Shown piece by piece: positions 1 to 64,000 of a DNA stretch of 64,000 nt. The translations under genes were made by a program, and so were the position numbers. The stretch is from Heptranchias perlo (taxonomy: Eukaryota), in contig NC_090354.1 in the NCBI RefSeq assembly GCF_035084215.1, positions 10,664,001 to 10,728,000 of the forward strand, written 5' to 3'. Under the pieces are notes generated by a model. It did not search any database and was not told the DNA's origin. It worked only from the letters and a program-made list of their open reading frames with translations. Numbering within the stretch: the first letter of the stretch is position 1; every line of letters starts with the position of its first letter.

Positions 1-162
1 TCTTTTGACCTCATAGCACATAGAACTTTTAAAGCTCAATGCTGTACATTTTCTCAATATTTTTAATAGAACACATGTATTAGAAAAGTTACTTTCTATT
101 TATAACTTGACAACTGTATTTGTGAAAGAGAGCTGAATCATGAAGTGTTCTAAATGTACTCA

Positions 163-372
<210 letters not shown>

Positions 373-918
373 CTAAAAGAAAACCAAAAATAAAAGGTGC
401 TTTGAAATTGGTCAATTGATATGGTTTCAACTCTCCCTGTAGAATGAGCCAGTTCAGTACATTATTATTTGCCAAAATTTTCTGGGAGGGGTTTGTTTCG
501 GAGCAAAATTGATGTTCTGGTACAGAAATACTACTACAGTCTTATTTGACCAATTACACAAAGACCCAGGAAACAAGATGTGGTAGCGCCAATTTATCTT
601 TGTGCTGTGCATGTTTGAAAATTAAAGTATCACATCCTGCTTATAAGTTCCCACGCATCAAGTTCTTTTATCAGAGGAAGTTAAACATACCCACTGAGGG
701 AAAAAAATCAAAGGCATCTTGAACACCTTCAATTGCCCAGTTACTGAGCAGCATCGCCAAAGAAATGGGAGCAAATTTTGGTGGGGAGGAACAAAAATTT
801 GCATCAAAGCTTAAAAAAGACTGTTCTTGGTTGTCGATATAACCAAATTCTAATATTAGTAAATGAATAAATAACTTACTGCATGTACTTCAATCCATAC
901 TCTCAAACACTAACCTAC

Positions 919-1055
919 CTCTGGACCCAACATAGCTGCTGGATCTGTGATAGTCAGCATTACTTCATTAACCAGCTCCATAGGAATGTCACCCATCACA
1001 CGCATCCTCTTTGCATCTTCTAGGGTCATGGTGTCAGACAGTTTTCTTTTCTCTC
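919..1055 (-). CDS. KAT2A: KAT2A coding exon 9 (137 bp)
   Basis: EKRKLSDTMTLEDAKRMRVMGDIPMELVNEVMLTITDPAAMLGPE; acceptor TACAG, donor GTAGGT. Confidence 0.95.
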
Positions 1056-2441
1056 CTGTAATGGACAACCAACTGTCTTAAATGGAAACTAAGCCAGCTC
1101 ATGTATCCAATGTGCAGTTGCGCCATACAATCTAGAAAAATCCCAGATTCAACCTCCTGTCTGCATTCTCGAGTTAGCTGATCTCAGCCAAGATTGGTGC
1201 TAGGAGTGCTACAACTAGCCTCATCGGAGGTAAAATGGAGATGTGTAATATCCCAATCAAAATCTTCATCTATTATCCTTCACCTTTCAGGAGCAGGTTA
1301 CCTGTCTGTTCTTTTGACTGTCCACATGCTGAGTTCCTAATCTATGCTAGGTTATTTGGGAAGAGGAGACAAGGAAAAGCAACGTTGTACGTAAGGGTAA
1401 GGAAGGAAATTCAAGGGTGAATCATCCCAGTTCTTTCTCATATATTACAGAGTGGTATTGGCAAAGACCTTGGAATAAGTCAACTCAACATTCTTTTCAG
1501 CCGGGGGGTGGGGGGAGGTGCACAATATAGGAAGAGTGAAAGGAGAGGATGGGAAGAAAACTTAGCCAATCTTCCTTGATGAGGGCTGACGTATGTCATA
1601 TAGAAAGTATTTGGACATGTTGAGGGGAAGGAGAAGAAAAGAATCTCACTCTACATACTGCCAAAAGTTGGAACAAACAATTATATAGCTGTGCCAGATG
1701 TTAAATCAGGCATAGTAACCCTGATGTAATCCACTTACAGGGACCTCAAAAGTTTACGAATTGGGGATTTATAGTTTCCTCTTTTTCTTCAGCATACACA
1801 GCCAGGCCATTAGGTCACTACATTTGAAAGTCGAATTTCTGAACCACTGTATATTTTGCAGTATATATAAAAATCACTACGATGATACAGAAGGCTGGTA
1901 ACAATTTAAAATATATAGATAAATAGAGGGCTGATGCCACCATGTGTCCAAGACATATAACTACATTTTTTAAAAAGCAGCAAAGGTGATGTGACCAACA
2001 GTGGCTGGTCTTGCTAAGAACAGCTAGGTTAAGCCTTGACCAACCAAGTAATGCTGCATCACCTATTATATAGCATTTCAGATTGGCTCCTGTCCCTTTG
2101 CTACAACTGAAGGGCAGGTGCTTACTCGACAAGCACTAAGCACTATAAGCTGACTCAGATCCCCATCAATTAAATTGGCTGCTGTATCAGACTAGGGTCT
2201 CTGTTTTGAATTGATTGCCTTATGTGTCTGACAATAGACAAACTTTTTTTAAAAAACGTAAAAAATCCTAATCCTACAACTTACATGATCACATGCTGCT
2301 CTGTTGAAAGGATTCAAGCATTCCATCACTTGACATGCAAAACATGCATTTGTTACATAACTGCATTACAATGTTTGATTTTTCTACCACTAATATCAGC
2401 TTAAAAAAGAATCTTACAGCTCATAGTTACGCAGCAATTAC

Positions 2442-2552
2442 CTGGTGCTGGCTCAGAAACCCCCATGTCAACACTAATGGATGCTGGACTTGAGCTACAA
2501 TTGATGTTTCTGCTTGATGTAGGTATACTAGGCACTGGGGACGGACTAACAG
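2442..2552 (-). CDS. KAT2A: KAT2A coding exon 8 (111 bp, S/P-rich linker)
   Basis: VSPSPVPSIPTSSRNINCSSSPASISVDMGVSEPAP; acceptor TTTTTCAG, donor GTAATT; phase 1/1 fits the flanking exons. Confidence 0.85.
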
Positions 2553-3119
2553 CTGAAAAATAAAATGTCAGAAATAAAACATTTTTTTTAAAACACAAAG
2601 TTGCTACGAACAAACACAAATCACATGATAAAACAAACATACATGACAGTGGAAGATGACCTGATGTCCAACCTACATTAAGTGATGCACATTCAAACCA
2701 TCCAGAAAGACACAGACCTTGAGCACTATTGGATATCTGCAGTGCAGTTCTAGCTCCAAATTAGTATGGACAAAGTGCATTAATCCTTTGAGGACTGAAG
2801 CAGCATTATAACACAAAAATCTAATGTACTATATGAATGTTAGGAATTAACAAACATTCCACTGTTCTGCATACATTTCCCACACTTTACTTTATAATAT
2901 TTAGAATTAGCAATTTAAAAGAACCCATTTTATAGGATAGAAAACATGTAAAGTTGAAAGCTGTGAACAACAATCAGTATTCTAAAGATTCAGATTTCTC
3001 TATGGATGTTTTAAACCACTGCCCTAACCACCAACAAATCAGGGAAACCCAAATCAAACTAGATTTGTAGCAAAATTGTAGAATGCAACAGAAAAAATAA
3101 TTCATAATTCTCAACAAAT

Positions 3120-5138
3120 ATACATTCCATTTAGAAGTAAAAACTCCATGGGAAAATGATCCAACCATGGCTAACTAGAGAAGTTAAGGATAGTATTAGA
3201 TTAAAAGAGGCTTACAATGTTGCCAAAAATCGTACACCTGAGGATTGGGATGGTTTTAGAAATCAGCAAAGGATGACCAAGAAGTTGATAAAGAGGGAGA
3301 AAATTGAATATGAAAGTTAAACAGCAAGAAATATAAAAACAGATTGAAAGAGCATCTACAAGTATGTAATAGGACGAGATTAGCGAAAGTAAACATGGGT
3401 CCCTTACAGGCAGAGACAGGAGAAATTATAATGGGGAATAAGGAAACAGCAGAGACGTTAAACAAATATTTTGTATCTGTCTTCACAGTAAAACACACAA
3501 AAACATACCGGAAATAGTGGGGAACCAAGGGTCTAATGAGACTGAGGAACTAAAATTAATTAAGATTAGTAAAGAAAATGTACTGGAGAAATTAATGGGA
3601 CTAAAAGCCAACAAATCCCCTGGACCTGGTGGGCTACATTCTAGGGTTCTAAAAGAGGTTGGTGCAGAGGTAGTGGATGCATTGGTTTTGATCTTCCAGA
3701 ATTCCTTAGATTCTAGAACTGTCTCTGTGGATTGGAAGGTAGTATCCAAGAAAGGAAGGAGAAAGAAAACAGGGAACTATAGGCCAGTCAGCCTGACATC
3801 AGTAGTAGGGAAAATGCTAGAATCTATTAAGGACGTAGTAACAGGGCACTTAGAAAATCAAAATATGATTAGGTAGAGACAACATGGTTTTATGAAAGGG
3901 AAATCATGTTTGACAAATCTATTAGAATTTTTTTTGAGGGTGTAACTAGCAGGGTAGATAAGGGGGAATTAGTTGGTATAGTATATTTGGATTTTCAAAA
4001 GGCATTCGATAAGGTGCTACACAAGAGGTTGTTACATAAGATTAGGGCTCATGGGATTGAGGATTGGTTAACAGATAGAAAACAGAGACTGGGAATAAAC
4101 GGGTCATTTTCTGGTTGGCAGGTTGTAACTAGTGGGGTGCACAAGGGTCAGTGCTTGGGCCTCAGCTGTTTACAATCTATATCAATGACTTAGATGAGGG
4201 GGCCGAGTATGATGTATCCAAGTTTGCTTACGATACAAAGCTAGGTAAGCTATGAGGAGGACACAAAGAGACTGCAAAGGGATACGGGCAGGTTAAATAT
4301 GTGGGCGAGAAGGTGGCAGATGGAGTATAATGTGGGGAAATGTGAAATTATCCACTTTGGCAAGAACAACAGAAAAGCAGAATATTTTTTAAAAGGTGAG
4401 CGACTAACAAATGTTGGTATTCAGAGGGATTTGGGTGTCCTTGTACACGAATCACAGAAAGTTAACATGCAGGTACAGGAAGCAATTAGGAAGGCAAATT
4501 GTATGTTACCCTTTATTGGGGGTTGAAGTGTGATTAAGGAGGTCTTGCTGCAATTATATAGGGCTCTGGTGAGACCACACCTGGAATACTGTGTACAGTT
4601 TTAGCCTCCTTACCTAAGGAAGGATATAATTGCCTTAGACGGCGTACATTGAAGGTTTACTAGATTGATTCCTGATATGAGAGGGTTGTCCTTTGAAGAG
4701 AGGTTAAGTAGAATGGACCTATATTCTCTGGAGTTTAGAAGAATGAGAGGTGATCTCATTGAAATGTATAAAATTCTTAGAGGGCTTTATAGGGTAGATG
4801 TTGAGAGGCTCTTTCCCCTGGCTGGAGAGTCTAGAACTAGGGATCATAGTCTCAAGATAAGGGGTTGGCCATTTAGGACCAAGATGAGGAAAAATTTCTT
4901 CACTCAGAGGGTTGTGAATCTTTGGAATTCTCTACCCCAGAGGACTGTGGATGCTCAGTCATTGAGTATATTCAAGATTGAGATCGATGGATATTTGAAC
5001 ACTAAGGGAATCAAGGGATATGGGGATAGGGCAGGAAAGTGGAGTTGAGGTAGATCAGCCGTGATCTTATTGAATGGCGGAGCAGGCTCGAGGGGCCATA
5101 TGGCCTACTACTGCTCCTTTTTCTTATGTTCTTATGTA
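3120..5138 (+). mobile_element. 5'-truncated, frameshifted CR1-clade LINE (RT plus 3' tail) in KAT2A intron 7
   Basis: ORF pieces KSPGPGGLHSRVLKE, NYRPVSLTSVVGKMLES, YLDFQKAFDKV, WQMEYNVGKC, RRMRGDLIE, FFTQRVVNLWNSLP; ends in a TCTTATGTTCTTATGT microsatellite tail. Confidence 0.9.
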
Positions 5139-6021
5139 CAAAATGTGCCTTTTATTTTTGTATTTCAGAGATCAGTTTGTTCAAAAAAAATACCTGCTAT
5201 ATGGTGACCAGATCACACTCATTCTGTCCTTATTTAAGCCAGACTGATGTGATAAAAGCTTCCTATCTTTGCTGGCTATAAAGGTCCTGGGTGAAAAAGT
5301 CTGATTTTCTTTGGGGGGTGGGGGTGTACTGTCAGGGTTCCCTCTCCTGATTGATGTCCAGTGAGTTGTGTTGGAAATCCATTGTATGGACGTTCAGTGA
5401 AGACAGGATCAGTTATGATGCTGCCCGCTATCAAATAGTATGATGCGAAAGCTGATGCATGAATAACGGGCATTTGGATGAGACAGTGGAGGGTGACCGG
5501 TACCTTTAGAACCGTGTCCCAGCAAATGTCAATGCGTTCAGGACAACAAGGGAGGGGAAAAAATAGGCAGAAAAAAAGGACGAGTATGGCAAACAAAAAA
5601 AAATGTTCAGCCGATGATTTTTGTACTCAAGATAAGGAATGTTAGTGCTGAGGAATGGAACACTTTTCATATCAGGCATGCAGGGTCAGCATCAAGCATT
5701 CCCAGGTTAATAGATGCATTTTTAAAACTCTTTATTCCGAATCAAGGTGTCTCAGTCTCTTCCTTAGCATAGCACCCTATCTCACCAGTGAGACATTTTT
5801 CCATTTCACACACCAGCTATTTTGTGGCATCACTGAATGAGATTGCTAGTTAGTGCTGAATTAGGGGCAGTTTTGTGCCCAACCCACAAACTACCCAAAC
5901 TCATTTCACATACAACACCTATGGTCAGCAGACAGACTTTCATTGTCTGGGGCATTCACAGAATTCTCTGACATCTGTGAGAAGCAGACCTGTGGCGATT
6001 GTTGATTCTAGAGACAGCTAC

Positions 6022-6128
6022 CTGGCTGTTGTCCCAGTTGCACTCCTTCCACAGCAGACAAAGTGAAATCAGAATCCCATATTGGAGAACTCTGGCCATA
6101 AATCTCTTCCTCCAGCATTGACAGGAAT
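6022..6128 (-). CDS. KAT2A: KAT2A coding exon 7 (107 bp)
   Basis: FLSMLEEEIYGQSSPIWDSDFTLSAVEGVQLGQQP; acceptor TTGCAG, donor GTAGCT. Confidence 0.92.
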
Positions 6129-6944
6129 CTGCAAGAATTAATTGAGAAGATAAATAAAACAGAGCTGGCACTTTCTATAAATAGTGTAAAATAAAATTAC
6201 AATATTGGAAAGACAGACACTCATCTAAAAATCATCCAACAGCACATAAAAATGTCTCAAAATGTAGCTTGATACATTAAACTCTAATTAAAGTTGGGAA
6301 TGCCAGTTACATTACAGAACTATTAGAGGGACCACAGAGTTAAGTGTCTAACCTGCTTTACAGGAACTGGCCGACTTCGAACAGATGTATTTCAGGATAA
6401 AGCAACTAAAATTTCAAATACCTTATGATAAAAAAAAATTTGAAGTTAGGTGGGCAGTGAAGTGATGAACTGTTAAATTTTCCAGAAATGTCATTATGAA
6501 TTACTCTTCGAATTGAGCTGAGCCTTGCAAAGTGGGTCAGGTTGTAAGAGTTCTCCATTGGAGTGGACTTTCACTTATGACTAGTTAAAGGAAGATTCCC
6601 ACTGGAACTAAATAGTATTCAATCAGCAATACCGAGTCACCCAAGTTCTGCCATACACTTAAGTTTTTTCTACACTGCCAAGAAATGTCCACACTATATC
6701 GATCATACCTGAGTGTGTACGCCCACCTTGTACAATATGTTTCCCCAAACAGTGGCTGTATGTGCCAGGACTTTCCAAACTTGGTTTGCCCACATAGCTT
6801 GGATATTTGGGATGGGGTGTTTCTGAGGCTGTGCCAGAGCAAAATGGTTTTCTATGGTAGCTGCCTCTACAATTGTGCCATCCATCCCATCTTTCACAGC
6901 CTCAAAGAAAACACTGCATCGAACTTGAAGCATTAATTCCTTAC

Positions 6945-7136
6945 TTTGGGAAGTGGGTAAGGATGAGTGTTCGTTTTTCTGGCATCAGCTTGTCTTTCTC
7001 CACCCTGAACTTCTCAAGTAGCTGTCGCCGAGTGACTGTGAAGATGGAGCGAAGTAGCGTCCTCCCAAAGACCTGTGTGGTTTCATACCGAGGAAGGCTG
7101 TCGCAGCTTTGAGGGACGTGACAGTAGCAGAGCCAC
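6945..7136 (-). CDS. KAT2A: KAT2A coding exon 6 (192 bp)
   Basis: WLCYCHVPQSCDSLPRYETTQVFGRTLLRSIFTVTRRQLLEKFRVEKDKLMPEKRTLILTHFPK; acceptor TTCCAG, donor GTAAGG. Confidence 0.95.
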
Positions 7137-8181
7137 CTGGAATACAAAGAAAAATGACAATAAAAAAGTTTTATCCATCTATTCTTGCATGCAGGAAAAA
7201 AATCCAAAAGAGCCAAGACTGAAACCTTGGAAACCTGTGTACAAAATTTAGCCAAATATACTCTCAGAAACGAACGTGCTTTTCTTTTTGATTTGGTGAC
7301 AAATATAGGAAAATTTAGACATATTGTATCATTGCTTGTCATCAGCTAGATTTCCATCCTTTCTTTGGCATAGATTACACTTAAACTGGCAAGACTTTTT
7401 AAATGAATAATATAACTGTACATAAAAATAGTAAAGTACGACATGAAAAAAGACTTCGCTGTGCAGTAGATTGATGCTGAGATATGTTACTGGGGGGAAA
7501 TGGAACGGGGTTTACATTTGGCATCTAACGACTGGCTATACATGAGTTGGGAATGCTTATGATGGACCATGTTCCATTCCCCAGCACCAACACTCCTCAC
7601 CTTAATCAGCTTAAAATTCACAAAAAAAGCTAAGAAAATAAATGTGTTAAAAACTGAAACCATTCTGATGCAAAAAAGCAAGAGTAATTGATTTCACACA
7701 GATCACAGGTAGCACTGTTGGCAGTAAAGGAGCACTATCAATTGTGTTTTTATACAAGAAGCCTTTGAATCAAAGAAAACTAACATACTATCTTGAAGGG
7801 ACAAAGTCATGCAGCCATTTATCACACTGTACTTTCCCCTTTGGGGTTTAGACCATCCCGCTGTAACAGTCGTATGTGAAATGAGTTGTAGTAGCGCAAG
7901 AATGCCCACTATTTGGCAATCCCACTCTAAGGCTATTACAATAAATACTGCAGAAACTGGAAGTGTCACAATGGTGCAATAGGATGCTCTTCTGAAAGTG
8001 CTGGGCAAAGTAAAGGGAACCTTACTCCTCATCTGGCCTGTGTTAAATCTGGTCTGTGAGGACTTGATGTTGTCACCAAGTTTCTTTCCCTCACATCAAC
8101 ATTCCTTACCTTAATGAGCAAAAACCAAAAAACAGTAACTGAACATCTCTTCATAGACATATTTGTGACACTCCCCAATAC

Positions 8182-8363
8182 CTGGTATAATTAACTTTGT
8201 ATGCATCAACATCTTCATTCTGGGACCTCTGCCGGAACTGAGATGGAGTTTCCAGTTTCCAGTAGTTCAAACAGAGCAGGAACATTTTGGAAAGTTCATA
8301 CATAGTTTGCTTTTCCTTGGCAGGAATGTGGCTGAATTTGTACTGAACAAAATTAAAAATTCC
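8182..8363 (-). CDS. KAT2A: KAT2A coding exon 5 (182 bp)
   Basis: GIFNFVQYKFSHIPAKEKQTMYELSKMFLLCLNYWKLETPSQFRQRSQNEDVDAYKVNYTR; acceptor ACCAG, donor GTATTG. Confidence 0.95.
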
Positions 8364-8535
8364 CTGGTAGAAACAGAATATCAAAGATTTAAATCCAATG
8401 AATCATCACAAATTTACATCCGAGATTTATTGCTATTATCTTTCCCCAAAGATATTTTTCTTTCACCCTCTACAATATCTTACCATTGATGATTCCACCC
8501 TTAGTCCTTCATCTATCGACACTCTTGGCCTCAAC

Positions 8536-9134
8536 GGGATTGATGTTAACTTTTGGGCGGCCGACCGGTTGAATGAGCTGTCCGCCAGCAGAGGCTGGAG
8601 CCATTTTGAGGCCTGGGGCTGATTTAAATAGAACCAGCGAGCTGCCCACTCCAAATGGGCCTCCCGATGCAGCTAACCAAATTCAGACTGATGCAATACT
8701 GGGCAGCCCAGGGGCTGCCTGGCTAGCAGCAAGATAAGTCTGTGGGGGGTATCGGGTCACGATCACGGAGGTGCGGAGCTCAGGGCGTCAGCGGCCCAGA
8801 TTATTTTTGTTGGGTCCGGAGGATCACACCTGCTTCTCCTGGCACCGAACAAAAAATTCAAAACGTACCTTTTCGGAGCCTCTTACTTGTATCACCAATA
8901 AAGGTAGTTGGAAAGTGCATGGTGCACACTCCAACCAGTTCTGTCCTAAAATGTCAACTGGGGTCATATTTTTATCACAGGACCTCGATTTGTGTTCTAC
9001 CACCCAGCAGAAGGACCCTGTAAGAAATGCAGCGGGCAGAGTGTTGGTGTTAACGGAGTGGTAAATCTACCATCCCCATCTTGAAGACGTTACTGCACCA
9101 ATAATGCTAATTTCAACAAGTTAAAGTCGCTCCC
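8536..9134. mobile_element. Possible old non-autonomous DNA transposon (MITE-like)
   Basis: GC/CpG-richer ~600-bp island in an AT-rich intron, bounded by an imperfect 17-bp inverted repeat (GGGATTGATGTTAACTT / AAGTTAAAGTCGCTCCC, 13/17 match); no clean TSD. Confidence 0.35.
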
Positions 9135-9230
9135 ACTATCTCCTTTGACCTCAAGTAGGACATCCAAGAAACTCCGTTTTCTTTCGCATGCCACTTCTTT
9201 TCCCATCAACAATTCTTAACTCTTTATAAG

Positions 9231-9669
9231 GTGTCAGCCTTGGCTCAGAGGTAGCACTCTCACCTGAATCAGAAGGTCATAAGTACAAGCCCCATTCCAG
9301 ACTTGAGCACATAATCTAGGCTGACATTTCAGTGCAGTACTGAGGGACTGTTGCACTGTTGGAGCTACCAACTTTTGGATGAGGCATTAAACCAAGGCCA
9401 CGTCTGTCCTCTCAGGTGCGTGTAAAAGGAAATATTCAAAGAAGAGATGGAGAGTTCTCCTGGTGTCCTGGCCAACACTGATCCCTCAATCAATACCACC
9501 AAAAACAGATCTGGTCATTCACCTCATTACTGATTGTGGGACCTTGTAAATTGGCTGCCATGTTTCCTACATTACAACAGTGACTACACCTTAAAAGTAT
9601 TTTAATGGCTGTGAAACACTTTGGGACATCGTGAGCTCGAGACAAGCACCATATAATTGCAATTTCTTT
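9231..9669 (+). mobile_element. tRNA-derived Deu-domain SINE (SacSINE1/AmnSINE-like)
   Basis: A-box-like TGGCTCAGAGGTAG head, Deu-type core (GTGTCCTGGCCAAC...CAGATCTGGTCAT...GTGGGACCTTG), tail ...TATAATTGCAATTTCTTT; related copies elsewhere in the window. Confidence 0.75.
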
Positions 9670-10776
9670 ATAAAACCTTGGTCTGTTCAAGACTTGAATA
9701 TGCCTCCATATATCTGAGGAGGCTCTTCTAGCACTTCTCTCATACTCTTGCATAAATACGAGAAAATGTTCTTTTGTTATGTGATCCCATTTTGACATAG
9801 TCTCCAACCTGACTCTCCCCTGTCGCAACCTTTCTTTTCTTTTTCTATTTTATTGATAATAATGTGGTCAGCTTAACTTTCCTTCTTTGTTCCAAACATA
9901 CCTAGATGCTCTTCCTCCTTTCCCACTGCATTGAAATCAAGACTCACTGCACAGTCTCCCAATCCAACACATTCTTTTCCAGGGCCCCCAAACAGTGGAA
10001 CTCCTCACCTCCCCCAGTTTTCATTCTAATGTTCAGACTTTTAAATCCCAAGCTTGGCATTATCCAATTATTTACCTCTGCTTCTCTTTCATTCTTTTCG
10101 ACCTTGGTGGTGTCCTGCACAACAGGCTTTGGACCCTCACCTCGCTTCTCAAATTTGAAAAAAAAATTGGCCAAGAGGGACAAATACATTGTTTGATTGA
10201 AGGTGCCCAGATGCAAATGACAGGACATAATGAGATTCAGGCCTAGATCACCTAGTTGGGATTCCACTGTTGTATAGGAAAAGTATATGCTGACCATTAG
10301 TTTCAACTTCAAAAGGTGAGAACACTGGGAAATCCTTCTCTAAAATATTGAGTAATTTCTGCAAAATACACCACCTTTGTTTATTCAAAATTCAAGCACA
10401 TCAATATATTTAGTTATGGAACAAAACAATGTAAATACTTAGCAATGGTTTTCCCCACAAAAAGAATAAATCAATCTCGAAGACTAAGGTGATCTACCCC
10501 CGTGTCTTTCTGCTCACTGATATTTTCGCTTCTGATATCTGGAGCTGCCCACTTTCAGATCATTACTGCGTCATAACAATTGTTCGACATTTTAGTCACA
10601 AGTATTTATTGTATTCCCTCTTTTTGATAAAAGGACTATTTTCATCCCCATTAGACATTCAAGTTTAGTCAGATATATTTAACATTTTAAATATTATGGG
10701 TGAAATTTTCTTCTCCACCATTCATAATCCAGTCCAAACTACAATCTCACTCAATCTTCCTGTGTTAAAACCTCAC

Positions 10777-10866
10777 CTGCTCAATGCTTGGTTTTTCAAA
10801 TGGGGGACTTCCCAACTTTCCTTCCACCACAGGACGTGCCATTTGCAAGATACATTTCCGTAAAAG
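10777..10866 (-). CDS. KAT2A: KAT2A coding exon 4 (90 bp)
   Basis: LLRKCILQMARPVVEGKLGSPPFEKPSIEQ; acceptor TGTTAG, donor GTGAGG. Confidence 0.95.
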
Positions 10867-11806
10867 CTAACAGGAAGGAAACAAAGTCAGCTTGAGTCTC
10901 ACTACAATGCGCGGAAGAACAGTACAAATGGGATGCAATTTAAGTACCTGCAGCTTCAAAGTGCATGTTATATTGAAATTTTTGGTTTAGTTTGTTGTTT
11001 GGTAAATGTTGCACAACTTAATAAAAAATGCTTATTCTCTTCAATTAATCCAGCTTGTCTGAAGAGCTTTAATGATATAGTAGGTTGCTTACAAGTTTGT
11101 TCCAATTGATCTCTAAAAGTCAACATATGAATTGTACCTTTCTCAAAGTACACTAATATATTAAAACCAAATACTAACTGAGTAATGTTTTGAGCAGATC
11201 ATTGGTCCATCTTTCCTATCCTTGCAAACCATCCATCCAGTTCCCTTCTGTGATTCTGGAACTAATAGTCCTGTATCCCACTTACTAATAGAAATTCAAC
11301 AGATATTTTTTAATACCTAACCAGGTTTTATACATCATCCTGACTGATAATCCATTCCAAAAACCTATCACCCTCTTCCAAAAAAAAGTTGCCTGAATTT
11401 ATTTTATTTTGACACCCATAACTGCACCTGGCAGAATTTCTGAATCCAAATTTGCCATAGCTGTTAAAATCTTGAGAGTAAAGTCTGACTCACCCCTCTA
11501 AGTTCAGGAGCTAGTTTATTAACTCTCCTCTGCACTCCCTCCAGTAATTCTACTATAAAATGGGGACCAAAACCGAACAAACTCTCACCAAGTCCAGATA
11601 TAACTTCAACATTCTTCCTTTGTCTTATGTCACATCCCTGGCTACACACTATTTCTTTCTAGGCCACCCATGAATAATGAACTGACAGTTTTAACAAACT
11701 ATCCACCAACCCCCAAGATCTGCTGTTACCTCAAACACATTATCATTTAATATGTACTTCACATTCTCAATTCTTCTATCTAATCCCATTATTTTACACA
11801 TTTGAT

Positions 11807-12262
11807 GCCATGGCTCGGTAATAGCACTCTCATCTGAGTTAGAAGATTGTGGGTTCAAGCCCCACTCCCGAGACTTGAGCACATTATCTAGGCTGATACT
11901 TCAATGCAGTACTGAGGGAAAGCTGTATTATCGGAGGTAGCATCTTTTGAATGAGAAGTTGAACCAAGGCCCTATCTGCCCTCTCAAGTGGACCTAAAAA
12001 ATCCATTGGCGCTCTTTGAAGAAGAGCATGGCAGTTTACCTGGTGTCCTGGCCAACATTTATCCCTGAACTAACATCACTTTAAAAAAAAATTACCTGGT
12101 CACTTATCTCATTGTTGTTTGTGGGACCTTGCTGTGTGCAAATTGGCTACATGGTTTTCCCTACATTACAGCAGTGGCTACGTTTCAAAAAGTAACTGAA
12201 GCACTTTGAAACATCCTGACATCGTGAAAGGCGCTTTATACAAATGCAAATTCTGTCTTTCC
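11807..12262 (+). mobile_element. tRNA-derived Deu-domain SINE
   Basis: TGGCTCGGTAATAG A-box-like and GGTTCAAGCCC B-box; same core and tail as the 9.2-kb copy. Confidence 0.8.
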
Positions 12263-12720
12263 TTTTTCCTGAAATCTTACAACTGAAGTAATTACAAACA
12301 GCAATGTTATATGTATGTATCCTCACAAAACCATTCAACATTTCACAATTTAAAACTTTCAGAACGGTTTACAAATATTTTTCATGTAACACAAAAGGAT
12401 ATATAATAGAATATTGCACTGTTGCAGCATATTAATGGGTTTATTTTACTCATAAGACCTCATAATTTAAACGCACCTGTGTTCATCAATTATGCGTTTC
12501 TCACATTCGTAAGTCGAGCCCCGCAATGCACTATTATCATTGCAACATCTCCTGTACATGCAGTTTGCATTCGTAGTGGAAGGAACTGTCTCAGGCTTAA
12601 CCAATCAATGCTTAGCAAATATTTGCTCCAAATAACGCAGAAAATACAAAACTATTGCTCCAATTTCCTAGATTGTACAAGTTAGATCAACCAGAGTGTA
12701 TCTTTCCCACATAGACTTAC

Positions 12721-12866
12721 CTTGAAAAGATAGAAATAGACTTGTTTTGTGTCAGTGTCCTCCTCTTTGTGAACTGACATGAATAGATTCTCCACATCCA
12801 CCACCATCCCAAGCAGCCTGTTAATTTCATCTTCTGAGACATTATCCAAGTGCGAAACATGGTCCG
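12721..12866 (-). CDS. KAT2A: KAT2A coding exon 3 (146 bp)
   Basis: [48 protein letters not shown]; acceptor CATTAG, donor GTAAGT. Confidence 0.95.
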
Positions 12867-13595
12867 CTAATGGTCAAACATAACAAAAACATTACAAATG
12901 TGAGCATCAGAGTTAAAAAAGGTCATTTGTTAGGTTCGCTACTCAAGTTATTTTAAAACAAGATCTTATTTTTACATTAACTCCTTAAAGTAAGTCAGGC
13001 CATGGAGTGTTGCACAAGCACATCCAAAATTACTCCTTATTTGACTGAACAAAGCGGGTGATCTCCTCAAAATCTCACAATGCTCCTTTACAACTAACCA
13101 ATAATAAGCCTACAAGCACATCTTCTACTGATCCCACTCTCTCCCTATGGGAAAGCCCCTAGCATCAATTTTCATCTCCTTTCTGATGGCACAAGCAAGG
13201 TAGGTTACTCACCACACTGGGGAAAATCACTGCCTGGACCTCATTCCATGGCAAACACCAGCCTTGGAAGACGACTCCCCTTCCCCCAGAAGCACCACTT
13301 CCACTTTTCACACCAGTCACCCTTGTTTGCCTCTATGAGGGAAGCCAGCAATTTAGTGCTAATTGTGCTGAATTTTGGACAGTTATGCACTGTGGACCCA
13401 TGCGCACTATGAACTAGTTTCAGCTGACGCAAACTCATTGCACTTACATCTGAAGGAGAGAAGGCCATCACACTGGGCTGGAGTTAAACCCTGGTCCCAG
13501 AAATAAGTGGACAGTATGCTAAATTGCTGAACCATGCAGTTCCCGTAACATGTCTTAAGCATCACAATAAAATCTCATTCTACAAAAATAGTTAC

Positions 13596-13719
13596 CCAAC
13601 GTGTGTCCGCAACTGCGACAGGGCTCGCTCAGGCTGGCAGCTGGCTGCTGAATATCCATCCTTGGGGCTGTAGGAGGGTTGGGATTTTTCCAGCCATTGC
13701 ATTTACAGGTATCATTAGC
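13596..13719 (-). CDS. KAT2A: KAT2A coding exon 2 (124 bp)
   Basis: ANDTCKCNGWKNPNPPTAPRMDIQQPAASLSEPCRSCGHTL; acceptor TCTCTAG, donor GTAACT. Confidence 0.95.
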
Positions 13720-14337
13720 CTAGAGAGAAATTATATAAATGAATGCTTAAAATAACAACCATATTAGCTGTATTAACCATATAGATTTTATTCAGTAGGT
13801 GGTCTTTTTATTAAAAGAAATGCAGGAAGGTGAGCAATGGAATAGTAGGAAATATATGCAGTACAAGACATAAAAATATACATTATTTATTTTTGTCTGT
13901 CACAGAAGAATCAACTGATATAAATTAACCAATTTATGGGTGTTATTTACTGCAATTGAGTGAAGTATTCATAGCTACTCTGGTAAACAGTACTTTCTAT
14001 TTTTCAGCTAAACTCTAGGTAATTATAGCCCCAAGTTCAGATTCAGGATTTCTGAATATATTTATATGTTTATTTGTTTATATAATGTTGGTACATTTAT
14101 ATTCATGAATGACTACTATAATTGTATAAGGCCTGTGATCAGCCTAGACGAGCTGGGATTCTGATATGTGAATTGTTACAAAAATGAACAAGAGGTGTGC
14201 TTTTCTCAGTAGCAGGCACAAAATGAAACACAAGTTCAAATCACACAGTACAATAATACTTCAGTTCAAATCGTGTATTTCAATTAAGGAACTTACCATT
14301 TCTTTCAAAGCCAACTGCTGAAGAACAGCTGACAATA

Positions 14338-15582
14338 TCATAGTATGGTACAGCACTGCCTGTGCTAGCTTTTTGAAAGAGCTATCCAATTAGTCACAAC
14401 CCCCTGCTCTTTCCCCACACCCCTTTAATTTTTTTCCTTTCAGGTATTTATCCAATTCCCTTTTGAAAGTTACTATTGAATCTGCTACCACCGCCCTTTC
14501 AGGCAGTGCATTCCAGATCATAGCAACTCGCTGTGTAAAAAAATGTTTCCTCATGTCACCTCAGGTTCTTTTGCCAATCACTTTAAATCTGTGTCCTCTG
14601 GTTACCAACACTTCTGCCACTGGAAACAGTTTCTCCTTATTTACTCTATTAAAACCATTCATGATTTTGAACACCTCTATCAAATCTCCTCTTAATATTC
14701 TCTGCTCTGAAAACAACCCCAGCTTCTCCAGTCTCTCCACATAACTGAAGTCTCTCATCCCTGGTACAATTCTAGTAAATCTCTTCTGCACACTGTCTGA
14801 GGCCTTGACATCCTTCCTAAAGTGTGGTGCCCAGAATTGAACACAATACTCCAGGTGAGGCCGAACCAGTGTTTTAAAGGTTTAGCATAACTTCCTTGCT
14901 TTTGTACTCTATGCTTTTATTAATAAAGCCCAGGATCCCATGCTTTAACATCCTTCTTAACTTGTCCTGCCACCTTCAAAGATTTGTGTACATACACCCA
15001 AAGGTCTCTCTGTTCCTGCTCTCCCTTTAAAATTGTACCATTTAGTTTATATTGCCTCTCCTCATTCTCCCTACCAAAATGTATCACTTCACATTTCTCT
15101 GTGTTAAATTGTATGTGCCATATGTCTGCTCATTTCTTTGCCCTCCTGTAATCTGTTACTATCCTCCACATTGTTTACCACATTTCTGCGTTTCGTGTCA
15201 TCTGCAAACTTTGAAATTATACCCTCTATAACCCAAGTCCAAGTTATTAATACATCTCAAAAAGAACAGTGGTTCTAATACTGACCCCTGGGGAACACCA
15301 CTGTATACTTCCTCTGATCTGAAAAACAACTGTTCACCACTACTTTCTGTCCCTTAGCTCCAATTTTGTATCCACACTGCCTCTGTCCCTTTAATCCCAT
15401 GGGCTTTAATTTTGCTAACAAGTCTATTATGTAGCACTTTATCAAATGCCTTTTGAAAGTCCATATACACATCAATCGCACTACTCTCATCAACCCTCTC
15501 CGTTACTTCAAAGAACTCAAATCAAGTTAGTCAAACACGATGTTCCTTTAACATCCGTGCTGACCTTCATTTATTAGCCCAT
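14338..15582 (-). mobile_element. Truncated CR1-clade LINE in KAT2A intron 1
   Basis: Minus-strand pieces QKRFTRIVPGMRDFSYVERLEKLGLFS..LRGDLIEVFKIM..GHRFKV and degenerate DFQKAFDKV/SGVPQGSVL RT motifs. Confidence 0.85.
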
Positions 15583-16924
15583 AAAGTCCTCATATAAAAT
15601 TAATAACCAGTAAGAGTATATTTCAAAGATGTAACACTTCTCAGGACTGAGAAGGTGATAAATCTATGAGAACAAAGCTCTTGCAATTTTGGATGTTATC
15701 TGAATTTCTCAATGTCTTCTTAAACACACATCTACTTATTCTATATTTCACTTTAGGTTCAGATGACTTATGTTATAAAAACAGTATTAATTATTTATAA
15801 GATATAAAATCACCCTGTAGTAACTCTTGGAATGGTCTGAACATACCATATATATTACACACGACAAATGTCTGGGGGGGGGAATTTAAGATAATAATTC
15901 AATTTAAAAGCGCTGCTTTTGTGCAGGTTTATTTGACACAAGAGACACAGATTTCAGCAATAACTGCTAAATAGAAATAGTGCTGTGACCAACAGTATAT
16001 AACATAATAAATAGCTCTATAAGGGGGCCTGATTGAATAATTCATAAAGACAAAAAGGAGTTATGGTCAGCCTATTGGACATATTTATCACACCACAGTG
16101 CTGACCAGAGCACATCTATTCTAAACATCTGTTGTATTTATTTTAAACTGCAAGAAAAACGCAGACTATTTATGTTTTCCACCTCAGGAAAATCAGTTGA
16201 AACTAATTTGCAATATATCACGACCATAGTATACTAACACAACAGTTACTTCAACAAACGTTTTTTTCTACGAGTTATAAATTCAATAGCCTCTCTTGCA
16301 ATTCATTGGTAGACATATCCTGTATGTATTTATTTTGGTGCAACCAATAACTCTCAACAGTCCTAATTTTGTAGGTTAATTTCAATCTTGTCCTACTGTC
16401 ACAATTTCAGACACACTTTCCTGCATTTAATTTCTACTTTTATGTCCTCCAAGCTGCCCCAAAAAATGTAGGTTTCCCATCCTCCAAATGTGATCTTTCA
16501 GGTCTTTCTGCCAACACATCACTCCATTCCACTAACTCTTGCTGCTTCCCTTTCCTTTCCCGCTCTGCTCTTTTCCCAAGAGAATTGTGGCTGCTCGCCA
16601 TTCTGCTCTACTCTGAGGAGATTCTGTGGCCAATCCCATGGAATTTTGCTGGTCACTCCCATTTCCATTCCTCTTCCACTGAGTATCTTCAGCGGTCCCC
16701 ATTGCACTCTTTCCCAATAGTCTCTCTGGCCATCCTGCTCTGTTCCTCTCTCGTGAAGTCACTCTGCCCCCTCTTAAAACATACAGTTTGGTTTCTTTTA
16801 ATGCTCTAATGAAATATAGGAAACTAAACCTATCGATACTAATGTAAGAATTCCTCATTTAGGCATTTTAAAATTTTAAAACACGTTAAATTTTTGAAAA
16901 TTTCACTACTCTTTCTCCTCTCCC

Positions 16925-17122
16925 TCCTGACCAACATTTATGTCTCAACCAAGATCACAAAAAGCAGATTATCTCATTGTTGTTTGTGGGACTTTGCTGT
17001 GCATAAATTGACTGCCATGTTTCCCTGCATTACAACAGTGACTACACTTTAAAAGTACTTCATTGGCTGTGAAGCACTTTGGGGCAGTCTGAATTTGTGA
17101 AAGGCACTATATGAATGCAAGT
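16925..17122 (+). mobile_element. 3' half of Deu-domain SINE
   Basis: GTTTGTGGGACTTTGCTGTG...ACTACACTTTAAAAGTACTTCATTGGCTGTGAAGCACTTTGGG...ATGAATGCAAGT matches the other SINE copies. Confidence 0.7.
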
Positions 17123-17125
17123 TCG

Positions 17126-17270
17126 AGACACAAAAGGCATCAAGGGGTATGGGGAGAGAGCGGGAATACAGTATTGAGATAGAAGATCAGCCATGATCAT
17201 ATTGAATGGCGGAGCAGGCTTGAAGGGCCGAATGGTCTACTCCTGCTCCTATTTTCTATGTTACTATGTT
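17126..17270 (+). mobile_element. CR1 LINE 3' tail fragment
   Basis: Near copy of 5000-5138 (GATCAGCCATGATC..TTGAATGGCGGAGCAGGCT..GGGCCGAATGG..CTATGTTACTATGTT). Confidence 0.8.
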
Positions 17271-17849
17271 TCTTTCTTTTAGATTATCTACTACTGTTAA
17301 TTAAAATCCTGCATCCAACCTAGCACAGGGTTTAATCTGGTATCAAAGGAAATTTTATTTAAATGAAATGTGGTGTATAATTTACTAATATCTGTCATTG
17401 CTCAGAAGGACCTTTTAACATTTAAAAATGTAGTAAACTGCAATTGACATATTTATTGTAAAAAAAAAATCCATAATGACAATTCCCTGCCATCACTGGT
17501 GGGTATTGTCGTTTCTATCTCAGAAGTAATTTTTCTTGTGCCATAATTTCTTGTCTCATTGCTTTTCACCACATGCCCCCCACAGTTGTTCTTTATATCT
17601 CTCATGCTTTCTAAGGAGCCGTGCATCTTTTCTTCCTCCCTCCCTGACTGCTAACAATAGACTGCTCCCAAGCACTGTAGAAATTTGGAATTTTTAAAAA
17701 AAAAATGCATTTAAAATATCTATCTGTAAAAGAAAAATTATATTGGAGAAAAACACTTAATTAAAAAGTTTTAGAAAGCTACACATGGGGGGGTATTTGA
17801 AGATTCATGACACTATATGCAAAATAAAGCAACCCTGATTTTCTTCATT

Positions 17850-18380
17850 TGTTGCTCACAGTCAAGCATTGATCCAGACTGCTAGTCAAGTCATGGATAA
17901 GCTAAAATTTTCTCTCCCTTAACATCAACAAGACCAAAATCATTTTGTTCGGCCCCTGTCAAAAATACCACACCTGAACTCCTGGTTTTATCTCCCTCCC
18001 TGCCTACTCACTCAGGCTGAATTTGACACTGTTGCATTTGACCCTCAGTACAGCTTCAAACCCCACATCCTATCCATCACCAATACCGGCTCTCCGCAGT
18101 TTCATTCAACCCTTATGCCAGTAGGTGCCCTCTGCTCTTCCAATTCTCATTGCATCCACCCACATCCGTGATTCACCTTTAGTGGTATGCATCAGGCTGC
18201 GTGCTCAAACTCTTCCTAAACTTCTCTTTCATGTTGTCTCTGTCCCCGATTTTTAATTCTCCTCTAAAATCTACCTCCGACTAATGCTTTGGTCACCTCC
18301 CAAATCTTCTGCTCAGGATCAGTTTTCACCTCTGAAGGTGGCACCTTTGTGCAATTTACTATATTAAAAAGGTGCTTTTT
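17850..18380 (+). mobile_element. Degenerate L2-like LINE 3' fragment
   Basis: Decayed W..NFL.LN..KT..I.FG-type segment and an L2-like tail (...GGTGCTTTTTAATTGTTGTTG); heavily eroded. Confidence 0.45.
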
Positions 18381-18852
18381 AATTGTTGTTGAGGTTGATA
18401 ATTGAGAGGCATAACATCACCTACTAAGTGCTTTGTCTATTCATAGTGCATCGGTGCTCTCACCTATTCGCTGAGAGCCTCTCGAGCATATCACAATTTT
18501 AAAAGCAATTTTTTTTTGCCAATGTTCTGCCCTCTTCTGAATGCAATTCCACAGGCACCATGTCTCGCCCGTGACAATTCTTCATGTCTGATCCTAGACA
18601 ATGCGTGTGGAGGGTTAAGAATGATTTTATTGTAGGAGAGACAGCAGGTAATGGGGGAAGGATGCGGTGCTTTTCATTCTCCACATGAACACATTTCATT
18701 CCTAAAATAAATTTGATGTCGCCTAGTTTAAGGAAATACAGTGAAAAAGCGACTTAACCTAAACCTAGAGACGCAGACGAGGATTCTGGCCCTTCTGCAC
18801 CCCCCCCTTGATCCGGCGGACACTTACTCCTACGCCGCGGCTCTGCTCTTAC

Positions 18853-19086
18853 CTTACACGCTGAGAAAACCCCGAGTTTCTCCAATTTCTTGGCCCGAGG
18901 GAAAGCGCGGACCTGAGCTTTGCGCTGGACTGAGCGTTGCTGGCTGCTGCTAGCGCCGGGACGGGCGGGGTCGGCCGGGCTAGGGGCCGGGGCGGCGGCG
19001 GCGGCGGCGGGCGAGGGAGAGGCCGCGGCCTGGGACTGATACTGCGGCTGAGCCCGGGCCTGCGAGGCTTGCGCTGCCTCCGCCAT
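18853..19086 (-). CDS. KAT2A: KAT2A coding exon 1 (234 bp, Ala/Pro/Gln-rich N-terminus)
   Basis: ATG at 19086 in GGTGATGG context; MAEAAQASQARAQPQ...RKAQVRAFPRAKKLEKLGVFSACK; donor GTAAGA; lies in a CpG island. Confidence 0.93.
18991..19010. repeat. (GGC)n/(GCC)n trinucleotide run encoding poly-Ala in KAT2A exon 1
   Basis: ggcggcggcggcggcggcgg read directly. Confidence 0.85.
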
Positions 19087-19463
19087 CACCGTGCCCCCTC
19101 TGCCATGGAAACCGCCAGGGCCGCCACTGCGCCGGCGCGACGCGAGGTGCATATTGGGAAATGTAGTCTCACTCTCACCCCCCCCATCTTTCATGAAGGG
19201 GATACGATGTCAAACGCGCATCAATTCAACAACTAATTTAAACTTAAAAAGATCAGAATAGTTAAACAGATCTTAATCTGTAGTGATGGGCGAGAAATAA
19301 CGGGTTTGGTGAGCTTTTTAATTTAATTTCCAGCCGAATGGCATCATGGGAGTTGTATTTTTTTTTAAGGTTGGCATTGAGGCGCATGCGCACATTGCAG
19401 TCCAGTACAAGCGACATCTTAACACGAGAGGCGAGGCAGAGAGCTGGTCTCAGCTCATAAACC
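19087..19463. promoter_or_regulatory. Bidirectional KAT2A / RPL41 promoter region
   Basis: Two ZNF143(Staf)/THAP11-type motifs on the minus strand (GACTACATTTCCCAATATGCA 19148-19168; AAATACAACTCCCATGATGC 19341-19360) and an NRF1 palindrome GCGCATGCGC at 19382-19391; divergent ATGs 377 bp apart. Confidence 0.75.
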
Positions 19464-19475
19464 ATGAGAGCCAAG
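19464..19475 (+). CDS. RPL41: RPL41 (eL41/eS32) coding exon 1: MRAK
   Basis: ACC ATG AGA GCC AAG followed by the consensus donor GTGAGT. Confidence 0.9.
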
Positions 19476-19929
19476 GTGAGTGTGGGGGGAGAAAGAATCG
19501 ACCCGAATATAATATATTAAGTATATATTTAAATTCAGGTGCTAATGAAGAGACTTTCTCCGCCTCGCGTGTTTCTTTCGAAGGCCGCAACCATGCTGGG
19601 GGAATTGGGCCTCTCCAGCACGCGGTCGGCCAGCAGCCTTTTCCCCGCCTCTACACTGGGGTTTGTAGAAGGGAACGCAGTTGTAATTTTATTGGAACAT
19701 TCCTGCGCACATGTTGGGCTGGATTGCATCCTATTTAAAAATCCAAACACCTGGATGTGAAGAAAATGCAAAAGCTTAACTGCAGGTAATAGAACTCGGT
19801 TATCAAAAAAAAAAAATCTGTGCTTGGTAAAACTCGATCAGCCAGCATCTGTGTGGAGAACAAAAAGTTAGTATTTCAGGTGTGGACCCTTTACCAAAAC
19901 CGCTGGTTTTGTTAGTACCAGAGGAGATT

Positions 19930-20130
19930 GTGGGGTGATTTAATAGTGCTGGTTATGGGGCCATAGATACAAGAGATTTAGGACAGAGAGCAAGAGAAAC
20001 CTCTTTACATCAGATTGTGAGGAATGCACAACCAGAGTAGAAGCAGAAACCATCTTAAAATTTAAGAGATTAGATAAACGGTTTAAGGGGATATGGGAAC
20101 AGGGCAGGCACATCGGATAAGGAGGATTGA
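19930..20130 (+). mobile_element. Degenerate CR1 3' fragment in RPL41 intron 1
   Basis: GGGCCATAGATACAAG...TTTACATCAGATTGTGAGGAATG...AAGGGGATATGGGAACAGGGCAGG resembles the CR1 3' end at 4.85-5.05 kb. Confidence 0.55.
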
Positions 20131-20368
20131 GATCAACACGGATTGGTAATTTTATAAGGGAGAAGGGTGATTGCAATCCCAATTGGCTTGCATTTTATTG
20201 AACATATCTTTGTCTGATTTGGAACTGCTGTATATTAGTGAGTTACAGTAAATTGTGCACTTGGCTGTCTGACACATTGAAATAAAACATGTAAGAGCAA
20301 ATCTGTCATTGTTGCTAGAAAAAAATTACAAAATCCCTAATGGTCTTTTTTTCTCTTTTTATCTCCAG

Positions 20369-20391
20369 TGGAGGAAGAAAAGGATGCGCAG
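20369..20391 (+). CDS. RPL41: RPL41 coding exon 2 (23 bp): WRKKRMR(R)
   Basis: Branch-like CCCTAAT, long polypyrimidine tract and CCAG acceptor; TGG AGG AAG AAA AGG ATG CGC AG; donor GTCTGT. Confidence 0.9.
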
Positions 20392-22735
20392 GTCTGTATA
20401 AACCTCTTTAAAAAAATTTAATTAAAATTGGTGGATTACATTTCAGCTGGTGAATTGAGGGATGGTTTCCAATATTTTACTTCAATCCCAAACATATTCT
20501 TGACTACCTATTTTCTCCCTAATTCAGTTCCTTTTTGAGAATTGAAATTTAAGGTAATGTCTTGTTCTGTTGGTTTTGCTGAGCTTATTTCCTGGCTTGC
20601 TGTGCTGTCTCATGCTCTTTTTTTTTGATTCCTCTTTAGTTTATTTGCTTTCCAGGCAGTAGGGGGTGGGTCTTTGTTTGGAGACTTTTCTGCCCTCCTT
20701 CTGTGTCCTAGATTACTCTCCTATGGTCATGAGAGTATCTTCACTGGCCCCAATATTTAGGTAAATTTCTGACCGAGCCTGGGATAACAAGCCGAAAACG
20801 TTGTGTAGATTGCTTTAATTACAGAATCTCGTGCGCCTTCGTAGAAACTTTTTTTTTTAGCAAAAAAGCCATTATATATAACTGGCCTAACCTGCTTCTT
20901 TGAAAGTTTCAACTCAACAGTTTGAACCCCTCAAATTTGCCAGGGCTTGTTGAATTTAAATAACTGCCAGCCATAAACCAAACTGAACAAATCACAGTAA
21001 GCCTTTGTTTGAATGTGGCTTGCCTCCTCCCTCAAGCCTTGGAGGCAACAACAGAACTTCAACATTTGCATCAAGTAAGACTTGTGACATAAAATTACTG
21101 CTACAAAGCTAAAACTGGACAAGTTACATAATTTTTTTCTACAGTGGAATAGCAGCAGTACCCCATAATAAAACAAACTTCAAAGAAGAGCTGAATATTC
21201 TTATCTGAAATAAGGACACCAGGCTGGTAGCTCAGGGCCAGTCAGAACCTGAAAGAGGTTAATGTTTTCGGTGTGTTCGGATGAAGTATCATGCCCAATA
21301 CATCCACCCTGCTGTGCACTTTTTAATGTAAGAAAGCAGTTTCCCCAATGATGTAGTGCATGGTTAAGATGTACCTAGTGCATGAGAGTTTTTCTTCCTT
21401 TTGTAAGTTTTAACATTCTCATTCAACACGTACATTCTTTTTTAAAATTGCTATCTTCGATTTAATTGGAGAAGTGATCCTACATTAGTCAACCCAGCCT
21501 TCTTTCAAGTGATCTTCCATTCAAAAGATGATAAATGCTATGAATTATGTCAGATAAGGTGGTAGTCAAAAACATCCTTGACTTTTCTCCATCTTGCAAG
21601 TCAGAGTTGTAAAGATGAGCCAGTCGTGCCTGTCACTATCGTATGCTACCTAGGAAATGCAGTATAACCACAAACTGGGCAGGGCTGAAAACAAACAACT
21701 GTTATAAATTTTTCCTACTTTCTCAGTGACTTTGCAACATTTATGTTTTGCTTAGCTTTGTCAAAAACGAGTAAACCCACAATCTGCTTCCATATCCTGT
21801 GTGGTTTTAGTGAATCTTTAACATGCACAGCATTAGTGTGTGTCATACCACAACATTAGACTGTTGGGTGCTAATCCACCTCCACAGAAGGAGGGAGCCA
21901 CTTAAAACTTTATATGTTTGTGTATGCATAAAAATAACTTGCATCTCAACTACTGGCATTATACAAATAGCATAGCCCTTAAGTATTATGGTAGTTCTTA
22001 TAAATCTTGTGGGTTTACCATAATGTTCATGACTTGGCAGCTCTTACATTGTGGGTTCATCAGTCTGTTTACACATAATTTTAATGCAGTGACAAAATAA
22101 TAATTGAGTGGGAAGTTTCCATTCCATTTTAAAACTGGAAGATTGATGGATGTGAGAATCATTTGCTATTTCAAGCCGGTTTAATTTGAACAGTCAGGTG
22201 CACATTAGTTCTGCCAGTAATACTAGGTGGCATTATGCCATACAGCACTGTATGCATAGCCAAGCTTATTAATAAGGAATTGCATAGAATCCCAGGCTTT
22301 TGTGACTGACAAACAAAGGGCAAACCCTATTACAGTTCCAATCTACAGACCTCACATAGATGTGGACGCAAGTAATGTTAAAATTTCCATAAGGAATGTT
22401 GATGGGACATAGCAATTTTAATATCCATGTATACATAGAGGGAAATGTCAGTGGGGCAATGCAAGCTCTATCCCAGCACTTCACAGTAGTCAGCTCAAAC
22501 ACCCAGACATGAAACATTTACTCTTTGGTTAGTGAATGGTGGCTTGTGCAGAAGGAATGTAATACAAAAATGTAGAGGGGAGAAGGGGAAATTCTTCCAC
22601 GCTATGCAAGATTACATATCTTTGTCTAGTAAGAATTCAAACATTGCATTTACTGTTTGTATGCCACTGCATTAATTTCAGCAAATGCATTTGGCGGTTT
22701 GTGGTTCATTTTAAACTTTTTCTATTCCTAAACAG

Positions 22736-22778
22736 ATTGAAGCGCAAGCGGAGGAAGATGAGGGCGAGGTCAAAGTGA
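22736..22778 (+). CDS. RPL41: RPL41 coding exon 3: (R)[13 protein letters not shown]
   Basis: Acceptor TTTTTCTATTCCTAAACAG; A TTG AAG CGC AAG CGG AGG AAG ATG AGG GCG AGG TCA AAG TGA; spliced CDS is 78 nt = 25 aa plus stop. Confidence 0.9.
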
Positions 22779-22953
22779 GGCCCACTACTGAAGAGCATCG
22801 AGGCCACGGTGGCTGCTGGTTGTTTTAAGGTTCAGCTTCATCAGTGGTCAATGGAAGATTTTCAAGCTTTCGTATTTTAGGGCCCACATGTTCATTTATC
22901 AGTTACTGAACTTTGTTATGCGTGTGTTTTATGCAGTTTTTGATTTGTTATAA

Positions 22954-22959
22954 AATAAA
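22954..22959 (+). terminator. Probable RPL41 polyadenylation signal
   Basis: AATAAA ~175 nt after the stop, followed by T/GT-rich sequence. Confidence 0.65.
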
Positions 22960-25267
22960 ATTATTAACAATGTTTTGAAAGTTTTTTTTAAATCTAGGCA
23001 GTGATTCCAAAGTTAACTTACTTTTACTATTTTAGTCTAAACAAAATACTGAAGTTCTTGTTATTCATGATATGTAACAGAATCTCCATTTGCTGCACTT
23101 GTATTATTTGACATTCTGATTATTATCTACCAGAATTTTCATACAACACCACATTGCACAGCCCATTGATACCAGTCTCTTGTCTGGTGTGAATCATCCT
23201 TGCAGCCCAAGGAAGATTAAGTTCAGTATATTTGTATTGTTTGTCTTCATTCCTGTGCTTAGGGTACTGTTATACCAAGGTCAGAATGTGGGAAATTTCT
23301 ACTATCTGCCAAAGGGGTTAAAATTATACAGTACAGAAAGAGGTCATTCAGCCCATCATGCCTGGTGTTGGCTGTTTGGAAGAGCTATCCAATTCCCCTG
23401 CTTTTTCTCATAGCTCTGCAAATTGTTCCTTTTCATGGAAATATCCAGTTCCCCTTTGAAAGTTACTGAATGGTTCTTCATTATTATGGGTGATAAAGGT
23501 CCACCTTGCAATGTTTACTAATTTCCTGAATCATTTCTGTCCAATAATTTAAAAAATCTTAATCTGTTAACTTTTGCATTATAAATTCCTATTTCCATAT
23601 TTATAATGGATACTGCTTGTGTAAATGTCTTTGAAGCTCCCAGATAGGCAGGAGGGTGTAATTACAGTGTGACAAATTTACTTGGGCAGTTGTGGATGTA
23701 GGAATTTATAATAAAAATAATATGGCAACAAAATAGGGACTGGATTACATGTCTAGCAATGCAGGCATGGTACTTGAACATGTAATGGACCATCCTCTGA
23801 CTAGTTGGAGATGAATGTTTTGTGATCAGATTCATTCCTACTCTTATTTGTAGCTATGAGACATTGTTGTCATTTTTCCTTTCATGTATTCCGATCTCCA
23901 ACACTTTCTCTTTCTTCCTCCCCCACCAGTACTTCACTAGCAGCATTACTTCCTGTCCAGCAACAACACATTTTTGCTCCCTTTACATTACTGCTATCAG
24001 CTTTGCAATAGGATGTTCTGAACAGCTGGTGTTTGCTCACAAATAGCTGCCAGCAGCATTTGAAGCATCTGATTTGCAAAAGACCTCTGCTCCTGAGCAT
24101 ATCTTCTAGCTACTCATGAGACTTGGAGGTTTTCAGCTGTTGGGTGTCCAGCCTAGAAACCATTTTTTATAGAAAGCATCTTTATGGTCTCTAAGACTAC
24201 TGCTCTTATGCGTTGTGTGGGTAGAGGATAACTGCTTTATTACAAATGTTGCCAAAAATGCAAACAGTCATAGTCTGAGGCACTTTAGCAATGAACTGAC
24301 ACTATGTAATGGATAGGCAGATTGATTCTTAATAGCGACCTGTATTTTTCAGTATAGAGGTTAGTTGGTGGGCAGTAGAATCCCCAATAACAGGTCTGAC
24401 CAGGTAAGTGGGGCTCTGATCAAACTACTATAACTTCCAAAATACTTCCTTGCATTATCCCATTTTACAGTGACTGGGTAAGTACTAGAAGAGAAACGTT
24501 TGATTACAATTGAGCCTCATCCAGTACATAAATTGTGTTTCAGTTGGCTTTCTGCATAAAAATGGTTTCTTCAGTGCATTAAGTGGGGATCTGGTGCACC
24601 TGGGTCTCTGTACTGCTTGATTTACAAGCTGGGGGGGGGAAATAACTTCACATTCAACAGCTTGGCGGTTTAAAAAGTGGTCTTTTTTTCACTTGTACAA
24701 TTCTCTAATACAAAAAAATCATTATCAAATGAAGACTGATAAACACCACTCGGTTACTTATTGATGCCTTTTTTTTGTCCTATTGAATGAGTTATTCAAT
24801 TGTTCCTTGTACACTAACTAGAATAATAGCTAGCAGCAAATCACATGTCTTAAATTCAATCAAGTGGTTCTGATGAAGTCAAACTGAGACATATAAGTTT
24901 GCAAATATCAGCAGAGGTCCAGGATAGCACTGTCAACTCTTACATGGAAAACATACTGAATACTGTCATTTTAGTTACAAATGGACATGTGTGCAGAAAA
25001 GAAGGCCGGCGGAAAGTGAAGAGAATAAAAAAGAAAGCTTACAATTACAAAGGATTTGAGGAATATGGGAATTGCTAGGTGAAAAAAGACCCTAATCCAT
25101 CTAAGCACAAGATACAAAGATAATGGAATTGTTGACTAATCATAGCAATCAATATTCGACAACAGACCCAGAAATCACGAGGAAAACTCCAATGGTGGAG
25201 AGTTTTGGGAACCTAGGTCCAAAGTCACCTTTATCCACCCAAGCGTAGGACACTTCCAACATACGTG

Positions 25268-25860
25268 TTAACTGACTCCTGTATCCCAAAATGTTATTTC
25301 CTCTAATTTGCATTTGAACGAATCAATACTAACTTTCCACCGTCTCCCTAAGGCATCTGTTTCATAGATTGACCACTTACATTGTTTCCACAGATTAGTT
25401 TTAAACTTACCCCTCTTCAGGCGCAGGTGGTGTTCTCTGGTGCTACTGTCCTGGAGAAGGTGAAATAGCTTGTCGTATCCTACATTATCCAGCCCCTTAT
25501 CAATCCTAAGAACAACAATTATCATCTCAACCTTCTCTGCTTCAATGAGAACATGCCCAATTAACATAATAGCTCCTCATAATCCATCCCTTCAATCATT
25601 CTGGTTTCTTTCCACTATATCCTTCCAATTGCTACAATATACTTTTTGTATTGAGGCGACCAGAACAGTACATAGTATTATAAGTGCGGTTACACTAATG
25701 ACTTATAAAGTGGTAGGAGTACCTCACTATTTTAGCTCAATATTGACCTTTCAATACATCTCAATATTGACCTTTTTAATACATCCCAGTATCTGATTTA
25801 TTTTACTCACTGCCACCGATCATTTTATTGTCAGTCAGGACCCCCAGATCTCTATCAAGG
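25268..25860 (-). mobile_element. Old degenerate CR1-like LINE fragment
   Basis: Minus-strand LFHLLQDSSTREHHLRLKRGKFKTNL resembles the CR1 ORF2 C-terminus. Confidence 0.5.
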
Positions 25861-27397
25861 GGTTCTATTACATTATGCATTGACACAATAGTCATATGTT
25901 CCCCGCCCCCCCCCCCCCACACACACTAGCAGCAAGTTACCGGTGAATAATCTATTCAACACATTGTTAATACAGTGGTCTGACTTTATGTAGAAGGCCA
26001 GTAATATACAAGTTTTGTTCTTAGCCTGCTGCATATCTCAGGAATATACTTCAGATTTTCCAAAAATTATTGATTTGACTTAAAAAATAAATTAGCATCC
26101 ACTGCTATTGGTTCAATAAGAATGTTGTTGAAGAATTTTAAAAGTTTGAGATTGATTTCACCCTTTCATTTTGACACTGGGATAGGCCCTGAAATTCTTG
26201 GGGCTGGGTGGGTAAGATGGTGGTGGACCCTGGACAGGGTAGAACCCAGTTCCACTGGGTCTCTTCCCAGTGGAAATGATCTCAATGCCGTATTCCTAAT
26301 AGCAAATGATCCAAAATGATCGAAGCAGCAACTTCAATATTAGATTGGTAGGTTTCTGAATTGCTGTGATTTGTCTTTGGAAAGAAAGCTGTTCTGATAT
26401 CTTTGACTCATGGCAGATGCCCAGGGAGCACTTAATGGGCAACTACATCCTTTGTGTTAATGACCTTTTTTCAAGGATTTGGGGCAGGATCAACGCTTGG
26501 CCAGACGAGCGACTGGATGTCTCACCCCACTACACTTCCTGCCGAGGAATGGTACTCAAGGAATTTCACCCTGTTATCTTTGGCACATAAAAGTGCCATT
26601 TGTGTGGTTACAGCTTCAGCTTTTCTTTGCTGGTATCCTAGCCACCCTCTTAAATCTCCTAAAATGAAAATATGGGGGAAAACTTAGCAGGTCAATCAAC
26701 AACAAGTTAGTGTTTCAGGCCGAACCCTTCAAGTAAAAGATGAACGGCATTTTAAAAGGAACAGAACAAAGAGTAGAGGAGAAAACAAACATACGAGAGA
26801 GTAAGTAAAATTGCCTGTTAGGTGTTTTAAAGGAAAACAAGTGGCTGTAATATTAAAATGATACGATAGGAAGAAGCATAATAAATAAATTAAAGACATT
26901 TAGGAAACACAGAAAATGTGTGAATAGCTGAGGTGGTTGGGCAATGGAGGTGGGATATGGCAGGTTTTAAATGGAAACAGAAAAGCTGGCAAAGCAGAAC
27001 AGAATCCAGCAGCATCCCCCTGCTGTAAAGAAAGTGGGCCCCATAGTTAAGGTCTGAAGTTACTAAAGTCATTGTTAAGGCCAGAGGACTGCAAAGTTCT
27101 TAATAGCAAGATTTTTAATTCAGACTGACCTGTTTTGCTGTCTTGATTTTCAACCAGGGTTTGTAAAAATTACTCAATCAAGCAGATAAATTACCCAAAA
27201 TGAAATGTCATGATTCAGGGACATGAAAAATGCAAATACTTAAGAAAGTAATAATTGTGCTTTGATGCTGACCAGTGACAAGAAAAGTTAAAATAATCAA
27301 CAGAATAACTCAAAGAGACAGCTGATTTACAGATAACTATAGTGTCGTTTATTTGCATGATTTATCGTCTAATAAATCACCAGAAAATAAGATTATG

Positions 27398-27616
27398 CAG
27401 TGAGTAGTTATAATCTGGAGTGCACTGCCTGAAAGGGTGATGGATGCAGATTCAATCGTGGCTTTCAAAAAGGAATTGAATAAATATTTGAAGGGAAAAA
27501 ATTTGCAGGACTACGGGGAAAGAGCAGGGGTATACGACTAACTGGATCACTCTTACAAAGAGCCAGCACAGGCTTGATGGGCCGAATGGGCTCCTTATGT
27601 GCTGTAACGATTCTAT
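27398..27616 (+). mobile_element. CR1 LINE 3' tail insertion
   Basis: ATCTGGAGTGCACTGCCTGAAAGGGTG...GGGCCGAATGGGCTCC..GTGCTGTAACGATTCTAT; reverse complement of the 14.35-14.55 kb type. Confidence 0.75.
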
Positions 27617-28312
27617 GACTAATTACTGTTTTAGAACATGTAATACAATATTGTACAGTTAATGGATTTAAAGAAAACTGGGACAATGTGATCATATTTG
27701 ACAACATACCACTATTCAGCAGCATTGACTTAATTTTCATGAAGTGATATAGAAATAAGTGTAATGCTTATAATCTTTACAAATGACAGTTTAAACCATT
27801 TTGGAACATTTGATCTGACGTGACTAATGCTGGTCTATTTCTGACTTACTGCTGTTCCTGTACAGCGGAATAAATAGTCAGGCACTAAGAATGAGCAAAA
27901 TGCTATCAGGGTAAATTCATCAAGGGTCTGGAATGGTTGTTGAGGGCTGAGGTCAACAATCATCCCTGTGTGGCATAATTATGCAGTTACAGAAATTGCC
28001 AAGTATTTGGACCTGAGGTGGGAGAGTGTAAGAGCTGTGTGTCCTGGCTGTCACAGCAGAGATACTACCTAGAACTCTAAAGAAGCAGAGTATGGTCATC
28101 CCTTCAGACCTTCACATCCTTGCAAGCAGCCTTTTAAACATTTCCACTGCACCGGGCACATTAACAGATAACTATAGTGTATTTCATTTGCACAATTCAT
28201 CGTCCAATAAACCACCAGAAATTAAGACTATTTACTATTTCATAACATGTAACACAATATCAGCACAAAATTGTTGGCTGCTACTCAACCGTAACGTCAC
28301 TGTAACAATATA

Positions 28313-28475
28313 ATTCCAGAAGTTTCTAAAATTATGCCGATGTGTCAGTAAGCCGAGTCATTCTTGTTTAGGGCAAGGCTGAGGTATCATAGTTATTTTC
28401 TGCTCACGTGTCATAAACCCAGTAATGTTTAGCTAATTCTGGAAGTGTCTGGATTTCTGGGAGTAGAATATATAA
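28313..28475 (+). promoter_or_regulatory. Heat-shock promoter of hsp30 copy 1 (HSEs plus TATA)
   Basis: Perfect 3-unit HSE TTCcaGAAgtTTC at 28314-28326; proximal TTCtgGAAgtGTCtgGAT at 28437-28454; TATATAA at 28469-28475. Confidence 0.85.
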
Positions 28476-28569
28476 GGCGTGTGTTCTGAGTGTTGCAGCA
28501 GATCAGGGACTGAAGACTGGGAGTTCACATCAGTCGGGTTTGAGAGAAGTGATAGAAGAGGCAGAGAGA

Positions 28570-29232
28570 ATGCTGAGCTGTCGGGCTTTCCACGCTTCAC
28601 GTCTGTGCCAGCAGCCTGTGTACACATTGTGGCCTGTTCCACACACAGTCTTTGAGCCATTTGAATGCAACAGGTGGCAACAGGTGGAAGAAGCGAGAAA
28701 GAGCATGAACTTCATGAATCAAGTTCTTGAGGAGCTCGCCAAAGAATTTTGGGAGGAAAGACCAAGAAATCAGAGCATCAAACCTGATAACAATAAAGAA
28801 GGTAAAAGACAATCCGAGGGCCAGGTTGGAGATGGCTTTTTTCTGTCCCTGGATGTCCAGCGATTCTCCCCAGAAGAACTGAAGGTGAAAGTACTTGGAA
28901 GAAAAGTGCTGGTGACAGGAAAACATGAGAAGAAAAATGATGATGGGAGCGGCTGTTATAGCTACAAATATGAAGAGTTCAGGAGAGAATTTCAGCTGCC
29001 AGAAGATGTCGATGCTCAGGCACTTAACTGCTGTTTGTCACAGGACGGTCGGTTAAAGGTTCAAGCCCCACGCCTGGCACTGCCAGCTGTGAATGAACGA
29101 ACCGTTCCCATCAACATCACCTCTGATACAACAACCACTCCCCGGCTAAATCCTGGCAAAGAGGCACAGAAACAGGAGAGTGGAAAGGATGAGGAGAACA
29201 AGAAAGAGGCTGAAACAAAAGAGAACTCTTAA
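28570..29232 (+). CDS. hsp30: Small heat shock protein HSP30/HSPB9-like, copy 1 (220 aa, intronless)
   Basis: First ATG after TATA gives MLSCRAFH...; alpha-crystallin domain FFLSLDVQRFSPEELKVKVLGRKVLVTGKHEKK...EFRREFQLPEDVD...LSQDGRLKVQAP; IXI-like VPINI; charged C-terminal tail. Confidence 0.9.
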   Translation: MLSCRAFHASRLCQQPVYTLWPVPHTVFEPFECNRWQQVEEARKSMNFMNQVLEELAKEFWEERPRNQSIKPDNNKEGKRQSEGQVGDGFFLSLDVQRFSPEELKVKVLGRKVLVTGKHEKKNDDGSGCYSYKYEEFRREFQLPEDVDAQALNCCLSQDGRLKVQAPRLALPAVNERTVPINITSDTTTTPRLNPGKEAQKQESGKDEENKKEAETKENS

Positions 29233-31049
29233 GACTCGTTTACAATGAATTTTTATAGTTAGAAAGAATAATTAAATATTGCCAGAAGTGAACTTCTCAG
29301 AAATTGATGCCATAGTTCTGAAAATTTGAAATTGTTCACTCTCCCGTTACTATGGATAACTAGATTATTTTTCTGTATATAATGACAATGAAACTTTGAG
29401 AACAGTAACAGTCTATGATTTTATTTGTCAAGTTATTAAAATGAAATTATTGTGCATACGTGTCTATGGCTACAGGTGTTTCATTGAATTTTACAGCACA
29501 AAGGAGGGCCATTCAGGCCATCATACTCCAGGAGTATTCTCACAATGAACAGCAACTGGAGCTTGCTTCCAAAATTTGTACCCAACCCCAAACGTAAAAT
29601 ATTCCTTCCTGGTAGTGAATGATTGTGACCTTTTTCTCTTGGGTTACCTGTTCAACGTAGATCTTGACCCCACAATTGAAAGAAGTTTGTAGTTACACTG
29701 AACTCTGGTCAGGAATCTGTGCAAGGTAAGCACATTAAATTCTCAAAAGAAAGGAGAACATAGCTACCAACTTTCATCAATTGCATATTAAATATTAAAT
29801 GATGTAGAGAACATATAGAACATATACCTAAAATATTATTTAAAGGTAAACCAGGAATATAGGACCAGTGGGACATGAATTTAAATCAGTAAAAAGTAAA
29901 TTTAAAACCGATATCAGGATAGAAGAACTTCTTCATTCAGAGAATGAATAACATTTGCAAGAACCTGTCAGGCAGGGATGTCGAGGGAACAACATTTGAG
30001 ATGCTTAAAATACAGCTGGATGTTGTAATGGGAGAGTTTAGGTAACAGAGGAATAAGCATCAATGGGTTAATCTCATCCTACATACCACTCAGAGTGGAA
30101 CATTAGGTTGTAACTTGTAAGACACCCCTGATTTGTTGGTCAAACTCTTACATATCTGCAGAAATTTTTCAGAAAAATTGTTTCTGAATTGGGCACTGAC
30201 TGAAATAAAAAGAGTTTTGGGCTCTTGCTGTGTGCTCAGTTCCCAAATGGCTGCCTCATATTTCCAGAATCTGAAGTGATACCACAAGCAGCCAGACACT
30301 CACAGCACGATACTCCTGCTCTGTTCACATGACTCAAAAGAAATTAGCTCAGACCCCTGAGAATGTCGTCTTGCTCATTTGCAGTGCATGGTGATTCTTT
30401 CATGTACAGGACACATGGGGTTAATGGATCCTGTGAGAGTAACACATTAAAAGCACAAGCGGAAGTCATTTCCCTTTGCTAATCTGAACAGTAATGATGG
30501 GCAGAGGGACCAGAGTCAGACCTGAGAGAGAGATACACTTCCATTCTATCAACTCTTGTCTTTTTTTACATTGAGGTATTTTACGATGTTTCACAGAAAG
30601 AAAACATGAAAATTAAGAGGCGAATGGAGGATGAAACCACTTGTGATCTGAGTGAGTCTAGACAGTAGCCAGCAAATTTAGGATTGTACATAAGGAAATG
30701 AATGATCTTCCAGGTATTTCAGTGACACTTAAGTGTAATAATAAAGGCAGTCCAATGGTGAGTGAACAAAATGAGACTTACATCAAAGCTGCATACACTT
30801 GCTTCTGTCTATGTACCTACCAACCTAACCAGTACCCCATTCTGAAACTGCTGTGTCAGCAATCAGTTGAGCCTTACTTTATATTTCACAATCAATGAAG
30901 ACAGTGCAGCCACAGGCAAAATTGGATTTTTACAAACTGTTAATGAATCTCATTGAAACCTTTTGGGGTAATTATGATAATAAAAGCACACAGATTTTTT
31001 TTTTAGCCCAGCCAGTGAGTGAGTGAATAAAAAAAAATAATTTAAGTCA

Positions 31050-31266
31050 CACACCATCCAGACTTGGAAATATATCGCCGTTCCTTCATCGTCGCTGGGT
31101 CATAATCCTGGAACTCCCTAACAGCACTGTGGGAGAACCTTCACCACACGGACTGCAGCGGTTCAAGAAGGCAGCTCACCACCACCTTCTCAAGGGCAAT
31201 TAGGGATGGGCAATAAATGCCGGCCTTGCCAGCCACGCCCACATCCCATGAACGAATAAAAAAAAA
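31050..31266 (+). mobile_element. 3' tail of the same LINE family as 32.3-33.8 kb
   Basis: Near-identical to 33577-33795; ends CCCACATCCCATGAACGAATAAAAAAAA. Confidence 0.8.
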
Positions 31267-31269
31267 CAT

Positions 31270-32230
31270 GGCTGAGTGATGAACAAGTTGCAGTTCATGG
31301 GATGGGAGGCTAGCAAAGAGGGCATTGGATAAATCAAGGCTAAAAGTACAAGAAGTTAAACGGGGACTTTAGCAGCACCAGGACTGAGGCAGGCGATGTT
31401 CAGGGTTGGAAGTAAATGGCCATGGTGATGGAATGAAAGTGGACTTCAAAGCTCGACTCTGGGTTTAGCAAAATGCCACGGTTTCACGTGGTCTAGTTCA
31501 GCCTGTGAATGGCTGGAGGATGAAGTCTCTGAAAAAGAAACAGAGTTTATGGCAGAGGCTGAAGATAATGGCTTCAGCCTTCCCAATGTTCATTTGGAGA
31601 ACGTTTTGACTCATCTATGACGATGTCATATAGCTGATCCAAAAGTACAGAGATGGATGTAGGGTTGGGGGAAGAGATAGAGCTGCGTGCCATCAGCATA
31701 GGTACGGAAGCTGACCCCGTATCTGTGAGTGATAGCACTGAGGGCCAGCATGTAGATCAGCAAGAGGAGGGAGCCAATGATGGATCTTCGGGGGTCTCCA
31801 GGAGTTACACTGCGGAAGCAGGAAGAGAAGCTATTGCTGAAGGTGTTGTTCTGGCTGCATTCAGAGAGGTAGGAGTAGAACCAAATGAGGACAATCGAAC
31901 AGAGCTGAACAATGGATGAGAAGTGATGGGGAAGATGGCAAGGGCAACCATTTCAGAAGTTACGGTGAGGTCAAAGAGGACAAGGAAGAATAGAGCATCA
32001 TAGTCACAGAGGAGATTATTTGTGTCTTTGGGCAGGGCAGTCTTGATGCTGCGAGAGGAGCTGAAACCAGACTGAAGAGATTTGAACAGGAAGTTTAGGT
32101 AGAGATGGGTGCAGCGCTGTGAGATGATGACACATTTGAGCGCCTTAAAGAGGAAAGGGAGGTTAGTCATGGGCAGTAGTGGGAGAGGACGGACAGGTCC
32201 AGGGTGGGTTTTTGAGGAGTGTGGTTATGC
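31270..32230 (-). mobile_element. Degenerate L2-type LINE RT fragment
   Basis: LQSGFSSSRSIKTALPKDTNNLLCDYD..LVLFDL resembles the L2 RT motif LQSGFR..HSTETAL.KVTND..LVLLDL. Confidence 0.65.
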
Positions 32231-32284
32231 CCAATACATAGGCCTGCCTAAACAACAGTTCACAGAAATTAATTTCCTCTCAAA

Positions 32285-33795
32285 GTAGTGCAGTGCTGAA
32301 GAATTGTGCTCCAGAATTAGCCGTGAATCTAGCCAAACTGTTCCAGTACAGCTACAACAATGGCATCTACCTGACAATGCGGAAAATTGCCCAGGTATGT
32401 CCTGTCCACAAAAAGCAGGACAAATCCAATCTGGCCAATTACTGCCCCATCAGTCTATTCTCAATCATCAGCAAAGTGATGGAAGGTGTCGTTGACCGTA
32501 CAATCAAGCGGAACTTACTCATCGATAACCTGCTCACCGATGCTCAGTTTGGGTTCCGCCAGGACCACTCGGCTCCAGAACTCATTACAGCCTTGATCCA
32601 AACATGGACAAAAGAGCTGAATTCCAGAGGCGAGGTGAGAGTAACTGACCTCGACATCAAGGCAGCATTTGACCGAGTGTGGCACCAAGGTGCCCTAGTA
32701 AAGTTGAAGTCAATGGGAATCAGGGGGAAAATTCTCCAGTGGCTGGAGTCATACCTAGCACAAAGGAAGATGGTAATGGTTTTTGGAGGCCAATCATCTC
32801 AGCCCCAGGACATTGCTGCAGGAGTTCCTCAGGGCAGTGTCCTTGGTCCAACCATCTTCAGCTGCTTCATCAATGACCTTCCCTCCATCAAAAGGTTGGA
32901 AATGGGGATGTTTGCTGATGATTGCACAGTTCAGTTCCATTCGCAACCCCTTAGATAATGAAGCAGTCAGTGCCTGCATACAGCAAGATGTGGACAACAT
33001 CCAGGCTTGGGCTGATAAGTAACATTTGCACCAGACAAGTGCCAGGCAATGACCATCTCCAACAAGAGTCTAACCACCTCCCCTTGACATTCAACGGAAT
33101 TACCATCGCCGAATCCACCACCATCAACATCCTGGGGGTCACCATTGACCAGAAACTTAACTGGACCAGCCACATAAATACTGTAGCCCCAAGAGCAGGT
33201 CAGAGGCTGGGTATTCTGCGGTGAGTGACTCACCTCCTGACTCCCCAAAGACTTTACACCATCTACATGAGATAACTCAGGAGTGTGATGGAATTCTCTA
33301 CACTTGCCTGGATGAGTGCAACTTCAACAACACTCAAGAAGCTCGACACCATCCAGGACAATGCAGCCCACTTGATTGGTACCCCATGAACCACCCTAAA
33401 CATTCACTACCTTCACCATCAGCGCACTGTGGCTGCAATGTGTATCATCTACAGGATGCACTGCAGCAACTCGCCAAGGCTTCTTCGACAGCATCTCCCA
33501 AACCCGCGACCTCTACCACCAAGAAGGAAAAGGGCAGCAGGTGCATGGGAACAACACCACCTGCGCGTTCCCCTCCACACCATCCCGACTTGGAAATATA
33601 TTGCCGTTCCTTCATCGTCGCTGGGTCAAAATCCTGGAACCCTCTAACTAACAGCACTGTGGGAGAACCTTCACCACACAGACTGCAGCGGTTCAAGAAG
33701 GCGGCTCACCACCACCTTCTCAAGGGCAATTAGGGATGGGCAATAAATGCTGGCCTTCCCAGCGATGCCCACATCCCATCAATGAATAAAAAAAA
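32285..33795 (+). mobile_element. 5'-truncated non-LTR retrotransposon (CR1/L2 group) with RT and poly(A)-like tail
   Basis: 221-aa ORF with NYCPISLFSIISKVME, QFGFR, LDIKAAFDRVWH, GVPQGSVLGPTIF, FADD, then frameshifts; ends AATGAATAAAAAAAA. Confidence 0.88.
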
Positions 33796-34132
33796 CGATT
33801 GCCGAATGTTAATATAAACCTTCAATTCTTTAAAATCTCACTGTGTTCAGTCAAGAACCTGGAACTTCAAGCTGTATAAAAATGTTAGAACTGTACAATT
33901 GCCATTTTTGAAATAAATAAACACCATTACAAAATAAATTTGTACTTTATTCCTACAATATACAATTTAAAATAAAATATTCATATTAAGAAAATCTACT
34001 ATGGAACAGGAGTCATTTTTCAGACATTAAAGAATGAAAGAAATAATTCATATTCTTCGGATTCACATGAATCTATTTCTGATCCGACTGAATTACTCCG
34101 TGATGTCCACAAAATTTCATTATAAACGCGCC

Positions 34133-34795
34133 TTATACATTCCCTTTCATTTCAGCCTCATTGTAATTCCCCTCATCCATTCCATTATCCTGTTTCTGTA
34201 CCTCTTTCCCAGGTTTTAGCTGGGGGGTTGCTGTTGGATCAGAGGTGATGCTGATGGGAACGGTTCGTTCATTCACAGCTGGCAATGCCAGGCGTGGGGC
34301 TTGAACCTTTAACCGACCGTCCTGTGACAAACAGCAGTTAAGTGCTTGAGGATCGACATCATCTGGCAGCTGAAATTCTCTCCTGAACTCTTCATATTTG
34401 TAGCTGTAACAGCCGCTCCCATCATCACTTTTCTTCTCACGTTTTCCTGTCACCAGCACTTTTCTTCCAAGCACCTTCACCTTCAGTTCTTCTGGAGAGA
34501 ATTGCTGGACATCCATGGACAGAGAAAAGTCATCTCCATCCTTGTCCTCGGATTCTCTTTTATCTCCTTCATTGTCATCAGGTTTATTGTTCTGATTTCT
34601 TGGTCTTTCCTCCCAAAATTCTTTGGCGAGCTCCTCAAGAATTCGATTCAGGAAGTTCATGCTCTTTCTCGCTTCTTCCACCTGTTGCCACCTGTTGCAT
34701 TCAAATGGCTCAAAGACTGTGTGTGGAACAGGCCACAATGTGCACACAGGCTGCTGGCACAGACGTGAAGCGTGGAAAGCCCGACAGCTCAGCAT
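34133..34795 (-). CDS. hsp30: HSP30/HSPB9-like, copy 2 (220 aa, subtype I)
   Basis: Intact ORF from ATG 34795; alpha-crystallin domain; divergent C-tail ...EMKGNV. Confidence 0.9.
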   Translation of the reverse strand: MLSCRAFHASRLCQQPVCTLWPVPHTVFEPFECNRWQQVEEARKSMNFLNRILEELAKEFWEERPRNQNNKPDDNEGDKRESEDKDGDDFSLSMDVQQFSPEELKVKVLGRKVLVTGKREKKSDDGSGCYSYKYEEFRREFQLPDDVDPQALNCCLSQDGRLKVQAPRLALPAVNERTVPISITSDPTATPQLKPGKEVQKQDNGMDEGNYNEAEMKGNV

Positions 34796-34889
34796 TGTCT
34801 CTGCCTCTTCTATCACTTCTCTCAAACCCGACTGATGTGAACTCCTAGTCTTCAGTCTCTGATCTGCTGCAGCACTCAGAACACACGCC

Positions 34890-35090
34890 TTATATATTCT
34901 ACTCCCAGAAATCCAGACACTTCCAGAATTTGCTAAACTTTGCTGGGTTTATGACACATGAGCAGAAAATAACTGACGTCTCATCTCTGCCATGCTTTGA
35001 AGAAGAATGACTCGGCTCAGTGACACCCTCTGGTGCAATTCCAGAGACTGCTGGAAGCTGCTGACATTTGACATCACAGCTGGGCGGAGC
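34890..35090 (-). promoter_or_regulatory. Heat-shock promoter of copy 2 (template for all minus-strand copies)
   Basis: TATATAA at 34890-34896, proximal HSE at ~34908-34928, degenerate distal HSE TTCcaGAGacTGCtgGAA at ~35039-35056, GC box GGGCGG at ~35082. Confidence 0.8.
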
Positions 35091-36288
35091 AAATGATTGA
35101 CAGCCCAGCAGAAGGAAGAGACTGTGGAGTAAAGTTGTGTTTGATCAGAAGTGTTCAACTGAATGAAATCTAAACTAACATTTTGAGAGAATGAACAACC
35201 AGTCAGTGGCTTTCTAGATCCGCTATTTTCATTCATTTTCAAAAGATTAAAGTGATATTTATCAACAGCAGAGCAGAGGGATCGGAAGAGTGAATTTCAG
35301 ATCAGTTTGATTTAAATTATGTGAAGTTCTGATTCTATCCCATTCAGGTTCATTAGTTGCCTTGTTTTTTGTTTCATTTGCCACTGTCCGTTTCTATGGT
35401 AATGTGTTGCTATCCAGTTATCCAAGATGATGGAGTGATGGCCTTTACATTCCTAGATTCTGGGGAGATATTCCACATACAGTATTTTGTCGTCAGAAAT
35501 AAAATAGTTTGATAATGTTTAAAAATCTCTCCTCATGATAAATAATGCATTATTTATAGAAAATTCAGCTAAACACTGACTCCAAGACAGACTAATGTTT
35601 AACCAGATGTGTGTATGAAGATATTTATTTTCAAGGGGATGCACCACTCAGTGGAGATCCTCAGGTTGCTGAATTCCCTCTCAGACAGCTGTTAATGTAC
35701 CTAATTCCCTAGTTTTCCTCTTCCAAGTGTAATTCTTTGTTCTGTGGCTGGTTTTAATTTTGATTCTGGATCTCATATTCATGTTTCTTCCTCCCCCCAC
35801 CCCCACCCCGCCACCAAAGTCCTTAAAATTTTTGTTTGTAAGTTAGCTTTTGTTCGGAAAGTGAAAATATATGTCGATTCCCTCTTTTTATGCGGCTATA
35901 ACAACACAAATACCCGTTTTCTTGAACAAGTTTCAATAAGATCTGTTGTCAAGGACAATAGAGAACTCCATGCCTAACTCACTTCCTGGTTATGTCACTC
36001 TATGATTTTTCATTGGGAGACAAAGATACTGAGAATTCAGCTGAACCATTGTAACAAACTGAAAATTTAACAAAAATGAGGCTCTATTCCTATTATATCA
36101 AATAAATTCATCTGAGCAGAGCTCCAGGTAGGCTCCGCCTACCTGGAATGGGTAGGAATATGTTAGTACACACTGGAAGTTTCTCAATTTGTGCCACTGT
36201 GTCATTGGGCAGAGTCATTCTTGTTTAAAGCAAGGCTGAGGTGGAGTAATTATTTTCTGCTGACATGACATGAAGTCAGCAATCTTCA

Positions 36289-36328
36289 TTCTGGAAGTGT
36301 CTGGAATGCTGGCATTTGAATATATAAA
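36289..36328 (+). promoter_or_regulatory. HSE plus TATA of subtype II copy 3 (repeated at ~51572-51611 for copy 7)
   Basis: TTCtgGAAgtGTCtgGAA followed by TATATAAA. Confidence 0.8.
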
Positions 36329-36422
36329 GCGTGTGATCTGAGTGCAGCAGCAGACCAGAGACTGAAGACTGGGAGTTCACATCAGTCGGGTTTTGAGAGA
36401 AGTGATAGAAGAGGCAGAGAAA

Positions 36423-37679
36423 ATGCTGAGCTGTCGGGCTTTCCACCCTACACATCTGTGCCAGCTGCCTGGGCTCACACTGAGACCTGTTCCACACAGT
36501 GTCTTTGAACTGCTCAAAGACAACATGTGGAAGCCAATGGAATAAGCGAGGAAGACCATGGATTGGATTTGTTGTGGGAAAATCACCACTCGGAGTCAGA
36601 CTTAAAGATTCAACATGCAGTTTATTGGACAAAGTACTTTGGGAGAAGAACTGGACGCTCCGCAGCGTTCGCAACTACCTCCTCAACTTCAAAATGGTTG
36701 TCATGCTTTTTTATACCTTTGAAATACAGATTTTCAGTAGCGATTACATCATTAGTCTTTATTAGTTTACACATTAACCAATTAAGCCCGCACAGCAACC
36801 GCGGACCTCCAATCACATTAAAACAACTGTTATCACCTTAAGACAGTATGGTCTTTGTCTATTCAGTCTGGTTCTGTAGTTTTTATCAGCTCGTTGTGAA
36901 ATGTCTTTTGTATTCCCAGACTGTAAGTCAGTTTTGGAATATACAAACTCAGCACTTTTAACTGTCTTTCCCACAGTCACAGAATCCATTTTATTTAGTA
37001 GTGTCCATTTTGTTAGTAGTCAAGTGTTATGTTTAAGCTTTTAATTAAGGTTAGTCTGGTCTGCACAAAGCGCATTTCGGTGTGGTTTTAGGGTAATGAC
37101 CGCCGCCATGCACACAATAGTCACTTCATCTTTGCCTTTAACCCAACAGCCCAAATTTTACGCTAACAGGTTCATGAGCAACTCTTAAGAGAATTGTTGG
37201 AGGAAAGATCAAAAAATCAGGACAACAGACCTGATGACTATGAAGAAAGTAAAAGACAATCAGAGGGCCAGGTTGGAGATGGCTTTTCTCTGTCCATGGA
37301 TGTCCAGCGATTCTCCCCAGAAGAACTGATGGTGAAAGTACTTGGAAGAAAAGTGCTGGTTACAGGAAAACATGAGAAGAAAAGTGATGATGGGGGCGGC
37401 TGTTATAGCTACAAATATGAAGAGTTCAGGAGAGAATTTCAGCTGCCAGAAGATGTCGATGCTCAAGCACTTAACTGCTGTTTGTCACAGGACGGTCAGT
37501 TAAAGGTTCAAGCCCCACGCCTGGCACTACCAGCTGTGAATGAACAAACCGTCCCCAGGAACATCACCTCTGATACAACAACCACTCCCCGACCAAATTC
37601 TGGCAAAGAGCCACAGAGACAGAACAGTGGAAAGCATGAGGGGAACAAGAAAGAGGCTGAAGCAAAAAAGGACTTTTAA
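36423..37679 (+). pseudogene. hsp30: HSP30-like pseudogene, copy 3 (subtype II): nonsense codon plus solo-LTR insertion
   Basis: Colinear with intact copy 7; GAA>TAA at 36543-36545; ~600-bp insert at 36570-37168; frame resumes at 37170 (VHEQLLRELLEE...KKDF*). Confidence 0.9.
36570..37168 (-). mobile_element. Solo LTR (599 bp) of an LTR retrotransposon/ERV
   Basis: Absent from paralog copy 7; TGTT...AACA termini; 4-bp TSD GATT/GGTT (1 mismatch); minus-strand TATAAAA (36709-36715), then AATAAA (36621-36626) ~50 nt before the end. Confidence 0.8.
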
Positions 37680-38893
37680 GTGACTGTTTGCAGTGGCATC
37701 GACAGTGACCTTTTGGATGATGAAAGAATAATTGAATATAGAGAGACTTGAGTTTCTGAGACAGTGTTATGAATTCATGATTAATTCTTGACTTCATCTT
37801 GCATGTCTGAAATTGTTCATTGTCCTGTTATTTGTTTTCAACTGGATTATTTATATCTGTATATGCAATGGAACAATAAACATTTTGGAACAGTAATGTC
37901 CATGATTCAACTTACTAACTTTCTATATATTTCACAATTCAATAACTGCACATTTACTCCCTTTCACTCTCAGTAAAGACACTTCTTTCAATCTGGGGTG
38001 AATTTCAAAGCAGAAAAGGGTTTCTAATGTAAAGATCTGCTTCAAAGTGAACTCAGTCCAGTATAAATGTCAAACATAGCACAGACCCAGTGGACCAAAA
38101 ACCGAATACATCTCTGTATCTCAAGGTATTCCCTGCAGTCTCACAATGACCAACAATAATCAGCTTGTCTTCCAACAGAGGCACCAAACTGCACACCATT
38201 CATTTAGTGGACGGTCGAAACCCGTTACCTGTTAGCTGTTCAGTATAAAAAACTTGTGAGTATGAGATTTTAGGAGGGAAAAGCAAAGTTACTTGCACCA
38301 TAAGCAAGTTTTATGAAGTTTTAGCTAAATAATTGCATTATAAAGCCGAAACCCTTGAGGCATGTATCTTTCAGTGTCAGTAAGGTGTGTAATATTTCTA
38401 GCTGTGTCAGTCAGCGGTTATATTCTTTCAGTAACTTTACTGTATTACAGCAACGGACACACTGCTTGTGTTTCGGCTCTTGCAGGACAGCAGGAAACAT
38501 CAGCGAACGTATGGCAGGTCCCAGACTACACGTGACCAATGCCACAACAGATCTAGTAGTAAATTATTAAATGGAGTGCAAAATGTAAACTCTGAATATA
38601 AACTTAAAGTAAACCTGGAATATATTTATTTGTTAGGTTATCCAAATACAGCAGGGAATAAAGATTCAGGTTGCAGTTCATAGGAGGCTCGGTGTGTTAT
38701 GGAAAGTGTCATCTCGTCGTTTACCAAGTTATGATGTTGGGAACTTTACATCAACATGTAGGGCCATCATTGTTACTAATTTAATATCAGAATACATTAG
38801 AAACTTTAAAAATTGCTTCATGTTATCAGTAAACCCAATTATATTCATGCTGTTAGTTCTATTTAATGCAAAACAAGTCTATTCCCTGAACTA

Positions 38894-39326
38894 GGTGGCA
38901 GTCTTGGCCCAGTGCTGGCACGCTCACCTCTGAGCCAGAAGCTGTTGGGTTCAAGCTCCATTCCATAGGCCTGAGGACATCATTTCGGCTGACAATTCAG
39001 TGTGGGAATGCTGCACTCCAGGAGGTGCCGTCTTTCAGATGGGACATTAAACTCAAGACCCATCTGCCCACTTAGGAGGAAGTAAAAGATCCCATTACAC
39101 TCTTCAGAATTCTGAGAGATTCCTGAGCAACAGCCAATGCCACCAAAAACACATTATCTGGTCATTAATCACGTGTTTGTGGGACCGTGCTCTTTGCAAA
39201 ATTCACTGCTGCATTTGGCTACATTGCAACAATAACTGCAGTTCAAGATTACTTAATTGGTTATGAAGCACTTTGGAATGTCCTGAGCAAGTGAAAGGTG
39301 CTATATCAATGCAAATTCTTTCTTTA
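38894..39326 (+). mobile_element. Deu-domain tRNA SINE carried in the duplicated unit
   Basis: GGTTCAAGCTCC B-box, GGAGGTGCCGTCTTTCAGATG core; duplicated at 53575-54007. Confidence 0.75.
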
Positions 39327-39467
39327 TAAACAGAAATAATATATTTTTGAAAATAAAGAATCTGCCATCCGTTTAGAAAGAAATCACAAAAAACCTGGTC
39401 AATTATGTATTTTGATATATGAAATATGCAAATACAGCAAATTAATGTGATAAATTACTGATAGATA

Positions 39468-39951
39468 TAGAATCATAAAGTACAGAAGGAGGCCATTCGG
39501 CCCATCATAACGACGCTGGCTCTTTGAAAGAGATATCCCACTCTTCTGCTCTTTCCCCATAGCCCTGCAATGTTTTCCCTATTAAGTGTGTATCCAATTC
39601 CAATTTTGAAATTTTCCATTGAATCTGCTTCCACCATCCTTTCACACAGTGCAGTCCAGATCATAACGACAGATAATTGCTGGCGGAGTAATTTTCATTT
39701 TCCCTCTGGTTCTTTTATCAATTATCTTCACTATGTGTCCTTTGGTTAGCAACTCTCCTGCCAATGGAAACAGTTTCTCCTTATTTACTCAATCAATACC
39801 CCTCATAATTTTGGACACCACTATTAAATCTCCCTTTAACCTTCTCTGCTCTAAGGAGAACAATCCCTGCTTCTGAAGTCTCTCCACATAATTGAAGTCT
39901 CTCATCCCTGGTATCATACTGGTAAATCTCATCTAAACCCTCTCCAAGGCT
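39468..39951 (-). mobile_element. CR1 3' fragment carried in the duplicated unit
   Basis: Same family as 14.3-14.8 kb; equivalents at ~43988-44461, 48465-48937, 54152-55205, 59341-60080, 63299-63770. Confidence 0.8.
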
Positions 39952-40454
39952 TGTAAGAATATGAGAAAAGACAAAGTGGATTCAGTAATATAAAAGGCTC
40001 ACGGGGAGTTTTTGTTAAAAAAGTTATCCAACAATTGAAAATTTCATGACCGAAACGTCTGGAATTGTAATTGTTTGTGTCCCAGGTGCTCCACGGTACT
40101 CAGCTGCATGACTGACTAAGACATCACATTTGGACACCGGATTGAAACCTTCACTCCTTTTAAATCTCACTGCACTCTGACAACAGCCTGGAGTGGAATG
40201 TGGAGATGTGCAACTATTTCAATTTTTTAAGATTATAATTATTAAAATAAGGAAACACCAATTCAGAGATTTGTACTTTATTACCACAATATACAAAGTA
40301 AATACACTGCTTGTATTTAAGAAAGGATTTTTCTGAAGTACAGAATGAAAAGAATGATTCACATTTTCATTTTCACACTAGTTTACTTGAAGTTCATTTC
40401 TACCAGTATACAGTTGCTCTGTGATGTACAGCAAAAGTTCATTGCAAACAAATG

Positions 40455-41108
40455 TCAACAGTCCTCATTCATTTCAGACTCTGTCTTGTTCTCGCCACTC
40501 TCCTGTGTCTGTGCTTCTACACCAGGATTTAGCCGGGGAGTGGTTGTTGTATCAGAGGTGATGTTGATGGGAACGGTTCGTTCATTCACAGCTGGCAGTG
40601 CCAGGCGTGGGGCTTGAACCTTTAACCGGCCGTCCTGTGACAAACAGCAGTTAAGTGCTTGAGGATCGACATCTTCTGGCAGCTGAAATTCTCTCCTGAA
40701 GTCTTCATATTTGTAGCTGTAACAGCCGCTCCCATCATCACTTTTCTTCTCATGTTTTCCTGTCACCAGCACTTTTCTTCCAAGTACTTTCACCTTCAGT
40801 TCTTCCGGGGAGAATCGCTGGACATCCAGGGACAGAGAAAAGTCATCTCCATCCTTGTCCTCGGATTGTCTTTTATCTCCTTCATTGTCATCAGGTTTGT
40901 TGTTCTGATTTCTTGGACTTTCGTCCCAAAATTCTTTGGCGAGCTCCTCAAGAACTCGATTCAGGAAGTTCATGCTCTTTCTCGCTTCTTCCACCTGTTG
41001 CCACCTGTTGCATTCAAACGGCTCAAAGACTGTGTGTGGAACAGGCCACAATGTGTACACAGGCTGATGGCACAGACGTGAAGGGTGGAAAGCCCGACAG
41101 CTCAGCAT
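40455..41108 (-). CDS. hsp30: HSP30/HSPB9-like, copy 4 (217 aa, subtype I)
   Basis: Intact ORF, alpha-crystallin domain, HSE/TATA at ~41203-41241. Confidence 0.9.
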   Translation of the reverse strand: MLSCRAFHPSRLCHQPVYTLWPVPHTVFEPFECNRWQQVEEARKSMNFLNRVLEELAKEFWDESPRNQNNKPDDNEGDKRQSEDKDGDDFSLSLDVQRFSPEELKVKVLGRKVLVTGKHEKKSDDGSGCYSYKYEDFRREFQLPEDVDPQALNCCLSQDGRLKVQAPRLALPAVNERTVPINITSDTTTTPRLNPGVEAQTQESGENKTESEMNEDC

Positions 41109-42195
41109 TCTCTCTGCCTCTTCTATCACTTCTCTCAAACCCGACTGATGTGAACTCCCAGTCTTCAGTCTCTGATCTGCTGCAGCACTCAGAACACACG
41201 CCTTATATATTCTACTCCCAGAAATCCAGACACTTCCAGAATTTGCTAAACTTTACTGGGTTTATGACACATGAGCAGAAAATAACTGACGTCAACGAAG
41301 AATGACTCGGCTCAGTGACACCCTCTGGTGCAATTCCAGAGACTGCTGGAAGCTGCTGACATGGTGACATCACAGCTGGGCGGAGCAAATGATTGACAGC
41401 CCAGCAGAAGGAAGAGACTGTGGAGTAAAGTTGTGTTTGATCAGAAGTGTTCAACTTAATGAAATCCAAACTAACATTTTGAGATAATGAACAGCCAGTC
41501 AGTGGCTTCCTAGATCCGCTATTTTCATTTATTTTCAAAAGATTAAAGTGATATTTAGCAACAGCAGAGCAGAGGGATCGAAAGAGTGAATTTCAGATCA
41601 GTTTGATTTAAATTATGTGAAGTTCTGATTCTATCCCATTCAGGTTCATTAGTTGCCTTGTTTTTTGTTTCATTTGCCACTGTCCGTTGCCATGGTAATG
41701 TGTTGCTATCCAGTTCTCCAAGATGATGGAGTGATGGCCTTTACATTCCTAGATTCTGGGGAGATATTCAACATACAGTATTTTGCAGTCAGAAATAAAA
41801 TAGTTTGATAATGTTTAAAAATCTCTCTTCATGATCAATGATGTGTTATTTATAGAAAATTCAGCTAAACATTGACTCCAAGACAGACTAATGTTTATCC
41901 AGATGTGCGCATGAAGATATTTATTTTTAAGGGGATGCACCACTCAGTGGAGATCCCCAGCCTGTTGATTTCCTTCACTCAGACAGCTGCTCGTGCACTT
42001 AATTCCCTAGTTTTCCTCTTCCAAGTGTAATTCTTTGTGCTGTGGGTGGGTTTAAATTTGATGCTGTATCTCTATTCATGTTCACCCCCAACAACCCTCC
42101 CCCCACCACCATCACCACCACCTCATTGTCCAATGTCTTCAAATTTTCTTTTTCTAAATTAGCTTTTGTTCAGAAAGTGAAAATATATCACAATT

Positions 42196-42344
42196 CCAGC
42201 TGTGAATGAACGAATCATCTCCAGCAACATCATCTCTGACACAACAACCAGTCCCAGGCTAAATTCTGGCAAAAATCCACAGAAACAGGGCAGTGGAAAG
42301 GATGAGGGGACAAGAAAGAGGCTGAAGTAAAAAAGGACTTTTAA
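42196..42344 (+). pseudogene. 3'-only remnant of a plus-strand hsp30 (promoter and most of CDS deleted)
   Basis: CCAGCTGTGAATGAACGA...AAGGACTTTTAA aligns to the last ~50 codons of copy 7, with a frameshift; fused directly to spacer sequence. Confidence 0.85.
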
Positions 42345-42454
42345 GACTCATTTACAGCGACCTTTTGGAAGATGAAAGAATAATTGAATATAGAGAGACA
42401 GGAGTATCTGAGACAATGATATGAATACCAACAATTAATTCTTATTTTCTTCTT

Positions 42455-42862
42455 TATCCTTAACATCTTTAGTTAGCCATGGGTGGATCATTTTTCGCCT
42501 GGAGTTTTCATTTCCCAATAGAATGTATGTTCATTGAGAATTATGAAATATTTCTTTCAATGTTTGCCATTGCTTATCTACTGTTACACCTTTTAATCTA
42601 ATTTCCCAATCTACCTTCGCGAACTGCCCCTTATACCTATATAATTGGCTTTATTTAAGTTTAAGACTCGAGTTTCTCTCTCAAGTACGGCACTCTTGAA
42701 CTTAACATGAAATTCTATCATACTATGATCACTTTTCCCCAGAGGATCCCTTACTATGAGCTTACTAATTAACCATGCCTCATTACACAAGAAAAGGTCT
42801 AAAATAGCCTGATCCCTGCTTGGTTCCATGTCGTATTGTTCTGGGAAACTGACTCAAATGCA
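42455..42862 (-). mobile_element. CR1 ORF2 fragment (endonuclease end/linker) carried in short units
   Basis: EPSRDQAILDLFLCNE..IVRDPLGKSDHSMIEF; repeated at ~46932-47342 and ~57808-58218. Confidence 0.75.
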
Positions 42863-43398
42863 TCCGCATTTTTAAGTATCAGTAAGGTGTGTAATATTTC
42901 TCACAGTGTCAGTCAGCAGTTTTATTCTTTCAGTAAATTTACTGTATTACAGCAACGGACACACTGTTCAGGTTTAGGCTGCTGGAGGTGGGTGGGAAAT
43001 AACAGCAACCGTATCGCAGGTCCCAGACTACACGTGAGCAATGCCACAGGAGATCCAGTAGTAAAATATCAAATGGAGTACAAAATGTAAACTCTGAATA
43101 TGAACTTAAAGTAAACCTGGAATATATTTAACTGTTATGCAACCCAAATACAGCAGGGAATAAAGATTCAGGTTACAGTTCATCGGAGACTTGGTGTGTT
43201 ATGGAAACTGTCATGTAGCCATTTACTAAGTTATGGTGTTGGGAGCTTTACATCAACATTAATTGTCAGATCATCATTGTTTCTAATGCATTCTGATAGT
43301 AAATTAGTAACTTAAAAAATTGCCACATTATCAGTAAATCCAATTATATTCTCGCTGTCAGTCCTATTCAATGCAAAGGAAGTTTATTCCCTAAATTA

Positions 43399-43842
43399 GG
43401 TGACAGTCTTGGTGCAGTGCTCACACACTCACCTCAGAACCAGAAGGTGTTGGGTTCAAGACCCAGTCCATAGTCCTGAGCACATTATTTGGGCTGATAA
43501 TTCAGTGTGGGAATGCTGCACTGTAGGGGCTGCCGTCTTTCAGGTGGGAGATTAAACTCAAGTCCCATCTGCTCCCTTGGGTGGAAGTAAAAGATCCCAC
43601 TACCCTATTCAGAGTTCTGACGGATTCCTGGGCAACATTTACCCCTCAGCCAATACCACCAAGAACAGATTATCTGGTCATTTATCACAGTGTGTTTGTG
43701 GGACCTTGCTCTGACAAAATTCACTGCAGCATTTGGCTACTTTGGAACAATAACTGAATTTCAAAGTAATTAAATATTTATGAAGCACTTTGGGATGACC
43801 TGAGCACATTAAAGATGCCGTTTCAATGCAAATTCTTTCTTT
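43399..43842 (+). mobile_element. Deu-domain tRNA SINE (duplicated copy)
   Basis: Same position in the unit as the 38.9-kb copy; GGTTCAAGACCC B-box. Confidence 0.75.
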
Positions 43843-44952
43843 ATAAACAGAAATAATATATTTTTAAAAATGAATTAGTTGAAAATAAAGAAGCTGCTAC
43901 CAGATTGGAAAGAAATTACAAAAGAATGTATTTTGATATATTAAATTTGCAAATACAGCAAATTAATATAATAAATTACTGGTACAAAATCATACAGCAC
44001 TGAAGGTGGCCGTTCAGCCCGTCATAACTCTGCCGGCTCTTTGAAAGAGATATCCCACTCCTTTGCTCTTTCCCCATAGCCCTGCAATGTTTTCCCTATT
44101 AAGTGTGTGTCCAATTCCAATTTTGAAATTTTCCATTGAATCTGCTTCCACCATCCTTTCACACAGTGCAGTCCAGATCATAACAACAGATAATTACTGG
44201 CTGAGTAATTTTCATTTTCCCTTTGGTTCTTCTGTCTTAACTATGTGTCCTTTGGTTAGCAACTCTCCTGCCAATGGAAACAGTTTCTCCTTATTTACTC
44301 AATCAATACCCCTCATAATTTTGGACACCACTATTAAATCTCCCTTTCACCTTCTCTGCTCTAAGGAGAACAATCCCTGCTTCTAAAGTCTCTCCACATA
44401 ACTGAACTCTCTCATCCCTGGTATCATACTGGTAAATCTCATCTTAACCCTCTCCAAGGCTTGTAAGAATATGAGAAAAGACAAAGTGGATTCAGTAATA
44501 TAAAAGGCTCACGGGGAGTTTTTGTTGAAAAAGTTATCGAACAATTAAAAATTTCATGACGAAACGTCTGGAATTGTAATTGTTTGTGTCCCAGGTGCTC
44601 CACGGTACTCAGCTGCATGACTGACTAAGACATCACATTTGGACACCTGAGTGAACTCTTCACTCCTTTTAAATCTCACTGCACTCTGAGAAGAGCCTGG
44701 AGTGGAATGTGGAGATCTGCAACTATTTCAATATTTTAAGATTATAATTATTAAAATGAGGAAACACCAATTCAGAGATTTGTACTTTATTACCACAATA
44801 TACAAAGTAAAATACAAAGAAAATATTTTTCAGATGTACAGATTTGAAAAAATGTTTCACTATCTCAGTTTCACACGAATTTACTTCAAGCTCATTTCCA
44901 CCAGTATACAATTGCTCTGTGATGTACAGCAAAAGTTCACTGCAAACAAATG

Positions 44953-45606
44953 TCAACAGTCCTCCTTTATTTCAGCCTCTGTCTTGTTCTCGCCACTCTC
45001 CTGTGTCTGTGCTTCAATGCCAGGATTTAGCCGGGGAGTGGTTGTTGTATCAGAGGTGATGTTGATGGGAACGGTTCGTTCATTCACAGCTGGCAGTGCC
45101 AGGCGTGGGGCTTGAACCTTTAACCGACCGTCATGTGACAAACAGCAGTTAAGTGCTTGAGGTTCGACATCTTCTGGCAGCTGAAATTCTCTCCTGAACT
45201 CTTCATATTTGTAGCTGTAACAGCCGCTCCCATCATCACTTTTCTTCTCATGTTTTCCTGTCACCAGCACTTTTCTTCCAAGTACTTTCACCTTCAGTTC
45301 TTCTGGGGAGAATTGCTGGACATCCAGGGACAGAAAAAAGTCATCTCCATCCTTGTCCTCGGATTCTCTTTTATCTCCTTCATTGTCATCAGGTTTGTTG
45401 TTCTGACTTCTTGGTCTTTCCTCCCAAAATTCTTTTGCGAGCTCCTCAAGAACTCGATTCAGGAAATTCATGCTCTTTCTCGCTTCTTCCACCTGTTGCC
45501 ACCTGTTGCATTCAAACGGCTCAAAGACTGTGTGTGGAACAGGCCACAATGTGTACACAGGCTGCTGGCACAGACGTGAAGGGTGGAAAGCCCGACAGCT
45601 CAGCAT
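44953..45606 (-). CDS. hsp30: HSP30/HSPB9-like, copy 5 (217 aa, subtype I)
   Basis: Intact ORF, alpha-crystallin domain, HSE/TATA at ~45701-45739. Confidence 0.9.
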   Translation of the reverse strand: MLSCRAFHPSRLCQQPVYTLWPVPHTVFEPFECNRWQQVEEARKSMNFLNRVLEELAKEFWEERPRSQNNKPDDNEGDKRESEDKDGDDFFLSLDVQQFSPEELKVKVLGRKVLVTGKHEKKSDDGSGCYSYKYEEFRREFQLPEDVEPQALNCCLSHDGRLKVQAPRLALPAVNERTVPINITSDTTTTPRLNPGIEAQTQESGENKTEAEIKEDC

Positions 45607-46672
45607 TCTCTCTGCCTCTTCTATCACTTCTCTCAAACCCGACTGATGTGAACTCCCAGTCTTCAGTCTCTGATCTGCTGCAGCACTCAGAACACATGCC
45701 TTATATATTCTACTCCCAGAAATCCAGACACTTCCAGAATTTGCTAAACTTTACTGGGTTTATGACACGTGAGCAGAAAATAACTCACGTCTCATCTCTG
45801 CCTTGTTTTAACGAAGAATGACTCGGCTCAGTGACACCCTCTGGTGCAATTCCAGAGACTGCTGGAAGCTGCTGACATTTGACATCACAGCTGGGCGGAG
45901 CAAATGATTGACAGCCTAGCAGAAGGAAGAGACTGTGGAGTAAAGTTGTGTTTGATCAGAAGTGTTCAACTTCATGAAATCTAAACTAACATTTTGAGAC
46001 AATGAACAGCCAGTGAGTGGCTTTTCAAAAGATGACAGTGATATTTAGCAACAGCAGAGCAGAGGGATCGAAAGAGTGAATTTCAGATTAGTTTGATTTA
46101 AATTATATGAAGTTCTGTTTCTATCCCCTTCAGGTTTTGTTTCATTTGCCACACTGTGCGTCGCTATGGTAATGTGTTGCTATCCAGTTTTCCAAGATGA
46201 TGGAGTGATGGCCTTTACATTCCTAGATTCTGGGGAGATATTCCACATTCAGTATTTTGTAGTCAGAAATGAAACAATTTGATAATGTTTAAAAACCTCT
46301 CCTCATGATAAATGACGTGTTATTATAGAAAATTCAGCTAAACACTGACTCCAAGACAGAATAATGTTTATCCAGATGTGCGTATGAAGATATTTATTTT
46401 CAAGGGGATGCACCACTCAGTGGAGATCCCCAGCCTGTTGATTTCCATCTCTCAGACAGCTGTTAATGCCCCTAATTTCCTAGTTTTCCTCTTCCAAGTG
46501 TAATTCTTTGTGCTGTGGCTGGTTTTAAATTTGATGCTGTATCTCTATTCATGTTCACCCCCAACAACCCTCCCCCTCTCCACCAACACCACCACCACCT
46601 CATTGTCCAATGAATTCAAATTATCTTTTTCTGAATTAGCTTTTGTTAGGAAAGTGAAAATATATCACAATT

Positions 46673-46821
46673 CCAGCTGTGAATGAACGAATCATCTCCA
46701 GCAACATCATCTCTGATACAACAACCAGTCCCAGGCTAAATTCTGGCAAAAATCCACAGAAACAGGGCAGTGGAAAGGATGAGGGGACAAGAAAGAGGCT
46801 GAAGTAAAAAAGGACTTTTAA
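46673..46821 (+). pseudogene. 3'-only hsp30 remnant
   Basis: Same deletion junction (TATATCACAATT|CCAGCTGTG) as 42196. Confidence 0.85.
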
Positions 46822-47876
46822 GACTTATTTACAGCGACCTTTTGGACGATGAAAGAATAATTGAATACAGAGAGACAGGAGTATCTGAGACAATGATATG
46901 AATACTGAAAATTAATTATAGTTTTTATGTTTATCCTTAACATCTTTAGTTAGCCATGGGTGGATCATTTTACCCCTGGAGTTTTTATTTCACAATGGAA
47001 TGTATGTTCATTGAGAATTATGAAATATTTCTTTAAATTTTTGCCACTGCTTATCAACTGTTACACCTTTTAATCTAATTTCCCAATCTACCTCAGCCAT
47101 CTTGCCTCTCATACCTATGTAATTTGCTTTATTTAAGTTTAAGACTCTCGTTTCTCACTTATGTACGTCACTCTTGAACTTAACATGAAATTCTATCATA
47201 CTATGATCACTCTTCCCCAGAGAATCCCTTACTATGAGCTTACTAATTAACCATGTCTCATTACACAAGAAAAGATCTAATATAGCCTGATCCCTGGTTG
47301 GTTCCAAGCTATCTTGTTCTCGGAAACTGTCTCAAATACATCCGTATTTTTCAGTATCAGGAAGGTGATTAATATTTCTAGCAGTGTCAGTCAGCAGTTT
47401 TATTCTTTCAGTAAATTTACTGTATTACAGCAAATGACATGCTGTTCAGGTTTTGGCTGCTGCAGGACAGCGGGAAATATCAGCAACCGTATCACAGGTC
47501 CCAGACTACACGTGAGCAATGCCACAGGAGATCCAGTAGTAAAATATCAAATGGGGTTCAAAATGTAAACTCTGAATATGAACTTAAAGTAAACCTGGAA
47601 TATATTTAACTGTTATGCAACCCAAATACAGCAGGGAATAAAGATTCAGGTTGCAGTTCATCGGAGACTTGGTGTGTTGCGGAAACTGTCATGTAGCCAT
47701 TTACCAAGTTATGGTGTTGGGAGCTTCACATCAACATTAATTGTCGGATCATCATTGTTTCTAATGCATTCTGATATTAAATTAATAACTTAAAAAATTG
47801 CCACGTTATCAGTAAACCCAATTATATTCATGCTGCCAGTTCTATCCAATTCAAATGAGGTTTATTCCCTCAATTA

Positions 47877-48320
47877 GGTGACAGTCTTGGCGCAGTGCTC
47901 ACACACTCACCTCAGAACCAGAAGGTGTTGGGTTCAAGACCCAGTCCATAGTCCTGAGCACATTATTTGGGCTGATAATTCAGTGTGGGAATGCTGCACT
48001 GTAGGAGCTGCCGTCTTTCAGGTGGGAGATTAAACTCAAGTCCCATCTGCTCCCTTGGGTGGAAGTAAAAGATCCCACTACCCTATTCAGAGTTCTGACG
48101 GATTCCTGGGCAACATTTACCCCTCAGCCAATACCACCAAGAACAGATTATCTGGTCATTTATCACAGTGTGTTTGTGGGACCTTGCTCTGACAAAATTC
48201 ACTGCAGCATTTGGCTACATTCCAACAATAACTGAATTTCAAAGTAACTCAATGTTTATGAAGCACTTTGGGATGACCCGAGCACGTTAAAGATGCTGTT
48301 TCAATGCAAATTCTTTCTTT
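47877..48320 (+). mobile_element. Deu-domain tRNA SINE (duplicated copy)
   Basis: Near-identical to 43399-43842. Confidence 0.75.
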
Positions 48321-49428
48321 ATAAACAGAAATAATATATTTTTAAAAATAAATTCGTTGAAAATAAGAAGCTGCTATCAATTAGAAAGAAATTACAAAAA
48401 AATGTATTTTGATATATTAAATATGCAAATACAGCAAATTAATATAATAAATTACTGGTATAAAATCATACAGCACTGAAGGAAGCCATTCGGCCCATCA
48501 TAACTGTGCCGGCTCTTTGAAAGAGTTATCCCACTCCTCTGCTCTTTCTCCATAGCCCTGCAATGTTTTCCCTATTAAGTGTGCATCCAATTCCAATTTT
48601 GAAATTTTCCATTGAATCTGCTTCCACCACCCTTTCACACAGTGCAGTCCAGATCGTAACAACAGATAATTACTGGCTGAGTAATTTTTATTTTCCCTTT
48701 GGTTCTTCTGTCTTAACTATGTGTCCTTTGGTTAGCAACTCTCCTGCCAATGGAAACAGTTTCTCCTTATTTACTCAATCAATAACCCTCATAATTTTGG
48801 ACACCACTATTAAATCTCCCTTTAACCTTCTCTGCTCTAAGGAGAACAATCCCTGCTTCTGAAGTCTCTCCACATAACTGAACTCTCTCATCCCTGGTAT
48901 CATACTGGTAAATCTCATCTTAACCCTCTCCAAGGCTTGTAAGAATATGAGAAAAGACAAAGTGGATTCAGTAATATAAAAGGCTCAAGGGGAGTTTTTG
49001 TTAAAAATGTTATCCAACAATTGAAAATTTCATGACGAAACGTCTGGAATTGTAATTGTTTGTGTCCCAGGTGCTCCACGGTACTCAGCTGCATGACTGA
49101 CTAAGACATCACATTTGGACACCTGAGTGAACTCTTCACTCCTTTTAAATCTCACTGCACTCTGACAAGAGCCTGGAGTGGAATGTGGAGATATGGAACT
49201 ATTTCAATATTTTAAGATTATAATTATTAAAATGAGGAAACACCAATTCCGAGATTTGTACTTTATTACCACAATATACAAATTAAAATACAAAGAAAAT
49301 ATTTTTCAGATGTACAGATTTGAAAAAATGTTTCACTATCTCAGTTTCACACGAATTTACTTCAAGCTCATTTCCACCAGTATACAATTGCTCTGTGATG
49401 TACAGCAAAAGTTCACTGCAAACAAATG

Positions 49429-50082
49429 TCAACAGTCCTCCTTTATTTCAGCCTCTGTCTTGTTCTCGCCACTCTCCTGTGTCTGTGCTTCTACGCCAGG
49501 ATTTAGCCGGGGAGTGGTTGTTGTATCAGAGGTGATGTTGATGGGAACGGTTCGTTCATTCACAGCTGGCAGTGCCAGGCGTGGGGCTTGAACCTTTAAC
49601 CGACCGTCCTGTGACAAACAGCAGTTAAGTGCTTGAGGTTCGACATCTTCTGGCAGCTGAAATTCTCTCCTGAACTCTTCATATTTGTAGCTGTAACAGC
49701 CGCTCCCATCATCACTTTTCTTCTCATGTTTTCCTGTCACCAGCACTTTTCTTCCAAGTACTTTCACCTTCAGTTCTTCTGGGGAGAATCGCTGGACATC
49801 CAGGGACAGAGAAAAGTCATCTCCATCCTTGTCCTCGGATTGTCTTTTATCTCCTTCATTGTCATCAGGTTTGTTGTTCTGACTTCTTGGTCTTTCCTCC
49901 CAAAATTCTTTGGCGAGCTCCTCAAGAACTCGATTCAGGAAATTCATGCTCTTTCTCGCTTCTTCCACCTGTTGCCAACTGTTGCATTCAAACGGCTCAA
50001 AGACTGTGTGTGGAACAGGCCACAATGTGCACACAGGCTGCTGGCACAGACGTGAAGGGTGGAAAGCCCGACAGCTCAGCAT
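49429..50082 (-). CDS. hsp30: HSP30/HSPB9-like, copy 6 (217 aa, subtype I)
   Basis: Intact ORF, alpha-crystallin domain, HSE/TATA at ~50177-50215. Confidence 0.9.
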   Translation of the reverse strand: MLSCRAFHPSRLCQQPVCTLWPVPHTVFEPFECNSWQQVEEARKSMNFLNRVLEELAKEFWEERPRSQNNKPDDNEGDKRQSEDKDGDDFSLSLDVQRFSPEELKVKVLGRKVLVTGKHEKKSDDGSGCYSYKYEEFRREFQLPEDVEPQALNCCLSQDGRLKVQAPRLALPAVNERTVPINITSDTTTTPRLNPGVEAQTQESGENKTEAEIKEDC

Positions 50083-51705
50083 TGTCTCTGCCTCTTCTAT
50101 TACTTCTCTCAAAACCGACTGATGTGAACTCCCAGTCTTCAGTCTCTGATCTGCTGCAGCACTCAGAACACACGCCTTATATATTCTACTCCCAGAAATC
50201 CAGACACTTCCAGAATTTGCGAAACTTTACTGGGTTTATGACAGGTGAGCAGAAAATGACTGACGTCTCATCTCTGCCTTGCTTTAAAGAAGAATGACTC
50301 GGCTCAGTGACACCCTCTGGTGCAATTCCAGAGACTGCTGGAAGCTTCTGACATTTGACATCACAGCTGGGCGGAGCAAATGATTGACAGCCCAGCAGAA
50401 GGACGAGACTGTGGAGAAAAGTTGTGTTTGATCAGAAGTGTTCAACTTAATGAAATCTAAACTAACATTTTGAGATAATGAACAGTCAGTGGCTTTCTAG
50501 ATCTGCTATTTTCATTCATTTTCAAAAGATTAAAGTGATATTTATCAACAGCAGAGCAGAGGGATCGAAAGAGTGAATTTCATATCAGTTTGATTTAAAT
50601 TATGTGAAGTTCTGATTCTATCCCATTCAGGTTCATTAGTTGCCTTGTTTTTTGTTTCATTTGCCACTGTCCGTTTCTATGGTAATGTGTTGCTATCCAG
50701 TTTTCCAAGATGATGGAGTGATGGCCTTTACATTCCTAGATTCTGGGGAGATATTCCACATACGATATTTTGTAGTCAGAAATAAAACAATTCGATAATG
50801 TTTAAAAATCTCTCCTCATGATAAATGATGCGTTATTAATAGAAAATTCAGCTAAACACTGACTCCAAGACAGACTAATGTTTAACCAGATGTGCGCATG
50901 AAGAGATTTATTTTCAAGGGGATGCACCACTCAGTGGAGATCCTCAGGTTGCTGAATTCCCTCTCAGACAGCTGTTAATGTACCTAATTCCCTAGTTTTC
51001 CTCTTCCAAGTGTAATTCTTTGTTCTGTGGCTGGTTTTAATTTTGATTCTGGATCTCTTATTCATGTTTCGTCCTCTCCCCACCCCCACCCCGCCACCAA
51101 AGTCCTTAAAATTTTTGTTTGTAAGTTAGCTTTTGTTCGGAAAGTGAAAATATATGTCGATTCCCTCTTGTTACGCGGCTATAACAACACAAATACCCGT
51201 TTTCTTGAACAAGTTTCAATAAGATCTGTTGTCAAGGACAATGGAGAACTCCATGCCTAAATCACTTCCTGGTTATGTCACTCTATGATTTTTCATTGGG
51301 AGACAAAGATACTGAGAATTCAGCTGAACCATTGTAACAAACTGAAAATTTAACAAAAATGAGGCTCTATTCCTATTATATCAAATAAATTCATCTGAGC
51401 AGAGCTCCAGGTAGGCTCCGCCTACCTGGAATGGGTAGGAATATGTTAGTACACACTGGAAGTTTCTCAATTTGTGCCACTGTGTCATTGGGCAGAGTCA
51501 TTCTTGTTTAAAGCAAGGCTGAGGTGGAGTAATTATTTTCTGCTGACATGACATGAAGTCAGCAATCTTCATTCTGGAAGTGTCTGGAATGCTGGCATTT
51601 GAATATATAAAGCGTGTGATCTGAGTGCAGCAGCAGACCAGAGACTGAAGACTGGGAGTTCACATCAGTCGGGTTTTGAGAGAAGTGATAGAAGAGGCAG
51701 AGAAA

Positions 51706-52359
51706 ATGCTGAGCTGTCGGGCTTTCCACCCTAAACATCTGTGCCAGCTGCCTGGGCTCACGCTGAGACCTGTTCCACACAGTGTCTTTGAACTGCTCAA
51801 AGACAACATGTGGAAGCCAGTGGAAGAAGCGAGGAAGACCATGGATTGGGTCCATGAGCAGCTCTTAAGAGAATTGTTGGAGGAAAGATCAAAAAATCAG
51901 GACAACAGACCTGATGACTATGAAGAAAGTAAAACACAATCAGAGGGCCAGGATAGAGATGGCTTTTCTCTGTCCCTGGATGTCCAGCGATTCGCCCCAG
52001 AAGAACTGATGGTGAAAGTACTTGGAAGAAAAGTGCTGGTTACAGGAAAACATGAGACGAAAAGTGATGATGGGAGCGGCTGTTACAGCTACAACTATGA
52101 AGAGCTCAGGAGAGAATTTCAGCTGCCAGAAGATGTCGATGCTCAAGCACTTAACTGCTGTTTGTCACAGGACGGTCAGTTAAAGGTTCAAGCCCCACGC
52201 CTGGCACTACCAGCTGTGAATGAACAAACCGTCCCCAGCAACATCACCTCTGATACAACAATCACTCCCCGACCAAATTCTGGCAAAGAGCCACAGAGAC
52301 AGAACAGTGGAAAGCATGAGGGAAACAAGAAAGAGGCCGAAACAAAAAAGGACTTTTAA
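51706..52359 (+). CDS. hsp30: HSP30/HSPB9-like, copy 7 (217 aa, only intact subtype II in the window)
   Basis: Intact ORF MLSCRAFHPKHLCQLPGLTLRPVPHSVFELLKDNMWKP...KKDF*; own HSE/TATA; AATAAA at ~52555. Confidence 0.9.
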   Translation: MLSCRAFHPKHLCQLPGLTLRPVPHSVFELLKDNMWKPVEEARKTMDWVHEQLLRELLEERSKNQDNRPDDYEESKTQSEGQDRDGFSLSLDVQRFAPEELMVKVLGRKVLVTGKHETKSDDGSGCYSYNYEELRREFQLPEDVDAQALNCCLSQDGQLKVQAPRLALPAVNEQTVPSNITSDTTITPRPNSGKEPQRQNSGKHEGNKKEAETKKDF

Positions 52360-53574
52360 GTGACCGGTTGCAGTGGCATTTACAGTGATGTTTTGTATGA
52401 TGAAAGAATAATTGAATAGAGAGAGACTTGAGTTTCTGAGACAGTGTAATGAATTCATGATTAATTCTTGACTTCATCCTGTATGTCTGAAATTGTTCAT
52501 TGTCCCGTTATTTGTTTTCAAGTGGATTATTTATATCTGTATATGCATTGGAACAATAAACATTTTGGAACAGTAATGTCCATGATTCAACTTGTTAACT
52601 TTATCAAAAAATATATATTTCACAATTCAATAACTGCACATTTACTCCCTTTCACTCTCAGTAAAGACACTTCTTTTAATCTGGGGTGAATTTCAAAGCA
52701 GAAAAGGGTTTCTCATGGAAAGATCTGCTTCAAAGTGAACTCAGTCCAGTATAAATGTCAAACATGTCACAGACCCAGTGCACCAATAACCGAAAGGTAT
52801 CCAGAGGTATTCCCTGCAGTCTCACAATGACCAGCAATAATCAGCTTGTCTTCCAACAGAGGCACCAAACTGCATACCATTCATTTAGTGGATGGTCGAA
52901 ACACGTTACCTGTTATCTGTTCAGTATAAAAAACTTGCGAGTATGAGATTTTGGGAGGGAAAAGCAAAGTTACTTGCACCGTAAGCAAGTTTTATGAAGT
53001 TTCAGCTAAATAGTAGTATTATAAATCCTATACCCTTGAGGCACGTATCTTTCAGTATCAGTAAGGTGTGTAATATTTCTGGCCGTGTCAGTCAGCGGTT
53101 ATATTCTTTCAGTAAATTTACTGTGTTACAGCAACGGACACACTGCTTGTGTTTAGGCTCTTGCAGGACAGCGGGAAACATCAGCGAACGTATGGCAGGT
53201 CCCAGACTACACGTGACCAATGTCACAACAGATCTAGTCGTAAATTATTAAATGGAGTGCAAAATGTAAACTCTGAATATAAACTTAGAGTAAACCTGGA
53301 ATATATTTAATTGTTAGGTTATCCAAATACAGCAGGGAATAAAGATTCAGGTTGCAGTTCATAGGAGACTCGGTGTGTTATGGAAAGTGTCATCTCGTCG
53401 TTTACCAAGTTATGATGTTGGGAACTTTACATCAACATGTAGGGCCATCATTGTTACTAATTTAATATCAGAATACATTAGAAACTTTAAAAATTGCTTC
53501 ATGTTATCAGTAAACCCAATTATATTCATGCTGTTAGTTCTATTTAATGCAAAACAAGTCTATTCCCTGAACTA

Positions 53575-54007
53575 GGTGGCAGTCTTGGCCCAGTGCTGGC
53601 ACGCTCACCTCTGAGCCAGAAGCTGTTGGGTTCAAGCTCCATTCCATAGGCCTGAGGACATCATTTCGGCTGACAATTCAGTGTGGGAATGCTGCACTCC
53701 AGGAGGTGCCGTCTTTCAGATGGGACATTAAACTCAAGACCCATCTGCCCACTTAGGAGGAAGTAAAAGATCCCATTACACTCTTCAGAATTCTGAGAGA
53801 TTCCTGAGCAACAGCCAATGCCACCAAAAACACATTATCTGGTCATTAATCACGTGTTTGTGGGACCGTGCTCTTTGCAAAATTCACTGCTGCATTTGGC
53901 TACATTGCAACAATAACTGCAGTTCAATGAATACTTAATTGGTTATGAAGCACTTTGGAATGTCCTGAGCAAGCGAAAGGTGCTATATCAATGTAAATTC
54001 TTTCTTT
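53575..54007 (+). mobile_element. Deu-domain tRNA SINE (duplicated copy)
   Basis: Near-identical to 38894-39326. Confidence 0.75.
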
Positions 54008-54472
54008 ATAAACAGAAATAATATATTTTTGAAAATAAAGAATCTGCCATCCGTTTAGAAAGAAATCACAAAAAACCTGGTCAATTATGTATTTTGATAT
54101 ATGAAATGTGCAAATACAGCAAATTAATGTGATAAATTACTGATAAATATAAAATCATACAGCACAGAAGGAGGCCATTTGGCCCATCATGCCTGTACCG
54201 ACTCTTTGAAAGAATTATCCCACTCCTCTGCTCTTTCCCCACAGCCCTGCAATTTGTTCCTTTTTAAGGACATATCCAATTCCAATTTTGAAATTTACCA
54301 TTGAATCTGCTTCCACCACCCTTTCAGGCTGTGCGGTCCAGATCATAAGAACAGATAATTACTGGCTGAGTAATTTTTGTCTTCCTTCTTTTGTCAATAA
54401 TCTCAAATATGTGTCCTCTGGTTACCAACCCTCCTGCCAGTGGAAACAGTTTCTCCTTATTTACTCAATCAA

Positions 54473-55050
54473 CAGAATCATAGAATGGTTACAACGCTGA
54501 AGGAGGCCATTTGGCTCATTGAGCCCGTGCTGGCTCTCTGGAAGAGCAATCCAGCTAGACCTCATCCCCCGCCCTATCCCTGTACCCCTGCAAACTTTTT
54601 TCCTTTTATCCAATTCCCTTTTGAAAGCCATGATTGAATCCGCCTCCACCACCCTTTCAGGCAGCGCATTCCAGATCATAACCACTCACTGCAAAAAAAG
54701 TTTTCCCTCATGTTGCCTTTGGTTCTTCAGCCAATTACCTTAAATTTGTGTCATTTGGTTCTCGACCCTTCTGCCAATGGGAACAGCTTCTCCCTACCGA
54801 CCCTGACTAAACCCCTCAAACCGTCTCTGCTCCAAGGAGAACAACCCTAGCTTCTCCAATCTATCCATGTAACTGAAGTCCCTGATCCCTGGAACCGTTC
54901 TAATAAATCTCTTCTGCACCCTCTCCAAGGCCTTCACATCCTTCCTAAAGTGCGGTGCCCTGAACTGGACACAATACTTCAGTTGTGGCCGAACCAGTGT
55001 TTTATAAAGGTTCATCATAACTTCCTTGCTTTTGATCACTATGCCTCATA
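54473..55050 (-). mobile_element. Younger CR1 3' fragment nested inside the older CR1 fragment
   Basis: Starts with tail AGAATCATAGAAT right after TTACTCAATCAA, where other units read through; encodes YKTLVRPQLKYCVQF..PHFRKDVKALERVQKRF. Confidence 0.8.
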
Positions 55051-55828
55051 ATACTCCGAATAATTTTGGACACCACTATTAAATCTCCCTTTAACCGTCT
55101 CTGCTCAACGGAGAAAATCCCAGCTTCTCTAGTTTCTCCACGAAACTGAAGTCCCTGATCCCTGACATAATTCTGCTAAATCTCCTCTACACCCTCTCCA
55201 AAGCTTGTAAGAATATGAGAAAAGACAAAGTGGATTCAGTAAGATAAAAGGCTCACGGGATTTTTTTTCAAAAAAGTTATCTAACAATTGAAAATTTTGT
55301 GACCCAAACATCTGGAATTGTAATTGTTTATGTCCCAGGTACTGCATGGTACACAGCTACATGACTGACTAAGACAATACTTGTGGACACCCTGATTGAA
55401 CCCTTCACTCTTTTTAAATCACTCTGAACTCTGACAAGAGCCTGGAGTGGGATTTGGAGATATGCAACTATTTCAATATTTTAAAATTGTACTTTTTAAA
55501 ATGATGAAACACCAATTCAGAGATTTGTACTTTATTACCACAATATACAAATTAAAATACAATAATTGTATTCAAGAAAAAATTTTCAGAATGAAAACAA
55601 TGTTTCACTATCTCAGATTATAATTATTAAAATGAGGAAACACCAATTCAGAGATTTGTACTTTATTACCACAATATACAAATTAAAATACAAAGAAAAT
55701 ATTTTTCAGATGTACAGATTTGAAAAAATGTTTCACTATCTCAGTTTCACACGAATTTACTTCAAGCTCATTTCCACCAGTATACAATTGCTCTGTGATG
55801 TACAGCAAAAGTTCACTGCAAACAAATG

Positions 55829-56482
55829 TCAACAGTCCTCCTTTATTTCAGCCTCTGTCTTGTTCTCGCCACTCTCCTGTGTCTGTGCTTCTACGCCAGG
55901 ATTTAGCCGGGGAGTGGTTGTTGTATCAGAGGTGATGTTGATGGGAACGGTTTGTTCATTCACAGCTGGCAGTGCCAGGCGTGGGGCTTGAACCTTTAAC
56001 CGACCGTCCTGTGACAAACAGCAGTTAAGTGCTTGAGCATCGACATCTTCTGGCAGCTGAAATTCTCTCCTGAACTCTTCATATTTGTAGCTGTAACAGC
56101 CGCTCCCATCATCACTTTTCTTCTCATGTTTTCCTGTCACCAGCACTTTTCTTCCAAGTACTTTCACCTTCAGTTCTTCTGGGGAGAATCGCTGGGCATC
56201 CAGGGACAGAGAAAAGTCATCTCCATCCTTGTCCTCGGATTCTCTTTTATCTCCTTCATTGTCATCAGGTTTGTTGTCCTGATTTCTTGGACTTTCCTCC
56301 CAAAATTCTTTGGTGAGCTCCTCAAGAACTCGATTCAGGAAGTTCATGCTCTTTCTCGCTTCTTCCACCTGTTGCCGCCTGTTGCATTCAAATGGCTCAA
56401 AGACTGTGTGTGGAACAGGCCACAATGTGCACACAGGCTGCTGGCACAGATGTGAAGCGTGGAAAGCCCGACAGCTCAGCAT
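55829..56482 (-). CDS. hsp30: HSP30/HSPB9-like, copy 8 (217 aa, subtype I)
   Basis: Intact ORF, alpha-crystallin domain, HSE/TATA at ~56577-56615. Confidence 0.9.
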   Translation of the reverse strand: MLSCRAFHASHLCQQPVCTLWPVPHTVFEPFECNRRQQVEEARKSMNFLNRVLEELTKEFWEESPRNQDNKPDDNEGDKRESEDKDGDDFSLSLDAQRFSPEELKVKVLGRKVLVTGKHEKKSDDGSGCYSYKYEEFRREFQLPEDVDAQALNCCLSQDGRLKVQAPRLALPAVNEQTVPINITSDTTTTPRLNPGVEAQTQESGENKTEAEIKEDC

Positions 56483-57548
56483 TCTCTCTGCCTCGTCTAT
56501 CACTTCTCTCAAACCCGACTGATGTGAACTCCCAGTCTTCAGTCTCTGATCTGCTGCAGCACTCAGAACACATGCCTTATATATTTTACTCCCAGAAATC
56601 CAGACACTTCCAGAATTTGCTAAACTTTACTGGGTTTATGACACGTGAGCAGAAAATAACTCACGTCTCATCTCTGCCTTGCTTTAACGAAGAATGACTC
56701 GGCTCAGTGACACCCTCTGGTGCAATTCCAGAGACTGCTGGAAGCTGCTGACATTTGACATCACAGCTGGGCGGAGCAAATGATTGACAGCCTAGCAGAA
56801 GGAAGAGACTGTGGAGTAAAGTTGTGTTTGATCAGAAGTGTTCAACTTCATGAAATCTAAACTAACATTTTGAGACAATGAACAGCCAGTGAGTGGCTTT
56901 TCAAAAGATTACAGTGATATTTAGCAACAGCAGAGCAGAGGGATCGAAAGAGTGAATTTCAGATTAGTTTGATTTAAATTATATGAAGTTCTGTTTCTAT
57001 CCCCTTCAGGTTTTGTTTCATTTGCCACACTGTGCGTCGCTATGGTAATGTGTTGCTATCCAGTTTTCCAAGATGATGGAGTGATGGCCTTTACATTCCT
57101 AGATTCTGGGGAGATATTCCACATTCAGTATTTTGTAGTCAGAAATGAAACAATTTGATAATGTTTAAAAACCTCTCCTCATGATAAATGACGTGTTATT
57201 ATAGAAAATTCAGCTAAACACTGACTCCAAGACAGAATAATGTTTATCCAGATGTGCGTATGAAGATATTTATTTTCAAGGGGATGCACCACTCAGTGGA
57301 GATCCCCAGCCTGTTGATTTCCATCTCTCAGACAGCTGTTAATGCCCCTAATTTCCTAGTTTTCCTCTTCCAAGTGTAATTCTTTGTGCTGTGGCTGGTT
57401 TTAAATTTGATGCTGTATCTCTATTCATGTTCACCCCCAACAACCCTCCCCCTCTCCACCAACACCACCACCACCTCATTGTCCAATGAATTCAAATTAT
57501 CTTTTTCTAAATTAGCTTTTGTTAGGAAAGTGAAAATATATCACAATT

Positions 57549-57697
57549 CCAGCTGTGAATGAACGAATCATCTCCAGCAACATCATCTCTGATACAACAA
57601 CCAGTCCCAGGCGAAATTCTGGCAAAAATCCACAGAAACAGGGCAGTGGAAAGGATGAGGGGACAAGAAAGAGGCTGAAGTAAAAAAGGACTTTTAA
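57549..57697 (+). pseudogene. 3'-only hsp30 remnant
   Basis: Same deletion junction as 42196 and 46673. Confidence 0.85.
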
Positions 57698-58752
57698 GAC
57701 TTATTTACAGCGACCTTTTGGATGATGAAAGAATAATTGAATACAGAGAGACAGGAGTTTCTGAGACAATGATATGAATACTGAAAATTAATTATTGTTT
57801 TTACGTTTATCCTTAACATCTTTAGTTAGCCATGGGTGGATCATTTTACCCCTGGAGTTTTTATTTCACAATGGAATGTATGTTCATTGAGAATTATGAA
57901 ATATTTCTTTAATTTTTTGCCACTGCTTATCTACTGTTACACCTTTTAATCTAATTTCCCAATCTACCTTAGCCATCTTGCCTCTCATACCTATGTAATT
58001 TGCTTTATTTAAGTTTAAGACTCTCGTTTCTCACTTATGTACGTCACTCTTCAACTTAACATGAAATTCTATCATACTATGATCACTCTTCCCCAGAGAA
58101 TCCCTTACTATGAGCTTACTAATTAACCATGTCTCATTACACAAGAAAAGATCTAAAATAGCCTGATCCCTGGTTGGTTCCAAGCCATCTTGTTCTCGGA
58201 AACTGTCTCAAATGCATCCGTATTTTTCAGTATCAGTAAGGTGATTAATATTTCTAGCAGTGTCAGTCAGCAGTTTTATTCTTTCAGTAAATTTACTGTA
58301 TTACTGCAAATGACATGCTGTTCAGGTTTTGGCTGCTGCAGGACAGCGGGAAATATCAGCAACCGTATCACAGGTCCCAGACTACACGTGAGCAATGCCA
58401 CAGGAGATCCAGTAGTAAAATATCAAATGGGGTTCAAAATGTAAACTCTGAATATGAACTTAAAGTAAACCTGGAATATATTTAACTGTTATGCAACCCA
58501 AATACAGCAGGGAATAAAGATTCAGGTTGCAGTTCATAGGAGACTCGGTGTGTTATGGAAACTGTCATGTAGCCATTTACCAAGTTATGGTGTTGGGAGC
58601 TTCACATCAACATTAATTGTCGGATCATCATTGTTTCTAATGCATTCTGATATTAAATTAATAACTTAAAAAATTGCCACGTTATCAGTAAACCCAATTA
58701 TATTCATGCTGCCAGTTCTATCCAATTCAAATGAGGTTTATTCCCTCAATTA

Positions 58753-59196
58753 GGTGACAGTCTTGGCGCAGTGCTCGCGCACTCACCTCAGAACCAGAAG
58801 GTGTTGGGTTCAAGACCCAGTCCATAGTCCTGAGCACATTATTTGGGCTGATAATTCAGTGTGGGAATGCTGCACTGTAGGGGCTGCCGTCTTTCAGGTG
58901 GGAGATTAAACTCAAGTCCCATCTGCTCCCTTGGGTGGAAGTAAAAGATCCCACGACCCTATTCAGACTTCTGACGGATTCCTGGGCAACATTTACCCCT
59001 CAGCCAATACCACCAAGAACAGATTATCTGGTCATTTATCACAGTGTGTTTGTGGGACCTTGCTCTGACAAAATTCACTGCAGCATTTGGCTACATTCCA
59101 ACAATAGCTGAATTTCAAAGTAACTCAATGTTTATGAAGCACTTTGGGATGACCCGAGCACGTTAAAGATGCTGTTTCAATGCAAATTCTTTCTTT
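58753..59196 (+). mobile_element. Deu-domain tRNA SINE (duplicated copy)
   Basis: Near-identical to 47877-48320. Confidence 0.75.
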
Positions 59197-60578
59197 ATAA
59201 ACAGAAATAATATATTTTAAAAAATGAATTAGTTGAAAATAAAGAAGCTGCTACCAGATTGGAAAGAAATTACAAAAGAATGTATTTTGATATATTAAAT
59301 TTGCAAATACAGCAAATTAATATAATAAATTACTGGTATAAAATCATACAGCACTGAAGGAAGCCATTCGGCCCATCATAACTGTGCCGGCTCTTTGAAA
59401 GAGATATCCCACTCCTCTGCTCTTTCTCCATAGCCCTGCAATTTTTTCCTATTAAGTGTGTATCCAATTCCAATTTTGAAATTTTGCATTGAATCTGCCT
59501 CCACCACCCTTTCAGGCAGTGCATTCCAGATCATAACCACTCGCTGCAAAAAAAGTTTTTCCTCATGTTGCCTTTGGTGCTTTAGCCAATTACCTTAAAT
59601 TTGTGTCCTCTGGTTCTCGACCCTTCTGCCAATGGGACCAGCTTCTCCCTACCTACTCTGTCTAGACCCCTCATGATTTTGAGCACCTCCATCAAATCTC
59701 CTCTCTACCTTCTCTGCTCCAAGGAGAACAACCCCAGCTTCTCCAGTCTATCCATGTTACTGAAGTCCCTGATCCCTCGAACCATTCTAGTGAATCTTTT
59801 CTGCACCTTCTCTAAGGCCTTCACATTCTTCCTAAAGTGCGCTGCCCTGAATTGGACACAATACTCCAGTTGTGGCCGAAGCAGTGATCATCATAACTTC
59901 CTTGCTTTTGATCTCTATGCCTCATAATACCCCTCATAATTTTGGACACCACTATTAAATCTCCCCTTAACCTTCCCTGCTGTAATGAGAACAATCCCAG
60001 CTTCTCTACTCTCTTCCATAACTGAAGTCCCTCATCCCCGATATCATTCTGGTAAATCTCCTCTGCACCCTCTCCAAAGCTTGTAAGAATATGAGAAAAT
60101 ACAAAGTGGATTCAGTAACATAAAAGGCTCACGGGAAGATTTTGTTAAAAAGGTTATCTAACAATTGAAAATTTCATGACCGAGACATCTGGAATTGGAA
60201 TTGTTTACCTCCCAGATACTGCATGGTACACAGCTACATGACTAACTCAGACAACACTTTTGGACACACTGATTGAACCCTTCACTTTTTTTAAATCACC
60301 CTGAACTCTGACAAGAGCCTGGAGTGGGATTTGGAGATATGCGACTATTTCAATATTTTAAAATTTTACTTCTTAAAATGAAGAAACACCAATTCAGAGA
60401 TTTGTACTTTATTACCACAATATACAAATTAAAATACGATAATTGTATTCAAGAAAAGATTTTACAGAATGAAAACAATGATTCACATTCTCAGTTTGAC
60501 ACGAATTTACATGAAGCTCATTTCCACCAATATACAATTGCTCTGTGATGTACAGCAAAAGTTCATTGCAAACAAATG

Positions 60579-61232
60579 TCAACAGTCCTCCTTTATTTCA
60601 GCCTCTGTCTTGTTCTCGCCACTCTCCTGTTTGTGTGTTTCTACACCACGATTTAGCCGGGGAGTGGTTGTTGTATCAGAGGTGATGTTGATGGGAACGG
60701 TTCGTTCATTCACAGCTGGCAGTGCCAGGCGTGGGGCTTGAACCTTTAACCGACCGTCCTGTGACAAACAGCAGTTAAGTGCTTGAGGATCGACATCTTC
60801 TGGCAGCTGAAATTCTCTCCTGAACTCTTCATATTTGTAGCTGTAACAGCCGCTCCCATCATCACTTTTCGTCTCATGTTTTCCTGTCACCAGCACTTTT
60901 CTTCCAAGTACTTTCACCTTCAGTTCTTCTGGGGAGAATCGCTGGACATCCAGAGACAGAGAAAAGTCATCACCATCCTTTTCCTTGGATTTTCTTTTAT
61001 CTCCGTCATTGTCATCAGGTTTGTTGTTCTGATTTCTTGACCTTTCCTCCCGAAATTCTTTGGCGAGCTCCACAAGAACTTGATTCAGGAAGTTCATGCT
61101 CTTTCTTGCTTCTTCCACCTGTTGCCACCTGTTGCATTCAAACGGCTCAAGGACTGTGTGTGGAACAGGCCACAATGTGTGCACAGGCTGCTGGCACAGA
61201 CGTGAAGCGTGGAAAGCCCGACAGCTCAGCAT
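60579..61232 (-). CDS. hsp30: HSP30/HSPB9-like, copy 9 (217 aa, subtype I)
   Basis: Intact ORF from ATG 61232; HSE/TATA at ~61327-61365 (proximal HSE slightly more mutated). Confidence 0.9.
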   Translation of the reverse strand: MLSCRAFHASRLCQQPVHTLWPVPHTVLEPFECNRWQQVEEARKSMNFLNQVLVELAKEFREERSRNQNNKPDDNDGDKRKSKEKDGDDFSLSLDVQRFSPEELKVKVLGRKVLVTGKHETKSDDGSGCYSYKYEEFRREFQLPEDVDPQALNCCLSQDGRLKVQAPRLALPAVNERTVPINITSDTTTTPRLNRGVETHKQESGENKTEAEIKEDC

Positions 61233-62331
61233 TGTCTCTGCCTCTTCTATCACTTCTCTCAAACCCGACTGATGTGAACTCCCAGTCTTCAGTCTCCGAT
61301 CTGCTGCAGCACTCAGAACACATGCCTTATATATTCTACTCACAAAAACCCAGACACTTCCAGAATTTGCTAAACTTTACTGGGTTTATGACATGTGAGC
61401 AGAAAATAACTGACGTCTCATCTCTCCCTTGCTTTCAAGAAGAATGACTCGGCTCAGTGACACCCTCTGGTGCAATTCCAGAGACTGCTGGAAGGCACTG
61501 ACAAGGTGACATCACAGCTGGGCGGAGCAAATGATTGACAGCCCAGCAGAAGGAAGAGACTGTGGAGCAAAGTTGTGTTTGATCAGAAGTGTTCAACTTA
61601 ATGAAATCTAAACTAACATTTTGAGAGAATGAACAGCCAGTGGCTTTCTAGATCCGCTATTTTCATTCATTTTCAAAAGATTAAAGTGATATTTAGCAAC
61701 AGCAGAGCAGAGGGATCGGAAGAGTGAATTTCAGATCAGTTTGATTTAAATTATGTGAAGTTCTGATTCTATCCCATTCAGGTTCATTAGTTGCCTTGTT
61801 TTTCTTTCATTTGCCATTGTCCGTTGCTATGGTAATGTGTTGCTATCCAGTTTTCCAAGATGATGGAGTGATGGCCTTTACATTCCTAGATTCTGGGGAG
61901 ATATTCTACATACAGTATTTTGTAGTCAGAAATAAAACAATTTGATAATGTTTAAAAATCTCTCCTCATGATAAATGACGTGTTATTATAGAAAATTCAG
62001 CTAAACATTGACTCCAAGACAGACTAATGTTTATCCAGATGTGCGTATGAAGATATTTATTTTCAAGGGGATGCACCACTCAGTGGAGGTCCCCAGCCTG
62101 TTGATTTCCTTCAGCCAGACAGCTGCTCGTGCACCTAATTCCATTGTTTTCCTCTTCCAAGTGTAATTCTTTGTGCTGTGGGTGGGTTTAAATTTGATGC
62201 TGTATCTCTATTCATGTTCACCCCCAACAACCGTCCCCCCACCATCACCACCACCACCTCATTGTCCAATGTCTTCAAATTTTCTTTTTCTAAATTAGCT
62301 TTTGTTCAGAAAGTGAAAATATATCACAATT

Positions 62332-62383
62332 CCAGCTGTGAATGAACGAATCATCTCCAGCAACATCATTTCTGATACAACAA
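62332..62383 (+). pseudogene. Further-truncated hsp30 3' remnant (~50 bp)
   Basis: Same 5' junction, then a second deletion joins ...GATACAACAA to TGGGGTTCAAAATG. Confidence 0.75.
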
Positions 62384-62708
62384 TGGGGTTCAAAATGTAA
62401 ACTCTGAATATGAACTTAAAGTAAACCTGGAATATATTTAACTGTTATGCAACCCAAATACAGCAGGGAATAAAGATTCAGGTTGCAGTTCATAGGAGAC
62501 TCGGTGTGTTATGGAAACTGTCATGTAGCCATTTACCAAGTTATGGTGTTGGGAGCTTCACATCAACATTAATTGTCGGATCATCATTGTTTCTAATGCA
62601 TTCTGATAGTAAATTAGTAACTTAAAAAATTGCCACGTTATCAGTAAATCCAATTATATTCTCGCCGTCAGTCCTATTCAATGCAAAGGAAGTTTATTCC
62701 CTAAATTA

Positions 62709-63152
62709 GGTGACAGTCTTGGCGCAGTGCTCGCACACTCACCTCAGAACCAGAAGGTGTTGGGTTCAAGACCCAGCCCATAGTCCTGAGCACATTATTT
62801 GGGCTGATAATTCAGTGTGGGAATGCTGCACTGTAGGGGCTGCCGTCTTTCAGGTGGGAGATTAAACTCAAGTCCCATCTGCTCCCTTGGGTGGAAGTAA
62901 AAGATCCCACTACCCTATTCAGAGTTCTGACGGATTCCTGGGCAACATTTACCCCTCAGCCAATACCACCAAGAACAGATTATCTGGTCATTTATCACAG
63001 TGTGTTTGTGGGACCTTGCTCTGACAAAATTCACTGCAGCATTTGGCTACTTTGCAACAATAACTGAATTTCAAAGTAATTAAATATTTATGAAGCACTT
63101 TGGGATGACCTGAGCACATTAAAGATGCCGTTTCAATGCAAATTCTTTCTTT
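62709..63152 (+). mobile_element. Deu-domain tRNA SINE (duplicated copy)
   Basis: Near-identical to 43399-43842. Confidence 0.75.
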
Positions 63153-64000
63153 ATAAACAGAAATAATATATTTTTAAAAATGAATTAGTTGAAAATAAAG
63201 AAGCTGCTACCAGATTGGAAAGAAATTACAAAAGAATGTATTTTGATATATTAAATTTGCAAATACAGCAAATTAATACAATAAATTACTGGTACAAAAT
63301 CTACAGCACTGAAGGTGGCCGTTCAGCCCATCATAACTCTGCCGGCTCTTTGAAAGAGATATCCCACTCCTTTGCTCTTTCCCCATAGCCCTGCAATGTT
63401 TTCCCTATTAAGTGTGCATCCAATTCCAATTTTGAAATTTTCCATTGAATCTGCTTCCACCATCCTTTCACACAGTGCAGTCCAGATCATAACAACAGAT
63501 AATTACTGGCTGAGTAATTTTCATTTTCCCTTTGGTTCTTCTGTCTTAACGATGTGTCCTTTGGTTAGCAACTCTCCTGCCAATGGAAACAGTTTCTCCT
63601 TATTTACTCAATCAATACCCCTCATAATTTTGGACACCACTATTAAATCTCCCTTTCACCTTCTCTGCTCTAAGGAGAACAATCCCTGCTTCTCCAGTCT
63701 CTCCACATAACTGAACTCTCTCATCCCTGGTATCATACTGGTAAATCTCATCTTAACCCTCTCCAAGGCTTGTAAGAATATGAGAAAAGACAAAGTGGAT
63801 TCAGTAATATAAAAGGCTCACGGGGAGTTTTTGTTAAAAAAGTTATCCAACAATTGAAAATGTCATGACCAAAACGTCTGGAATTGTAATTGTTTGTGTC
63901 CCAGGTGCTCCACGGTACTCAGCTGCATGACTGACTAAGACATCACATTTGGACACCTGATTGAAACCTTCACTCCTTTTAAATCTCACTGCACTCTGAC

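Follow-up and report, generated by a model that had tools for sequence, protein, structure and literature searches.

The ribosomal protein eL41, also named eS32, is a helix at the ribosomal subunit interface that forms bridge eB14, and 17 of the 25 residues of the human protein are basic (PMC13485352). It has been reported that, in mammals, elongation is slowed and long proteins become depleted when this bridge is lost (PMC13485352), and that trypsin-based mass spectrometry does not detect eL41 (PMC13485352; 10.1101/2025.03.17.643322). Among chordate ribosomal protein genes, only RPL3, RPL7, RPL22 and RPS27 are given as 2R-retained in the available text of a survey that included no cartilaginous fish (PMC7072992). 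The retention of Rps27 and Rps27l has been attributed to split expression (PMC10313321). RPL41 itself has four exons in tilapia (PMC7072992). The matches listed in the open-access literature contained no description of RPL41 paralogues from 2R or in sharks, and no RPL41 passage was found in the available text of PMC2447035. The presence of three intron-bearing RPL41 genes in one genome, described here, is new.

One of these genes lies in the window, the 64,000-nucleotide stretch of the Heptranchias perlo genome that was analysed (NC_090354.1, 10,664,001 to 10,728,000; its contig is labelled C33). A first-pass annotation of this DNA had proposed three very short coding exons, GT-AG introns, an intact 25-codon frame and a downstream AATAAA, all of which were reproduced by re-splicing: the joined exons of 12, 23 and 43 coding nt give a 78-nt frame of 25 codons plus TGA, the introns of 893 and 2344 bp both run GT..AG with a polypyrimidine tract, and a second AATAAA lies at 23710. 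The features of the locus are collected in the table below.

Table. Features of the RPL41–KAT2A locus (window positions)
Feature	Position	Strand	Basis or remark
KAT2A first coding exon, divergent neighbour	18852..19086	-	PCAF_N match, KAT2A names; contigs end at 18852, donor beyond
Shared bidirectional promoter region, 377 bp, CpG-rich	19087..19463	.	CpG profile; contigs diverge from region
ZNF143/THAP11-type ACTACANNTCCC site, exact match, predicted binding	19156..19167	-	motif per PMC3627581
Second ZNF143/THAP11-type site, one mismatch, predicted binding	19348..19359	-	motif scan
GCGCATGCGC palindrome, NRF1-type site, predicted binding	19382..19391	+	sole match in window; 0/100 shuffles had one
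RPL41 5' untranslated leader, minimum extent	19435..19463	+	contigs reach 19446 (X1-X3) and 19435 (X2)
RPL41 coding exon 1, codons 1-4	19464..19475	+	sequence and junction contigs
Intron 1, 893 bp, GT..AG, phase 0	19476..20368	+	skipped in X2 and X5 contigs
Exon 1 extension to second donor at 19785	19476..19785	+	contigs in X1, X2, X3
RPL41 coding exon 2, 23 nt	20369..20391	+	sequence and contigs
Intron 2, 2344 bp, GT..AG, phase 2	20392..22735	+	sequence and contigs
RPL41 coding exon 3 with Ala22 (codon 22764-22766), Lys25, TGA	22736..22778	+	sequence, PDB and Pfam matches
RPL41 3' UTR, ends near AATAAA 22954-22959	22779..22959	+	contigs also continue beyond 23300

Splicing was examined in assembled contigs from four of eight sequencing runs of two studies, which are presumed to be RNA although none is recorded as such; that the contigs are spliced argues that they are. 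Exact skips of 893 and 2344 nt at the GT..AG borders occur in contigs from two of these four runs (X2, from organism A, and X5, from organism B), so that both introns are removed in two species. The intron pieces in X5 diverge by roughly 5-10%, and its junctions are identical. In X1 the intron-2 junction is present but lies within a minor isoform, and X3 shows no joint at this place but has loose ends whose letters at 22733 are those of exon 2. Loose letters ahead of the X2 contig at 19435 are presumably library adapter. The isoform with extended exon 1 meets a stop after 18 codons, 265 nt ahead of its junction, and is therefore likely a decay substrate; a further minor acceptor within intron 2, at 20639/20640, appears in a single low-depth contig. 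The spliced X2 and X5 contigs, together with the intact frame, bear out the first-pass view that this is not a processed pseudogene. The window RPL41 is a real, intron-bearing, spliced eL41/eS32 gene.

The identity of the product is supported by several comparisons. The last 20 codons to the stop (22716-22775, the first six being intron) match Pfam PF05162 with 27 bits against a cut-off of 22.3, and all 11 PDB matches at E<=10 are eL41/eS32. A protein database search with 40 codons ending at the stop gave no candidate, a result that is uninformative for so short a protein. Counted on the translation, 17 of the 25 residues are basic, and residues 11-25 are identical to PDB chains 4v6w_Cn (fly-type) and 7r81_p1. 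Mammalian eL41 (11hg_41, 6qzp_Ln) likewise has 25 residues but carries Gln22 where the window copy has Ala22. The Ala22/Lys25 combination of the window copy resembles Ciona, fly and fungi, with Ala22 found in PDB chains 4v6w, 7r81, 7pzy and 3j6x and reported for Ciona (PMC7072992). Gln22 also occurs in wheat (4v3p), which indicates that position 22 flips easily and that Ala22 could be a reversion.

The head-to-head arrangement with KAT2A was confirmed as well: the divergent gene, whose ATG lies at 19086 on the minus strand, is 98% identical to shark KAT2A, and 377 bp separate the two start codons. Two ZNF143-type sites within these 377 bp were equalled by only 1 of 2000 base shuffles. Across the window as a whole the one-mismatch pattern shows no enrichment (4 occurrences against 3.3 expected), so only its clustering in the promoter stands out. 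The palindrome GCGCATGCGC is of the NRF1 type. No C-led run of at least five pyrimidines was found within 100 nt of the RPL41 ATG.

Patterns of exon 2 with its intron flanks gave three and only three matches in the genome, through two patterns and with no match in the controls, and the exon-3 pattern recovered the same three genes plus two retrocopies (5/5). The genes lie on contigs C33 (the window copy), C7 and C49; all encode intact 25-mers and have both coding introns at identical positions. An assembly duplication was considered and rejected, as the copies differ at 10-16 of 78 nt. Residues 22 and 25 are the only ones that vary among their proteins, the C7 copy having Gln22/Arg25 and the C49 copy Gln22/Gln25, with Gln22 as in mammals; two of 25 residues thus separate the window eL41 from each sister. 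Between the window and C7 copies there are 13 differences in synonymous codons (about 14.5 synonymous sites) and three in changed codons (about 57.5 other sites), and between the window and C49 copies nine and four, respectively. The window frame is under purifying selection, with strong constraint and synonymous sites near saturation. The UTRs of the three copies cannot be aligned save for patches of 10-21 nt. Variable coding sites group C7 with C49 (10 sites, versus 3 and 6 for the alternatives), a count drawn from 19 sites of a saturated 75-nt frame.

Both sisters have a four-exon layout. C-led pyrimidine runs stand at -148 (C7) and -98 (C49) relative to the ATG, and both copies have a pyrimidine tract with an acceptor directly ahead of the ATG; the window copy appears to lack the untranslated first exon and pyrimidine-tract start of these copies. 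Spliced joints of C7-type exons 2-3, read from the letters at the joint, occur in X2 and X4. For exons 2-3 of the C49 copy in runs X2-X5, the distal 3' UTR was uncovered by contigs in all four runs, which represent at most two samples; the depth over C49 exon 3 seems to derive from C7-type contigs. Intronless Pfam matches number 11, of which nine are C7-type retrocopies, one is window-type and one is without a match. The retrocopies carry stops and many changes, and Lys25 is still read in three of the nine C7-type ones.

Hox9 was found on exactly four contigs (C2, C7, C33 and C49) and RAB5 on the same four, so the three RPL41 copies occupy different members of one paralogous quartet. On contig sizes alone, the chance of the two extra copies landing on separate contigs among the other three Hox-bearing ones is 0.005, a figure that is too low because gene density is ignored. 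Around the window copy, C33 carries KAT2A, RAB5 at 103 kb and HoxB9. On C7 the neighbours are PIKFYVE at 29 kb, RAB5 at 2.4 Mb and ERBB4, and on C49 they are SMARCC2 at 135 kb, with ERBB3-like, PA2G4 and RAB5 at 5.3-5.7 Mb, about 10 Mb away from the RPL41 copy (RAB5 about 10.7 Mb). Tight linkage to RAB5 is thus confined to the window copy, and the immediate neighbours are not the same among the three. Tandem-repeat arrays flank the C49 copy, 6.6 kb in intron 1 and 36 kb upstream. The fourth contig, C2, carries KAT2B, RAB5 and Hox9, and in the 100 kb between its RAB5 and KAT2B neither a fourth copy nor an RPL41 exon remnant was found. Remnants were likewise absent from 100 kb of C33 beyond the window and from 200 kb around PA2G4 on C49. 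No ZC3H10-type finger motif was seen in the loci examined, and neither a further 100 kb downstream on C7 nor a further 70 kb upstream on C49 yielded a gene that could be identified. A tblastn comparison of window segments with the C7 and C49 neighbourhoods gave only repeats among the matches listed. The cluster to which the C49 Hox9 belongs was not named by an atlas comparison; by elimination and from human gene order, we take C49 to be the HoxC and C7 the HoxD chromosome.

The reading that we prefer, with a probability of roughly 85%, makes the window gene an ohnologue retained since 2R, which supplies eL41 of the ordinary kind. The extra copies might instead have arisen within cartilaginous fishes by DNA-level duplication or transposition of a real RPL41, reaching Hox chromosomes by chance. 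This is improbable: the three copies lie on three different Hox9/RAB5 chromosomes, their synonymous sites are near-saturated and their UTRs unalignable. It draws support from the mapping having been done in one genome, from the lack of a copy in the stretch of C2 that was searched and from the differing immediate neighbours. It also agrees with the 13-species chordate survey, in whose available text RPL41 duplicates stem only from the teleost duplication (PMC7072992), but that survey lacked cartilaginous fish and its tblastn threshold (E=2e-5) would likely fail on exons of 4-14 codons.

Even less probable is that the window gene is the shark orthologue of human RPL41, moved beside KAT2A, the other two loci being secondary or decaying. 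Splicing of the window copy in two species and its Lys25, as in mammals, would fit, as would the 6.6 kb and 36 kb arrays that hem the C49 copy. Against this stand the mammalian Gln22, present in the C7 and C49 copies and absent from the window copy, the position of the C49 copy next to SMARCC2 on the ERBB3/PA2G4 chromosome, and the sisters themselves, both intact with the four-exon layout of tilapia RPL41, the C7 copy being the parent of nine retrocopies. That the gene is a transcribed relic, spliced only through sharing the KAT2A promoter and yielding no ribosome-bound protein, is scarcely credible. The missing pyrimidine-tract start in the 100 nt ahead of the ATG and the minor unproductive isoform agree with such a relic, but only two of 25 residues differ from each sister despite near-saturated synonymous sites, whereas the retrocopies have degenerated, and the second species uses the same junctions within diverged introns.

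The first-pass annotation had also likened the gene to human RPL41. The comparison holds insofar as this is a real intron-bearing eL41/eS32 gene, and fails insofar as it is one of three paralogues, has Ala22 instead of Gln22 and sits on the HoxB chromosome. Human RPL41 lies in the ERBB3-PA2G4-SMARCC2 region; the window copy lies outside such a region, on the HoxB9/KAT2A contig. The likely orthologue of human RPL41 is the C49 copy, which has SMARCC2 nearby and sits on the ERBB3/PA2G4 chromosome, and the window copy is likely not the direct counterpart of the human gene.

Under the ohnologue reading, a single ancestral RPL41 encoding Ala22/Lys25 would have stood in a RAB5/Hox/ERBB region and been quadruplicated, with loss of the C2 copy, on the KAT2B chromosome. 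Ala22 may then have been replaced by Gln in the lineage that gave rise to the C7 and C49 copies, followed by Lys25 to Arg (C7) or Gln (C49), and the bony vertebrates surveyed would have retained only the HoxC-linked copy. The Hox chromosomes cannot be uniquely paired (Simakov et al., PMC7269912), so the grouping of C7 with C49 is not independently required. The timing of the duplication is drawn from one genome. The window copy would be transcribed from a predicted ZNF143/NRF1-type promoter common with KAT2A, in place of the pyrimidine-tract start of its sisters, and by analogy with mammals its protein would lie between 18S helices 44 and 45, forming bridge eB14. Dosage or split expression, and not a new protein function, is the most likely reason why the copies were kept; as the protein is well known and the differences amount to two residues, the functional effect is likely small.

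A more speculative picture, possible rather than expected, is that three distinct eL41 proteins have been kept in shark ribosomes since the genome doublings. The KAT2A-linked ancestral Ala22 form would then escape TOP/mTOR translational control, be co-regulated with KAT2A and give rise to a type of ribosome whose decoding-centre bridge is specific to a condition or tissue, while the two autosomal copies would buffer the mammalian-type copy on a likely X chromosome. If the ohnologue reading is true, RPL41 joins the short list of 2R-retained ribosomal protein genes with three copies instead of two, and mammalian Gln22 is dated to one branch of the early vertebrate duplication. With the three genes, nature provides a test of whether paralogues make ribosomes heterogeneous at a bridge next to the decoding centre, and micro-exon RPL41 paralogues may have escaped tblastn surveys in other vertebrates.

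The window copy departs from the mammalian gene in belonging to a set of three intron-bearing genes, in its place on the HoxB chromosome and in its head-to-head arrangement with KAT2A. The 2R pairs RPS27/RPS27L, RPL22/RPL22L1, RPL3/RPL3L and RPL7/RPL7L1 are likewise described as near-identical protein paralogues on duplicated chromosomes (PMC7072992; PMC10313321), but RPL41 is not on that list, and the shark has a third copy where those families have two, an arrangement known so far from one cartilaginous fish only. Mouse Gm10076 is likewise a second locus that had been overlooked and contributes to eL41 dosage (10.1101/2025.03.17.643322); it encodes an identical protein, is annotated as a lncRNA and is discussed among pseudogene-derived microproteins, whereas the shark copy keeps its introns and has its own residue. 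Teleost RPL41a and RPL41b are also two intron-bearing genes from a genome duplication, with the four-exon layout of the C7 and C49 copies, but they are ascribed to the teleost duplication and encode identical proteins (PMC7072992), whereas the shark copies would be older and differ at residues 22 and 25.

The proposed three-exon RPL41 gene, encoding eL41/eS32, is borne out on the window sequence, with GT..AG introns of 893 and 2344 bp, a 25-codon frame and an AATAAA downstream. Human RPL41 has a coding length of 78 bp (PMC1459141). In a profile search, exon 3 by itself exceeds the Pfam cut-off for Ribosomal_L41, and all 11 PDB matches are eL41/eS32. The splicing predicted in the first-pass annotation was checked with contigs from public runs whose RNA status is guessed: in two of the four runs aligned, X2 (organism A) and X5 (organism B), both introns are removed to the nucleotide; the second junction is seen in X1, and X3 offers only loose ends that match. 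Among the X5 rows listed, the coding part of exon 3 holds no difference, and Ala22 is likely conserved in organism B. A minor isoform, with exon 1 extended to 19785, is likely a decay substrate because its frame stops after 18 codons, 265 nt ahead of the junction. It is virtually certain that the window RPL41 is a real gene.

KAT2A, 98% identical to shark KAT2A, is indeed the divergent neighbour, as first read, at an ATG-to-ATG distance of 377 bp. This gap is rich in CpG and contains two ZNF143/THAP11-type sites (motif as given in PMC3627581) and one NRF1-type palindrome, all predicted binding sites; the former motif has been tied to bidirectional promoters (PMC3082894). The contigs extend to 19125, which places a short upstream frame of KAT2A (see table) inside the transcript. 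The window RPL41 lacks a leader intron, and a pyrimidine run led by C is absent within 100 nt of its ATG, so that its mRNA may be of the non-TOP type.

Genome-wide, three loci in Heptranchias perlo fit a degenerate pattern of exon 2 and its splice sites, namely the window on contig C33 and copies on contigs C7 and C49. A looser exon-2 pattern returns the identical three, and an exon-3 pattern adds two retrocopies. All three genes have three coding exons that form an open frame, with introns at common positions and an AATAAA downstream. Their proteins differ at two residues only (window Ala22/Lys25, C7 Gln22/Arg25, C49 Gln22/Gln25); coding DNA shows 16, 14 and 10 differences per 78 nt, for the most part synonymous, and the UTRs are not alignable. 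A Pfam search of the genome gives 14 matches: the third exon of each of the three genes, and 11 matches that have no introns. Of these 11, nine fit the C7 transcript best, one fits the window transcript, its 3' UTR included, and one has no counterpart. Since retrocopies of both types exist, both genes have made germline mRNA. Lys25 in three of the nine C7-type retrocopies suggests that Arg25 of the C7 copy is a later change. Judging from the letters at the joints, the sample that contains the window transcript also has spliced C7-type joints, so at least two RPL41 forms are transcribed together.

Four contigs (C2, C7, C33 and C49) bear Hox9 genes, and these also carry the four RAB5 genes, which number three in mammals. 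The C33 Hox9 gene is HoxB9 (7/7 named matches), and its contig runs KAT2A, RPL41, an HSP20-family array and, at 103 kb, RAB5. On C2, RAB5 lies 94 kb ahead of KAT2B, and a 100-kb scan there revealed no remnant of RPL41. The C7 copy follows PIKFYVE by 29 kb, with RAB5 2.4 Mb off and ERBB4 on the same contig. The C49 copy has SMARCC2 at 135 kb; RAB5, PA2G4 and an ERBB3-like gene (top match ERBB3, ERBB4 a close second) lie at 5.3-5.7 Mb, and no RPL41 remnant was found in 200 kb around PA2G4. In human, the HOXC chromosome has RPL41 between PA2G4 and SMARCC2, the HOXB chromosome has KAT2A, HSPB9 and RAB5C, and the HOXD chromosome has PIKFYVE and ERBB4; on these gene orders, the C49 copy is orthologous to human RPL41, and the window gene is a paralogue. 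The window gene is read, with a probability of roughly 0.85, as an ohnologue retained from the early vertebrate duplications (2R) rather than as the human gene's orthologue. Judged by length alone, two extra copies would land on two other Hox contigs with a chance of 0.005, a value that gene density would raise. By elimination, the C49 Hox9 gene is likely HoxC9. Elasmobranch X chromosomes consistently carry HoxC genes according to a preprint (10.1101/2025.02.26.637739), so C49 may be the X chromosome.

Coordinates of RPL41 loci and other features
Feature	Location	Remarks
Window RPL41 AATAAA	window 22954	
KAT2A upstream frame	window 19086-19106, minus strand	6 codons; stop codon overlaps KAT2A start codon
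HSP20-family (HSP30/HSPB9-like) tandem array	window 28576-61226 and C33 to about 10.768 Mb	intronless, between RPL41 and RAB5; in window, 8 copies intact and near full length, 1 split, 11 further loci in next 40 kb (two broken); two subtypes, identity to first copy about 87% in one and about 71% in the other, both orientations
C7 RPL41	C7:73.11 Mb	
C7 RPL41 leader intron	C7:73107415-73107549 (L027:7415-7549)	110 nt, GC donor
Fourth RAB5 gene	C7:70698233-70698379	94% to RAB5C exon; on ERBB4/PIKFYVE chromosome; completes quartet on Hox contigs
C49 RPL41	C49:15.97 Mb	
Minisatellite arrays burying C49 RPL41	C49:15.87-16.07 Mb (L038-L057)	intron 1, 32-bp unit x205; directly upstream, different 32-bp unit x1129; further up, 43-bp unit x877; downstream, GC-rich 44-bp unit x487
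LTR-element or provirus-like insertion (labelled by eye)	C49:15853967-15863264	between near-identical terminal repeats, long open frames resembling gag, pol and env
LTR-element or provirus-like insertion (labelled by eye)	C49:5794794-5799308	
Hox9 first exon	C49:436755-437321	tip of C49
Window-type retrocopy	C3:94.0 Mb	
C7-type retrocopy	C37:24478723-24478794 (L009)	ATG and open 25-codon frame kept, five residue changes; probably decaying

Ala22/Lys25 also occurs in fly, Neurospora and yeast-type PDB chains, and Gln22 in mammalian chains and wheat, the organism labels being partly assumed from entry codes. Ciona likewise has Ala22/Lys25 (PMC7072992). On the simplest reading, the window copy would keep the pre-vertebrate Ala22, and Gln22 of the C7 and C49 copies would be a common derived state. 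These two copies are paired by 10 of 19 variable coding sites (other pairings, 3 and 6), and both have an untranslated first exon that starts with a pyrimidine tract, with an acceptor lying 12 or 6 nt ahead of the ATG; the four exons of tilapia RPL41a/b (PMC7072992) match this layout. The C7 leader is spliced in several retrocopies, while others retain its unspliced acceptor region, so this gene has had two 5' forms. Against this reading and the grouping of C7 with C49 count the few sites, saturation and Gln in wheat, as well as the published caution that Hox chromosomes cannot be paired uniquely (PMC7269912).

eL41 lies between 18S helices 44 and 45, forming bridge eB14, and, in both human cells and mice, losing it results in slower elongation and fewer long proteins (PMC13485352); the window eL41 would occupy the same position. 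Since eukaryotes carry either Ala or Gln at residue 22, the shark proteins are expected to be near-equivalent and kept for dosage or split expression. It is unlikely that the window copy is a specialised, non-TOP ribosome variant.

The open-access literature that was searched yielded no account of RPL41 paralogues in sharks or from 2R, and these loci may have an annotation elsewhere. A survey of 13 chordates, none of them a cartilaginous fish, names RPL3, RPL7, RPL22 and RPS27 as 2R-retained ribosomal protein genes and puts RPL41 duplicates down to the teleost duplication (PMC7072992). The window gene adds to the known eL41 genes and probably to the 2R-retained ribosomal paralogues. In their proposed retention for dosage or split expression, the shark copies resemble Rps27/Rps27l (PMC10313321) and mouse Gm10076 (10.1101/2025.03.17.643322), for which the same kind of argument has been made.
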